Below are positions 1 to 41,903 of a DNA stretch of 41,903 nucleotides, piece by piece. The stretch spans positions 186,001 through 227,903 of the forward strand of contig JAVKOQ020000061.1 of assembly GCA_031835245.2 (NCBI GenBank), in the 5' to 3' direction. The translations under genes and the position numbers were made by a program. The notes under the pieces are model-generated. The model worked only from the letters and a program-made list of their open reading frames with translations. It made no database searches and was not told where the DNA came from. The stretch is from Balamuthia mandrillaris (lineage: Eukaryota). Positions within the stretch are counted from its first letter, which is position 1. Each line of letters starts with the position of its first letter.

Positions 1-568
1 GCCTGTAGAAGTCAGCGAAGGACTACTCCCGAAGTTGAAGTTGAACGAAGGAACGGAAGAAGAGGAAGAAGAGGAGGAGCTGGTAAGTGAAGAAAAAGTT
101 CCAAAAAGGGAAGAGCCAGAGGATGCTGATGTGGAGAAGTTAAAATTGAAGAGAGAGGACGAGGTGGTGGCACCAGCGGAGGAGCTAGAAGAAGAGGAGG
201 CAGTGGAGAAATCAAAGTTGAAGAGAGGAGCAGTGGCGGGTTTGTCTTTCTTTGATTCTTTGTCCCCAGACTCCGTGGTGTTGGGTTTCCTGAAATTTAT
301 TGTTAGTGCCCCTCCCGCAAGCAAGACCAACAAACGAAAGAAGAACAAGTCATGGCCGTACATGCGTTTGGAAGTCTGGTCCTGCTCCTCATTTTCGTTG
401 TCCCCCGTGCTGGGTGCAGCGTCCTCCTGCTCCTTCACGTCCTCTTCAGCTCCCCTCTTTTTCGACGCTGAATAAATAAATGAAAGCACACCACAAACAT
501 GCTCCGTCAGTTTTTTAAAAAAAACACACTCCCACGCCCCCACCCCACCCCACCCCCCACGTACCCAT
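1..568 (-). CDS. FxF-repeat nuclear transport protein, Nup50/Nup2/RanBP3-like; 5' part only, runs off the left edge
   Basis: Hand-spliced with GT-AG introns: ATG-G (568-565), exon 467-362, exon 289-<1. Gives MASKKRGAEEDVKEQED...QTSKRMKPNTT...LFNFDFST...LFNFNFST...SFNFNFG: basic N-terminal clusters, then Ser-rich FxFxF repeats. A Ran-binding domain would be expected outside the window. Confidence 0.6.
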
Positions 569-1175
569 TATTGTTATTTTTTCGTTTGGTTCTTCTCTCG
601 CTACGCAAACCGTGAACTTCCAATTTCTCTCCTCCCTTCTCTTTCTTTTCTCCTCCTCCCGGAGCGAGCGAAGGGACAATTTTTTTTGGTTTGGGCGGGT
701 GCTTGGGGGTTCAGTTGCGGACATGATTTCCTTTTTTTGAGGGAAGCTGCTGGAATCGAGGTCACAACGAGAAGGATTTGGTTAATTTGTGGCGTCGACA
801 TTTTTCTTTTTTTCCTTCTTTTCTTTTCTCCGCTTCTTTTTTCTTCTTCGTTGTTGTTGTAGTTTGTTGCACTCTTCTTCCCCACCCTTCGGCAACGAGA
901 GCGGCTCGTTGAAAGCGCAAAAAAAAAAAAAAAAGAACGTGTAGCGGCATTCACGCAACGGCTCTTTCTCCTCCTCTTTTTATTTATTTATCTCGAAAGC
1001 TCTAGCGCTTCGCTTGAACACGCAAGTTTCTTAACAAAAAAAAAAGTATGTAAAAATTATGGTGCACCATTTGATGTTCCCGCTGCTTTTCACGATGACA
1101 CAGCTCCCCTCATTGCATTGACTTACCACTCTTCCATTTTGTTACAAAAAAAAACACAGAAGAAAAAATTAAAAG

Positions 1176-4100
1176 ATGGGTTCCATCGAGGAGTTCGAAA
1201 CGCTGATCACACAGCTTATGTCCCCCGACAACAACTTGCGAGGACAAGCTGAGGCTACGTTCAATAATGCCGTTAAACAAGCTCCGGACCAACTGATCCT
1301 GTCCCTTGTTCAGTTGCTCCGTTCGTCCGGCAACCAACACGTTAGTATTTTACAACAACACTTAGAAACAAAAGCAAAAACAAAAAACGTCCTTCATACT
1401 TTCCGCTAAACCAATCGCAAAATGTGTAGGTTCGTGAGCTTAGTTGCATCTTGTTGCGAAAGACCCTGATCGGGAAGGCGGAGGAGAGCAACAAGCAGGA
1501 GGGCTTCTTCTGGCACAAGCTTTCTGCCACTACCCGCCAGGCCACAATGAACGAGCTCTTGGCTGCCGTTCAACAGGAAGAGCTGCCTTCCGTGAGGAAG
1601 AAGCTGGCCGACGCTATTTCGGAGTTGGCCCTCTTCCTGTCGGCCTACTGCTCTGAGGAGAGCATTCCTATTCAGCAGCAATGGTCCCAGTTGCTGCCCA
1701 CTTTGTTCCAGCTTTCCCGCTCGGAGAACGATAACCACCGCAAGAGCGCTCTGGATATGTTCTCCAAACTGTGCCTTTACCTTGGAGATTCTCTGCGAAC
1801 CAACTTTGATGTGCTGAAGGAAGTGCTCGCTTCTGGCCTCAAGGACCATAGCCTCCAAGTCCGTCTCTCCGCGTTGGGAGCTTCTGTGAGCTTTGTTCAA
1901 CTTTTGGACTCGCCCCAGGAGCGCGATGAGTTCAAGGATTTCATCCCACTGATGTTCGAGGTACTATCTCCTTTTTTTTTGTTGCTTCGTTTGCCATTCG
2001 TTGACCCTTTTGCTTGTCTTGGCGTACAGATCGTAAGCGCTGGACTAAACGCACAAAAGGAGAAGGAGACGCTGGAGGCGTTGCAGATTTTGGTTGAACT
2101 TGCTGAAGTGGAACCCACCTTCCTTCGGCCACACTTGGCTACTGTTATCAATGCCATGCTTACCATTGCCAACACCTCTCAACTCGCCGATGGTACCACC
2201 TCTTCTTTTCGTTAACGATGGTTATGTTCAGTTGTTAAGCTGTTGCCTTTCTTTGCGTAGCCATTCGCCAGCTTGGCTTGGAGTTCTTGGTCACATTGGC
2301 TGAACAGCGCCCCGGCATGGTCCGCAAAATCCCTTCGTTTGTGCAGAATTTGATCCCTGTAGTTTTGAACTTCATGTTGGCCTTGGAAGACGACCCTGAA
2401 TGGGAAGAAAGCGAGGACGACGAAGATTCTGTGGAAGTGCGAACAAGCGAGGTTGGTGACGAGTGCATGGACCGCTTGGCTTTGGCGCTTGGTATGTTAT
2501 CTTTCACACCCCACCCTTGTGGGCATTTCGTTTATTCTTTGATATATCACTTACAATGCTGTTTCCATATGGTTAGGAGGAAAAACATTGACACCCATCC
2601 TGTTTAACCTTATCCCCAGCCTTCTGTCTCATGAGGACTGGAAGCACCGACACACTGGTCTTATGGCTATTTCCTTGGTAGGAGAAGGTTGTTCCCGGTT
2701 CCTAAAGCCTCACTTGGGAGAAGTTCTCGAGTACGTTTTCCTTTCAGATCTTTCACGTACCATCATTGCGCTCATATGTTGTTCTATACAGCCTCATCTT
2801 GCCCAAAGTCAGCGACCCACACCCCCGTGTCCGCTGGGCTGCCTGTAACACTATTGGTCAAATGTCTTCCGACTTTGGAGTGAGTTTTCCGTCTCTTATC
2901 TAATATTATTATTAATCTTTAAAGCTAACTGAACTCGCCATTCAGCCAACTATCCAGAGAAAGTTCCATGACAAGCTCATTCCTGCCTTGGTTCAGGTCA
3001 TGGAAGACAAGGACCACCCTAGGTAATTTCTCTGTCTATACTTTTTAAATATATGAAGTTCTCACCTTTACAATTGCATAGAGTGCAATCCCACGCGGCC
3101 TCTGCTGTCATCAACTTTTGCGAGCACTGCACCAGCCCTCTGTTGGAACCTTACCTTGATGGCCTTTTGGGCAAACTTGTGGGTTTGCTGCAAGGAGGAA
3201 AGAAGATTGTGCAAGAGCAAGCCATTACCGCCGTTGCTGCGATTGCTGATGTTGTAGAGGACAAATTCACACGGTATTACGATACCTTCATCCCGTTCCT
3301 CAAGAACATCTTGTTCAACGCTACAGGCAAGGAATTCCGGCTGCTGCGCGGCAAGGCGATGGAATGCATCAGTTTGATTGGTTCGTTTTTTTTTTCTCAA
3401 AAAAAAAATCACTCCTCTTTGCTGGGACTGACCTTTCCGTTTTACATAGGTGTGTCTGTTGGCAAAGAGAAGTTCAGCCCAGATGCTAGGGAGGTTATTG
3501 AGGTGATGTTGCAAATTCAACAGAAGCCTTTGGATGCCGATGATCCCCAAGTATCTTTCTTATTGCAGGCCTGGGCACGAATCTGCAAGGCTTTGGGTTC
3601 CGACTTTGTTCCTTACCTCCGCCACGTGATGCCCTCTTTGATGCACTCTGCCAAACTTGACCCCGAAGTTACTATTGTGGATGGTAACAAAACCTCTTCC
3701 CAGTAACCAGACGCAGATATTCTCTAATCATATTATTTTAATAGACGAAACGGAGCAAGAAGGCTTTGAGTACAGTTCCATTGGAGACAAGCGCATTGGC
3801 ATTAACACCTCTATCTTGGAGGAGAAAGCAACAGCCTGCAACATGATTTACCAATATGCCTCAGAACTGAAGGAGGGTTTCTTCCCCTATGTGGAGGAAG
3901 TTGCCACTGTCCTTATCCCTCTTATGAAGTTCTACTTCCACGATGGCGTGCGCAGCGCTGCTGTTTCCACAATGCCTTCTTTGCTGGTGTCTACCAAGGC
4001 CCACATCACTCAGTCTGGTGGAGACTTGTCCAACGTGGCAACACTCTTTGGCCATATCTTTAACGTTCTCACAGAATCCATTCAAGCCGAAATGGACTTG

Positions 4101-5604
4101 GACATACTTCTGTTGATGATTGAAACCCTCTACGAGGTAAGCAATTTTTCTCTTTCATTAACCAAAGACTATAGTGTAAGCTAAGATGCTAACCGTGACT
4201 TTGTGGTAGTGCGTGGAAGCTTGTGGAGATAACGTGATGACTGAGGAACAGATGTTGCGTGCTTGTGAAACAATCCTCAAAGAGATGCGTGAGAGGGATG
4301 CTAGAAAAGCGCAACGCTTTGGTACGTTTTCATGATTTTAAAGAAGGGTGCACAATGTAGGTAACATGAGTTTTACCCTGTTATATAGAGGAAAAACAGG
4401 GAGAAGACTTTGATGAGGAAGAGGCCGAAAGGTTGGTCATTGAAAACGAAAAAGAAGAAGAGGTGTTGGCAGAGGTATATATTGTTAAATCGTTTTTTTT
4501 TCTAATTTCTGCCCATTTGGCTTGCTCTAACCCTTTTTGTCTCTCTTCATGGAATAGCTTGCTGAACTGGTCGGAAAGATCGCTAAGACTCATAAGGCAT
4601 CCTTCCTTCGCGCTTTCTCTGAAGGACTGTTGCCTGCCATCCTTCCTATGCTGGTTCGTCCCTTTCTCTGCGCTCTTTCCTCTTGTTTAGCCTGCTAACC
4701 TTGTTGCTGTCATTGTCACTGTAGCAACCAACCCAACCTCCTCACGATCGTCAAGTCGCTATTTGCATGTTTGACGATGTGGCTGAGTTTGCGGAGAGTG
4801 CTGCTCTTCCATTGTACCAACACTTCCTTCCCGCCATGGTGGAGTACATCGGAGACACGAATCCTTCTGTACGCCAAGCTGCAGTCTATGGGATAGGCGT
4901 TTGTGCCCAATTCGGAGGCGAGCACATGCACAGCTTGATTCCTGGTCTCTATCCTACCTCTTCCCTTCTCTCGATTTAGCTCTATGCTCATATCTGTACA
5001 AAAGATATCGTTAAAAGGCTGAACGTGGTGATCTCTCACTCTGAGTCCCGCTCGGAAGATAATGTGAACGCCACCGAAAACGCCATTTCTGCCCTTGGCA
5101 AGATCATCCAATTCCAATCTGCCGCTATCAACGCGGAAGAGGTGCTTGCCCTCTGGCTTTCCTTCTTGCCTGTCAAGGAGGACAAGATCGAAGCCATCAT
5201 TATTTATAACCAACTTTGCACATTCATTGAATCGTACACATTCGCCTCTCTCCTCTCCTCTCCTCTCCTCTCCTCTCCTCTCCTCTCCTCTCTCTCCTCT
5301 CCTCTCCTCTCCTCTCCTCTCCTCTCCTCTCCTCTCCTCTCCTCTCCTCTCCTCTCCTCTCCTCTCTCTGACTGACCCAATAACAAACATCAGCAATGCC
5401 CAATTGGTATTTGGAGGAGAGTATCAGAACGCACCCAAGGTGATGATGATCTTTGCGTTCATCCTGGGAAGCGATCTGGTGGACGAGGCCCTCACCCAAA
5501 GGATCGTGAAGTTGCTGAAGGGCCTTCCCTCTCAGCTGGTGGAAGGCGCGGTGGCCACCCTCCCCGCCGAACAAAAGAGCAAACTTGCTTCGTTCCTCGC
5601 CTAA
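1176..5604 (+). CDS. IPO5: Importin-5 / karyopherin beta-3 (Pse1/Kap121 family), multi-exon
   Basis: Consecutive ORF fragments joined by short GT-AG introns: [80 protein letters not shown] at 5602-5604. Confidence 0.95.
5248..5368. repeat. (CTCCT)n pyrimidine microsatellite in the last importin-5 intron
   Basis: Visible pentamer run; explains the spurious EERRG and SPLLS ORFs. Confidence 0.95.
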
Positions 5605-5660
5605 AACGACTTTCTTTCACAAACTACAACAACAACGTTTTTGCTTTCTTTTATTTAAAA

Positions 5661-5663
<3 letters not shown>

Positions 5664-5693
<30 letters not shown>
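5664..5693. repeat. (CT)n microsatellite between the convergent IPO5 and COMMD10 ends
   Basis: Visible dinucleotide run. Confidence 0.9.
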
Positions 5694-5696
<3 letters not shown>

Positions 5697-5753
5697 TTTT
5701 GCTTCTCTCTGTTCCTCCTCTGTGGTGGTGGATGGGGGGGGGGAGTTGCCTGT

Positions 5754-6359
5754 CTATCCAAGAGCATCAAGCTGGTCTTGAATGGCATCCAGCTGAGAAA
5801 AGAATTGGGAGAGCTCATCGTGAGTGAACTCCAGCCGTATCTTCTCGTTGCGGGCCAAGTCCGAGTTGCGCAGGTTCAGCTGGAACAAGGCCACGGGTTG
5901 CTTAAGCCGCTCTGCCGCGGTGTGCTCGCTGTGGTTGATGGCGAGGTTGAGCTGCCAGTCCACGTCCTGCACGGTGGAGGGCACCACGGTGCGGTTGCGC
6001 AGCTCCTCCAAGAGGTTGTCTTTGTGTTGATCCCACACGCCGCCAAAGGCCTCTATCTTGGAGCGTTTGAGGGAGGCGGCTTTCAGCTCCTCGGCAAAGC
6101 GAGGGGTGGTGAGGGTGTGGTAGGCCGCTTGCTCCAGGAGAAGAGAGCAAGAGTCTATGACGGTGTGCAGTTCCTGAAGCGTCAGCTGAAGGGCCTTTTG
6201 AAGGGCTTCTTCCTCGGCGTCGGTGAAAGGGCTCCCCTCGCGCAGATGCAATTTCTGAGCTATCCGGTCCAAAAACAAGGGAAACCTCTTGTCATCTATT
6301 CCATTTATCAGCTGTATGGCGGCCTGAAACCTCTCGCTCAGGTTGAATAAGGAAGTCAT
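5754..6359 (-). CDS. COMMD10: COMM domain-containing protein 10, intronless
   Basis: MTSLFNLSERFQAAIQLINGIDDKRFPLFLDRIAQKLHL...LEQAAYH...VDWQLNL...LEFTHDELSQFFSQLDAIQDQLDALG matches the COMMD10 pattern end to end. Start placed at the internal ATG at 6359. Confidence 0.92.
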   Translation of the reverse strand: MTSLFNLSERFQAAIQLINGIDDKRFPLFLDRIAQKLHLREGSPFTDAEEEALQKALQLTLQELHTVIDSCSLLLEQAAYHTLTTPRFAEELKAASLKRSKIEAFGGVWDQHKDNLLEELRNRTVVPSTVQDVDWQLNLAINHSEHTAAERLKQPVALFQLNLRNSDLARNEKIRLEFTHDELSQFFSQLDAIQDQLDALG

Positions 6360-6603
6360 TCTCTCTCTCTCGAGGGGGGCGGTACAACAACCCAACACCT
6401 CCTCCTCTCCTCTTTCTTTCTTCGTTGCTCCTGGTTCTCGCGTCGTCCCGAAAAATACAGATATCCGATATTCATCCACAATTATCCAATGTTATATTGA
6501 TAATCTGAATAATCGATTACAAAAGGAAAAAATTGGAGTCACGGAGAGAGAGAGAGAGAAGAGCACATCGGGGAAGCGCAAGGCAGAAGCAGCGCCCAAC
6601 ACG

Positions 6604-6636
<33 letters not shown>
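6604..6636. repeat. (TGT)n microsatellite just upstream of APC1
   Basis: Visible trinucleotide run. Confidence 0.9.
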
Positions 6637-6638
<2 letters not shown>

Positions 6639-6650
6639 TTTGCATGAGCC

Positions 6651-9600
6651 ATGATGGAGCTAAAGGCGGCACGTGCAGCCTACACGCCCTTCTCCGTGGC
6701 AGAGCTGCCGTTTCGCAGCGTCACCCCGTTTCAGCCGTTCGGCCGCCGTCTAGCTGAAGAGGAGGAAGGAGAGGAGGCGCACGGCAGCGAGCTCGAGGCC
6801 TGTCGCAGCTGCTACCTTTTGGCCCCTTCCACCGCCGTTGCAGCAGCGGGGGCACAGCTGCACCAGGAGGGGCTGACTGAAAGCGAGGTCTATGCCTATT
6901 GTAGCGGTGGAGACGCGGCCACCGCCAGTACCAAAATAGTGTGGAGCAGCGGTGGTCGCGTCATAAACACTTGGGAGGTAGGCGGAGCTGCCGCCGCTAT
7001 CTCTTCTTTCTCCTCCCCTTCCTCTGCGCGCCAACATCAACCCTCACGCACCTTGAGCTGGGCTTCCTTTCCTTCTTCGTTGGCCAGCAGCGGCCTCCCT
7101 GATAGCTTCTCTTTTTCTTCTTCTTCGTCGTCGAGCTTCAACAGCATTGGCAGCACTTGGTGGAAGGAAGCAGTGGGTGGTGGGGCGTTGAGACAGCAGC
7201 GGCGACGACGCTACCTGTGCGTGTTGCAGGCGGTAGCTCGTACTTTGACGCTGTGTGAAACGAACGAAGGCATGGAGAGCACCAGCGGAAGCTCCGATAA
7301 AGTGCAACACATCCCTCTTCCTTTCCTTGCGAGCTCCTTGTGGCGGCTTCCGCTCGGGCTTCTCGTGCAGCGCGCCGTTTCTTCTTCGTCTTCTTTTTCC
7401 AATTCTGAATTTCCAACTGCAGAACAAATCACCGCAGAGGCAGTGCCTGGTCTGTTCTCGTTGTTGCATCCGTTGGAAGAATTGCGGCCGGTGCCAACCA
7501 CCACCTCTCCCTCTTCCTCTGATGTGGGCACCATCATCTACAGCAGCGAACGATGGCCGCTCATTGTCAGCCATCATCAGCAGCATCACCAGAACCACCA
7601 ATCGCCTACAGAGTGCGAGATGGAAGGACACAGCCTGTGGATTCTGTTGCCTGCCCAGCAGTCTCATCAGCCTACTTACACAACCGCTATCAACAGCAAA
7701 AAAGCGGAGCGAGATTTCGGCCTTTCCAACAGTAGCGCTGACCCTGTGTTGGAGCCTCAGCTAGCCCTTCATCGCCTCTTTGTGGCAGGGCAAGGAGAAG
7801 GAGGTAAGGAACCAAAAGGAAAAGCCTCCTCTGTATTTATCATGCCCGATGATGGACAAAGCGATGAAAACCACATGAAGGGTCTTCTCTGCCTTCTTAT
7901 CCCAACACTTTCACATCATTTACGAGGTGGCCACCAATCCAACAAAGCAGAGGAAGGGGCAAGCAGCATTTTGGAAGTTTATAGCTTCAGCATTACACTA
8001 AGCCCATCCTCCAGTCTTCCCTCCTCTAAATATTCATCAGTTCCGTCAGCAGTGGCAGTACCTCAGTGCCTCGTCAAGAAAGTCCACAGCCAGGCGGCGC
8101 TTGCGGCTATGCCCATAGAACGAAGAGCCTCCAACAGTTCCAGCGACCTAGTGATACTCCACACCAATGGAAGCATTGGAGTTTATCGTCAGCTTAAGCT
8201 CTTGTTCCACTGCTCTTTCTGCGTGCCATCACCATTGTCGATGCCACCTGCTCCAGTAGTTGGGCTTTGCGACGCAATTGGCTCCCGCCTCAACTTGTTG
8301 CTGGGCGACCGCAACCAGACGCGATTACGCGTGACGGTGCCGGAGGTAGCCTCAAGTCCGCTGGTTCTACGTTGCCTTGCCTTCCTCTGTTCAGCGATGC
8401 ACCAGGAAGATGCTTTCACACTGCTCCGCCTTTATTTGTGCCACAACCAACAACATAACAATGTTGCATCATCCCTTCCTGCAGAGATAACAGACGGAGA
8501 GGAGGAAGTAGAGTGGCGCTCCCTGTGTCACGTCCTTCATTTCATCTTTGAACGACAAGCCACTGAGCCATATCACTCGCCAGCACCACAACAACTATCT
8601 TCTTCTATTGGCTCAGACCATAGTGACGATGATGACGGCGATGACGATTGGCAGTATCTACTTGGTAGCAACGTTCATCAAAGACACTCTACTTCTTTTT
8701 CAGCTCTTGACAAACACTGCACAATACCCAATGTAACTCGCAGTCACTCTTCTTCATCTTCTCCGTCCACGTCAAGTTACTCGCTTCTGGAGGAAGAATG
8801 GAACAGCAAGGTGGTGTTATTCTCCACTAGCTGTTCCACCATTCTGTTTGCCTTACATTCCATCTACGAGGAATCCAAATTGAACATTCTACATTCCTCT
8901 TATGTACAACGGCTCGGTACTTTGCTGATGGAGTTGGCGCAACGTCTTGCATGGCTCAATTATTTGGAGCACTATCGTCGCGACTTGGGGCTCAATGTTG
9001 TGGATGGAGAAGGAGCAGCTTGCACAAGTTGTTCCTTAGCCTCGTGCGAGGAAGAACCCGCTAGCATTTATTCATGGCTCCATCGTCGCTTGCGAGGGGA
9101 GATAGGATTAAAACCATTTACCTTTGCGATTCAGCCCTACGAGCAAGGAGAAGCGACAGCCGTCCCCTTGGTTGATGCTTCGCGGGTTGGTGACACACAA
9201 CTAACTCGCAAAGTCTGTTTGTTCTATGATATCCTCTGTGGTGGAGATGGCCACCACTATGCCAATGCTCACCCTAACAACCGTGGAAAAGGTGAAACGA
9301 AAGAGGAAAAAGAGAAACGGAAAGAAGAAAGCACAGCACCGGCGAGTAAGCCTGTTGTTTCCTACAACAAACCGTCGGAACGGTGGCAGCGAGTAGTGCT
9401 AAGCATGGCCCACGAGGGCTTCACCCTGGAGCAGCTCAACAATCTACCATTTGGCGTGGCGGTTCCCCTGCGGGATGCTATTCAGCAGTGTCGTGCTGGC
9501 AACATACCCACAGGTTGGCCTGTTGCTGCGTATCATCTGTTGGGAAGGAACGATCTGGCACCTGGCTTTAATGCTTCTCTGGTTGAACAACTGCCATCCC

Positions 9601-12600
9601 CGCACGACGCACAAGGGAGCGATGACACAATACTTGAAAACACAGGAATTTCCTTCTCTACAGGAAGAAACAGGCCCGCCACTACCGCTACAGGCAGCGC
9701 TGCTCCAACGACAAGTGGTGAGCAAGACATGATGGGCAAGAGGAATGAGTGGGATGGCCTGGGTGCCATCCTTGATAATGAAGCATGCAGACTGCGATTT
9801 GGACGAGATCAGCGGTTGCGAGACGTACACAAGATGCTGGCTTCGTCATACCCTCGCCGCATCCACCTTCAGGCCAATCAAGCAGCTGGAGCAATGGGTA
9901 TGGCTGAGCATGAGATCGCAGCCGCACAACAAAAGCAATTGCTTCGAATGGCACATCGTACGCTGGCACTGGCAGTGGGGCGAGGCATGTTCACCCTGTC
10001 CAGCACTTCCTCTCACCTGCTGGTGGAGCCCCTTCCCATACCTCTCATCGTGTTGGATGGTAAGGCGGGAGAAAGAGGCAAAACCTTGACTGTCACACTG
10101 GAAGCTGGTTCGGTACCGCCAGAGGTCCTTCGCTGGCCTGAGTTTCACAATGGGGTAGCCACCGCTCTTCGCATTGCTCCCTCTTATCAAGTAGCAGACA
10201 TGGATGACGATGAGTTGGCTAGCAGCGCCGGTGCTGGTTTTTGGGATCAACGCCAAGTGACTAGCACCTGGATAGTCTACAACAAGCAACTGCAGGCAGC
10301 AGCGGGAGGAGGATCGGATAACAACATGAGCAATGGTCATGCGGGACTGCTGATGGGTCTAGGCTTGCAAGGCCACTTATCGTCTTTATCTCAGACCAAG
10401 GTCTTTGACTATCTCAGCAAAGGCCATGAGCTAACCAGTGTGGGTATACTGCTGGGTATGGCTGCCTCCAAAATCGGAACGATGGAGGCCTCGCTGGCAA
10501 AACTCCTCAGTATCCATGTGCCAGCGCTGCATCCGCCCAGTTCCAGTGACCTAGAGGTGCCGCCTAGCGTTCAAACAGCATCATTGCTCGCGCTCGGCCT
10601 CCTCTACCAAGGCACTCTCCACCGCCATATGTGTGAGATTCTTCTGCAAGAAATAGGGCGCAGCCCTTTGGCAAAGCCCCATCCCGATCATGGTGGAAGC
10701 AGCAGTGGTGCTGAGCGAGAAGGTTTGGCCTTGGCTGCGGGATTGGCTTTGGGGCTCGTGGGGCTGGCCCAAGGTGGCAATGGTGCTACTATGAAACCTG
10801 CTGGTCTCAGCGACATGTGCATCGAGGACACTCTGTTCTATTACATGGAAGGAGGGAGACAAGGCGGTAACACCAAGCGGCCTCTTTCTACTGCATCATC
10901 ACTCGATGGAGGAGGTGTCTCCGCTCTGCATGATTGGCTGGCTCCTGATGCGGATGATACAGCAGCGACTGAGGACAGCGTTACGATGATGATAACGGGC
11001 AATGGGGCTTCTGATAGATCTCTTCATGGCAACAGTAATAACAGCAAAAATAGCCTTGTCCTCTTGAGCAGTAGACGTCCTGTAGATGTGGACGCAACTG
11101 CAGCAGGCGCCATTCTGGCCCTAGCCCTCTTGTTCTTGAAAACAGAGCACCGAGTGGTAGCTCAGCGGCTTGCCCCGCCCACCACACCTTACTTGCTAGA
11201 TGGCATTCGACCCGATCTTCTCTTGCTGCGTGTGCTCGCTCGCAACCTTGTTCTGTGGCACTCCATACAACCCAATAAAGGTTGGATGGACTCTCAAATG
11301 CCACAGGTTGTCCTCCGTTTTGCGGCCAAGGAAGATGCAAAGAGGACTCGAGGCCCCATCTTTGTGGAGGAACAGGATGACGATGAAGACGTGACCTCAA
11401 GCAGCAACTATGCGTATGCGGACACGCTGCGTCAGGCGCATATTAACATATTAGCAGGGGCATGCCTATCGTTGGGCCTTCGCTTTGCCGGTTCTTCCGA
11501 TGGAGCAGCCTACGCTCTCTTGCTGGAACAGGTTGAATATATGCAGAAGCGCCTGCGGGTGGCTCCCGAGCAGGACTATCCTATGGTGGAAACCTGCCTC
11601 AACATGGCCACCCTCTCACTGAGTTTGGTAATGGCAGGAACGGGCCATCTGCCCACTCTTCGCCTGTTAAGATCGCAGCACCGCCGTGTACGCCCTCGTC
11701 ATCCTCATAATAGATCTCAACGACAGGAAGAGAACTTGACGGATCTGTTTTCACGCAACGGCAGCAGGGAGGCGGTATCATACGGCACTCATATGGCTAC
11801 AAATATGGCATTGGGTTTGCTATTTCTGGGAGGGGGTAGATACAGCCTTGGCACTCAAAACCATCAGATAGCAGCGCTGGTATGCGCTCTCTACCCTCGC
11901 TTCCCTCTGGATTGCCAAGACAATAGATACCATCTTCAAGCCTTCAGGCACCTCTACGTCCTTGCCTGCGAGGAACGCTGCGTGCAAGCTGTGGATGTAG
12001 AGACAAGGCAGCAATGCTATGTCCCAATCAGAGTGGACCTTATGACCAGTTCTGCTCGCAAAGGAAGCAGCCTAGACCTCACTGCACCTTGCCTCCTTCC
12101 TGAGTTCCGTTTCATTCAGCGCATGTCCATTGCCAGCCCTCGTTATTGGAGCTACAACATCGTTTTGGCCCCCTCACCAGGTGATGACGACACTAGACAT
12201 TCTTCTGCTCAGGCCAAGACGTTGCTTCGCCATCGTATCATCTTTGTCAAGCGCAAAACAGGTTTTCTGTCATACTCTCAAGACCCAGCTGGCCTTCGTA
12301 GCATTCTATGCCGTCCCTTCCCCCAGTATCAGCACCACCTTCAAAATCCTGCCTGCCATTTATTCCAACAAAAACAACGCCCATCTGCGATGAGTGCCGC
12401 GTGGAAGCAACAAAATCGCCTTCTTTTCATCAAGTCGTTCTCACAGGACCCCAACATACTTGCCTTTGCCAACCATTTTGCTCTGCCACAATCATGTGCA
12501 AACCCCACTGGTGCTTCAACCTCTCCATTCACCCAACTGCACAACGAAGAAGCTGCCAACTTCCTCGCCTCCTTCTGTACTGCAGCACTTTATGAATGCC

Positions 12601-13283
12601 TAACCCAAGAAAAACCTGAAGTGCTGCAGACTTATCTTCATCTATATCGTATTATCCAACAGCTTCGTAACTATTCTGCCATCTGTTCAGCTTCCTCTCC
12701 CTCTGGTCACCTTGCAGAAAGGGAAGTGGCAGCACTCACTCAATCGCTTTTGAATGTAAAAATCATATTGGCCTACTATTCTTCTTCTGCATCATCGTCT
12801 TCTTTCGCTTCTGATACCTACAATGATGATTTGCCTGCCACTGCTTCTTCTCCTGCACCCTTGCTACAAGCAATAATGTTGGCAGAGCTACAAGATAGCG
12901 TTAATAGCTTCTTTGATGAACTTCATTTTTGTTTGCCAACTTCACATGCAGCCGCCCTTCATCCATTATCACCATCATCACAGCTTCCACAGGCTCACAA
13001 CCCCACTCCCTTACAACAATACATTCTCTCTTTCCTGATGAAGGACGAAGCCACACCGATATCCTCCTCCACAACCACACAACGTTTGTTTGGATGCTTC
13101 CTACAGTACTATGACATTCCCTATCCTCCCTCTCTTATAAGCAATTTTGCGATACCTTCATCTTCCTCCTCAGCACGGAGAGGAGTCTCAATGTTGCGGT
13201 TAGCTCGTCTTCTTCCCCATAGTCCTCCGCATGTATTGGCCACTATCCTCCTTGCTCTTCGGCCAAAAACACCTTTGCAATAA
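6651..13283 (+). CDS. ANAPC1: Anaphase-promoting complex subunit 1, single 2210-codon ORF
   Basis: LFSLLHPLEELRP, WPEFHNGVATALRI, HAGLLMGLGLQGHL, PC-repeat region, YGTHMATNMALGLLFLGGG, DNRYHLQAFRHLYVLA are characteristic APC1 motifs. Confidence 0.96.
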   Translation: MMELKAARAAYTPFSVAELPFRSVTPFQPFGRRLAEEEEGEEAHGSELEACRSCYLLAPSTAVAAAGAQLHQEGLTESEVYAYCSGGDAATASTKIVWSSGGRVINTWEVGGAAAAISSFSSPSSARQHQPSRTLSWASFPSSLASSGLPDSFSFSSSSSSSFNSIGSTWWKEAVGGGALRQQRRRRYLCVLQAVARTLTLCETNEGMESTSGSSDKVQHIPLPFLASSLWRLPLGLLVQRAVSSSSSFSNSEFPTAEQITAEAVPGLFSLLHPLEELRPVPTTTSPSSSDVGTIIYSSERWPLIVSHHQQHHQNHQSPTECEMEGHSLWILLPAQQSHQPTYTTAINSKKAERDFGLSNSSADPVLEPQLALHRLFVAGQGEGGKEPKGKASSVFIMPDDGQSDENHMKGLLCLLIPTLSHHLRGGHQSNKAEEGASSILEVYSFSITLSPSSSLPSSKYSSVPSAVAVPQCLVKKVHSQAALAAMPIERRASNSSSDLVILHTNGSIGVYRQLKLLFHCSFCVPSPLSMPPAPVVGLCDAIGSRLNLLLGDRNQTRLRVTVPEVASSPLVLRCLAFLCSAMHQEDAFTLLRLYLCHNQQHNNVASSLPAEITDGEEEVEWRSLCHVLHFIFERQATEPYHSPAPQQLSSSIGSDHSDDDDGDDDWQYLLGSNVHQRHSTSFSALDKHCTIPNVTRSHSSSSSPSTSSYSLLEEEWNSKVVLFSTSCSTILFALHSIYEESKLNILHSSYVQRLGTLLMELAQRLAWLNYLEHYRRDLGLNVVDGEGAACTSCSLASCEEEPASIYSWLHRRLRGEIGLKPFTFAIQPYEQGEATAVPLVDASRVGDTQLTRKVCLFYDILCGGDGHHYANAHPNNRGKGETKEEKEKRKEESTAPASKPVVSYNKPSERWQRVVLSMAHEGFTLEQLNNLPFGVAVPLRDAIQQCRAGNIPTGWPVAAYHLLGRNDLAPGFNASLVEQLPSPHDAQGSDDTILENTGISFSTGRNRPATTATGSAAPTTSGEQDMMGKRNEWDGLGAILDNEACRLRFGRDQRLRDVHKMLASSYPRRIHLQANQAAGAMGMAEHEIAAAQQKQLLRMAHRTLALAVGRGMFTLSSTSSHLLVEPLPIPLIVLDGKAGERGKTLTVTLEAGSVPPEVLRWPEFHNGVATALRIAPSYQVADMDDDELASSAGAGFWDQRQVTSTWIVYNKQLQAAAGGGSDNNMSNGHAGLLMGLGLQGHLSSLSQTKVFDYLSKGHELTSVGILLGMAASKIGTMEASLAKLLSIHVPALHPPSSSDLEVPPSVQTASLLALGLLYQGTLHRHMCEILLQEIGRSPLAKPHPDHGGSSSGAEREGLALAAGLALGLVGLAQGGNGATMKPAGLSDMCIEDTLFYYMEGGRQGGNTKRPLSTASSLDGGGVSALHDWLAPDADDTAATEDSVTMMITGNGASDRSLHGNSNNSKNSLVLLSSRRPVDVDATAAGAILALALLFLKTEHRVVAQRLAPPTTPYLLDGIRPDLLLLRVLARNLVLWHSIQPNKGWMDSQMPQVVLRFAAKEDAKRTRGPIFVEEQDDDEDVTSSSNYAYADTLRQAHINILAGACLSLGLRFAGSSDGAAYALLLEQVEYMQKRLRVAPEQDYPMVETCLNMATLSLSLVMAGTGHLPTLRLLRSQHRRVRPRHPHNRSQRQEENLTDLFSRNGSREAVSYGTHMATNMALGLLFLGGGRYSLGTQNHQIAALVCALYPRFPLDCQDNRYHLQAFRHLYVLACEERCVQAVDVETRQQCYVPIRVDLMTSSARKGSSLDLTAPCLLPEFRFIQRMSIASPRYWSYNIVLAPSPGDDDTRHSSAQAKTLLRHRIIFVKRKTGFLSYSQDPAGLRSILCRPFPQYQHHLQNPACHLFQQKQRPSAMSAAWKQQNRLLFIKSFSQDPNILAFANHFALPQSCANPTGASTSPFTQLHNEEAANFLASFCTAALYECLTQEKPEVLQTYLHLYRIIQQLRNYSAICSASSPSGHLAEREVAALTQSLLNVKIILAYYSSSASSSSFASDTYNDDLPATASSPAPLLQAIMLAELQDSVNSFFDELHFCLPTSHAAALHPLSPSSQLPQAHNPTPLQQYILSFLMKDEATPISSSTTTQRLFGCFLQYYDIPYPPSLISNFAIPSSSSSARRGVSMLRLARLLPHSPPHVLATILLALRPKTPLQ

Positions 13284-13323
13284 AGTTCTATGGCATTCCC
13301 TTCTCTACTCTTCATCGTTCTCT

Positions 13324-13359
<36 letters not shown>

Positions 13360-13394
13360 ATCTCACCAGATAATACAAACAACAAAGCGAGTTT

Positions 13395-14605
13395 TTAGTG
13401 AGCATGAAACAGATTGTCAATGATAAGGAAGAGGACATAGCTGGCAACCATGCAGGCCAACGACACCCTCCGCGAGTGCGAGTTGACCTCCTTGGCCATG
13501 AGCTCCGGTATGATGCCGGTGGCCGTTATGAACACAAAAGTGCCAGCGCCAAAGCCTAACACGAAGCCAAGGAAAGAAGGGGCGATGCCTCCTAGCAGCA
13601 ACATCCCCAAGAACGCCCCCAACGGCGTCATCGAGCACAACACCAACAGGTTGGTGTAAAAGGTCTGCGAGGACCGCCCTGGTGCGTTCGCTAGTATTGT
13701 GGACATGACGAACCCATCCGGAATCTTATGCAGTATCAAAGCCCATGCCACCCGGAAGCCTATCGCCTGTGAGGCCTCAAAGGCTCCCGCCATCACGAAC
13801 CCGTCCACAAAGGAGTGCACCGTAAGCCCTAGCAGTGCCACGAATGAGAACTCCTCTGACAGGCGCGTGGTGTGGTGATTGTGGTAGCCCCCGTGATTAT
13901 GGTGGCTGTGATGGTTGTTGTTATTGGCCACCTGGTGCTGTTGATTTCTGTTTTAGAAGATAAACTCCAAAGCAAAGACGAAAAGAAGAAGCACAAAGAG
14001 AACAAGAAAGAAGAAGGCACCTCGTCAACTTCGCTAACTTCTCGGCCAAGGTCAAGGTCATTGATTTGGATGTGATGGTCGGGCATGCCACCGCCATGCG
14101 AGTGAGCATGGCCGTAGGCGCTCAAGACCTGTTCCAGGATGAGGAGGGTCAAGTAACCAACGCCAACGCCAATCATGGCGTACCGTGCTCCCTCCCCTTC
14201 TCCGCCAGACTCGTCGTGGTCGCGATGGTTGTGCGGCATGGCTTGGCGAGGCGTGGAGGAGAGAAGTTGTTGGGGGCTGTCCGTAAGCTGCCGCGGCCGA
14301 TGATAGAAGGTTGCCTCGTTGTTGTATCCATAGAATACATCGTTGTTGTCGTTGTCGTTGGTGGTGGCCTGGTTGGAGGAGGGCAGTGACGTGGCATGAG
14401 AGGAAAGGGCCAGTTCGGAGGAGATGTTGAGAGCCTCAGGGATGAGGTCCACCGTGGCGATGGCAAAGAGCAAACCCGCAGAGAGGGCCAACAGCAAATG
14501 GCTCCAGCGGGCAAAGCCTCTTCGATAAAGAAAGCGTGGCAGCAGTGCAGAGAGGAACGGCGCCAGCCCTGCCGTAAACACGGTAAGCAAGAGGGAGAGG
14601 TTCAT
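13395..14605 (-). CDS. ZIP (SLC39) family zinc/metal transporter, one intron (13932-14020)
   Basis: LALSAGLLFAIATVDLIPEA, His-rich loop, GLTVHSFVDG, LILHKIPDG, GFGAGTFVFITATGIIPE. The GT-AG intron joins the two ORFs in frame. Confidence 0.92.
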
Positions 14606-14792
14606 CTTCCTCTCCCCAGCTGCTGCTGCTGCAGCTGGTAGGAAAATAAAAATAAAAAAGGAGGAAGAAGGCTCGTGTGTAGGTCCCCACAAGAAATTGG
14701 CGGCAAGCAAAGGGGGCGGCTTCTGCTGCTCTTCTTGGCAGTGGTGTTGGGGGCTTTGTGGGGGTTGGCTGGCTTCTCTTGAAGAGAAGGGC

Positions 14793-14878
14793 TTCTTCTT
14801 CTATCTTCTTCTTCTTCTATCTTCTTCTTCTTCTATCTTCTTCTTCTTCTATCTTCTTCTTCTATCTTCTTCTTCTTG
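14793..14878. repeat. Imperfect (TTC)n / TTCTATC repeat in the ZIP-WDR41 divergent intergenic region
   Basis: Visible low-complexity run. Confidence 0.85.
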
Positions 14879-15202
14879 TTCTGCTGCTTGGTGGTTGGTT
14901 GGGCTGTCTTCCTTGTCTTTGTCTGCAGCTGCCCTGCTGCTGCTCTGCTGCACTGGTAGCAAATATGTACCTAATAGATTGGGAAACCAAAGCCGAGAGG
15001 GCCAGGCTATTATGTTTGCAAACTAAAATATAAATAAAAATATTTGAGAAACCAGAAGAAAGAGGAAGGAGAGGAGGAGGAGGAGGGAGAGAAGAGGAGA
15101 GGTGGGCAAAGGACGAGGACGAACAACAGAGGAGAGGAGAAGAGCAGGAAAAGGGTAGGTAGGGCACCAAACGGAGAGAGTGAGGTATTGCAGCTACGCA
15201 GA

Positions 15203-17500
15203 ATGGGGCTTGGTCTGGCGAAAGAGGGCAAGCAGGAGACGGTGCAGGAGGACCTCGAGTCCAACACGCTGAACGAGCTGCAGATCTTGGCAGGGCACAG
15301 CGACATTGTGCGCCTCTTGGTCAAAATTGATGACTTTAGGTATGTATTTGTGCGTGCCCCTTCTTTTGTTTTGCTGGCGGTGGCTGTTCTTCTGCTAAAT
15401 GGCTGGGCTTGGTGTTGTTGTTGTTGTTAATAGAATCGCTTCAGCTGGCGATGACAATAAGGTCATCATTTGGCACGTACAAACTGGGCAGCGCCTCTTT
15501 GTATTGGAGGGACACACCAGGCCTGTCACCTGCCTTCTTATGTTGGACAGCCACACCCTCGTTTCTGGTTCTTCTGACAAAGCTCTCAGGGTTCCTTTTT
15601 TTTTTTCCCTCCTTTTCTCTGCTCTTTTCTAGTTCTCTTCTCCTCCCTATCCCTGGTTCTCTTTCGTCGTTTTTCTCTCTTTCTCTCCCATGCATGCATT
15701 CTACTCACCAATGACGAAAAGATATGGGACGTGTTCACTGGGAATTGTCTTCAGGTGGTGGATAATGCTCACGACAGCAGCGTTAGGGTAAGTGTGCTTG
15801 CTTGCTGCAGCTGCACTATGGCAAAAGGGCGAGAGTTTACATCTATCTAGAAAGAGAAGTTGACCATGGTTGCTCTGTTGCTCTCATTGACGCCTCTGAT
15901 CAGGCGTTGGCTCTGATGCCGAAAGGTACCAGAGTGGCGCACAATGCTGACAACGCCACAACAGATCTGTTTTGTAGCGGCAGCAATGACAGTAAGATTT
16001 GTGTGTGGGGTCGAAAGAATGACGGCATATCCTTGATCGCTTCGATAGTGCGTGAGGAAGAAGAGAGTATGTATCTTTCTATTGCCTCTCTCCCTCTCCT
16101 CCGCGGTAACTAAAAACGCCTACATTTGGTAGATCTTCATTGCTTACTGGCACTGCATAATTGTGTAGTCACAGCCTCAACCTCCCCCTACTTATGTGAG
16201 TAACGCCTTCAGTGCACTCAGCGCTATATTGATAGGCTCTTGCACTAACTTTTTGTAATGCTCGGCACAAATAGACGTGTACAGCTTGGAGGAGCTGGGT
16301 TTCTGTAAAAAGTTAGCGTACCATAGAGAGTCTGTGCGATGCTTGGCCACAATAACCCCGTCTTTATTTGCGTCAGCTTCGTTGGACGGTTCCATTGTGG
16401 TTTGGCAATCCTCCAACCTTCAGGCTTTCAAAGTGCTCGAATATCCCGAAAACTATATCCAAGAAAAAGATTACGTGTTTGCCGTCAACCATATCCTTCC
16501 CCTTGGCGAGGTAACTTTTATTAACCCGCTAAAATATGGTTTGAAGTTCACGCATTTGCTCACTGTGCTATGGTTGTGATGTTTGTATGTTCGCGTGTTC
16601 CTGGCCTTTGCACCTTTTATTTATAGCGGTATTTAGCGGCAGCTATCAACGATGGCTTCCGCGTGTATGACATCCCAAGCGCCACCTGTGTTATGCAATG
16701 CAAGAAAGCCCATGATGCCACAGTCAATAGACTCATTCCACTGTACAATGGGTAACCTTGCGATTTTTTCCCCTGCATATGTTCATTCGAACATTTACGC
16801 TGAACTCGGGTTATCTTTTTTATGTACCTGCACAACCTTCAAAAACAGCACACGGATAGCATCCTGCTCTGTGGACTCATCCATCAAGTTGTGGGGCACG
16901 GCCCAGGCCCTGGATTTTACACAAGGAGCTCCTAACTCTAGTGGCAGCAGTAGTAGCAGCAGCAGCGGCAGCGGCTATAAGAAGAGCAGAGGTAGACGCT
17001 TCGGCACACGGCTAGGTTTGCAAAGTACGCCAATGTTAGAGCCGATTTGCCTGGGAGAAATGCTGGGCCACTCAGGCGCCGTCTACTCCCTACTTCCATG
17101 CTCCAATGAGAGCTTTGCCAGCTGTGGTGCGGATGGTCTGGTCATTTTGTGGAAGGACGGGGTTGTGCAGTCCGAAATGCGCAATCGGTTGGCCAGTGCT
17201 GCCTTGTACATCAATCTCTTGGAGAGCCGGGCAGAACAAGAAGAAGAGGAACAAGAAATCGATGAGCAAGTGGAGGAAGAAGAGGAAGAGGAACCATCGG
17301 GTGGATTGGAGGGCAATGTACAGTGTGAATATATCAACGTTGGTGGAGAGGGTGCCGCAGTAGAAGAGGATAGCAAGATAGCCGGCCTTGCAAAGGAGGA
17401 GCATGCACCTAAGACCCTTCTTCAAGATGAAGAAATAGTCTCTCTAGTGGATGCTGTTGTCCTCACCGATTCTTCTGCGAACACCCGTACCGTGTTTTAA
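15203..17500 (+). CDS. WDR41: WD40-repeat protein WDR41-like, multi-exon, acidic C-terminal tail
   Basis: ELQILAGHSDIVRLLVKIDDFR|IASAGDDNKVIIWHVQTGQRLFVLEGHTRPVTCL matches the WDR41 N-terminus. Further WD repeats follow (FASASLDGSIVVW, FASCGADGLVILWKDG). Confidence 0.85.
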
Positions 17501-17614
17501 CTCGAACAGGAAGAAGAAAGAGCTTAGTCCAGCTATAATAAATGTTGTTCGTACATTAAAGTGAATTTACAGCTGGCGAGAACAACAAAGGGGCTGTGAC
17601 GTGAGGCTGGACAT

Positions 17615-20600
17615 TTAGGGTGACGAGGAACGTCCGCCATCATCCTCAATATCTTCATCATCATCATCATCGTCTTGAGCACCGCCTCTTTCCTGAGCGG
17701 TGACGCTATTGATCACCTCACCTTCCTCGTTAAGGCCATACGGATCTTCCTCGACCATGGTGCCTGCTTCCTTGAGTTGCCAGTTGCTGATTCTGCCAAT
17801 ATGGTAAAGGTTCTGAAGGGTGTCGTCTAGGCGACCGGTAGTTGCCAGGCTTTGATACAGTCTATACAATCTCAGTGCCTGCCAGCAGGTTACAGTGCAG
17901 GGATACAAAGTTTCCAGAGATATACAGGAAATCGGTAAAAGATGGACAACCATAAGCAAGGAGGCACAGACACTGCCACATTAGATAGAGAGGAAACCAA
18001 ACCGTGTGTGCATCTTCAGTGCTGCAATGAGTTTTCGTTTGTATTTGTGTATTTAGCAAATGGGAGGCCAGAAAACGCAAGGATAACTTCCGCTGGCGTT
18101 CCAGATAAAATAAATCCACCGTGTCCCTAACCTGCGATGGAGGAACCATGATGTCTGCCAGTAATGTGGTGAGTCGCCGGGTAGGCAAACGGAAGAGGAG
18201 GAAAACAAAGGGCACAAACTGATAATTCTGAAATCTTTCTGCAAGCCATGACCAACAAAAATACATCCAGTGTCTACTAAAAAGCGTAGTTTTAAATACG
18301 CGTCCTGGAGGATGACGCTGGATAAGCACATGAAATAAATGAAAAGGAGCTTAGGTAACAAAGAGAACCTTCAGAGTAGTGACATGGTGGGAGGAAACTG
18401 CGGGATCCAGATCTCCAGGCACAATGCCAGAAAATCGGGTCAAATACGCAGCAATCGGCTCGTAAGTAACTATGTAATCATCTATAAAAACATCTGGTTC
18501 TGATGTTTGGCTGTGGTCCTTCTGTTCAATTTGAGTAAGGGTTTTGCTATCACCGTCGCTTAAGGGTGCGTGGTCTCTTAATACACTAACTCTAGCCAAG
18601 CTGAAAGTGCCTGGTTTGACAATCATTCGTTTGCCGTCACTACGTAAATAGGTCTCTTCCTTACAAGATGGGATTGGATGAGTCAGCTAGCTCACACGGA
18701 AAAGAAATTAGAATAAGCGAGTAAGTAACTTACAGTTTGCAATGATACAAACTCAGCATCAAGTGCTAACAAGTCACCACAATGAGGAATAGTTTGTTGG
18801 GTCAGTGTCCTTGAGGGAGGCGGGCTGTTTATAGAATTGCTAGTACGAGGTATTAGAGGAAATGGAGAAAAGGAAGGGGTATGTTATAAAATCCAGTACT
18901 GTTGAAAAGGGTGATCGAGGAAAAAGACATCGCTTGTGATTTGATTGAATCTGTGAGGTACAGGAAACCTCTCCACTGAGTCTAGTCTAGTGAAGTATAG
19001 GAGGCATGGGAGCTTTTACAAGAAAAGGATTAGCAGAAGAAATGTGCTATTTGAGGTTAGGAACCTACTTTCCAAACGGTATTATATTGCAATACTTCCT
19101 CTACCGGGATTGTGGTGATGCTAAAGTCGTTAAATAAATACCATTCACTTTTCTGGTCAGAGGAATACGATGCAGGAATTTTGATATGAGATACCAAGTG
19201 TTCTCTCTTACGTGGATTGCTCTCCAGATCATTGTAAATGTGGGCAATGGTAGCCTATATATTTTCGAGAAAATAGCATCAAGAAGGAGAGCAGAGCAGA
19301 GGCAAATAGCGGGAGTAGCAAACATACCGAAAGCTCATAAACGGCAAGAATGTTACCATCCTCTGTAAGGTTAGACTCTTCACGTACTGTTATGCCTTGT
19401 TCATTCTTCACCAAGTAAAATCTGGAATAAAAAAGATGGAGCATTAGAAAGGACTACGCCATTTTTCAATGCTCGTCCTGGAATACCTTAACGGAAACCA
19501 TGAAGGACTACCCGTGGCCTCTTGTCTGTTAACCAAATCCCTCCAAAACGAAACGACCTGATAGTGTCAAATTGTTTGTTTGTGTTTATAGTGAGAGAGA
19601 GAGAGAGAGAGGATGCGAGTACGAACATTTGGTCCCAAAGGGAAGTTAAGGCAAAGGACGTTCGGAGCATCTTGTAACCACATTTGGCAAAGGTGATCTT
19701 GGGTGAGGGCACACCGATCGCACCATAACTGTTGGCGATAAGCCTTGTGAATGCTGTGTTCCAAAGCCCTGCAAAAGGTAGCGACCGGGTCATGGAAATG
19801 GGGTGTCTGTTTGGATAACTATAAGCCAGATAAATAACGCTAAGAAGGGCTAAAGGATTCAAACCGTATTTTCCTCCTGCGCTGGCGGGAACATTAAATC
19901 GAGGGTGATGGAACAAACTTGAGAAACGGTCAAATAATTGCAAGATAAACAACAATTATGAACTGAAAAAATGGAGCCAAAGAGCTGGTCGATGAGTGGA
20001 GGATGGCGAGATGAGTCGCCCCAGGTTGTAGAAGATAGCAATGGCGCTCGCAAGCTTTCTTTCTGTAATTGCTCCAACAAAAAAGCGTTGAAGCGCTGGA
20101 TGAGGCGACCTAAGCGCACAGTGTCTGATGTGGCGGCAACAGTGGTTGGTTCAAATAGATCACTGGTTGACGGCATGTGACGGAAAGTACGAAGAAAATT
20201 GCTGGCGTGGCAACTCTTTCCTTCACATATGTCCAGCATGTGAAACAAAAAACCTAACTCACAGCTTAGGCAAAACTCTTCACGGCAGACATGATTCAGC
20301 ATATGCATCCTCAGCTGTGGAATAAAATAAAATGTTTGTAGACAAGCATGCGTGTAGGCGTTGGCATATACGTTCTCCAGCCCTCCAAACTTCGTGCGAT
20401 TGTAATACCTTTGTTCATTTCAATTAGTTTATGGATAAAAAGTACGTTTTTCGATGAGCAAGCAAATCACTCCTTGAAAAGAACTATGGCTACGTACTCA
20501 AAATTGAAGCCTTCCATGCCAAGTTTGTAGTATTTTACTTCTACTCTACGATAATGTTTCGGTGGTGCTATTACACCAGTTCCACACTGCTTCCAAATGG

Positions 20601-22498
20601 AGAGAAGTGAGATAAGAGAGTGCCAACGACAGTGAGAGTAAAAGCGATAAGAGCTGAGAGCATAGAGAAACAGAGTGGTAAGGGAAAGCGAACACTAGAC
20701 TGAGTAACAGAAGAACAAGTAGGCGGCTGTTGTGATGGATGTTCACTGGGTTGGCTGTTTTGGGTTTTGCGAGGATTTGGGGCATAGTGAAGGCGGCCAA
20801 GCTTCTTGATATTGTTCATGACTTGACTGGGTATCTTAGCTGACTTCAGTCCCACATCAAAGTCCATAGCTGGCGGCCAATCAGACAATAACTGCTCGTT
20901 CAATTCCGGAAAAATAGAGGTGGACAACGACCTGGGACGAGGAGAGAAGGAAAAACAGGTGAGATTCCTGGAGGACCAGGGCAATGGAATAGGAGCATGC
21001 TTACATTTGATCGTCGTAAAAGGAGGTAGGCAGATGGCGAGAAACGGGGAGTTCCGGCAAGACTGTGGCTCTTGAATAAGAATTCACCTGCATGTCCTGT
21101 CGATCAGCCCATAGATGTACATAGCCTCCTGAGTCACCAAAGACAGCAAGCTCTCCTGTACTTGAAAGATCAATAGTCAAAACGGCGTCTCCACCACAGT
21201 CCACCTACGTTACAAAATTCATCAAGCGAGACACAGGAATTTGAGTGAACCTATTGCTACAGAGATTACACCAAGAACTGTGGATTGGTACCTGGTACAT
21301 TTGTATATTTGTCTGTTCTCCTTGTGCTTCACATATCTGTAGTTGTCCGCCCTGCGACACCACAAAGAGGCTAGAAGAGAACTTTGGGTGGAATTTGACT
21401 TGGAAGGCTCCAGGAGGAAAAGCCACGGGAGGTAGTGGTCTCATAGTTCTAAGGTCATATATCTTGACCATTGGATCTGAAGTAGGATAGGGTTGACCGG
21501 CTCTGCATATCAGGGGAGAGAGATTGAGAGAGAAAAAGAGTAGAGGAGCAACGTATAAAGAGAATGAGCATGGGGAATAAATAAAGTGGGTTAAACACGA
21601 GAAAAGGGAGAACCGTTTCGTCCAACCACAAGTGGCGACAAGATCGCCCTTAACATCAAGGCTCATAATGCCACAGGAATGGGAATCAAAGCGGTGTTCA
21701 AGGCGGAAAGAACGGGGATCAAGGAGGGAGAGCTGGCCACCAAGCCCTCCACAACAGAGAAGGCGAGAGCGCCCAAGGCAAGAAAAACCGAGAGCAGTGC
21801 CAACGTCGTCACTATCTATGGTCACTTGTTTTAGCAATGTGCCGGTGGTCATATCTAGGAGGTGAAGCAAGGGGCGCTCTCCCGCTAGAAGCAACTCAGT
21901 GCGGGAAGAGTTGGTGTAAAGGCCACAGCGCAGGTCATTGAGCCCCTTTTCAGGGGAATGGAAATGAAACCGAAGGCAACCTCCTGTGCTGTAATGGTAT
22001 AGCCTGTCTGCTGTCACTGCGGTGATTCCCTCTGCGCCATTGAGGAGCTGCCGCACCCCTCCCTCACCTGCCACTGTAGCTGCTGCTGTCTTGAAGCTCG
22101 AGTACTTGCTCAGCTGCGGCGTAACCAGGTAGCTCACAATTCTACCCTATATGTGATAGTTGTTTGTTGTGTGAGAGCTGCTGTGAGGCAAAGGCAAAGG
22201 GCAACGGCAAGGGGCTGCTGCAAGAGAGAGAGGAGAGGAGCACGTGCATTGTCAAGCCCTGTCCACAGCAGTTCCTCTTCAGTGTCAAAGAGAGAGGCAG
22301 TGACCATGGCTGCCGGAGTGGCAGCGGAGGGGAGGTGTTCAGCGAGGCTTTGCAACTCGAACCAGCCCCTCTCCAGGAGTGTGCCACTGCTAGAGCCAAC
22401 AAAGCTACCAGTACTGACAGCAGCAGGAGGCAAGTGCGCATAGCCCACCACTCCCCCGCCTCCTCCTCCCATGGGGTGTTGCTGGTGGTGAGGAGAAG

Positions 22499-22529
<31 letters not shown>

Positions 22530-22889
22530 ATAGTGAAGTTGCTGTTGCTGCAGGTGATGGTGGTGGAGGGGGTGGTGCAGCTGGTGGTTATGCTGCTGTT
22601 GTTGGTAGCTCTGCGCCAGGTTATTGGTGTGTGGTCTGTGGCTATGTTGCTGCTGTGCGGCTGCTGCTGCGTGGTACAGGTGCTGCTGGGTGCCTCCACC
22701 TGCGCCGCTGTAGCGTGCCGTAGCGTTTGGGGGATGGAAGACACGCTGTTCACTCCCTTCCGCTACTGAAGGCGGTGGTATCCACAGCGGGGAGGGTGTT
22801 GAGTGTGGCCTGCCAGCTGCTGCCCCTCCTCGCCCACTGAACAGCCCTCTGCCGCTCCCCACTTGCTGCTGTTGGTGGTAATCTGCCAT
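17615..22889 (-). CDS. PAN2: PAN2 deadenylase subunit (WD40 + inactive UCH + DEDD exonuclease), multi-exon, Q/H-rich N-terminus
   Basis: FDTEEELLWTG, DPMVKIYDLRTMR, FCLSCELGFLFHMLD, LARVSVLR, FIDDYI, YLTRFSGIVPGDLDP, FVGHGLQKDFRII, RKLSLRFLA, HCSTEDA. Confidence 0.93.
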
Positions 22890-23717
22890 TCAAACAAAGG
22901 CTGTATCTACCCCTCCGAAGACGGCCAACCTCTGCCTCCGGCTGCAGCAACCACTTTTCCTTCCTTGCTTGTTTGCTTGCTGCTATCTTTCTTCGCGGCA
23001 GAAAGAAGCACTACTACTACTGCTTGTTTGCTTGCTGGGCAACTGCCGCCTAAATAAAAAATAAAATAAAATTCAGTCTGCCCCCAACTGGACCCACCAC
23101 AACCGAGCACTCTGTAAAGGTGCGGGTGGTGGTGGTGGTGGTGGTGGTGCAACTCGCTCTGAACAAAAGAAAACCCTGGCCAAGTGGCTTGGCACAGCAC
23201 GGTGGACAGACAACAAGGCCGTGGGGTTGCACCACGTGAACACAATGCATGGAGTGTTGCTGAAGGGAATGAAAGCTCAAGTCAGGGAGACATTCCCGAG
23301 CAACGGCAATTTCAACGGAGAGGACAATAGCCTTGCTTGGGTGTTGGAAACTCCCCGATGAATCTCTTCAACGGTGTGAAAAACAGCTTGGCAGAGGTGC
23401 AACCGGATTCCAGATGAAGTTCCGTGGTCGGAAGGACAAAGCCAGTCTCTCAGCATCCAAGCCAGAGAGTGGAACCACAGCAGCTCCTACCGCCAACTCT
23501 TCTTCGGAGGCGAATCGGAGCTAGAAACAAGAACTACAAAGTTCCATCAGAGGTGATCTCTATGCTGTTTGCATTTTCCCCTTCTATAACTTACGCTTTA
23601 TTTTCCACCATAGTGCTGTCCCATTGATCGGCCTGGTCTTGGCGCCGCCTTTGTAGTGCTCTTAAATAATAAATAAATAATGATAGCTTCCTGCTAGCAG
23701 GTTGGCTTGCGGAATCA

Positions 23718-23827
23718 TCACTTGGCTGGAGCTGCAACCCAGAGAAAGGAACGGAGAAAATTTGATTAACGTGAGCAGAACAAAAACTGTCACAAGAAAA
23801 GGAGAGAGTGGGAGAGAGAGAGGGGGA

Positions 23828-23861
<34 letters not shown>

Positions 23862-24855
23862 AAGAAAGGCAGCGAAAGTACCTCCGTAGGCTTCCGGCAT
23901 GCGCTCAATAGAGTAACGATGCTGGGTTATGTACATGATAGGGACGCCAGGAACCTTGCGGATTCTCCGTTTGAGGTCTTTATCACATGTAGCCACGATA
24001 TAGCACTTATGCATCATGACCCGGTTTACAATGCAGTCGTCAGCGTAGGTGCCTTTGTGGGTACACGGAAGGCGCTCGAAACGAGGATCTTTGGCAATTC
24101 TATTGAATGATGTGGAGAGAAAGTGGCGAGGTTTGTTCAACAGAAATAGCAGAAGAAATAGCAAAGTGCGCGATATTGCAATGTACCTGAGGGCCACTCT
24201 GAACTTTTTGCCTAGTTTTTCCAACTCCGCCATGACGCAGTCCGTGATGCAGGGAATGCCTGAAGGGGTTGTGAGTCAAAACCAAGGTCAACAACATACA
24301 AAATGCATTTCCTATGCTTAAAACACTACATACACTTGGCGTAAAGACAGTCCATCATCGAAGAGACTATTTCAAGTTTGTTCTGAATGGAAAAGTTGAT
24401 GAAGTTCGTGTCCAAAATAACGTAGTAAGGTGGACCCAGTTGAGTGTTGTGTCGGAAGAACAGTGCCGAGGAGGCTTGTGGCCTGTGGTATACGAGTAAG
24501 GCGTTCGCTTTAAGTTGGTGGAGGATGGAGAGAAAGAGAGAGAGAAGAGGTATGTACACTGATTTCACAAGTTCTTCATCTTTCTTTTTGTTCTTCTGTT
24601 CCGCTTGTTTCTGTTCTTTGTGTTGCCTGGCGGCATCGGAAATAAAAATTACATTAGACTAAGAGGTTATAGAAGAAAAAGAAGGGAGCGTGGGCAGGTA
24701 GGTACAAGCGCTGGTCCTTGGGGCTAATCATGCGCTTCACCGCCGCAAATTTTCTGGTCTTCTTTGCTTTGCCCTACCACAATTATAATAAAAATAGCAA
24801 CAACGTTTGTCGGTATGCGTGACGAAGTAGCGGAGGGGAGGGGGGAGAATACCAT
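23718..24855 (-). CDS. FCF1: rRNA-processing PIN-domain protein FCF1/UTP24, multi-exon
   Basis: ATG-only first exon, then [83 protein letters not shown]. The last exon APAK* (23731-23718) is my best choice among several acceptors. Confidence 0.92.
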
Positions 24856-25100
24856 GTCGTAGGTTGGAGTGTAGGAAGGAAGGAAGGGGTGTGGCGGTCG
24901 GTGTGTGGGGGGCAAGCAGCTGTTGTCCGGCTGTTGTCTTTCTTTTTTCTTAGCTTACCTGAGGTAATAGGTAAACTTCCGTTAGCGCTGTCAATAAATA
25001 CAACCTAATAGCTTCTTGTCGGCAACCCCATTTTACATAAACCAAAATCGCCCCCTTGGCGCCAACCAGCAGCCAGAGACCCCAGCCGCCATCACCCAAA

Positions 25101-27817
25101 ATGTTTGTGGCACCGGGGCCACCTTCCGAAGGTATGTTCTCATCGTGGTGGTGGTTTTAGCTTGAGTTATTCTTATCCCGTAAGCGCTTTCTATCTTTCT
25201 CTATCACTCAACTCAGAGCTGGTGGAGCAGAGCAGCCAAGTCGAGCGAACGCATTGGAGAAGAGAGGTCCTGGCCAAGCATCCGCAAATAAAGGAATTAC
25301 AAGAAAGCCTGTATCCCTTGCATAGAGCCGCAAGCTTTGCGGAGCTCTATCAACCGGCTGGTCGCGAAAGCAAAGACCAAATTGGGAGAGAGACATTACT
25401 GCGGTTGATATTTCAACATTTGGATTATTTTGGATACACCCACAGCGCAAAGAAACTGGAACAGGAGGCCCTCCTTTCGCGTTTGTGCCTATTCTCTTCA
25501 CGCTACGCAATCTAGTAATTTGAACCTCCTATGTAGATCGCCCTTTAGAATGGAATACGGACAGCAGGCTAGATCATTTTCTCCGCAAAGGCTTAGCTGC
25601 CTGTGAGAAGGTTTACGACAACGCTTTGGGTCCGTATTTTCGCTACTGCCACCTTGGTAGAACGGATATGTGGTGTAGTGGTGGTAATTGTGTTTGTTGT
25701 CAAGTGACTATGAGGTGATTGTGGTTGGTAAGTTTGTGGGCCATGTGGTTGTATTGCAATTCTATAACAGGCTATGCCATTTTTACAGCGGAGAGATTGC
25801 CTACAGAGTCAGATCTCGAGGACACATTGGCGCACTTGGGCTTGCTGGAGGAAGAAGAAGGTTTGTTGCCCTCACCACACGAGAGGCGGGATGCCAGAGG
25901 AGGATGAACATTGTTAGGCTGATTACGAGGCCGCTTCTCATTACTGTGCAGAGGAAGAGGAGGAGGATATAAACATATGGGCCGAGCCTGATAACGAGAA
26001 TATCATTAAAGAGGAAAAGGAGAAGGGAAATGTTACCATAAAGGCAGCTTCCCTCAACAAATTGGTAGAAAAACTTACTTCAGAGGAATCACCCGGTATT
26101 TTTCCTTCCCTTTGACTCTTTCTCGGAACTCCAAATAGAACAAGAAGCAGGTGGATCCACTAACTCACCCTCTTGCCCGAATGACGATATCGTTGTCATC
26201 AGATTTGATGTTCGTGAAGACGTTCTTGATGACGTACCAGTCTTTCACCAGCCCCCAGAAACTGCTCACAAAGCTGTTTCAGAGGTACGATGTACCAGGA
26301 CAAAGCGCCGAGGAGAACAGCACCAAGACAGCCATCATCCAGTTGCGAGTAATTAACGTATTGAAGAAGTGGCTGGAAGAAAACTATTCAGATTTTGATG
26401 AGAAGATGATAACGTCTCTGAGAGAGTTCATCACGGAAACATGCCAACATACAAACCCAGCCCACTCGGACTCCCTTCTGAAATCTCTGAAGAAAGCACG
26501 CGACCCGCCGATAAAGCAATTCGACCACCCACCACCGGAACCCGTAGTCCTTTTCAAAAATATTTTCTCCCGCAACCTTACATTCAACGACATGGATGAG
26601 CTGGAGCTGGCAAGGCAAATGACTCTCATCGAGTTTGATATTTTCCAACAGATTAAGGTTTGCATCGTTGCTTTGTTGCTGTGTTCTCTACGTGTTAGTA
26701 TTATGAGTTTATTATGGTTACCATGCACACCCTACTTTAGCCGTCAGAACTACTGAAGTGTGCTTGGAGCAAAGCAAAACTCAAGTCTCGTGCACCGCAC
26801 GTCCTGCAGTTGAGCGATCGTTTCAACCGAGTATCGCTCTGGGTAGCGCACATCATCCTGTCCTGCCGGACTATAAAGATGCGCGTGAAGGTGATGACCA
26901 AGTTTATCAATATAGCTCAGGTTTGTGGTTTGCCATCCAACAGTTTAATACTATGTAATTGTGAGGAGGATAGCTAAAATATTCTTTGTGTGGGATTCCT
27001 CACCTCTGCTATTTTGAATCTATCAGCACCTCAAAGCCTTCAATAATTTCAATTCGGTAATGGAGGTGATGGCTGGTTTTAACTCAGCGGCAGTTCATCG
27101 ACTGAAGCACACCCGCGCTGCTCTATCTGAAAGGAGCAAGGAGGTATGGTGGCATAAATAATTTGCAAAACTTTGGTCTTTGATATTTACACTGTTTATC
27201 GGTTTCGATGATTCTATCAGTTGTTGGAAGAACTTGAGAAAACCCTGTCTGCTGATGGTGCCTACAAAAACTATCGAGATTCGTTATCACGGGTTGATCC
27301 TCCCTGTCTGCCTTATCTGTACGTCCCTCTGGCATTCCCGTTTGTGCTACACTAACCTAAATGAAACAAGGGGGGTGTTTTTAACAGACCTAACTTTCAT
27401 TGAGGAGAATCCGGACAAGGCACAAGGGCTTATCAACTTTGCCAAGCGGCGTCTTATCTACACGGTCATCAGCAAAATACAAACCTACCAACAGGTAAGT
27501 GGAGTGGTAAATCGAATTTTGCGTTTATACTTGCACAACTTCTACTTCCGTTATTGCGGAATTGCTCATGTTGCGTTGCTTTGGGTTGTCTCCACCAGAT
27601 GAGCTATAATCTGCAGCCAGTCCATCAAATCAGACAATTCTTACTGAACCTGCCCAATGTGGATGAACAGGTACGTGAAACTTAATCTTTTTGGGAGCTC
27701 AATTTTATAGTGTGAACAAAATAGCTCACATGGTCTTTAAATTCAATCCATCAGGAACTGTATCGCTTGTCGTTATTGCGGGAACCTCGCAATGCAGATC
27801 GTACCAGCATAGCTTAA
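25101..27817 (+). CDS. Ras guanine-nucleotide exchange factor (LisH + REM + CDC25 domain), multi-exon
   Basis: LisH-like [103 protein letters not shown]. Architecture like the amoebozoan LisH-RasGEFs. Confidence 0.92.
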
Positions 27818-27919
27818 TAGAAGCTTCTTTGCGAGGCAGAATAAACTAAGTAATGCTATTGTGTATTTTAAGTAAGGATTTCAGTCATCAACCACAAGCC
27901 TTTCTCTCCTTGCTCTGTT

Positions 27920-30539
27920 CTAAATGGTCATTTCGGTCATGTCTTCAATGAGTTCGGAAATACTTGGCTATGCATACCAATGCAGTGGCATTATTAATGA
28001 TAGCGTTAGTGATGAGATGCCATTTGACTTGATAAAAAAGAGACATAAAAATCTTACCTCAGGGAAATCGGTCTCACCAACATCGCTCTCCTCCTCTTCT
28101 GCAACCTCCATGCCACCAGCACCTGCTTTAGTATTAGAAGCTGTGCAAGACGAGTATTAGCATACTTTGACCCACCGTCACAAAAAGCGTAGGAATATAC
28201 CTTTGTAAAGGTTGACGGTAGAACGATACTCAGGGTCTTCCTCCAAATCTCGCAAAAATTGCTCATAATCGTGTCTGTGCAACGGGAAGATGAATCAGGA
28301 AACAAACGTAAAATCGCAATAAACCAACTCAAGAAATACTTACTCTGCTTTCATAGCGTCTGTCTTACGTAGCCCATCTTGTTCCTCCTTTTCCAAAGAT
28401 TTAAGCATCCAAGGACGGGGTCTAGACTTCCTTCTTCTGTTGGGATAAGTCTTCCTCACCAAAATCTGGGGCAAAATTGCAATTAATGGAAGAGAGGGAA
28501 GCGCAGTTGACACTCAGAAGACATGTAAACGTACCACATCAGGAAATTCCCGTCCTTGCATGCCCAATAGGTCCGACTCATTAAAGTTTGTAGATGTGAG
28601 GTCAAACCTGCGGGTATTCGATTTCCCACTGGCGGTCAGCAAAGAAAAATTACATATCAAAATGAGGGACTAGTACCCAGCAGCGGTGTCTCCCGGTTTA
28701 AGAAGGTGGCCTAAGTGAGTGCGAGCAAAAAATATAATATCATTACTGCCAAAATCGCGCGAGCGAGCGACCTGGGCTTCTGCGAGAACAAACTACAAGC
28801 AATAAAGTGAGAAAAAATACAAGAGTAGACTGAAAGAAAAGTAAGAAATTACCTTGCCGCGTGTGGGACCGATGGGGTTGATGTCAAGTACTATGTACTC
28901 CGTAAATTGATTTGCAGAAGCTAAAGGGCGAAAAGGTTGTTGCCAAAAAGCAGCAGCTGACAACTCAGCAACTTCAAAATAATATAAAACAGAGAATAAC
29001 ATATTATGTGAGATGATGGAAAGGCAAAAACAGCAAAGCGAAGATCTACCTTGCAGAGTATTTGGGTCGATTACGTGCATCAAGTTGGATACTTTGTAAC
29101 ATAGGACCAAGGGGCTGAGTTAAGGAGGGAAGCTTGTTAGCCCATCTTCATGAAGAGGTGGGCCAGAAATGTGCTTACCTGATGTTGCCAATGGCATGAG
29201 CTACTTTCTTCGGTAGGCACAGCAAATGATCCTACCACAACAATTAAAGCAAACAAAAGGTGAGAGGCGTGCTCCAAGCTAACAGAAAAGGTCGTCAGCG
29301 TACCCTGCAAACAGGGGTAATCTCTACGGAGAATGTATAATTATAGTTGTAGGTGTTGCTTTTAAGGTCGCTGGAGATGAGTTTTTCTGAGCACTTATAG
29401 CTGCAATGGTAATACTTAGCCAAAACACTCACCGCCCAGAAAGAAGAGTTTTTGAGTACGTTACCGAATGGGTACTATTGCTTGCAAAAAATCAACAAAC
29501 TTTGAGGCATGACTTCGGTGGCCAAAGAAGAAATCCAAACCATCCGGCTGCTCCTTCACTTTAATTGTTTGCAAATGAAGGCCGTGCTTCAAAATGATCT
29601 GTTCTAAATAATAGAACGTACGTTTGTGGTCTGTCTGTAGAGGTTACCACCGATACGGTTAGGCTTGGCCCTTGGAAAGGGGAAGAAGGGGAGCCAAAGA
29701 GAGAGTGACTAATAATAGGCACCTTTTGTCGGACTTGCACCACAGAAGACCAAGTGTGTTCAGTAAAGCTGGACTGGCAGCTGGGGCACTGTTGGTTTTG
29801 AACGATAAACTCAACAACAAAGACTTGCTGCAATATGGTGGAGGTGAACACCTGGTGTTGGAAGGAGGCGGGCGGTATGCAGTGCATCCGGTTCCGAACA
29901 ACAGGTCAGCTAACCAAGTTTGTTTGGTACAAACGGAGCAACAGGGGGGTTGTACCTCTTTCTGAACCGTCAGCTTGATCTTTATTCTCTTGGAGTGGGG
30001 TTCAGTCCAAATAAAACCAGCATCCACCAGTTTCACTTTCTTCAGTCCTTTGATTCTTTTAAGACAGAAGGTGAGGAGCTCCCGTGACTCGGGCTCGCAG
30101 TAGAGCCAAGTGTTGGGAGGACTCAAATATCTACAACAAGAAACGGTCAACAATGATTGAAAATAAGTTAGTTGGTTGGTGGGTTGGTGAGGGCCCGCAG
30201 AGAGGCAGAGCAGTTCCACTCCGCTTACCTTCCACAGTGGCGGCAGAAGGTGCAAGTTAATTGCTTGGGTATGCCGTCTGTGATGTCCACCTGCCCTCGA
30301 ATGCAGTTTACACACATGTTGGAAGGATTGGCCTCTATGGCTGTGCCGCACATACAGCACAGGCTGATGTGTGCACGTAATTGGTTAGTTTATAAAAGCA
30401 GCAGCACCAGCAATAGTACTAGAGAGAAGCAATGGATCGGCGCCACGGAAGCAGCCTGACCTCATTTAGGGGGGCCGCACATGGTAGTGGTGGTGTGCTG
30501 GAAGTGAAAGGGTTGTGCTCCGCCTCCTGTTGGCAACAT
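27920..30539 (-). CDS. NMD3: 60S ribosomal export adaptor NMD3, multi-exon
   Basis: CCMCGTAIEANPSNMCVNC, ESRELLTFCLKRIKGLKKVKLVDAGFIWTEPHSKRIKIKLTVQKEV, QQCPSCQSSFTEHTWSSVVQVRQKV. C-terminal PSISELIEDMTEMTI*, NES-like. Confidence 0.94.
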
Positions 30540-30928
30540 TGTTTCTTTCTTACCGCTTGGGGGAGAATGGATCAGTAGGCCGGCGGGTGAGTGGCAAAGT
30601 GAGTGAGGAACGGAAAGGAGGAGCAATGGGAAAAACAAGAGGAAAAAGAAACGAAGAAAGAAAAAAGAAAGAAGCGGCGGCGGGGAAATATTAAATGGGG
30701 GCAAATAATGCGGCGGGCAAATATATAATGGGGGGGGGGGGTGTCCCTTTTTTTCCCCCACCAAATTTTGCTGCGTGGCAATTTCTGTCGACTGCTTCGC
30801 TTTCCCCCGGCGCTTTAGGGGAGCCAAATAATGCGGCGGCGCTTCCCTCAACATTTCCCTGCAGCTCCCCTGCCCAATTGCTGCTCAGCGCTACACACGG
30901 AAGCAAAACAAGCAACACAGCTGCCATC

Positions 30929-32019
30929 ATGCACTACTACTCCAACCCAGGTTCAGAAGCAGAACCAGAGTTCGTTGAAGCTGAGGGAACGGAGGAAGAA
31001 GAGGTCTCCCGTCCCTTCACAAGCCGACGGGAAAACTTCTCCAGCCTTTCCCCTGCCTTGGTCTACCGTAAGCGGTATCGCGCGCTCAAACGCAAATTCA
31101 CAAGCCTTGAAGAGGTAGGCAGCCCCTACCAACCATACCCACCACGTAAACTCTTCTAACTGTCTGTGGGTCTGAAAGGAAAATGCGGAGCTGGCTGCTG
31201 AGCTCTTCAAGGCAAAGAGGCTGCTCTGTAGACTTCACAAACAAAAGGGCATCCTGTTGGATAAACTACTGGAATATGAGCGACCCGAGGACGCCTCCTC
31301 TGACACAGAAACAAGCCCTAACAGCGGAGACGACCAAGAAGGTTCAGAAGAAGAGTCTACACTACCGCCTTTTCGTCCGATTGCCTCTAGTGCGTCTACT
31401 GTTGCTTCGAATGCCTTTGTAAAGCCTAAAGCACCCCGCAAACCAAAGCGAACAAGGACAGGTATGCATTAGCCACTTTTTTTTCTGGTTGTTGGTTGGC
31501 TCTTTCCGGCTCATTTCCTTGTGTAATGTTTAGAACACTCCAGTCCTACCGCAACAGCCTCCTCCCTTGATAGCAGTGAGAGTGTAAGTTTGTGTGTGGC
31601 AGTAGTTAAGGATCGGCCTTGCAAAAGCAAATCACTTAGTGGATATAAATACTGTTGGGTAAGTTCTCGTCTTATGATTCCTGTGCTTTGATTATTGTAT
31701 TTTGATTGTTGTTTTGGTACCCCAGCACCATGCGCCACTTGATCCAAACTCTCCATTTATATGGTGTCAATACTTGGATCCTAGTAAAAAAAATAAGCAA
31801 TGCAGCATACCTGTTGCAAAAAGTAAAGGCCAGCCTTTTTGTAAGTATCACAGCAAACCAGAAGATAGTATTTTATCAGAAGACGACACCAATGAATCAG
31901 AGTCCCTTTCAGAACATGCTACAAAGTTAACAAAAAAGAAAGAGCAACGCAAAGAAGAAGGTTCCTTACCACCAAAAAAAGACAACTGTCAAGATGAAGA
32001 AGTTGATATTGAGTTTTGA
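30929..32019 (+). CDS. INO80E/TFPT-like coiled-coil protein with a C-terminal C3H zinc-finger-like motif, multi-exon
   Basis: YRKRYRALKRKFTSLEE|ENAELAAELFKAKRLLCRLHKQKGILLDKLLEYE resembles the INO80E N-terminal coiled coil. The last exon has WCQYLDPSKKNKQCSIPVAKSKGQPFCKYH. Confidence 0.7.
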
Positions 32020-32204
32020 ACTATTTGTTCTAAAATACAGCAACTTATTCATTCTATTAAAGAAAGAATATTGTCTGGCTCAATCAAATTTAACTTTCAT
32101 GGTAACATACCTTGAACTTTCTTCTCTTCATTTTGAATAACTTGAGCTTTGAGTAACTAAGGCGGCACCAAGATCAAGCTGATCAATGAGACACTTGGTT
32201 GCAC

Positions 32205-32820
32205 CGTTGATTCTGCCCAAATTAGAAAAGTACACAGTGAGCCAGTCTTTGGTTTGCACAAAGGTGCCAAACCAGGCCATGATTGTGATGAAGAGGTAAA
32301 GTGGTTCCTGCTTTCCATAAGTTCCATAAAGGCATAAAACTTTTTGTTTGAGGAAATGATATTAAGCTTGAGTCATGATCAAAGCGTCAGTGATGCTTGC
32401 TTTTTGCAAATAATGCATTAAGATTTCTCTCATATGCATTTTTCCAAGGTAAGCTAAGGCCTTGTTCTCTTTAGGAAAAGATTCCTTGGTTTTTGGTTTT
32501 GAATCTTTTTATATATAATTATTATTGCTTTGCTAGCAGCAAACCAGATTAGGCAAATGTAATCAGTGTGCCCAACTTTTTGTTCACTTTAAACAATGCA
32601 ATAGTGTGGAGGAGGCATTGCAAGGTTTATAAAAGGAAAGAAGTGATTATTTGCACCTTGTTTGTTTACATAAAGAAAAGTGATCAAAACGGTAACAAAG
32701 ATATTATGATAATCAATCACCAATAAACTTTTTGATGGTCCAGCACTTTGGAGAAGTGTGGTGATGAGAAAAAGGAATGAAAGCAGAGGCTTTGGCTTTG
32801 GCACAACGCTTGCAATGGCC
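32205..32820. pseudogene. Degenerate, internally rearranged relic of the same transposase family as 34968-37194
   Basis: Nucleotide similarity seen by eye. About 32210-32352 matches 36730-36880 in the same orientation, about 32355-32681 matches 36664-36330 inverted (including the intron), and about 32682-32817 matches 36131-36330 in the same orientation. Stops and indels throughout. Confidence 0.85.
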
Positions 32821-32966
32821 AATGCAAGCAAAGTTGTAAACAAGTCTGGAGATTATGGGCAGCAAGAGCAAGTTGGAAGCATGGAAGTTCTTCTGCATTT
32901 TATCAATCTTTGGAAGTAATGTAAACGTAAGGAAATGATAAGAGAGGAAAAGGAAAGGAAAGGATT

Positions 32967-33108
32967 GCTAGATGATATAAAGTTAGTCTGAAAGCTCATT
33001 CAACACCTTTCACTTGTGAATTAAAAAACAAGTGGATGAGGTGTTGTTATAAAGTTCACAAGTGAAAGGTATTGAATGAGCTTTCAGACTAACTTTGTAT
33101 CATCTAGC
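32967..33108. mobile_element. 142-bp foldback / MITE-like element with 54-bp inverted arms
   Basis: 32967-33020 is the reverse complement of 33055-33108 with 2 mismatches; 34-bp spacer. Confidence 0.75.
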
Positions 33109-33834
33109 TAAGCTCAGTTGTTGTCCAACCAAACATCTTCCATTTGTCAAGAAGCTATGCCAAAACTATTCTCTTGTTCCTCTTTCTCCTTCAACTGCAT
33201 ACCTATCAAGGCCTTGAGCTATGGCTTCCTGCTGCCTATTGATAAAGGAACCTGGAGCAGGACTGCCTTTGGTACTTTTTGCACTTTCTTCTACAATAAG
33301 ATTATTGATCTCCTAGTTGAGAGATTCAATCAGGTCCCTGAATCACTGAGAGTGAGAGTATGCCTACCTCAGAGAGCTTACAACCCTTGTGAGAAACACT
33401 GTAGTTACAATCTAACAGCAGTGCCACTTGACTGTTGGTTTGCTGCTTAATGTCATCTACACTTCCTCCAAAAACTGATTTAGGGTGTCCCCTTTGACAA
33501 AACACTCAGGTTTCAAAGCAGGCTTCCATGGATGATTATAGTTTAGAGTCCCCAGGACAAACAAACCTTTGATATATATGAGCACTATTAATAGCCAATA
33601 CTGTTAACTCGGACCAGTAACACAAGAATGCAAGAAAGTGAACAAGACCAAGGAATAGGCTTTAATGGAAAGAAAGTGTCATGACAGTGTGTGTGTGTGT
33701 ATGTGTGTTTGTTACTTGTTCCTGTTCCAAGAGAAAAAAAAAAGAGAGAAAGAGAAAAGAGTTCTTAATCCACTTCATTATGATCATCAAAGACAGGAGG
33801 AGGCTCAAACGGATGTTCCACATGAGTAGAAGAG

Positions 33835-34260
33835 GGGCTAGCTCTATTGAGAAGAGAAGAAGGCACTCAGTCAGGAATAACAGAACCAGTGACGTCTTGA
33901 AGAACATAAGCACCAGCATGATTCCTTTTCTTGACAACAAAGGAATTGTGATGCATGACCTTGTTGCACCTAACACAAACTCGGCAGAGTGCTGAAGGCA
34001 ATTGTGAAAAGAGGCTATCTTGTTGTTGTAATCACTTGTAGCTTCCTGAATAGCATAGGCCAGACTAGGGAATGGAGCTGGTCATTTTGGGAACAGTGCT
34101 CAGAACAAGAAACAAAAAACTTGTGTTGTTTGGTTGTATGAATGTTGACAACTGTAGGTTGACCAATTGCCAATGCAATGCATACTGTCATGCCTGAAGA
34201 CAAAAAAAACAAAGGTGTGGCCGAGGTGGATGTGAGGAACACAACAAAGTTGTCTATATG
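33835..34260 (-). pseudogene. Probable Ty3/gypsy integrase C-terminal relic
   Basis: Frame-shifted pieces TSATPLFFLSSG, LHSLVWPML and SFVVKKRNHAGAYVLQDVTGSVIPD*VPSSLL resemble the late integrase and GPY/F region of gypsy elements. Catalytic core not seen. Confidence 0.5.
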
Positions 34261-34728
34261 CTGTTGTAGCCCTTTCATGGCATTTCTAGTGTATTCTGTG
34301 GTTTTGTCTAACTTGTGCTGTTCTTCTTCTTTGGCAATGTGTTCAGTCTCAGGAAAGCTGGGGATGTCGAGCTCAAGTTGACAGGATTGTTGGAGCATGC
34401 AAAAGTACTCCTGTTGTGCCTTACAAAGCTGTTCACAGAGGGTATTGAGAGCGGCTGTGGCTTCCATGGTGTGGGTAAAAGAGGATTTAATCACTTATGT
34501 AAGCCAAAAAAAATGTTGGTTGAATCCAACCTCAAGAATAAAAGAGTCAGCAATGAGACAAGAAGTATATTCAAGAGAATAGAGGAAGGACAATGAGAGT
34601 GAATCTCCGATGTTGCTTCAAAGTACACTGAGAGAAAGGGGAAAAGGGAGAAAGGAAGGATGGAGAATATAACACAATACAAACAAAAAGGAGAATCTCC
34701 TTTTGCTATTCACTTGGATTATATGGCA

Positions 34729-34960
34729 AAAAAAAATATTTTTCAGGTCTTAAAAAAAATATTTTTCTTAAAAATTAATTTTCAATCAAAAAAATAATAT
34801 TTTTCCTTTAACAAAAATAATAAAAAAAAATGTTTTTTAATTTCTAAAAATATTTTTTATGGTTTGAGAACATTTTTTAAGTTCTAAAAATTATTTTTTA
34901 TAAAGCATTATTAAAAGACATTTAATATAAAAAATCTACTATTAAACATTAAACAAAATA
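34729..34960. repeat. Extremely AT-rich tract downstream of the transposase with an imperfect ~28-bp direct duplication
   Basis: ttttttaa(t/g)ttctaaaaa...tttttt at about 34833 and 34873, among alternating A and T runs. Confidence 0.7.
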
Positions 34961-34967
34961 CAAAGAT

Positions 34968-37194
34968 TTATGAATGCTGTTTTTCGAATCTATCTAATTC
35001 TGCATAAATTTGAGCTTTGTAAGCAAAAGATAATTTGTGATCTGAAGTTAATGCTAAAGGACCCCAAATAAAAGATGCTTGATGTATGTTTTGTGTTTCC
35101 TTTTGTAAAAAATAACATTGACCTCATTTTGTATACCATAATACAGTAGCTTTACAAGGTGTTGTGGAATGAACAAATGCAAGCCAAAAGTCCTCTGAAG
35201 AACCATCTTTTGGACAAATAGCATAAATGTGATTGGCTAAAATATGGAAAGGTATGCAAGTAGCACAACCAGATGTTGTGACTTGAGATGAAAATTCGAT
35301 TGAAGAGGAGGAAGCAGCTGAAGTCAAAGAAGTGGATGCAGAGAATGAAGGAGTATGTTGTCGATTTAAAGCAGTCATAGGTTGAAACAAAGTAAAAAAA
35401 GGATTATCCAAAGGGGATGAAGGGTGTTGTAAATTATAAATCAATGCTTGTAAGCGAAGTTTGGAAGAAAGCAAAATAGTAGAAAAAGTAGATTGAGTAC
35501 CTCGAATGCATTCTTCTTCTACACAAGATTTGGGTATCAAATGAGGAATATGAGTGGAATATAAAGATAGATTTGGAAATCCTTTTATCAATGAAATGGG
35601 TTTGCTCCAAGGAGCATGAATGTTGGATTTCACTTGTAAAATGGGCCATATTGGAGGGCAGGTCATTGTAGGAGTGGGATAAATAAATTTGAAAAATAGA
35701 GGTTGGGAATGACCTTCAAGATTTACCATGAAAGGATGCAACCAACCTTTGAAATCCCAGACCCATTCCAAAGGATGTAATTCTGGACGAGTTTCATCCG
35801 TTAAATAAGAAGAGTTAATGAATGTAAAGAATTGCTCCAAGCTTTCAATATCAAATTTGAGTAATGCTTTACGAAAGGTAGAAAACATTTGATCCACATC
35901 TTCATGAGTATGTCCAGGTGGCAAAAAGCAAAGTTTGATCTTGGAAAACATCTTGAGATGCACCAACCAACATAAAAAGGCCAATAAATACTTGTTTTTG
36001 TTTTCTTTATAGCAGTTGTCAGCTTGAAGGTAGAGGGTTTGGTTGGGATGGGCTCAAATGGGTTGTTGTAATGTTTGCATGAGAAAGTAAAATAAATGAC
36101 TAATTACTAAATTGGCATCACGTGACCACTGATCAAAATGATAACGCAGATAACAATGATGATGCTCATGATCTATCAGTCCAAAACAAGAGATACCAAT
36201 AAACTTTTTGATGGTCCAGCCTTTTGGGGGAGTATGATGATGGGGAAGAGGAATGGCCTCTGTATAATCCATAATGATGGAATTGTATTTGAAAGGAGAG
36301 GCTTTGGCTTTAGCACGATGCTTGTAATACTTCTCTTTGTGTAAAAAAACAAAGTGCAAATGATCACTTCGTTCCTTTTGTAAGCCTTGCAATGCCTCCA
36401 CACTCTTGCATTGTTTAAAACGAACTAGAAGCTGAGCACATTGATCACATTTTCCTAATCTGGTTTGCTAATACAGAAAGCAATAACAATTATTCATCAA
36501 CAGGTTGTTAGAATAAAAACAATGAATCATTCCTTTCTTTTGACAAACTCTCTCAACAAACAAAGCTTACCTTGGAAAAATGAACATAAGAGAAATCTTC
36601 ATGCAACATTTGCAAAAAGCGTGCATAACTGATGCTTTGATCATGTCCCAGGCTTAATACCATTTCTTGATACAAGGCTTTTCGATTCAATATCATTGGA
36701 ATCTGAATGACTTCAGAGTTTGGCAAGGATTCTCCCATATTGGCAAAGTACACTGTGAGCCAGGCTTTGGTTTGCGAATAGGTGGTGGAGTGCCAAACCA
36801 GGCCACGATTGTGATGAAGAGGTAAAGTGGCTCCCGTTTTCCACAAGTCCATGCAGGCATAAAACTTCTTATTGGAAAGGGCCAGCCATAATTGGATTGC
36901 TTTGTAACAAACCAGATGACCAGCCAAAAGCAATCGTTGCTTGGGGGGCCTGACAGCTCTGGTCTCTTGATAAGGGCCATAAGAAAGAAACAAGCAATCC
37001 ACAAGAAATTTGGTTCTGGCTTGTTCTGAGTCCAGTGTCCAATAATAGGTGCGCATCTCTTGAAAATCCTCTGATGAAATGCTGGAAAGACAGTATTGTT
37101 GACAGCAGTAACTGTGCTTTGAAGTCCGGATATGTTGCTCTGAAAAAAACCGACGTGCAGTGCTTTTCAGTTTGGATGGTGGTTGGAAGGCCAT
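34968..37194 (-). pseudogene. Sola1-like DDD transposase with one intron (36468-36570) and two in-frame TGA codons
   Basis: The ORFs 36553-37194, 36054-36401 and 35124-35984 join into one frame: CCQQYCL...FSK|QTRLGKCDQC...SIIMDYTE...QPI*AHPNQTLYLQADNCYKENKNKY...CFLPPGHTHEDVDQMFS...LWYTK*GQCYF...KQHS-TAA (34970-34968). Putative triad: D(IMD), D(ADN), D(EDVD). The intron position is mirrored in the relic at 32.4-32.5 kb. The Sola1 label is from motif memory. Confidence 0.85.
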
Positions 37195-37487
37195 GGTGCT
37201 CTTTTTCTACTGCAATGATGTCCTATCTAAAGAAACCTCATAAGTCAGCCAGAAGAATCAATAAAAGCTAAACACTTTACAAGAAAAAAAATGGCGGCAG
37301 AATAGATAAATAATCAAAAGGGTATAAGAGGGTATTGGCTGTGCTGTATGACACAAGATCTGCCCTTCACAATGAAGGTTGCTAAATTCTTTGTTGAAAG
37401 GAAAGGGCGCTTTTGCATCATATGACGCACTCAACACTCTTGCTTGCTAGAAAAATTTGAAAAAATTTGCTTTTCATTGGATAGGAA

Positions 37488-38483
37488 GGATAGCCAATGC
37501 CTTTCATACAATAGTAGAGAAAGCCGAAGAGGGCTGATCTGCACTGCATGGCATAGCCAATGCCAGCCATACAAAAGAAAAGAGAGCAGAAAAGGGCTGA
37601 TCTGCACCGTATGGCGCAGCCCATGCCTGCCTATCAAAAGAAAAAATGGCGGAAAAAGGCTGATCTGCGCCATACGGTGCAGCCCATGCCCCTCATACAA
37701 AAGAAAAGAGAGCGGGAAAGGGCTGATCTGCACTATATGGCGCAGCCAATGCCTGCAAAACAAAAGAAAAAATTGAGTAAAAGGGCTAATCTGCACCGTA
37801 TAGTGCAGCCCATGCCTGCCATACAAAAGAAAAAATTGTGAAAAAAGGCTGATCTGCGCCATATGGCGCAGCCCATTCCTGCCATACAAAAGAAAAGAGA
37901 GCGGAAAAGGGCTGATCTGCGCCATACGGCGCAGCCCATGCCTGTCATACAAAAGAAAAGAGAGCAGAAAAGGGCTGATTTGCACTGTACGGTGCAGCCC
38001 ATGCCAGCCATACAAAAGAAAAGAGAGCAGAAAAGGGCTGATCTGCGCTGTACGGTGCAGCCCATGCCAGCCATACAAAAGAAAAGAGAGCAGAAAAGGG
38101 CTGATCTGCGCTGTATGGCGCAGCCCATTCCTGCCATACAAAAGAAAAGAGAGCAGAAAAAGGCTGATCTGCGCCATACGGCGCAGCCCATTCCTGCCAT
38201 ACAAAAGAAAAGAGAGCAGAAAAGGGCTGATCTGTGCTGTACAGCGCAGTCCATGCCAGCCATACAAAAGAAAAGAGAGCAGAAGAGGGCTGATCTGCGC
38301 TGCACGGCGTAGCCAATGCCAGCCATACAAAAGAAAAGAGAGCAGGAAAGGGCTGATCTGCGCCGTACAGCGCAGCCCATGCCTGTCATACAAAAGGGCA
38401 GATCTGCACCATACAGCCGATGCCAGCCATACAAAAGAAAAGAGAGTGGGAAAGGGCTGATCTGCGCTGTACAGTGCAGCCAA
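37488..38483. repeat. Tandem array of a 63-bp unit (16 cores), each with an 18-bp palindromic core and an A-rich spacer
   Basis: Cores start at 37539, 37602, 37665, 37728, 37791, 37854, 37917, 37980, 38043, 38106, 38169, 38232, 38295 and 38358 (exact 63-bp period), then 38404 and 38462. Unit approx. GGGCTGAT-CTGCGCCGTACGGCGCAG-CCCATGCCAGCCATACAAAAGAAAAGAGAGCAGAAAA. Confidence 0.97.
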
Positions 38484-38965
38484 CGCGCTAGTCTCGAAAA
38501 TTGAATGCAAGCAAAAAAACAAAAGAAAAAGGGATAATGGCATAGCAATGCTGGTCTCTCTTTCAAACAAAATGCAGGCTGAACAGATTTGACAACTGAG
38601 AACAATACAAACCGTTATGCCTCACAGTCCTTTCACAAGTTGAACTCAAAAGAAAGAATCATGAGGTTGGATGTAAGAAAGCACATTCAAGCCCCTTTAT
38701 TATGAGAACAAAACGCTTTTGAATTTCCTTCAACTTGCTGTCACTTCTTCCAGCACCATATCAGCGATGCTCTCTGTCATTGGTTGCCCTCCACAAAGTC
38801 TGCAGCAAACCACAACGATTTGACTACCAATTAAATGAAATTTGAAAGAAAAAAAAGAGGGCCAAAAGCAAAACAAACTCCCAAAATTTTAGTTTGTCAC
38901 AAAAGTGCACAACCATTCACACCGTTCACACATATTCCTTGCTTTTTATTTTTGCTGTTGTGGTT

Positions 38966-41903
38966 ATGTCGGACAACAAGAGATTGACAGTGAAAGAACT
39001 GCGGCAAAGGATCGACGACCTCAGTGGACAATGGACCACCAAGGACTCCAAATCTGTCTTATCACACAAATTGCAAATGCTACAAACTCCTACGTCGAAT
39101 CCTTCTTCCAACCAACCTTCGGACCTCTCGGAAACAGATGAAGGCTCATCTTCCTCCCCATCCAACAGGTAAAACAACTTGCTCTCCATTTTGGTTTTTC
39201 TGGTGAGTGATTGAGGTTTTTTATGATAGCACTCCAACAAGAAATGATTGGATTTTGCGCGAGAGCGACTTGGAAGCTGTGCATCTATTTTGTGCACCGG
39301 ATGGCGCAGACGAGGAAACCAAAGAGGTGGCAGAACTTTGTAAAACTCGGCTTCAGGAGGGGACTCGTTTGGTTCCGTTGAAAGCTATCACTATGAAAGG
39401 TTTGTGCTTTTATTTTTGTGTTATAGTCAACAGCTGAACGGCCACTATTCGCCTTGCTTCTTTCTTCCTCAAGGGAGAAGGGCCAGTCCAGCTCCATCCT
39501 ACTTTTGCCCTTTCTCTTCTCTCATCCAAATTATTATTTGAAGGGATGGTGTTGACTGCGCCGTACAGCGCAGATCAGCCCTTCAGCTCATTTGCTGCGC
39601 CGGATGGCACAGTTCAGCCCTTCAAACCTCCAGTACTTTAGAAGGGAAATCATTGGCTGCACCATATGATGCAGCTCAGCTCTTCAAATCCTCTGGTATT
39701 TTTGAAGGAAGGGTGTTGGCTGCACCATATGGCGCAGATCTGCCCTTCAGATCAACACTTTCCTTTTATAGTTCGGGTGATGATTGCGCCGTATGGCGCA
39801 GATCACAACTGCTGCCTTAATTTCTTGTTTGGCTGGCAAGAAAAGGTTATAGGCTGCGCCGTACGGCACAGCTCATGCCTTTGGCCTTTTTCTCTCTTGT
39901 TGACTAGTTGAAGGGCATTGGCTGCGCCATACGGTGCAGCGAATACCCTCCACAGTTTTTCATGCCTTCTTTTAACTTTGTACTGTCATTAACTTCGTTT
40001 GTTTTATCAGGTTGGCATCGACCTCTAAAACCAGAGGGGTTGAACAAGCTGCTGGCCACATTCAACTCAGGCGGCATTTTGTCTTTTGATGAACGCTCTT
40101 CTTTATTATTGATGGAACTGCCTTCAGCTCTGTGGGTGCATCCAGAAAGCAATCAACAAGAATATGTATGTCTTGGAGGTAACCATCGATGTGCAGCAGC
40201 CCACGTATTGTACTGTGAAAACTCCCCAAAGCTGAAGGAGTTAACTTGGAGGGCCAAAGTGCTGCCATTTGATGGCAAACAACTTCCAAGTGTGGCTGTC
40301 TTGGACAAGGTACAATTCCTTGGAGTTTTCTGTTGCTTTTTCTGTTTTTTAACAAGGTGACTTACTCATATTTCTTGGAAGTTGTCTGCCTGGGACAACC
40401 TGGTGTTGTCCGAAGGAGTCAATCAAGAGACAGAATGGGATATGGTCCGTTTTGTGTACAATCATCTCACGAAAACACCAGAGGAGCTGTTCCATTATCT
40501 GGTAGGCCTTCTTTGGTTGCAGGCAAGCTTTCTAAAATGATTGCTCATTTTTTCTCTTTTGTGTTGGGTGGGTTTTGTATTTTAGAATTCACAAACTGCC
40601 TCCCAAGATGCCCATAATGCTCTCACCTTTGATCGTGTTTGACGTTTGAAAACAGTGGCAAACAAAATGCAGAAATTCCCAGAGTCTTGGAGTTATATTC
40701 AGGAGAAGGACAAAGAGAAGGGGGGCTGGGTGTTTACTCCTTACCACTTCAGAGAGAAAATGCCAAGCTCCTTATCAGATGAAACCTTGTTGGCAGCCTT
40801 GAAAGAGATATGGGCAAGGCACCTCGAGGATCCCAAGGAAGAATGTTCTGTAACCAACTTCAAAAGATTGGTAAGCTGCATTGCAATCTTTTCTTTCTCT
40901 ATCTTGTCACTACTACTTTTCCTCATGAAACGTGCATACATGCAGATGTGGAAACACATTGGTCGAAAAGCTATGCATGAAGAACTGGAATTGTATCATA
41001 CTGAAAAAGAGATTCCTTTAGCCCACTTGGTATTGATTTCTATAGCATTGAAGTTTAGTTAACATTTCCTTTTGCTATCTTTCATTCATTTATTCATTCC
41101 TTGCTGCTAGCAACACATACCCTCCGATGAACCAGCTTCTCCTCCATTCCACTCAAACACCACTACACCTCAACCCTCTCCACCTCCTTCACCAAAACCA
41201 TCTCATGATATTGAAAGGAAAAAAAAAAGAAAAAGCAAAAAACAACAACCAAAGACCTCTTCCAAACACCAGGCCAAAAAAGCAAAAAACCATCATCGTG
41301 GCAGACCCAAACTCAACACTCCTCCTCAACCCTCCAAACAATTGGCCCACCAACTCAACAAATGGGGAAAGGACGTGCTTGCTTCTCATTCCCCTCCTAC
41401 CAAGTTCAAAGTGATCATTTATGATAATTTACCAACACATGCTCCCTTGATGCTTGATTCCTTGGGAGTACACTGCCAAAGTAAGTCTTTTTTGGGTTAT
41501 TTTTTCCAAAGAACTCAGATTGCTGTCTGTCTAATTTTCTCTCATTCTTCCCAGATCATCATGTGGAAAGGGTTTTGTTGATAACTACCCGTTATAATCA
41601 CTTGCACTTGGCCATGAATCAAATCAATGCCTATAAACAAAAGCAACGTCAGCTTTTGATTAACTTGAAGCTAGAAACAGTTCTTGTTTTTGGGTACAAA
41701 CCTCACCATTCCAACCATAACAACAAACCACAATGGTGTGAGAATGGCATCTTTGTGGCAGTGTGGAACAAAGGCCAAACACAGTTGCAGGATGATTCTA
41801 GTTCGATTACTTCTTCTCTGTTGGCCTTGGAGACATGGCAACCAACTTCAGTGGTGATTCCAATCAAGGGACCTCAAGCTCAGGAAGGACAAGTGGCTGA
41901 TCA
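38966..41903 (+). pseudogene. Spliced gene for a SAP/HeH-like + ParB/Srx-like + AT-hook protein; one in-frame TGA; 3' end beyond the window
   Basis: Phase-consistent GT-AG model: 38966-39168, 39230-39399, 40011-40309, 40382-40501, 40586-40870, 40946-41029, 41111-41480, 41555->41903. Motifs: LTVKELRQRIDDLSGQWTTKDSKSVLSHKL; RLVPLKAITMKGWHRPLKPEGLNKLLATFNSGGIL; YVCLGGNHRCAAA; LSAWDNLVLSEGVNQETEWDMVRFV; HRGRPK. TGA at 40640-40642. Confidence 0.75.
39540..39945. repeat. Cluster of seven copies of the same 18-bp palindrome with diverged spacers, inside intron 2 (39400-40010) of the ParB-like gene
   Basis: Cores start at 39556, 39595, 39657, 39720, 39784, 39854 and 39922. The ATCAGCCC-type flank lies 3' of the core, so these are inverted relative to the main array. 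Confidence 0.9.

Follow-up and report, generated by a model that had tools for sequence, protein, structure and literature searches.

A ParB-like accessory gene and family-specific palindromes form a candidate self-recognition module in a dead Sola1-like transposon of Balamuthia mandrillaris

Introduction

The stretch of Balamuthia mandrillaris DNA analysed here (41,903 nt in total, hereafter the window) carries, towards its right-hand end, a transposase gene and a spliced accessory gene that diverge from an array of palindromes, and it raises the question of whether the accessory protein reads the palindromes of its own element and what this would serve. We favour, at roughly even odds (about 0.5) and on sequence comparison, the explanation that the accessory gene and the palindromes constitute a family-specific self-recognition module, likely directed against silencing, in a dead copy of a Sola1-like element.

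Results

A dead copy of a two-gene transposon

The window copy is a dead member of a multi-copy Balamuthia transposon family, with in-frame stop codons in both genes (Table 1). As stated in a preliminary description, a DDD transposase gene and a divergent spliced gene lie on either side of a palindrome array. The transposase matched DUF7869 in Pfam (E 8e-43), and the three aspartates of its DDD triad were unchanged across 9/9 aligned homologs. The element is likely a cut-and-paste DNA transposon of the Sola1 kind, DUF7869 being presumed, from motif likeness, to correspond to Sola. No terminal inverted repeat (TIR) was identified at the left end of the window copy, and the right end lies beyond the window.

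Table 1. Positions of the features of the element within the window.
Feature	Position	Strand	Remarks
AT-rich stretch with 20-bp repeats past the transposase stop; likely subterminal region	34720..34967		Compare AT-rich ends of L010, L013, L021
DDD transposase gene (DUF7869, Sola1-like)	34968..37194	-	Exons 37194-36571, 36467-34968
Transposase catalytic Asp codons	36267-69, 36018-20, 35892-94	-	
Transposase in-frame TGA stops	36054-56, 35124-26	-	
Lone decayed palindrome upstream of transposase start	37339..37356		6 transitions
63-bp tandem array between the genes	37492..38479		16 palindrome sites (37539-38479), A-rich spacers
Accessory gene, truncated by window end	38966..41903	+	GT-AG junctions
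Accessory exons	38966-39168, 39230-39399, 40011-40309, 40382-40501, 40586-40870, 40946-41029, 41111-41480, 41555-end	+	
Palindrome copy within coding exon 2 of accessory gene	39292..39309		4 mismatches
Phase-1 intron of accessory gene	39400..40010	+	611 nt, 7 palindromes at 39556-39939
ParB_N-like domain core	40011..40501	+	GGNHR at 40175-40189; conserved Arg, Gly, Asn
Accessory gene in-frame TGA	40640-42	+	
Degenerate beta-class N4C/N6A methyltransferase-like region	41417..41903	+	IYDNLP at 41417-41434 in place of DPPY; weak

The NCBI protein P0001, encoded by another copy, is spliced identically to the window accessory gene, which lacks, at about 41030, an exon present in other copies. A phmmer search of 1.84 billion proteins returned three near-identical Balamuthia-type proteins and one unrelated-looking match. 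In two raw RNA runs (~12.9 million records each), 0 and 2 reads matched, with no splice joints, and these numbers are no gauge of expression.

Of the related loci in metagenomes, eight had 4.6 kb or more of sequence upstream from the transposase match. A divergent spliced homolog of the accessory gene was found in four of them (L010, L013, L020, and L021), and no such gene was seen in the other four. In an alignment of 209 positions with the Balamuthia protein, an HMM of the relatives' accessory proteins reached E 6e-9 (Z=1), and hhalign gave a score of 40.5, when the highest of 60 shuffles was 26.3. Because these four relatives come from two assemblies, seemingly of one AT-rich host, they should be counted as about three families and not as four independent cases. 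The complete relatives measure 5.5-5.8 kb and show two genes only; AACC-starting TIRs (23-28/30 matching) bound L010, L013, and L021. A 4-bp target-site duplication was found in 0/4 two-ended relatives, whose metagenome contigs may join the ends of different insertions. The layout thus recurs in relatives, and in another Balamuthia copy a single contig runs from transposase sequence straight into the ParB-side flank, which supports the view that the three parts belong to one element type and are not nested by chance. Viral contigs yielded nothing related to the transposase or to the L013 exon.

A ParB_N-like domain followed by a methyltransferase-like tail

The front of the accessory protein is likely ParB_N-like and related to bacterial ParB, as judged from profile comparisons. 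Against a set of phage ParB_N sequences, the family profile scored 30.9 over 80 collinear columns (E 1.8e-4), exceeding 113/113 motif-kept shuffles; when the GNHR block was masked, the score dropped to 16.7, when the best shuffle gave 16.0. The phage ParB and the methyltransferase sequences used for reference had been chosen by motif pattern, hence the motif-kept and masked shuffles; in a spot check, 4/5 members of the reference sets matched the expected Pfam family. The profile fits GxHR-type phage ParB_N (E 2e-4) better than canonical ParB (E 6e-3). Taken alone, the Balamuthia protein had no significant match to ParB_N (E 0.26 and 0.2) and none of any kind in Pfam, PHROG, NCBIfam, or PDB sequences. 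The ParB-like character proposed in the preliminary description is thus moderately supported for the family profile, but is not significant for the single protein.

The ESM Atlas comparison gave 0.92 for a cluster of ParB_N and 0.94 both for DUF3723 and for unnamed eukaryotic clusters. AlphaFold models reached a pLDDT of 33.5 (one sequence) and 45.3 (nine rows), the second with the order of helices and strands expected for ParB_N, and these low-confidence models had no Foldseek match at E 0.001 and none by VIA-align at Z 5. A ParB chain at Foldseek rank 49 was dismissed as meaningless. A tblastn search of phages with the L013 exon gave only E values of 0.2-10, with three distinct ParB-like annotations among the 15 matches listed of 23.

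The accessory gene extends into a degenerate methyltransferase-like tail, which the preliminary description had overlooked. The tail has the beta-class motif order and Atlas leads to N6_N4_Mtase at 0.83-0.84, with a degenerate catalytic motif. Its hhalign match to methyltransferases is weak (E 0.005-0.012) and confined to the motif-I region; the motif-I-like end itself lies past the window edge and was found in P0005. The Balamuthia tail compared with the tails of the relatives gave an E of 0.22.

The core idea of the preliminary description was a stronger mechanistic version of self-recognition, in which the accessory protein would load at the palindromes as a nucleotide-gated clamp, in a parS-like manner, and slide over the element. 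In all five aligned proteins, an Arg, a Gly, the residues G-N-H-R, and a downstream Asn are invariant, and a profile alignment to canonical ParB places them at or near Caulobacter R60, G79, R104, and N136, which are required for CTP binding (PMC8367383); sites of 14-26 bp lie inside and beside the accessory gene. However, the CTP motifs (GERR, C-motif, and P-motifs 1-3) are only partly kept, with counterparts for about 4/7 of the class-I residues listed in that report. GERR is replaced by GNHR (positions E102 and R103 changed), no conserved residue corresponds to Q58, S74, E135, or R139 in the same alignment, the family is closer to the GxHR-type phage domain than to canonical ParB, and the conserved helical region after the domain does not align to the helix-turn-helix (HTH) of 47 canonical ParB sequences. 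We therefore regard clamp loading as doubtful. The resemblance to ParABS comprises the ParB_N-like domain, palindromes clustered in or near the gene, and some retained nucleotide-binding residues; unlike ParABS, the window system has GNHR for GERR, no HTH match, and no ParA seen, and its gene is eukaryotic, spliced, transposon-borne, and provided with a methyltransferase-like tail. We do not count it as a ParABS member.

Palindromes differ between families

The palindrome CTGCGCCGTACGGCGCAG had 17 window matches with at most 3 mismatches, when 0.01 were expected and 0/100 shuffles gave such a result. With at most 6 mismatches, 25 sites were found, all within 37339-39939. The 18-bp palindrome of the preliminary description therefore exists as 25 degenerate sites, but the 18-mer quoted there is a consensus with no exact copy in the window. 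The tandem array consists of 63 bp x 14.4 units (85% matches, 37492-38396). The palindrome also recurs inside the accessory gene, as had been claimed, with seven copies in the 611-nt intron, inverted in orientation relative to the array copies, and one in coding exon 2.

The window gene and its relatives share a phase-1 intron that interrupts the same Gly codon, and palindromes lie within this intron in the window, L010, and L013. Family-specific palindromes occur in the AT-rich non-coding flanks of L010 (five), L021 (nine), and L008 (seven); those of L013 comprise one perfect and two decayed copies. The ParB-like proteins of L010 and L013 are 62% identical and their palindromes are similar. 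Spacing in relatives is 28, 37-40, 39-43, 63, or 86-93 bp, or dispersed, so that the phased array reported earlier holds for the 63-bp units of the window, but 63-bp phasing is not general, and we rejected the general idea of helical phasing at 6 turns per 63 bp. A stricter palindrome scan, applied to the 43 loci that reached 2 kb and leaving out 19 shorter ones, flagged 8/43 loci, 1/21 phage controls, and 1/4 host stretches; since L036 resembles a microsatellite and no more than 3 sites occur in L057, we relied upon the six loci with 5-9 sites. A lenient scan (3 mismatches in 14) was discarded because its null was too high. Two single exact palindromes were present in viral contigs, as might occur by chance.

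The palindromes could instead be internal sites for the transposase, used in auto-regulation or transpososome assembly, with the accessory protein acting without them. One palindrome lies just upstream of the transposase gene in the window and in relatives, L014 and L016a (transposases 95% identical) have a palindrome in common, those of L005 and L010 (86% identical) are related, and arrays also exist at L037, L043, and L057/58, where no ParB gene is visible on contigs too short to tell. However, L008 and L013 have transposases that are 88% identical in the core and 77% in the N-terminal part, with near-identical TIRs, and yet unrelated palindromes located in the same intron. This mismatch points away from the transposase as the binder, although the uncoupling argument depends on one pair, because the ParB partner of L008 lies off its contig. 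Moreover, the palindromes of L010, L013, and L021 differ from the TIRs and are not placed at the ends of these elements. We thus consider this alternative rather improbable.

CpG decay and retention of the palindrome

In the palindrome sites, 55/192 CpG positions were changed, in comparison with 12/240 other positions, and 54 of these 55 changes were C>T or G>A. In 700-bp bins, CpG o/e was 0.04-0.36 outside the palindrome-rich centre and 0.56-0.75 for the host sequence between 28 and 31.5 kb. This decay pattern suggests that the host methylated the element at CpG, to which, if so, the window copy evidently succumbed.

The arrays might also be neutral minisatellites, or repeats that fold into a hairpin or cruciform, and lack any protein partner. 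Similarity between the 63-bp units is 85% and extends to the spacers, about 10 flanking bases are common to the intron copies and these units, every window copy is decaying, and the 4-base centre of the L021 sites is variable, resembling a loop. Nevertheless, the palindrome has been retained while its flanks diverged: non-CpG palindrome positions of the seven intron copies are 91% identical (192/210), whereas their flanks are 40-60% identical. In addition, homologous places hold unrelated palindromes in different families, and stem changes of G>A, which break RNA pairs, are as frequent as those of C>T (18 vs 18). These results make either kind of repeat improbable as the explanation.

Finally, tethering of excised copies to chromosomes (by SAP/HeH or AT-hook motifs) or biased segregation, both raised in the preliminary description, is very improbable. 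A two-helix N-terminus in low-confidence models and an RGRP motif in the Balamuthia protein, to which the AT-hook amounts, speak for it. Against it, Pfam gave no SAP/HeH match, such motifs were unseen in the N-terminal frames of relatives, neither the portion of the element inside the window nor the three complete relatives showed a ParA or other motor partner, and no episomal form of such elements is known.

Discussion

According to the self-recognition explanation that we favour, the accessory protein, probably derived from ParB, would bind, as a dimer, the family-specific palindrome of its own element and so mark copies as self. The purpose would most likely be resistance to silencing by host CpG methylation, as VANC provides in plants, and the methyltransferase-like domain would be catalytically dead and serve as a binding or interaction module. 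A more speculative version, which we hold to be unlikely, is a nuclear ParB/parS-like identity code, in which a nucleotide-gated clamp would load at the family palindrome and spread along the element, the dead methyltransferase domain would block or read host methylation, and the protein-palindrome pair could be swapped independently of transposase and TIR.

This layout has already been published, and the window element extends a known kind and adds an amoebozoan to it. In Ectocarpus, Sola1-1_Ec32 carries, on the strand opposite to the transposase, a gene with ParB-like and N4C/N6A methyltransferase domains, for which self-binding and modification were proposed (PMC12477816). The window element, probably also of the Sola type, has a ParB-like and possibly methyltransferase-derived gene in a similar opposite-strand arrangement, and the AACCG termini of Sola1-1_Ec32 can be compared with the AACC of our relatives. 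Sola1-1_Ec32 is 21.5 kb long with 282-bp TIRs (PMC12477816), in contrast to 5.5-5.8 kb and TIRs of about 25 bp in these relatives; compared by description, the window methyltransferase motifs are degenerate, and the portion of the published account used for this comparison mentions no palindrome array for Sola1-1_Ec32.

The preliminary description knew of no case paired with a palindrome array, but Petroll et al. describe arrays of tandem inverted repeats next to PAG3 of a red-algal (Bostrychia) Plavaka (EnSpm) element, with a parS analogy and proposed self-binding (bioRxiv 10.1101/2025.02.11.637652). PAG3 has an N-terminal ParB-like domain (HHpred E 0.29) and, like the window gene, adjoins an inverted-repeat array inside the element; unlike it, PAG3 belongs to another transposase superfamily and is fused to a putative 2OG oxygenase, the methylase being separate (PAG2) (bioRxiv 10.1101/2025.02.11.637652).

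VANC of Arabidopsis VANDAL elements may be a functional analogue of the accessory protein, with no homology known: its family-specific motifs, which change quickly from one relative to another, occupy tandem repeats, introns, and the region upstream of the transposase (PMC5735166). The VANC motifs are 9-bp and non-palindromic, and anti-silencing, demonstrated for VANC (PMC5735166), is here a presumed purpose.

Transposons with a ParB-like accessory gene were proposed only in 2025, from algae and on weak domain matches. The related loci are compact elements that offer protein-palindrome pairs as a small natural panel, in which the palindrome seems to have switched once, between L008 and L013, while the transposase hardly changed. 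If the accessory protein reads its own element, it would join VANC as the second anti-silencing system of transposons, one of independent origin, and, if its action is also nucleotide-dependent, would possibly be a ParB clamp at work on eukaryotic chromatin.

Palindromes of the transposon copy

The 18-bp palindromes lie inside one Sola1-like transposon copy, in which a transposase gene and a spliced plus-strand accessory gene starting at 38966 are divergently transcribed. A palindrome array, and recurrence of the palindrome inside the ParB-like gene, had been proposed in the preliminary description, and the feature is real: the 63-bp array and the palindromes, including those in the intron, far exceed chance expectation, with 25 sites in the window, none of which (0/25) matches the consensus exactly. 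In a tally of 24 sites, excluding that at 37339, CpG positions deviated from the consensus in 55 of 192 cases, 54 of these 55 being C>T or G>A, as against 12 of 240 non-CpG positions (Fisher p 9e-12, computed on array units that are non-independent). We infer that these changes reflect decay of CpGs that would have been methylated. Repressive 5mC was reported in the related amoeba Acanthamoeba, in a paper that makes no mention of Balamuthia (PMC12344493). Between 37539 and 39939, the outer CpG pair position (C4/G15) was changed in 5 of 46 cases and the other three symmetric CpG positions had decayed more (14–19 of 46); this milder decay could be a mark of protein contact or of lower methylation.

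Features of the window and of related metagenome loci (L handles). P0002 and P0004 are NCBI proteins from other Balamuthia transposon-derived sequences.
Sequence	Position	Strand	Feature
Window	6648–13280		Stop-free frame, 2211 codons
Window	32209–32860		Rearranged relic, same transposase family, 77–87% DNA identity; versus 36195–36876, one piece direct, one inverted
Window	32823–33201		Fragments matching P0004 and P0002
Window	32967–33108		MITE-like 142-bp hairpin, 65-nt arms 91% complementary
Window	34968–37194	minus	Transposase gene, one intron, DUF7869 core
Window	37339		Palindrome site upstream of transposase (1)
Window			Palindrome sites, 63-bp array (16)
Window		plus	Palindrome site, coding exon 2 (1)
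Window		plus	Palindrome sites, intron 2 (7)
Window	39802		Contigs from two runs depart after a palindrome
L010			Palindrome AACGAGGCGCCTCGTT-like
L013			Palindrome GACGTGGCGCCACGTC
L021			Palindrome GGTAAGCG-N4-CGCTTACC
L008			Palindrome GGAAGAAACTTTCTTCC
L020	2056–7592		L021-family element inserted in the ParB-like gene of another family, within its palindrome-type intron
L037	2254–2590		Own repeated palindromes
L043	2267–2460		Own repeated palindromes
L057	3358–3550		Own repeated palindromes
L007	130–290		Own repeated palindromes

The window DNA is eukaryotic and rich in introns, and its exon queries matched NCBI Balamuthia mandrillaris proteins at 99–100%. Host genes occupy about 1–32 kb; the long stop-free frame, unusual for an intron-rich genome, presumably resembles anaphase-promoting complex subunit 1. 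Transposon remains cluster beyond about 32 kb, where the CpG o/e falls from 0.56–0.75 to 0.04–0.3. A weak zf-RVT match in P0004 suggests that it and the matching fragments belong to a non-LTR retroelement that is also present within or adjacent to other accessory-gene copies. The NCBI names on the transposon-derived proteins P0006, P0007, P0012, and P0004 (erythroid differentiation factor, vacuolar transporter chaperone, ATP binding, and RNase H) look like misannotations.

The transposase retains an invariant D-D-D triad and has two in-frame TGA stops; its closest long database relatives are 40–45% identical (10 matches). The accessory gene has eight exons inside the window, the first four confirmed by P0001 and the others covered by P0003, P0005, and P0008. 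An exon carried by P0005, P0006, and P0008 is missing at about 41030, where contigs also break or have loose ends, which represents a deletion in the window copy or an assembly gap. At 40640, where the window copy has a stop, P0003 and contigs of two DNA runs keep an open frame. The window copy is dead. Eight proteins (P0001–P0008) on contigs of seven different lengths, and 221 variant contigs from one run, define a multi-copy family. P0002 and P0003 include mistranslated palindrome-intron sequence, showing that the intron array travels with the accessory gene. A single contig, likely a deletion derivative, fuses transposase 35616–35642 to 38630 across the array and ties both halves together in another copy. 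The contigs departing at 39802 continue into AT-rich sequence absent from the window; they may derive from an insertion of the element elsewhere or from a copy that was rearranged.

A putative ParB-like protein, by the tests run outside a ParABS system

The ParB domain proposed earlier had moderate support at the family level: a profile from five family sequences was collinear with a phage ParB_N set over 80 columns and outscored every motif-kept shuffle, although the Balamuthia protein alone gave no significant match to ParB_N. With the motif masked, the margin over shuffles was slim. Independently, the ESM Atlas gave ParB_N at 0.92, on 35% of members, and DUF3723 and unnamed animal clusters at 0.94. 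Predicted structures were of low confidence and had no significant match by Foldseek or VIA-align. Arg, Gly, GNHR, and Asn residues are invariant in the five aligned accessory proteins and fall at or close to some of the CTP-pocket positions described for ParB (PMC8367383). However, the glutamate and first arginine of GERR are not retained, nor are several further contacts. By the tests run, this is not a ParABS system. Motifs in the tail are ordered as in beta-class N4C/N6A methyltransferases, to which the tail may be similar; its catalytic motif is degenerate in the window copy and in relatives.

Related elements and the proposed palindrome-binding protein

A metagenome scan yielded 62 transposase loci, eight of which, with at least 4.6 kb upstream, were judged for the accessory gene. 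A divergent spliced homolog was present in L010, L013, L020, and L021, and was not found in L029, L036, L038, and L047; in L016, its start lies at the contig end. Two assemblies supplied the four positive loci, which probably stem from a single host lineage and therefore count as about three families. L010, L013, and L021 are complete elements (5.5–5.8 kb) with TIRs beginning AACC. The accessory proteins of the relatives are 20% identical to the Balamuthia protein by BLASTP, and homology is clear by profile; in both, the same Gly codon is interrupted by a phase-1 intron. Family-specific palindromes sit in introns and transposase-upstream regions of these relatives. The L020 arrangement is a nested insertion among these elements. 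No accessory gene was visible on the short contigs of the distant DUF7869 loci L037, L043, L057, and L007.

We propose, as the most likely mechanism and with a probability of about 0.5, that the accessory protein is the binder: it would bind its own family's palindrome as a dimer and mark the element, and this marking would hold off host methylation or keep both divergent genes active. A version in which the protein acts as a clamp is a less probable possibility. That the palindromes are transposase sites is somewhat less probable still, since L008 and L013 share transposase cores (88% identical) and near-identical TIRs whereas their palindromes, within the same intron, are unrelated, a comparison in which the L008 accessory gene falls outside its contig; the similar palindromes of other close pairs (L014/L016a and L005/L010) fit either binder. 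Neutral repeats are improbable, as the window intron palindromes are conserved while their flanks have diverged, which argues against a plain minisatellite. A role in partition or drive is very improbable.

The Balamuthia element belongs to a recently described kind of transposon, and the concept is already published. Ectocarpus Sola1-1_Ec32 has a ParB-plus-methyltransferase gene opposite a Sola transposase, and the ParB-like gene of Bostrychia PAG3 adjoins inverted-repeat arrays, for which its authors state the parS analogy; VANC/VANDAL of Arabidopsis is the functional analogue. Iyer et al. described eukaryotic ParB-HTH-methyltransferase fusions of another clade (PMC4738411). In the literature outside subscription papers, we found no report of this element from amoebae, nor any that included a binding test. 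Despite the dead window copy, the family-specific palindromes offer a direct route to testing the published concept.

Follow-up and report, generated by a model that had tools for sequence, protein, structure and literature searches.

A putative ParB-like gene with inverted clusters of a palindrome in a DUF7869 transposon of Balamuthia mandrillaris: candidate element-specific recognition sites

The window, meaning the whole 41,903-nucleotide stretch of Balamuthia mandrillaris DNA analyzed here, is gene-dense and eukaryotic, with APC1, importin, RasGEF and NMD3 among its encoded proteins. APC1 is a single uninterrupted 2210-amino acid ORF (window positions 6651-13283), and the rest of the region is intron-rich. 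The right-hand part of the window holds a transposable element whose products are 99-100% identical to NCBI Balamuthia mandrillaris proteins. Its likely left end, with AT-rich repeats of about 20 bp at 34710-34900, was placed from the start of a contig common to copies (34710, run X1) and from deletion joints, and the element extends past the right edge of the window, beyond 41903. Other repeats flank it at 32450-33740 and 34170-34700, with a much higher copy number and a far deeper contig depth than the element, and RNA reads originating from copies elsewhere map to some of them. Near the left side of the element there is also a hairpin with 65-bp arms (32967-33108), and a scrambled relic at 32200-32820 derives from a second copy of the same DUF7869 transposase, with pieces in both orientations and 53-79% protein identity.

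The transposase gene is on the minus strand (35127-37194), with one predicted intron near 36460-36570. It was assigned to the DUF7869 DDD transposases by a Pfam match (PF25273, E=8e-43) together with an aligned triad and motifs, the three aspartates aligning among the DUF7869 homologs compared. The Sola1 superfamily is marked by terminal inverted repeats (TIRs) and a 4-bp target duplication. With Sola features drawn from such background or from a table for an Ectocarpus element, the sequence looks Sola-like. An in-frame TGA at 36054-36056 interrupts the catalytic domain; the NCBI model P0009 (a cluster of five) lacks the stretch that would hold this codon, and annotated 'intact' transposase copies may share it.

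The element exists in multiple copies: contigs of three DNA runs from two samples (X1-X3) showed, over 34710-41903, a depth roughly tenfold that of host genes, as a measure of depth and not of copy number, and long contig pieces were 99% identical to the element. In run X1 the intergenic palindrome array described below reached a depth of 42-46, the rest of the element 25-76 and host DNA 2-5 in most bins. Summed contig depth was equal for the array and the rest of the element in all three runs. A satellite unlinked to the element would have undone the original prediction; the matching depths instead tie the array to the element, and on this ground we rejected a free high-copy satellite. In run X6 depth over the element was close to that of the host, with the array barely covered (1-3, against 12 for the host). 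Run X3 contained two deletion joints (34725→37479 and 34882→37726), which are derivatives without the transposase that retain the left end and the palindrome array. In three raw RNA runs from a different strain, sampled at 3-5% each, the array received no reads and the two element genes next to none; host-gene depth was itself 0-2.6, and the result says little about silence of the element.

Divergent from the transposase is a multi-exon accessory gene on the plus strand (38966-41903, from predicted exons and NCBI models) that runs off the window. Its product is predicted to comprise a short helical N-terminus, a ParB-like domain, a helical region, a charged linker and a C-terminus with an N4/N6-methyltransferase fold. 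The N-terminus (38966-39085) is a short two-helix motif, LTVKELRQ..., reminiscent of SAP domains, with no match to SAP in Pfam. The ParB-like exon (40011-40309) encodes WHRPL...GGNHR, which includes a GxHR motif. On its own, the ParB-like protein of the window had no match in Pfam, PHROG or the PDB, and HHalign gave it a probability of 1%. A phmmer search with the NCBI model P0005 against 1.84 billion representatives returned four matches, namely the query, two fragments of 87-94% identity and a weak match to an unrelated protein, with no distant relative among them, and neither the transposase profile nor the ParB-like protein matched viral loci. AlphaFold2 models were poor both for the protein alone (pLDDT 33.5) and with a ten-row alignment (47.7), and Foldseek and VIA-align found nothing usable with them.

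Evidence for the ParB assignment came from profiles and from related DUF7869 loci in metagenomes. A ten-row ParB-like profile matched only P0006, an NCBI model from another copy of the element; compared with four phage ParB proteins it reached an HHalign probability of 93%, a partly circular figure because the phage set was chosen by likeness to one of the relatives, L021. When the profile was built without the window protein, the window exon ranked first among 1032 window segments (E=0.04). In the relatives, four of six ParB-region segments matched PHROG ParB-like families weakly (E 0.04-0.5), and 11 of the 23 phage tblastn matches of L021 were annotated as ParB. Language-model Atlas features, taken as a lead only, gave DUF3723 at 0.93 and ParB_N at 0.92. 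Together these weak but convergent signals suggest that the divergent passenger gene encodes a ParB-like domain. The helical region that follows had no family match, with no helix-turn-helix (HTH), ribbon-helix-helix or other site-reading domain identified, and there was no ParA ATPase by Pfam among the 24 + 11 window segments scanned, in an element cut at the right edge.

Residues 425-630 of P0006, which is 96-97% identical to the window protein over their overlap, matched the PF01555 (N6_N4_Mtase) fold with TM-scores of 0.56-0.60, and the matches included clusters combining ParB_N with a methyltransferase; hmmscan gave no PF01555 match for the passenger protein. The canonical methyltransferase motifs are DPPY and DPFxGSG. 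At these places we found DNLP in both the window protein and P0006 and AFNPTSG in P0006, not the intact DPPY-type and SAM-binding motifs of an active beta-class N4/N6 DNA methyltransferase. The motifs look degenerate, and activity is doubtful. Compared with other copies, the window gene is also missing 118 bp near 41030. Given this deletion, the transposase stop and the decayed state of the palindromic sites, this copy of the element is probably no longer autonomous.

Between the two genes is array A (37492-38483), an intergenic 63-bp tandem repeat with 14 regularly spaced cores and the largest array of the element. As the original prediction had proposed, the variant copies rebuild an 18-bp core, CTGCGCCGTACGGCGCAG, that is its own reverse complement. 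A core scan and Tandem Repeats Finder (37492-38396: period 63, 14.4 copies, 85% matches, 0% indels) bear out the claimed run of 14 cores exactly 63 bp apart, which start at 37539+63n and continue through 38358. Each unit consists of AAGGGCTGAT, the core, CC(C/A)AT and an A-rich spacer. A fifteenth core at 38462 begins 104 bp after the fourteenth, with a truncated unit near 38394-38420 between them. Toward the transposase start, the two degenerate copies that had been predicted are present (37339-37430): one at 37339 with inverted flanks, and a more degenerate one at 37413 that fell below the threshold of the palindrome scan and was aligned through repeat family D2. Long stop-free frames over the array were considered as coding sequence and rejected, as we infer that they follow from the 63-bp period.

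The palindrome also occurs inside the passenger gene, in copies that the first list had missed. Array B (39556-39939) has seven cores within predicted intron 2, their flanks in the opposite orientation to those of array A, at irregular core spacings of 39, 62, 63, 64, 70 and 68 bp, and a further core-like copy in coding exon 2 (39292-39309) has two non-CpG mismatches and no flank motif. Intron 2 (39400-40010) is a prediction based on its GT/AG ends and on the model P0005 rather than on RNA; the models P0006 and P0007, from two other copies, translate part of the intronic array. Copies of the palindrome therefore form two clusters, in opposite orientation, on either side of the passenger gene's start, 2.6-5 kb from the element end and bracketing the first exons of that gene. 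The palindrome scan found no match in host DNA (1-32000) and eight in 38501-41903, compared with a mean of 0.01 in 100 Markov shuffles, and a paired-core pattern had no match among viral contigs. All 21 matches to the flank motif AAGGGCTGA (at most one mismatch, 34700-41903) were followed by a core, so that flank and core form one conserved unit.

Related elements came from one metagenome scan with the transposase profile, in which 144 stretches were confirmed and the best 79 loci taken. Among these best 79 of 144, palindrome arrays (at least 4 copies of 15-24 bp) were present in 13 of the 55 loci of at least 2 kb. By region, again among the best 79 of 144, they were found in 7 of 17 loci with at least 2.5 kb upstream of the transposase (four families) and in 3 of 8 with at least 2.5 kb downstream; the same criterion picked out none of 5 host chunks and none of 51 shuffles. 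About 10 different motifs are represented, each occurring almost exclusively in one family. Five loci (L019, L021, L029, L031 and L070) have ParB-like exons upstream of the transposase and on the other strand, with a weaker case in L002. Of these five, in which the ParB-like gene is clear, four carry an array, and L021 has singleton palindromes only. In nine of the 13 array loci, many of them on short contigs, no ParB gene was seen, and in the array-bearing loci L041-L043 about 10 kb of upstream sequence yielded no ParB-like exon.

The best evidence that a motif has been kept for its own sake comes from L031, where nine isolated copies of a 20-22-bp palindrome are spread over both genes, mostly with a short intron to each copy, with an identity of 0.84 in the core versus 0.45 in the flanks. 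In L029 and L031 most palindrome copies are in introns of the ParB-like gene, and copies also occur inside transposase introns in L017, L019 and L031. Three loci have further peculiarities. In L029 (1522-5005) a single transposase has two distinct ParB-like genes upstream, which come from adjacent or nested elements of two families. L070 has, in addition to its upstream array, a second array of a different palindrome downstream of the transposase, about 1.5-2.2 kb into the scanned segment. L017 (83-1493) carries an odd-length palindrome of 17 bp in seven near-perfect copies, set among T-tracts both upstream of the transposase gene and within it.

Differences among the window cores are nearly all CpG→TpG or CpG→CpA changes. 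CG is retained at 41 of the 88 CpG sites in 22 cores, and none of the 22 is intact, as had been foreseen; at this survival about one intact copy would be expected, so the absence of any is unremarkable. The CpG observed/expected ratio is 0.23-0.30 in the genes of the element and 0.66 in host DNA, which fits methylation-driven decay, and in the amoebozoan Acanthamoeba repeats are reported to carry CG methylation (PMC12344493). The cores were thus likely eroded by host CpG methylation. At the outer CpG pair, changes that spare the CTGC...GCAG ends outnumber others by 14 to 4 (p about 0.03, with non-independent copies), a weak hint of symmetric constraint.

One reading of this pattern is a neutral minisatellite, a unit amplified by slippage and partly copied in inverted orientation into the intron, with no protein that reads it. 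Array A by itself fits such a repeat. Its spacer is as conserved as its core (pairwise 0.84 versus 0.79), and non-CpG changes affect 5 of 140 core and 45 of 602 spacer positions (p=0.13), as expected for a young tandem repeat; no intact copy remains. Between arrays, however, the core persists where the spacers have diverged: comparing A with B, 67 of 70 non-CpG core positions are kept and 151 of 301 in the flanks (Fisher p=2e-14), a contrast inflated by the selection of array B copies on core match and by ungapped alignment of the flanks. The single intronic copies of L031 and the roughly ten family-specific palindromes are also hard to obtain by drift, and we consider a minisatellite quite improbable.

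The original prediction placed the cores on one face of the helix, six turns apart at 10.5 bp, on DNA possibly bent by A-tracts. Bound dimers could then line up along a phased, bent platform; 63 bp does correspond to 6.0 turns, and two copies in L019 are also 63 bp apart. Equal spacing is nevertheless automatic in array A because it is a tandem repeat, and the best reading of the 63-bp period is the length of the duplicated unit. Intron spacings range over 39-70 bp, and the relatives have periods of 28, 35, 39, 43, 45, 46, 48 and 63 bp (n=8), only two of which are near a multiple of about 10.5 bp and six of which are 0.29-0.43 turn out of phase. The A-tracts of the unit, 5, 12 and 46 bp apart, are unphased, and bending is likewise not supported. 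We rejected helical phasing as a requirement, given relatives' periods of 28-63 bp that are mostly off-turn, and regard the platform as the least probable of the readings discussed here.

The motif might act as an RNA or single-stranded DNA hairpin, or as a cruciform, in intron folding, splicing or recombination, and not as a duplex site for protein. Many copies are intronic (array B, and L031 among the relatives), and the four single copies we folded had energies of -6.5 to -11.1 kcal/mol. An extended hairpin from the GGGCTG...CAGCCC flanks had been predicted; an alternative or bulged hairpin stands, but a clean extension does not, with the flank competing for the CAG of the core. Decay in array B has nonetheless gone to CA, which breaks an RNA pair, 8 times and to TG, which leaves G-U, 6 times. 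No compensatory changes were seen, and the largest array is intergenic. A nucleic acid structure is very unlikely to be what the motif is kept for.

A protein reader could instead be the transposase itself, with the palindromes serving as sites for autoregulation or as an internal enhancer and the ParB-like gene a bystander. Copies near the transposase start, those inside transposase introns of L017, L019 and L031, the nine array loci in which no ParB gene was seen and the deletion derivatives that keep both left end and array all agree with this. The window sites, on the other hand, lie kilobases inside the element and around the first exons of the ParB-like gene, and in L029 and L031 the copies are mostly in introns of that gene. 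On balance we think the transposase an unlikely reader.

We favor, with somewhat better than even confidence, a reading in which the palindromes are element-specific recognition sites for the ParB-like protein and serve to mark or shield its own element. The parS- or operator-like site in a divergent region that was first proposed has gained from the follow-up, with the motif linked to the element, the core outlasting its flanks between arrays and the divergent gene appearing ParB-like. In the mechanism we envisage, a dimer of the predicted ParB-like protein would bind the palindrome, each half-site being read as ParB reads parS, and would thereby recognize its own element family. The bound protein might then spread or recruit its own methyltransferase-fold domain, so that the element is marked or shielded, and such marking could protect the divergent promoter from silencing by the host, in the manner of VANC. 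Tandem duplication would have multiplied the sites and set the 63-bp period, and host CpG methylation probably then eroded them, leaving the decayed copy in the window. CTP clamping cannot be assumed because phage ParB activators worked without their NTP residues. A bolder version, which we hold to be doubtful, is that a genuine ParB-parS switch operates in Sola-like transposons of eukaryotes at large. A CTP-gated clamp would load at the palindrome of its family and slide along the element in chromatin, so as to shield or re-mark it against 5mC silencing by the host, and protein and palindrome would co-diversify from family to family. If true, a ParB sliding clamp would be at work in the nucleus of a eukaryote, with natural orthogonal pairs of site and protein.

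Several known systems resemble parts of this arrangement. Bacterial ParB/parS and Noc/NBS pair a GxHR N-terminal domain with 16-22-bp palindromic sites in several copies, whereas the window gene is eukaryotic and intron-containing, with no ParA or HTH identified. VANDAL elements are Mutator-like elements. In Arabidopsis, VANC proteins of VANDAL elements read family-specific motifs that lie in introns and upstream and have been amplified in tandem (PMC5735166); these element-encoded readers are DUF1985/DUF287 proteins with 9-bp non-palindromic motifs and a proven anti-silencing function. The likeness lies in intronic and upstream motifs grown as tandem repeats, and our working model is built by analogy with it, the window motif differing as an 18-bp palindrome. 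Phage ParB activators of 5mYOX enzymes have no obvious DNA-binding domain and dispensable NTP residues (PMC13229309); they too pair ParB with a DNA-modifying enzyme.

Closest are two algal transposons. PAG3 of red-algal Plavaka elements (EnSpm/CACTA) has a ParB-like N-terminus and adjacent tandem inverted-repeat arrays, and it has been suggested to bind the element that encodes it and to modify it (Petroll et al., 10.1101/2025.02.11.637652). It shares with the window gene a ParB-like accessory gene beside tandem inverted-repeat arrays. PAG3, however, includes a putative 2OG oxygenase, its element encodes the methyltransferase in another gene (PAG2), and the transposase it accompanies, in red algae, is of the Plavaka type. 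In the amoeba element of the window, a single gene next to a DUF7869 transposase combines the predicted ParB-like domain with the N4/N6-methyltransferase fold. Sola1-1_Ec32 of the brown alga Ectocarpus encodes, opposite its transposase as in the window, a protein with ParB-like and N4/N6 methyltransferase parts, for which binding and modification of its own element were proposed (PMC12477816). This likeness is one of description; Sola1-1_Ec32 is 21.5 kb long with a 282-bp TIR, and the available part of the account does not mention a palindrome array.

Both a ParB gene with inverted-repeat arrays and a ParB-methyltransferase gene are thus already described in algal transposons, and the concept has been proposed. 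The window element shows the features of such ParB-accessory transposons, namely a transposase, a ParB-like gene (weakly), a methyltransferase fold and adjacent inverted-repeat arrays. Our literature search, covering the available portions of its sources, returned no amoebozoan case and no experimental test. The element described here extends the module of a ParB-like gene and palindromes, so far reported in those sources from algal transposons, to an amoeba, and related DUF7869 elements add comparative evidence beyond those sources in that each has its own palindrome, sometimes one per intron. What is gained is breadth and testability and not a new kind of system, with defined sites and cognate proteins for asking whether transposons use a ParB-type reader for self-recognition or protection.

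Follow-up and report, generated by a model that had tools for sequence, protein, structure and literature searches.

Eukaryotic transposons with ParB-type accessory genes were first described in 2025, in algae and by prediction alone (PMC12477816; bioRxiv 2025.02.11.637652). The 21.5-kb element Sola1-1_Ec32 of Ectocarpus carries, opposite to its transposase, a gene for a 1104-aa protein with ParB-like and N4C/N6A methylase domains, which was proposed to bind and modify its own element (PMC12477816). In Plavaka/EnSpm transposons of Bostrychia and other red algae, PAG3 combines ParB with a 2OG oxygenase and is located beside tandem inverted-repeat arrays (bioRxiv 2025.02.11.637652). A review of eukaryotic adenine methylases mentions fusions to an HTH of the ParB type and inactive methylase domains in DIRS1 elements (PMC4738411). 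DUF3723 proteins, a cargo of Starship elements (bioRxiv 2021.12.13.472469; PMC10175614), are not termed ParB-like in the first of these descriptions. VirB is a ParB-type anti-silencer (PMC10770331), and in phages, enzymes that modify DNA are activated by ParB-like partner proteins (bioRxiv 2025.08.14.668559). The GxxR Box II motif, with its nucleotide-binding arginine, was defined in a work according to which binding and hydrolysis of NTP by the ParB-CTPase fold are not predictable from sequence (bioRxiv 2025.10.10.680097).

The window, i.e., the whole stretch of 41,903 nucleotides analysed here (contig JAVKOQ020000061.1 of Balamuthia mandrillaris), contains the layout features of the algal ParB-type accessory genes: a transposase neighbour, a probable ParB-like domain combined with a DNA-modifying fold, and palindrome arrays. 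The locus as a whole is best explained, with a probability of about 0.6, as a decayed second gene of a transposon, encoding a self-binding regulator that would act at the element's own palindromes. This layout has already been published in brown and red algae, and the new features are the amoebozoan host and the apparently dead methylase. A literature search revealed no report of a gene of this kind from Balamuthia or other Amoebozoa, and a case from Amoebozoa, where a compact unit combines palindrome arrays with a ParB-like domain and a methylase fold, extends the range of these genes. The initial annotation, which described an intron-containing ParB-like gene with chromatin-tethering additions, did not recognise that the C-terminal half has a methyltransferase fold, that the gene is part of a transposon with palindrome arrays, that it exists in many copies, and that this copy has decayed.

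The accessory gene, coding for a ParB-like/methyltransferase-like protein, occupies positions 38966–41903 of the forward strand, starting with the ATG codon at 38966–38968. It comprises eight exons within the window and continues past the window end; this copy is broken. The seven introns, all of the GT-AG type, are 61, 611, 72, 84, 75, 81, and 74 nt long, the short ones (61–84 nt) being comparable with host introns of 60–150 nt. The joined eight-exon frame contains one stop in 625 codons, against 20–27 stops in each of the other five frames. This nearly open frame bears out the exon chain of the initial annotation and contains all of its motifs where they had been placed (GGNHR, 40175–40189; WDNL, 40391–40402; ETEWDMVRFV, 40427–40456; RGRPK, 41297–41311); its gene end at 40501 is wrong, since the exons go on to 41903 and beyond the window. 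The full-length protein, taken as the sum of the window exons and database protein P0014, comprises about 870 aa, and no internal duplication was seen between its N- and C-terminal halves. Database protein P0012, labelled Balamuthia mandrillaris, agrees by inspection with exons 1–4 and shares their three junctions, while P0002, encoded on a different contig, exhibits 97.7% identity over 263 aa; the Balamuthia models in the database are gene predictions and not an independent proof of splicing.

Exon 1 (38966–39168) encodes a SAP-like first helix (LTVKELR) followed by a Ser/Pro-rich linker. A SAP/HeH-like helix pair had been proposed at this end of the protein; the first helix matches over nine residues, at a level reached by 1 of 5000 shuffles, the second helix is unmatched, and no SAP match was found in Pfam. 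Rho_N was rejected as the N-terminal domain, its profile scoring at chance level (391 of 5000 shuffles). The ParB-like domain begins in exon 2 (39230–39399), from position 39366, has its core with the GxxR motif GGNHR in exon 3 (40011–40309), and ends with two predicted helices in exon 4 (40382–40501), where the pLDDT of the model is 51–59. Exon 5 (40586–40870) encodes a helical region with an in-frame TGA at 40640, and exon 6 (40946–41029) is shortened by a deletion at 41030. Exon 7 (41111–41480) codes for a Pro-rich linker, the basic NLS-like stretch (41216–41242) and the RGRPK AT-hook core, the latter two being present as motifs, as noted earlier. The methyltransferase fold also starts in this exon, with YDNLP in place of DPPY (41414–41434), and exon 8 (41555–41903), with an open end, encodes the middle of this fold. 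The region of the SAM motif is located just past the window and is visible in P0003, P0006, P0013, P0014, P0017, and P0018.

Very likely, this gene is the second (accessory) gene of a decayed multi-copy DNA transposon. A DUF7869 transposase-like gene (Pfam E 8e-43) of 655 codons, with one intron (36468–36570) and an in-frame TGA at codon 346, is encoded on the reverse strand at 35121–37194. It is divergent from the ParB-like gene, the two being arranged head-to-head 1.8 kb apart. By its motifs, the DUF7869 protein is a putative DDD/E transposase of the Sola type. The first 31.5 kb of the window contain ordinary host genes (importin-5-like, COMM domain, APC1, ZIP, WD40, PAN2, Fcf1, RasGEF, and NMD3), and the GC and CpG contents drop from about 32 kb onward. 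An AT-rich stretch with a 20-bp repeat past the transposase stop (34700–35100) is a candidate subterminal region; element ends, TIRs and a target duplication were not found in the window, and the right end is located outside it. Proteins of the family are encoded on 11 contigs that differ in length, a number that alleles may inflate. In the DNA contigs of run X1, depth was 33.3 and 31 on the transposase, 31.4, 36.7, and 47.2 on exons 3–8, 13.6–21.3 on exon 2 with intron 2, and 4.4–7.9 on six host-gene contigs. The similar depths on the transposase and the ParB-like gene suggest joint amplification, depth being indicative here and not a measure of copy number. The reading of the gene as a host chromatin gene is replaced: it very likely belongs to the transposon.

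Like Sola1-1_Ec32, the Balamuthia element is probably a DNA transposon of the DDE/DDD type whose second gene, opposite to the transposase, joins ParB-like and methyltransferase domains in one large protein (PMC12477816). Unlike that element, it resides in an amoebozoan host and encodes a protein of about 870 aa instead of 1104 aa. Its methylase motifs are non-canonical, and the likeness is one of layout and domains. Palindrome arrays are present in Balamuthia, and none are mentioned in the description of Sola1-1_Ec32 (PMC12477816). PAG3 (and PAG2) are likewise accessory proteins in which a ParB-like part and a DNA-modifying fold are fused, encoded beside tandem inverted-repeat arrays, while the red algae encode the PF01555 methylase in another gene, together with a SET domain, and the transposase is of the EnSpm type (bioRxiv 2025.02.11.637652).

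The two start codons are separated by a 63-bp tandem array of 14.4 copies (37492–38479), in which every unit contains an 18-bp palindrome that shows CpG decay. Seven further degenerate palindrome units, with cores at 39556–39939 and with flanks in the opposite orientation to those of the upstream array, are found in the 611-nt intron 2 (39400–40010), bringing the total to 21. The palindromes flank the first two exons of the gene and occupy the shared promoter region. The window scan found no units between 3344 and 37602, and at the same stringency 32 kb of host DNA yielded a single chance match, with one more match in exon 2. Because 45 of the 51 deviations from the perfect palindrome in the 21 units are C-to-T or G-to-A changes at CpG, which makes up only 8 of the 18 positions, the array was likely methylated in the past and then decayed. 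The CpG observed/expected ratio is 0.66 in host DNA and 0.15–0.37 in the coding and flanking DNA of the element (0.30 in the transposase gene and 0.37 in the ParB-like coding sequence). Coding DNA was rejected as an explanation of the array, the long open frames that traverse it on both strands being a by-product of the 63-bp period. Matches to the palindrome in at least 80 prokaryotic loci, with one site per 1-kb locus and no related arrays, were taken as chance.

The 18-bp palindrome, present in 21 units, is a candidate binding site on which self-binding can be tested directly. We give roughly even odds to the mechanism itself, i.e., to the protein being a self-binding regulator of its own element. 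The protein would dimerise on the palindromes around the first two exons and the shared promoter region, and its GxxR pocket would bind a nucleotide, enabling loading or spreading in the manner of ParB and VirB. The AT-hook core and the basic stretch may help the ParB-type domain in this step, and the methyltransferase fold, devoid of DPPY and DPFxGxG, would more likely bind or shield DNA than methylate it. On balance, the protein could control transcription from the bidirectional region, probably relieving it of CpG methylation by the host. By analogy, this resembles ParB/Spo0J, KorB, and VirB, where an orphan ParB-type protein loads at a palindrome and acts on transcription (PMC10770331). 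Unlike these systems, the Balamuthia element has, within the window, neither ParA nor a GERR box, and no HTH was identified. In Acanthamoeba, a related amoeba, CpG methylation was reported on silent repeats, DNA transposons as a class being not methylation-enriched except for some inserts (PMC12344493). Given its CpG decay and the near absence of RNA reads, the element, if it counters silencing, has failed to do so here. It is doubtful that the mechanism extends to transposons of algae, amoebae and probably animals in the form of true parS/ParB-like loading, with a nucleotide-gated clamp spreading from palindromes and the Balamuthia methylase, catalytically dead, serving to read the DNA or to shield the shared promoter from CpG methylation by the host. 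If true, it would place a nucleotide-switch anti-silencer in a eukaryotic nucleus.

In CACTA elements, the second protein pairs or positions the element ends for the transposase. It is unlikely that the product of the Balamuthia gene is such a transposition helper, which would act on the ends in this way by binding to the palindrome arrays, would have no epigenetic role, and would carry the methylase fold as a relic. The inverted orientation of the arrays, the amplification of both genes together, and the absence of canonical methylase motifs in all covering copies are consistent with this function; the arrays observed, however, are internal to the element, one separating the genes and the other occupying an intron, and none is near the candidate left end. 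Many Sola-type elements are 2–9 kb long (PMC10741241), probably too short to accommodate a second gene of this kind.

The assignment of the C-terminal half to the N6/N4-methyltransferase fold, completed by P0014 and its relatives, is well supported. The score obtained with a profile built from 23 bacterial PF01555 domains was reached by none of 5000 shuffles and none of 428 control windows, and a methyltransferase of PHROG 18293 was matched at E 1.4e-4. All seven Atlas structure matches listed belong to PF01555 (N6_N4_Mtase) or MT-A70 clusters, with TM values of 0.56–0.62, the Atlas model of the methyltransferase-like protein itself having a mean pLDDT of 0.47. Motif IV precedes motif I; the motif I region was aligned by hhalign (E 7.8e-4) and motif IV was placed by inspection. 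The catalytic (D/S)PP(Y/F) is missing, with YDNLP in all eight copies covering the site, as is the SAM-binding DPFxGxG, with AFN(P/S)T in all six. Among the reference methylases, (D/S)PPY/F was found, by our own pattern, in 18 of 23 and a motif I of the DPFxGxGT/S type in 12 of 23. Since the replacement is the same in all copies, it is a family trait that predates the decay. Judged by these motifs, the methylase is apparently catalytically dead, and this apparent loss bears on whether such proteins write marks or only bind.

The retention of the fold and motif order, together with the Asp remaining at the motif IV position (YDNLP), could also indicate an active self-methylase, whose C-terminal domain would write N4-methylcytosine or N6-methyladenine via a non-canonical site under the guidance of the ParB-like domain, an activity also proposed for the proteins of the algae. 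The Ectocarpus protein is predicted to methylate (PMC12477816), and the activation of DNA-modifying enzymes by ParB-like partners in phages (bioRxiv 2025.08.14.668559) is in line with such an activity. Replacement of the reference motifs in eight of eight and six of six copies, prior to decay, makes it quite unlikely. The Balamuthia protein is comparable with the ParB–N6N4 fusions of prokaryotes and phages in the order of the ParB-like domain and PF01555 fold, the GxxR arginine, and the mobile-element setting (bioRxiv 2025.10.10.680097). It differs from them by the introns of its gene, a long linker with the basic stretch and AT-hook core, the SAP-like start, an acidic tail, and the loss of DPPY and motif I.

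The middle domain is predicted from its sequence to adopt the ParB fold, which we regard as likely; this estimate leans also on the frequent pairing of ParB with the N6/N4 methylase family. A profile built from 70 bacterial ParB-family domains matched over 64 columns (E 0.047), a score reached by 6 of 200 shuffles and a length reached by none of them. With hmmsearch, 8 of 5000 shuffles scored as high, and the score was equalled by 4 of 682 open-frame control windows from unrelated loci. The initial annotation had claimed that the motifs follow the ParB order; the profile aligned RLVPL...GGIL and GGNHR unprompted, though weakly, and left the third segment, WDNL..., unaligned. No ParB match was found in Pfam, NCBIfam, PHROGs, or PDB sequences, and the domain-library scans yielded no match to Srx, DUF3723, or SAP. 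For PAG3 the ParB call is weak too (HHpred E 0.29; bioRxiv 2025.02.11.637652). Two AlphaFold models, with pLDDT of 35 and 42, gave no Foldseek match at E 0.001 and are too poor for fold comparison.

The language-model neighbours in Atlas of residues 100–262 of P0002 comprise unnamed cnidarian and mollusc clusters (0.95 and 0.94), a DUF3723 cluster (0.94), 31% of whose members carry PF12520, and a ParB_N cluster (0.92; 32%). These matches share 117–167 of 256 features, compared with typically 170 for true family matches, and shuffled proteins reach 0.9 in 4–10 of 100 cases. DUF3723 may be a ParB-related family. The DUF3723 cargo of fungal Starships resembles the Balamuthia protein in this neighbourhood of 0.94 and in being carried by eukaryotic mobile elements; unlike it, the protein has no Pfam DUF3723 match, and Starships use tyrosine recombinases (bioRxiv 2021.12.13.472469).

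The Box II motif GxxR is present as GGNHR in the window and in five of the six database copies covering it, the sixth, P0010, having Q. A canonical partitioning ParB was rejected, given GNHR instead of the GERR Box II and no neighbouring parA in the window. AGERR is the commonest form of Box II among the references (25 of 70), and the gene neighbours up to 41903 are the transposase and host housekeeping genes, none of them being parA. No HTH family matched exon 5, which follows the ParB-like domain. Sulfiredoxins have their catalytic cysteine within a GCHR motif; this identity was also rejected, as Asn occupies the place of the cysteine.

It is improbable that the middle domain is unrelated to ParB and that its motifs resemble the ParB order by chance, in a transposon protein that evolves fast and carries the methylase fold only. 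Such a likeness would be consistent with the lack of library matches, the four unrelated windows with equal scores, and the Atlas features, which number fewer than 170 and are accompanied by shuffles reaching 0.9. The ParB hypothesis was, however, set before testing, and both named Atlas families agree with it if DUF3723 is ParB-related. Fusion of ParB with the N6/N4 methylase is common (bioRxiv 2025.10.10.680097), and several reference frames match both families.

Comparison with other copies shows that this one has decayed. The TGA at 40640 is absent from the contigs of run X1, from a single RNA read, and from P0001 and P0004. At 41030, the X1 contigs have extra letters and seven database models (P0001, P0006, P0007, P0008, P0013, P0014, and P0017) contain 33 additional residues, indicating that the window copy has suffered a deletion; the donor at 41030 was probably created by this deletion, as its scar. 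Most database models of the family are broken or mis-joined.

The RNA sample consisted of three runs, 3–5% of each, and the element was nearly unread in it, with two reads, both in X16 (one of the three runs). Junction reads had been named as a check of the exon chain: no joint reached the threshold of three reads, and by our arithmetic the bin depths of one X16 read pair require that about 80 nt be skipped at the place of intron 4, which has this size. Host genes had spliced reads in the same runs; since the host RasGEF gene likewise had near-zero depth there, silence of the element is unproven. Despite its host-type short introns and the read pair, which points to transcription of some copy without the stop, the gene is most improbably a chromatin gene of the host, domesticated from a bacterial or viral source, as the initial annotation implied, given the many near-identical copies with mostly broken or mis-joined models, the stop and deletion in this one, the linked transposase, and the CpG decay.

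No relatives outside Balamuthia were found at E 0.001 by word-based protein searches or by phmmer over 1.84 billion sequences, the latter returning three matches, all of them near-identical copies, and there is consequently no conservation profile. Metagenome and viral contigs yielded no relatives, and phages a single match at E 10. The copy described here is a relic, and nothing connects it with the disease biology of the amoeba. PAG3 copies in red algae are also mostly degenerate and weakly transcribed (bioRxiv 2025.02.11.637652).

The ParB-like gene (38966–41903 and on past the window end, plus strand), the broken copy of a transposon accessory gene, contains within 40310–40945 introns 3, 4 and 5 of 72, 84 and 75 nt, respectively, each in phase 0 and of a length divisible by three. 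Database models divide this gene into two and run on into intron 4. The best Atlas look-alikes of residues 100–262 of P0002, a B. mandrillaris protein of the same family, are unnamed eukaryotic clusters that are most frequent in Cnidaria and Mollusca, which hints that animals also have ParB-like transposon proteins.

A high-copy repeat (34150–34811) adjoins the putative left end of the transposon. The DNA contig depth of run X1 summed over this repeat is 390, a value of depth and not of copy number. The repeat is perhaps the terminal region of the element, common to non-autonomous copies.

Pieces of a further repeat occupy 32823–33650. Portions of it match two ParB-like family proteins, P0003 and P0004, of which P0004 carries the source annotation "RNase H domain protein". 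RNA reads of diverged copies, with numerous loose ends, are stacked on this repeat (bin depth up to 16). It is likely a retroelement that is also present within or next to other copies of the ParB-like family. An inverted repeat of 65 bp, 91% complementary and with a 12-nt loop, is located at 32967–33108.

A second, rearranged piece of the DUF7869 transposase gene, with parts in both orientations, lies at 32209–32816 and shares 77–87% identity with transposase region 36195–36876.

The host gene APC1 (6648–13283) is a single open frame of 2211 codons with no apparent introns, while its neighboring genes are intron-rich.

What the first reader, a model, noticed from the sequence alone, without database searches (positions are those of the whole stretch)
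39400..40010. A 611-bp intron splitting the ParB domain holds seven palindrome copies with divergent spacers
Other introns in this gene are 61-84 bp. Here the 18-bp core and short flanks are retained while spacers differ (core spacing 39, 62, 63, 64, 70, 68 bp), and orientation is opposite to the main array. Core retention with spacer drift argues that the palindrome itself is functional. GAAGGG/CCCTTC flanks allow longer hairpins, so it could act as a second DNA loading site (autoregulation or looping to the main array) or as a multi-hairpin intronic RNA.
Basis: partly seen in the sequence, partly recalled or inferred. Interest (0 to 1): 0.72.

Follow-up and report, generated by a model that had tools for sequence, protein, structure and literature searches.

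The report
Amoeba transposon's intronic parS-like palindrome cluster
A jumping gene of an amoeba carries seven copies of an 18-letter DNA palindrome inside a long intron of its own accessory gene, and these are likely landing sites for the protein that gene encodes, an arrangement already proposed (untested) for algal transposons.

Summary
Observation confirmed: a 611-bp GT-AG intron (39400-40010) holds seven 18-bp palindromes, spaced 39/62/63/64/70/68 bp and reversed relative to a 63-bp tandem array 1.1-2.4 kb upstream. Both clusters sit in a multi-copy, CpG-depleted DNA transposon of Balamuthia mandrillaris. It has a DUF7869 (Sola1-like) transposase and a divergent gene with a probable ParB-like N-terminus and a degenerate N4/N6-methyltransferase-like C-terminus. 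Gene models from two other contigs translate pieces of the cluster, so it is family-wide, not a private insertion. Cores are 91-95% alike at non-CpG positions, intron spacers about 48%; half the core CpGs are deaminated. Covariation, strand-bias, Rfam and spacer-target tests give no support for a structured or guide RNA. Best reading (0.55): a second set of double-stranded binding sites for the element's own protein, working like VANC target arrays or parS. Binding, the ParB fold and methylation are inferred, not shown. The architecture is published for brown algae (Sola1-1_Ec32) and red algae (Plavaka PAG3 beside inverted-repeat arrays). New in my searches: an amoebozoan host, an inverted second cluster inside the gene, and lost methyltransferase motifs. 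No earlier scan note covers it.

The parts
39400..40010 (+). Intron 2 of the accessory gene, 611 bp, GT-AG
   Evidence: same junction in NCBI models P0008, P0001, P0005
39556..39939 (.). Seven 18-bp palindromic cores (starts 39556, 39595, 39657, 39720, 39784, 39854, 39922) with a directional flank, reversed relative to the main array
37492..38479 (.). Main array: 63-bp unit, about 14.4 copies plus a unit at 38462, same core
37339..37357 (.). Single degenerate unit in the intron's orientation, about 145 bp upstream of the transposase ATG
39292..39309 (+). Core-like 18-mer inside coding exon 2 (4 mismatches; shares the GGAT centre of intron core 2)
   Evidence: the only match at 4 or fewer mismatches outside the two clusters
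38966..40501 (+). Accessory gene exons 1-4 (38966-39168, 39230-39399, 40011-40309, 40382-40501); probable ParB-like domain from the end of exon 2 through exon 3, motif GGNHRxxA
40586..41903 (+). Accessory gene exons 5-8 (40586-40870, 40946-41029, 41111-41480, 41555-end of window); in-frame stop at 40640-40642, one exon of other copies missing; leads into a degenerate N4/N6-methyltransferase-like domain that ends beyond the window
35124..37194 (-). DUF7869 DDD-type transposase gene (Sola1-like by recalled motifs), divergent from the accessory gene
   Evidence: Pfam PF25273 E 8.2e-43; P0016; invariant D275, D310, D352
32000..41903 (.). CpG-depleted mobile region (CpG o/e 0.15-0.31 against 0.66 in host DNA) with CpG-richer islands at the array, exons 1-2 and intron 2 (0.55-0.74); element ends not located

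Best explanation
The seven intronic palindromes are likely a second cluster of double-stranded DNA binding sites for the transposon's own predicted ParB-like protein, which would bind each 18-bp palindrome as a dimer, as at the main array, and would likely help keep the element's central control region free of host CG-methylation silencing while tuning its own gene's expression. Shown: the intron, the cores, their orientation, their presence in other copies, core conservation against spacer drift, CpG hypermutation of the element, and the divergent transposase/accessory-gene layout. Inferred: the ParB-like fold, the binding, methylation itself (from CpG decay), anti-silencing and autoregulation. 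The C-terminal methyltransferase-like domain lacks its catalytic and SAM-binding motifs and is predicted to be a non-enzymatic DNA- or chromatin-binding module. The cluster probably arose as an old inverted duplicate of the same repeat unit and stopped being homogenised, so that only the bound positions were kept. This particular copy is broken.
For: Non-CpG core identity is 91% within the intron, 95% within the main array and 93% between them, while intron spacers average 48% (the six spacers against main spacers 37-59%), and all 7 consecutive units keep a core. Changes in the core are mirror-symmetric about its centre; at the outer CpG one base and its mirror vary less than the other (4 of 44 against 14 of 44, p 0.016, units not independent), which fits a dimeric duplex reader. 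The motif is confined to the centre of the element: outside 37300-40010 there is 1 match at 5 or fewer mismatches, in host DNA at 3344, so none near the presumed left end. Family-wide: P0002 matches intron frames at 19/20, 16/19, 20/21 and 6/7 residues over cores 1-2, 3, 5 and 7; P0003 at 16/19 over core 2. Transposase and accessory-gene accessions lie 1 to 3 numbers apart on 4 of the 5 contigs that hold the transposase; the accessory gene is on 10 contigs. 50 of 101 amino-acid differences between copies in exons 1-4 fit CpG transitions, although CpGs are 25 dinucleotides in 786 nt. The Atlas model's six listed structural neighbours are five ParB_N clusters and one unnamed, all under the bar. 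Parallels: Sola1-1_Ec32 (PMC12477816), Plavaka PAG3 beside inverted-repeat arrays (bioRxiv 2025.02.11.637652), VANC21 bound in introns and intergenic regions with local CG hypomethylation (PMC5735166); repressive CG methylation of repeats in Acanthamoeba (PMC12344493). One read pair fits splicing at introns 3 and 4 exactly, so some copy is transcribed.
Against: No binding data. ParB identity is unproven: Pfam, PHROGs and NCBIfam give no ParB hit, and a home-made ParB profile aligns to the right motif but scores 0.3 bits, under the best shuffles (3.8), hhalign probability 1.9% (that alignment included a few non-ParB frames). Half the core CpGs are deaminated in both clusters (14 of 28, 26 of 52), more than the 1-2 inferred losses among about 26 CpGs in exons 1-4 of this copy, so the cores are not protected from decay. 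Intron spacings of 39, 68 and 70 bp break the 63-bp (six-turn) phase of the main array. With cores fixed and spacers shuffled the intron still folds better than controls (z -4.8), so flank pairing is not nil. Cores were found by likeness to the consensus, which inflates their conservation. Only 2 other copies could be seen, through proteins; some contigs may be alleles.
Confidence: 0.55

Rival explanations
1. Neutral relic: an old inverted duplicate of the main array landed in the intron and is decaying; the cores look conserved because of how they were found and because palindromes self-correct or convert one another in either orientation.
For: Spacers are homologous to the main-array spacer; 14 of 28 core CpGs are lost; unit 2 is truncated (39-bp spacing); copies are pseudogenised and one carries a retroelement-like piece there.
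Against: 67 of 70 non-CpG core positions match the palindrome while spacers are near 55-60% with indels; no unit has lost its core; self-correction would keep symmetry but not the same sequence in 22 units.
Confidence: 0.2
2. The sites are bound by the transposase or by a host transcription or chromatin factor rather than by the accessory protein, acting as an enhancer-like cluster for the two divergent genes.
For: The same sequence evidence fits any dimeric reader; a reversed unit lies about 145 bp upstream of the transposase ATG; transposases can themselves activate cognate copies (bioRxiv 10.64898/2026.08.24.746577, passages).
Against: No motif copy near the presumed left end, where a cut-and-paste transposase would bind, and none at 4 or fewer mismatches in 32 kb of host DNA; algal arrays lie beside the ParB-like gene across families.
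Confidence: 0.13
3. The cluster works as RNA: hairpins in the pre-mRNA that ease or regulate splicing of an unusually long intron, or a source of double-stranded or small RNA.
For: MFE -223.7 kcal/mol, z -8.7 against dinucleotide shuffles and z -4.8 with cores fixed; outer GAAGGG/CCCTTC arms in several units; mean Balamuthia intron is 113 nt (bioRxiv 2025.02.25.640156, passage).
Against: Covariation term +0.78; the antisense strand folds as well; per-unit flank z is only -0.86 (sense) and -1.12 (antisense) once left/right composition is kept, and the splice sites are no closer than in shuffles; sense-strand stem changes are 6 G>A to 3 C>T; no Rfam match in the intron; the same core fills an intergenic array.
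Confidence: 0.1

Closest known systems
Sola1-1_Ec32 of Ectocarpus (PMC12477816; passages and supplement rows seen)
   Same: DNA transposon with an accessory gene on the strand opposite the transposase, encoding a ParB-like domain plus an N4/N6 methyltransferase domain; self-binding proposed.
   Different: Brown alga; the passages seen mention no palindrome arrays or intronic cluster; its methyltransferase is predicted to be active, whereas the motifs here are lost. Sequence homology not tested.
Plavaka PAG3 of Bostrychia (bioRxiv 2025.02.11.637652; passages)
   Same: ParB-like accessory gene with adjacent tandem arrays of inverted repeats, proposed as its own binding sites.
   Different: EnSpm/Plavaka transposase; PAG3 carries a 2OG-oxygenase, with the methylase in a separate gene; arrays described as adjacent, not intronic.
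VANC/VANDAL anti-silencing system of Arabidopsis (PMC5735166; passages and section 7)
   Same: Accessory protein binds short motifs amplified as tandem repeats in introns and intergenic DNA of its own element; local CG hypomethylation.
   Different: Mutator-like element, VANC protein family, 8-9-bp non-palindromic motifs; experimentally shown there, inferred here.
Bacterial parS/ParB, e.g. F-plasmid sopC (43-bp unit, 10.7 copies)
   Same: Tandem units each holding a palindrome, next to a ParB-type gene.
   Different: No ParA seen in the part of the element inside the window; eukaryotic introns; motif GNHRxxA instead of GxRRxxA; segregation is not the likely job.
DUF3723 of fungal Starships (PMC9156397, passages)
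   Same: Top Atlas feature hits (0.89-0.90); accessory gene of a eukaryotic mobile element.
   Different: No Pfam PF12520 hit here; tyrosine-recombinase elements; a lead only.

Membership tests
Algal-type ParB-accessory DNA transposons | Accessory gene on the strand opposite a DDE/D transposase | tested here: met
   paired accessions on 4 of 5 transposase contigs
Algal-type ParB-accessory DNA transposons | Tandem array of inverted repeats beside the ParB-like gene | tested here: met
Algal-type ParB-accessory DNA transposons | ParB-like domain fused to a DNA-modifying-type domain | tested here: inconclusive
   ParB part under the bar; methyltransferase-like part supported by weak convergent hits
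Algal-type ParB-accessory DNA transposons | Sequence homology to the Ectocarpus or Bostrychia proteins | not tested
   Those sequences were not at hand; phmmer of P0001 against 1.84 billion representatives returned 3 Balamuthia proteins and one low-complexity hit
ParB/parS (ParABS) | ParB_N domain | tested here: inconclusive
   No Pfam hit; Atlas neighbours ParB_N at TM 0.24-0.32 by query; own models pLDDT 35-37
ParB/parS (ParABS) | CTP-binding arginine patch GxRRxxA | tested here: inconclusive
   GGNHRCAAA aligns at that motif with one arginine, score not above shuffles
ParB/parS (ParABS) | Palindromic sites in clusters near or in the gene | tested here: met
   22 cores in two clusters; comparator sopC
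ParB/parS (ParABS) | Partner ParA ATPase | tested here: inconclusive
   None among the 11 frames scanned; the element runs off the window
ParB/parS (ParABS) | CTP-dependent loading and sliding | not testable with these tools
   needs biochemistry
Sola1 transposons | DDD catalytic triad in a DUF7869 core | tested here: met
   PF25273 E 8.2e-43; D275, D310, D352 invariant in 9 of 9 aligned proteins. Equating DUF7869 with Sola1 is recalled; the defining paper was not held
Sola1 transposons | Terminal inverted repeats and 4-bp target duplication | not testable with these tools
   Right end lies outside the window and no genome is held
Beta-class N4/N6 DNA methyltransferase | Motif order IV ... I and the C-terminal KP-L--YL--T---GD-VLD block | tested here: met
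   14 of 18 phage tblastn rows are annotated methylases at residues 283-325 of P0030, E 0.8-8, partly duplicate records; profile of 4 of them scores 21.7 bits against 6.8 for the best of 1000 shuffles (the four were chosen from those hits, so biased); hhalign 27.6%; Atlas PF01555 rows 0.83-0.84
Beta-class N4/N6 DNA methyltransferase | Catalytic D/N-P-P-Y-type motif IV | tested here: not met
   YDNLPT aligns with DxPY; the aromatic residue is absent
Beta-class N4/N6 DNA methyltransferase | SAM-binding motif I and the following acidic residue | tested here: not met
   AFNPTTG for DxxMGSG and ALF for GIE
VANC/VANDAL | Motif arrays in intergenic and intronic non-coding DNA | tested here: met
   against PMC5735166
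VANC/VANDAL | VANC protein domain and Mutator-like transposase | tested here: not met
   Transposase is DUF7869; the accessory protein has no plant-TE Pfam hit
VANC/VANDAL | Protein-induced local hypomethylation | not testable with these tools
   Only CpG o/e is available
Structured or guide RNA arrays (miRNA-, CRISPR- or TIGR-like) | Conserved structure with covariation | tested here: not met
   (8 units only, low power)
Structured or guide RNA arrays (miRNA-, CRISPR- or TIGR-like) | Unique spacers matching outside targets | tested here: not met
   Spacers are mutual homologues; no match in phages or plasmids, one 13-nt chance match in the window; host genome not searchable

The most novel reading that the evidence does not exclude
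A eukaryotic transposon runs a true parS/ParB system: its ParB protein is loaded as a nucleotide-gated sliding clamp at two inverted parS-like clusters bracketing its own promoter, spreads or loops across the element, and uses a catalytically dead methyltransferase domain to shield it from host CG methylation while throttling its own transcription from inside the intron.
Probability: 0.2. Interest if true: 0.82.

Novelty: new variant of a known kind. Interest (0 to 1): 0.52.

Why it matters
Self-binding by ParB-like accessory proteins of eukaryotic transposons has been proposed for red and brown algae but, in the papers I could read, not tested; one of them names VANDAL as the only transposon known to bind and modify itself. 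This element extends the design to Amoebozoa. The drifted intron cluster acts as a natural footprint: it marks which 18 bp plus about 10 bp of flank are kept when everything else changes, which gives a precise candidate site. If binding and spreading hold, it would be a parS/ParB-like mechanism working on eukaryotic chromatin and a second, independent anti-silencing system.

Tried and rejected
No genome is held for the window, so copies could be compared only through stored proteins; a DNA-level alignment of intron copies remains open. Run search: no RNA holder listed. RNA lay: 2 reads in 1 of 4 runs, none over intron 2, and no control stretch, so no test of splicing or small RNAs there. AlphaFold models were unusable (pLDDT 37.3 and 34.8); Foldseek and VIA searches with them gave nothing above background, which says nothing about the fold. 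PDB sequence searches: nothing relevant. Core-plus-flank pattern: 0 hits in metagenome and viral contigs. No relatives of the accessory protein in prokaryote genomes or viral contigs or by tblastn in phages and plasmids. One metagenome locus with a related transposase (L005, 3.9 kb) shows no palindrome array. Independent insertion with its own target duplication: rejected as a private event because two other copies hold the cluster. Bacterial promoter/terminator scan was irrelevant and empty. Earlier scan notes: nothing for this genome, these words or this protein; one unrelated bacterial note sharing 3 of 180 words. Not in print, as far as searched: ten full-text searches returned no description of this element or of an intronic palindrome cluster in a ParB-like transposon gene. 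Iyer 2011, Bao 2009 and Yuan and Wessler 2011 were not seen; bioRxiv supplements (Bostrychia Fig. S13, Table S6) were not available and might show intronic arrays.

Full report
1. Observation. The intron is real at the stated coordinates: GT at 39400, AG at 40010, 611 bp, joining two open exons; the other six introns are 61-84 bp. NCBI's model P0008 is identical to my spliced exons 1-4 and is probably this locus; P0001 and P0005 on other contigs use the same junction. Seven 18-bp cores lie at 39556-39939 with spacings 39, 62, 63, 64, 70, 68. Shuffles give essentially none. The core is a palindrome, so orientation is read from the flank, and it is opposite to the 63-bp array at 37492-38479. No read covers this intron, so its splicing rests on sequence and annotation.

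2. Context. Protein hits name the organism as Balamuthia mandrillaris. From about 32,000 to the window's end CpG o/e falls to 0.15-0.31 against 0.66 in host genes, except at the main array (0.55), exons 1-2 (0.74) and intron 2 (0.57); intron DNA outside the cores is at 0.23. On the minus strand lies a DUF7869 transposase (E 8.2e-43) with three invariant aspartates; I read its motifs as Sola1 from memory. The accessory gene runs the other way. Its pieces are on 10 contigs and the transposase on 5; on 4 of those 5 the two have accessions 1-3 numbers apart. Some contigs could be alleles. In exons 1-4, 50 of 101 amino-acid differences between this copy and nine other models fit CpG transitions (shared changes count once per model). 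This points to methylation of the family, as measured for repeats in Acanthamoeba (PMC12344493, passages; Balamuthia is not mentioned there). This copy is broken: a stop at 40640-40642 and one exon of other copies absent. One read pair in one of four RNA runs gives a depth pattern that fits splicing at introns 3 and 4 exactly and fits no unspliced pair. That shows only that some copy is transcribed.

3. The protein. No family library names it, and phmmer over 1.84 billion representatives found no relative outside Balamuthia apart from one low-complexity hit. For the N-terminal half the Atlas lists five ParB_N clusters among six structural neighbours, all under the bar, and DUF3723 by features at 0.90. 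My ParB profile puts GGNHRCAAA on the GxRRxxA motif but scores no better than shuffles. ParB is therefore likely, not shown; if right, intron 2 falls just after the domain's predicted first strand. For the C-terminal half, 14 of 18 weak phage tblastn rows are DNA methylases at one stretch, the Atlas gives PF01555 leads, and a profile of four such methylases scores 21.7 bits against 6.8 for shuffles, with selection bias. The catalytic and SAM-binding motifs are degenerate.

4. Is the cluster part of the family? Two mispredicted gene models translate through it. P0002 matches the window's intron frames at 19/20, 16/19, 20/21 and 6/7 residues across cores 1-2, 3, 5 and 7 with their spacers. P0003 matches at 16/19 across core 2, and P0013 at 10/12 at the intron's 5' end. 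Three of 31 stored proteins showed such matches; the rest do not enter the intron or are unrelated. Several of the differences fall on core CpGs.

5. What is conserved. Non-CpG core positions are 91% identical within the intron and 93% to the main array; intron spacers average 48%, and the five full-length ones are 54-59% alike to main spacers against 42-47% for shuffles. A flank of about 10 bp on one side is partly kept. Half the core CpGs are deaminated in both clusters, which counts against strict protection. Variation is mirror-symmetric, and at the outer CpG one base pair varies less than the other (4/44 against 14/44; units share ancestry, and the intron alone is not significant). This is what a dimer reading duplex DNA would leave.

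6. RNA reading. The intron folds strongly (z -8.7; z -4.8 with cores fixed). But the antisense strand folds equally, the flank effect nearly vanishes when purine/pyrimidine sidedness is kept, the consensus has a covariation penalty, sense-strand stem changes are not wobble-biased, and Rfam has nothing in the intron. Spacers match no phage or plasmid. Power is low, so the RNA rival stays at 0.1.

7. Mechanism. Most likely (0.55) the element's accessory protein binds the palindromes as a dimer at both clusters, which bracket its own promoter and first exons, and so helps keep the divergent control region active against CG silencing while limiting its own expression. All functional steps are inferred. 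Rivals: neutral relic (0.2), transposase or host factor (0.13), RNA (0.1).

8. Known systems. Ectocarpus Sola1-1_Ec32 has a ParB-like plus N4/N6-methyltransferase gene opposite its transposase (PMC12477816, passages and supplement rows). Bostrychia Plavaka elements have tandem arrays of inverted repeats beside a ParB-like gene, with self-binding proposed (bioRxiv 2025.02.11.637652, passages). VANC21 binds motif arrays in introns and intergenic DNA of VANDAL21 and lowers CG methylation locally (PMC5735166, passages and section 7). ParB-linked methylases in eukaryotes are reviewed in PMC4738411 (passages). The element works like these systems. Membership of ParABS is unproven; it is not a VANC and not an intact methyltransferase.

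9. Verdict. A real, family-wide feature and a new variant of a recently proposed, untested kind: amoebozoan host, inverted second cluster inside the gene, methyltransferase motifs lost. Interest 0.52; 0.82 if a ParB clamp mechanism holds (probability 0.2).

Noticed in passing
window 32209-32816: Rearranged, inverted and direct fragments of the same transposase gene, 77-87% identical to 36195-36876: an older decayed copy at the element's left side.
   Followed up: partly
window 32967-33108: Near-perfect 142-bp hairpin (65-bp arms, 91% complementary), MITE-like; no clear target duplication seen.
   Followed up: partly
window 33662-34494 (-): Two open frames (139 and 159 aa) inside the CpG-depleted zone, possibly a third element gene; no Pfam hit.
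   Followed up: partly
window 34728-34900: AT-rich repeats of AAAAATATTTTT type downstream of the transposase, possibly subterminal repeats.
   Followed up: no
window 39292-39309: A core-like 18-mer inside coding exon 2 shares the unusual GGAT centre with intron core 2; it may be an eighth site or the trace of the repeat's origin.
   Followed up: partly
protein P0003 against window 39653-40066: This copy's model holds a 7-residue exact match to the reverse strand of exon 3 and a stretch fitting the reverse of core 3 joined to the flank of core 7, hinting at an inversion, perhaps between palindromes. Not checkable without DNA.
   Followed up: partly
proteins P0002, P0004, P0010: Retroelement-like pieces are joined to the accessory gene in three copies; in P0002 the piece lies between core 7 and exon 3.
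   Followed up: no
window 38387-38420: One main-array unit is shortened to 41 bp and keeps only a half core at 38404, giving the 104-bp step to 38462.
   Followed up: no
window 1-32020: Ordinary intron-rich host genes, named from memory of their translations (importin-beta family, COMMD, APC1, ZIP transporter, PAN2, FCF1, RasGEF, NMD3); not searched.
   Followed up: no
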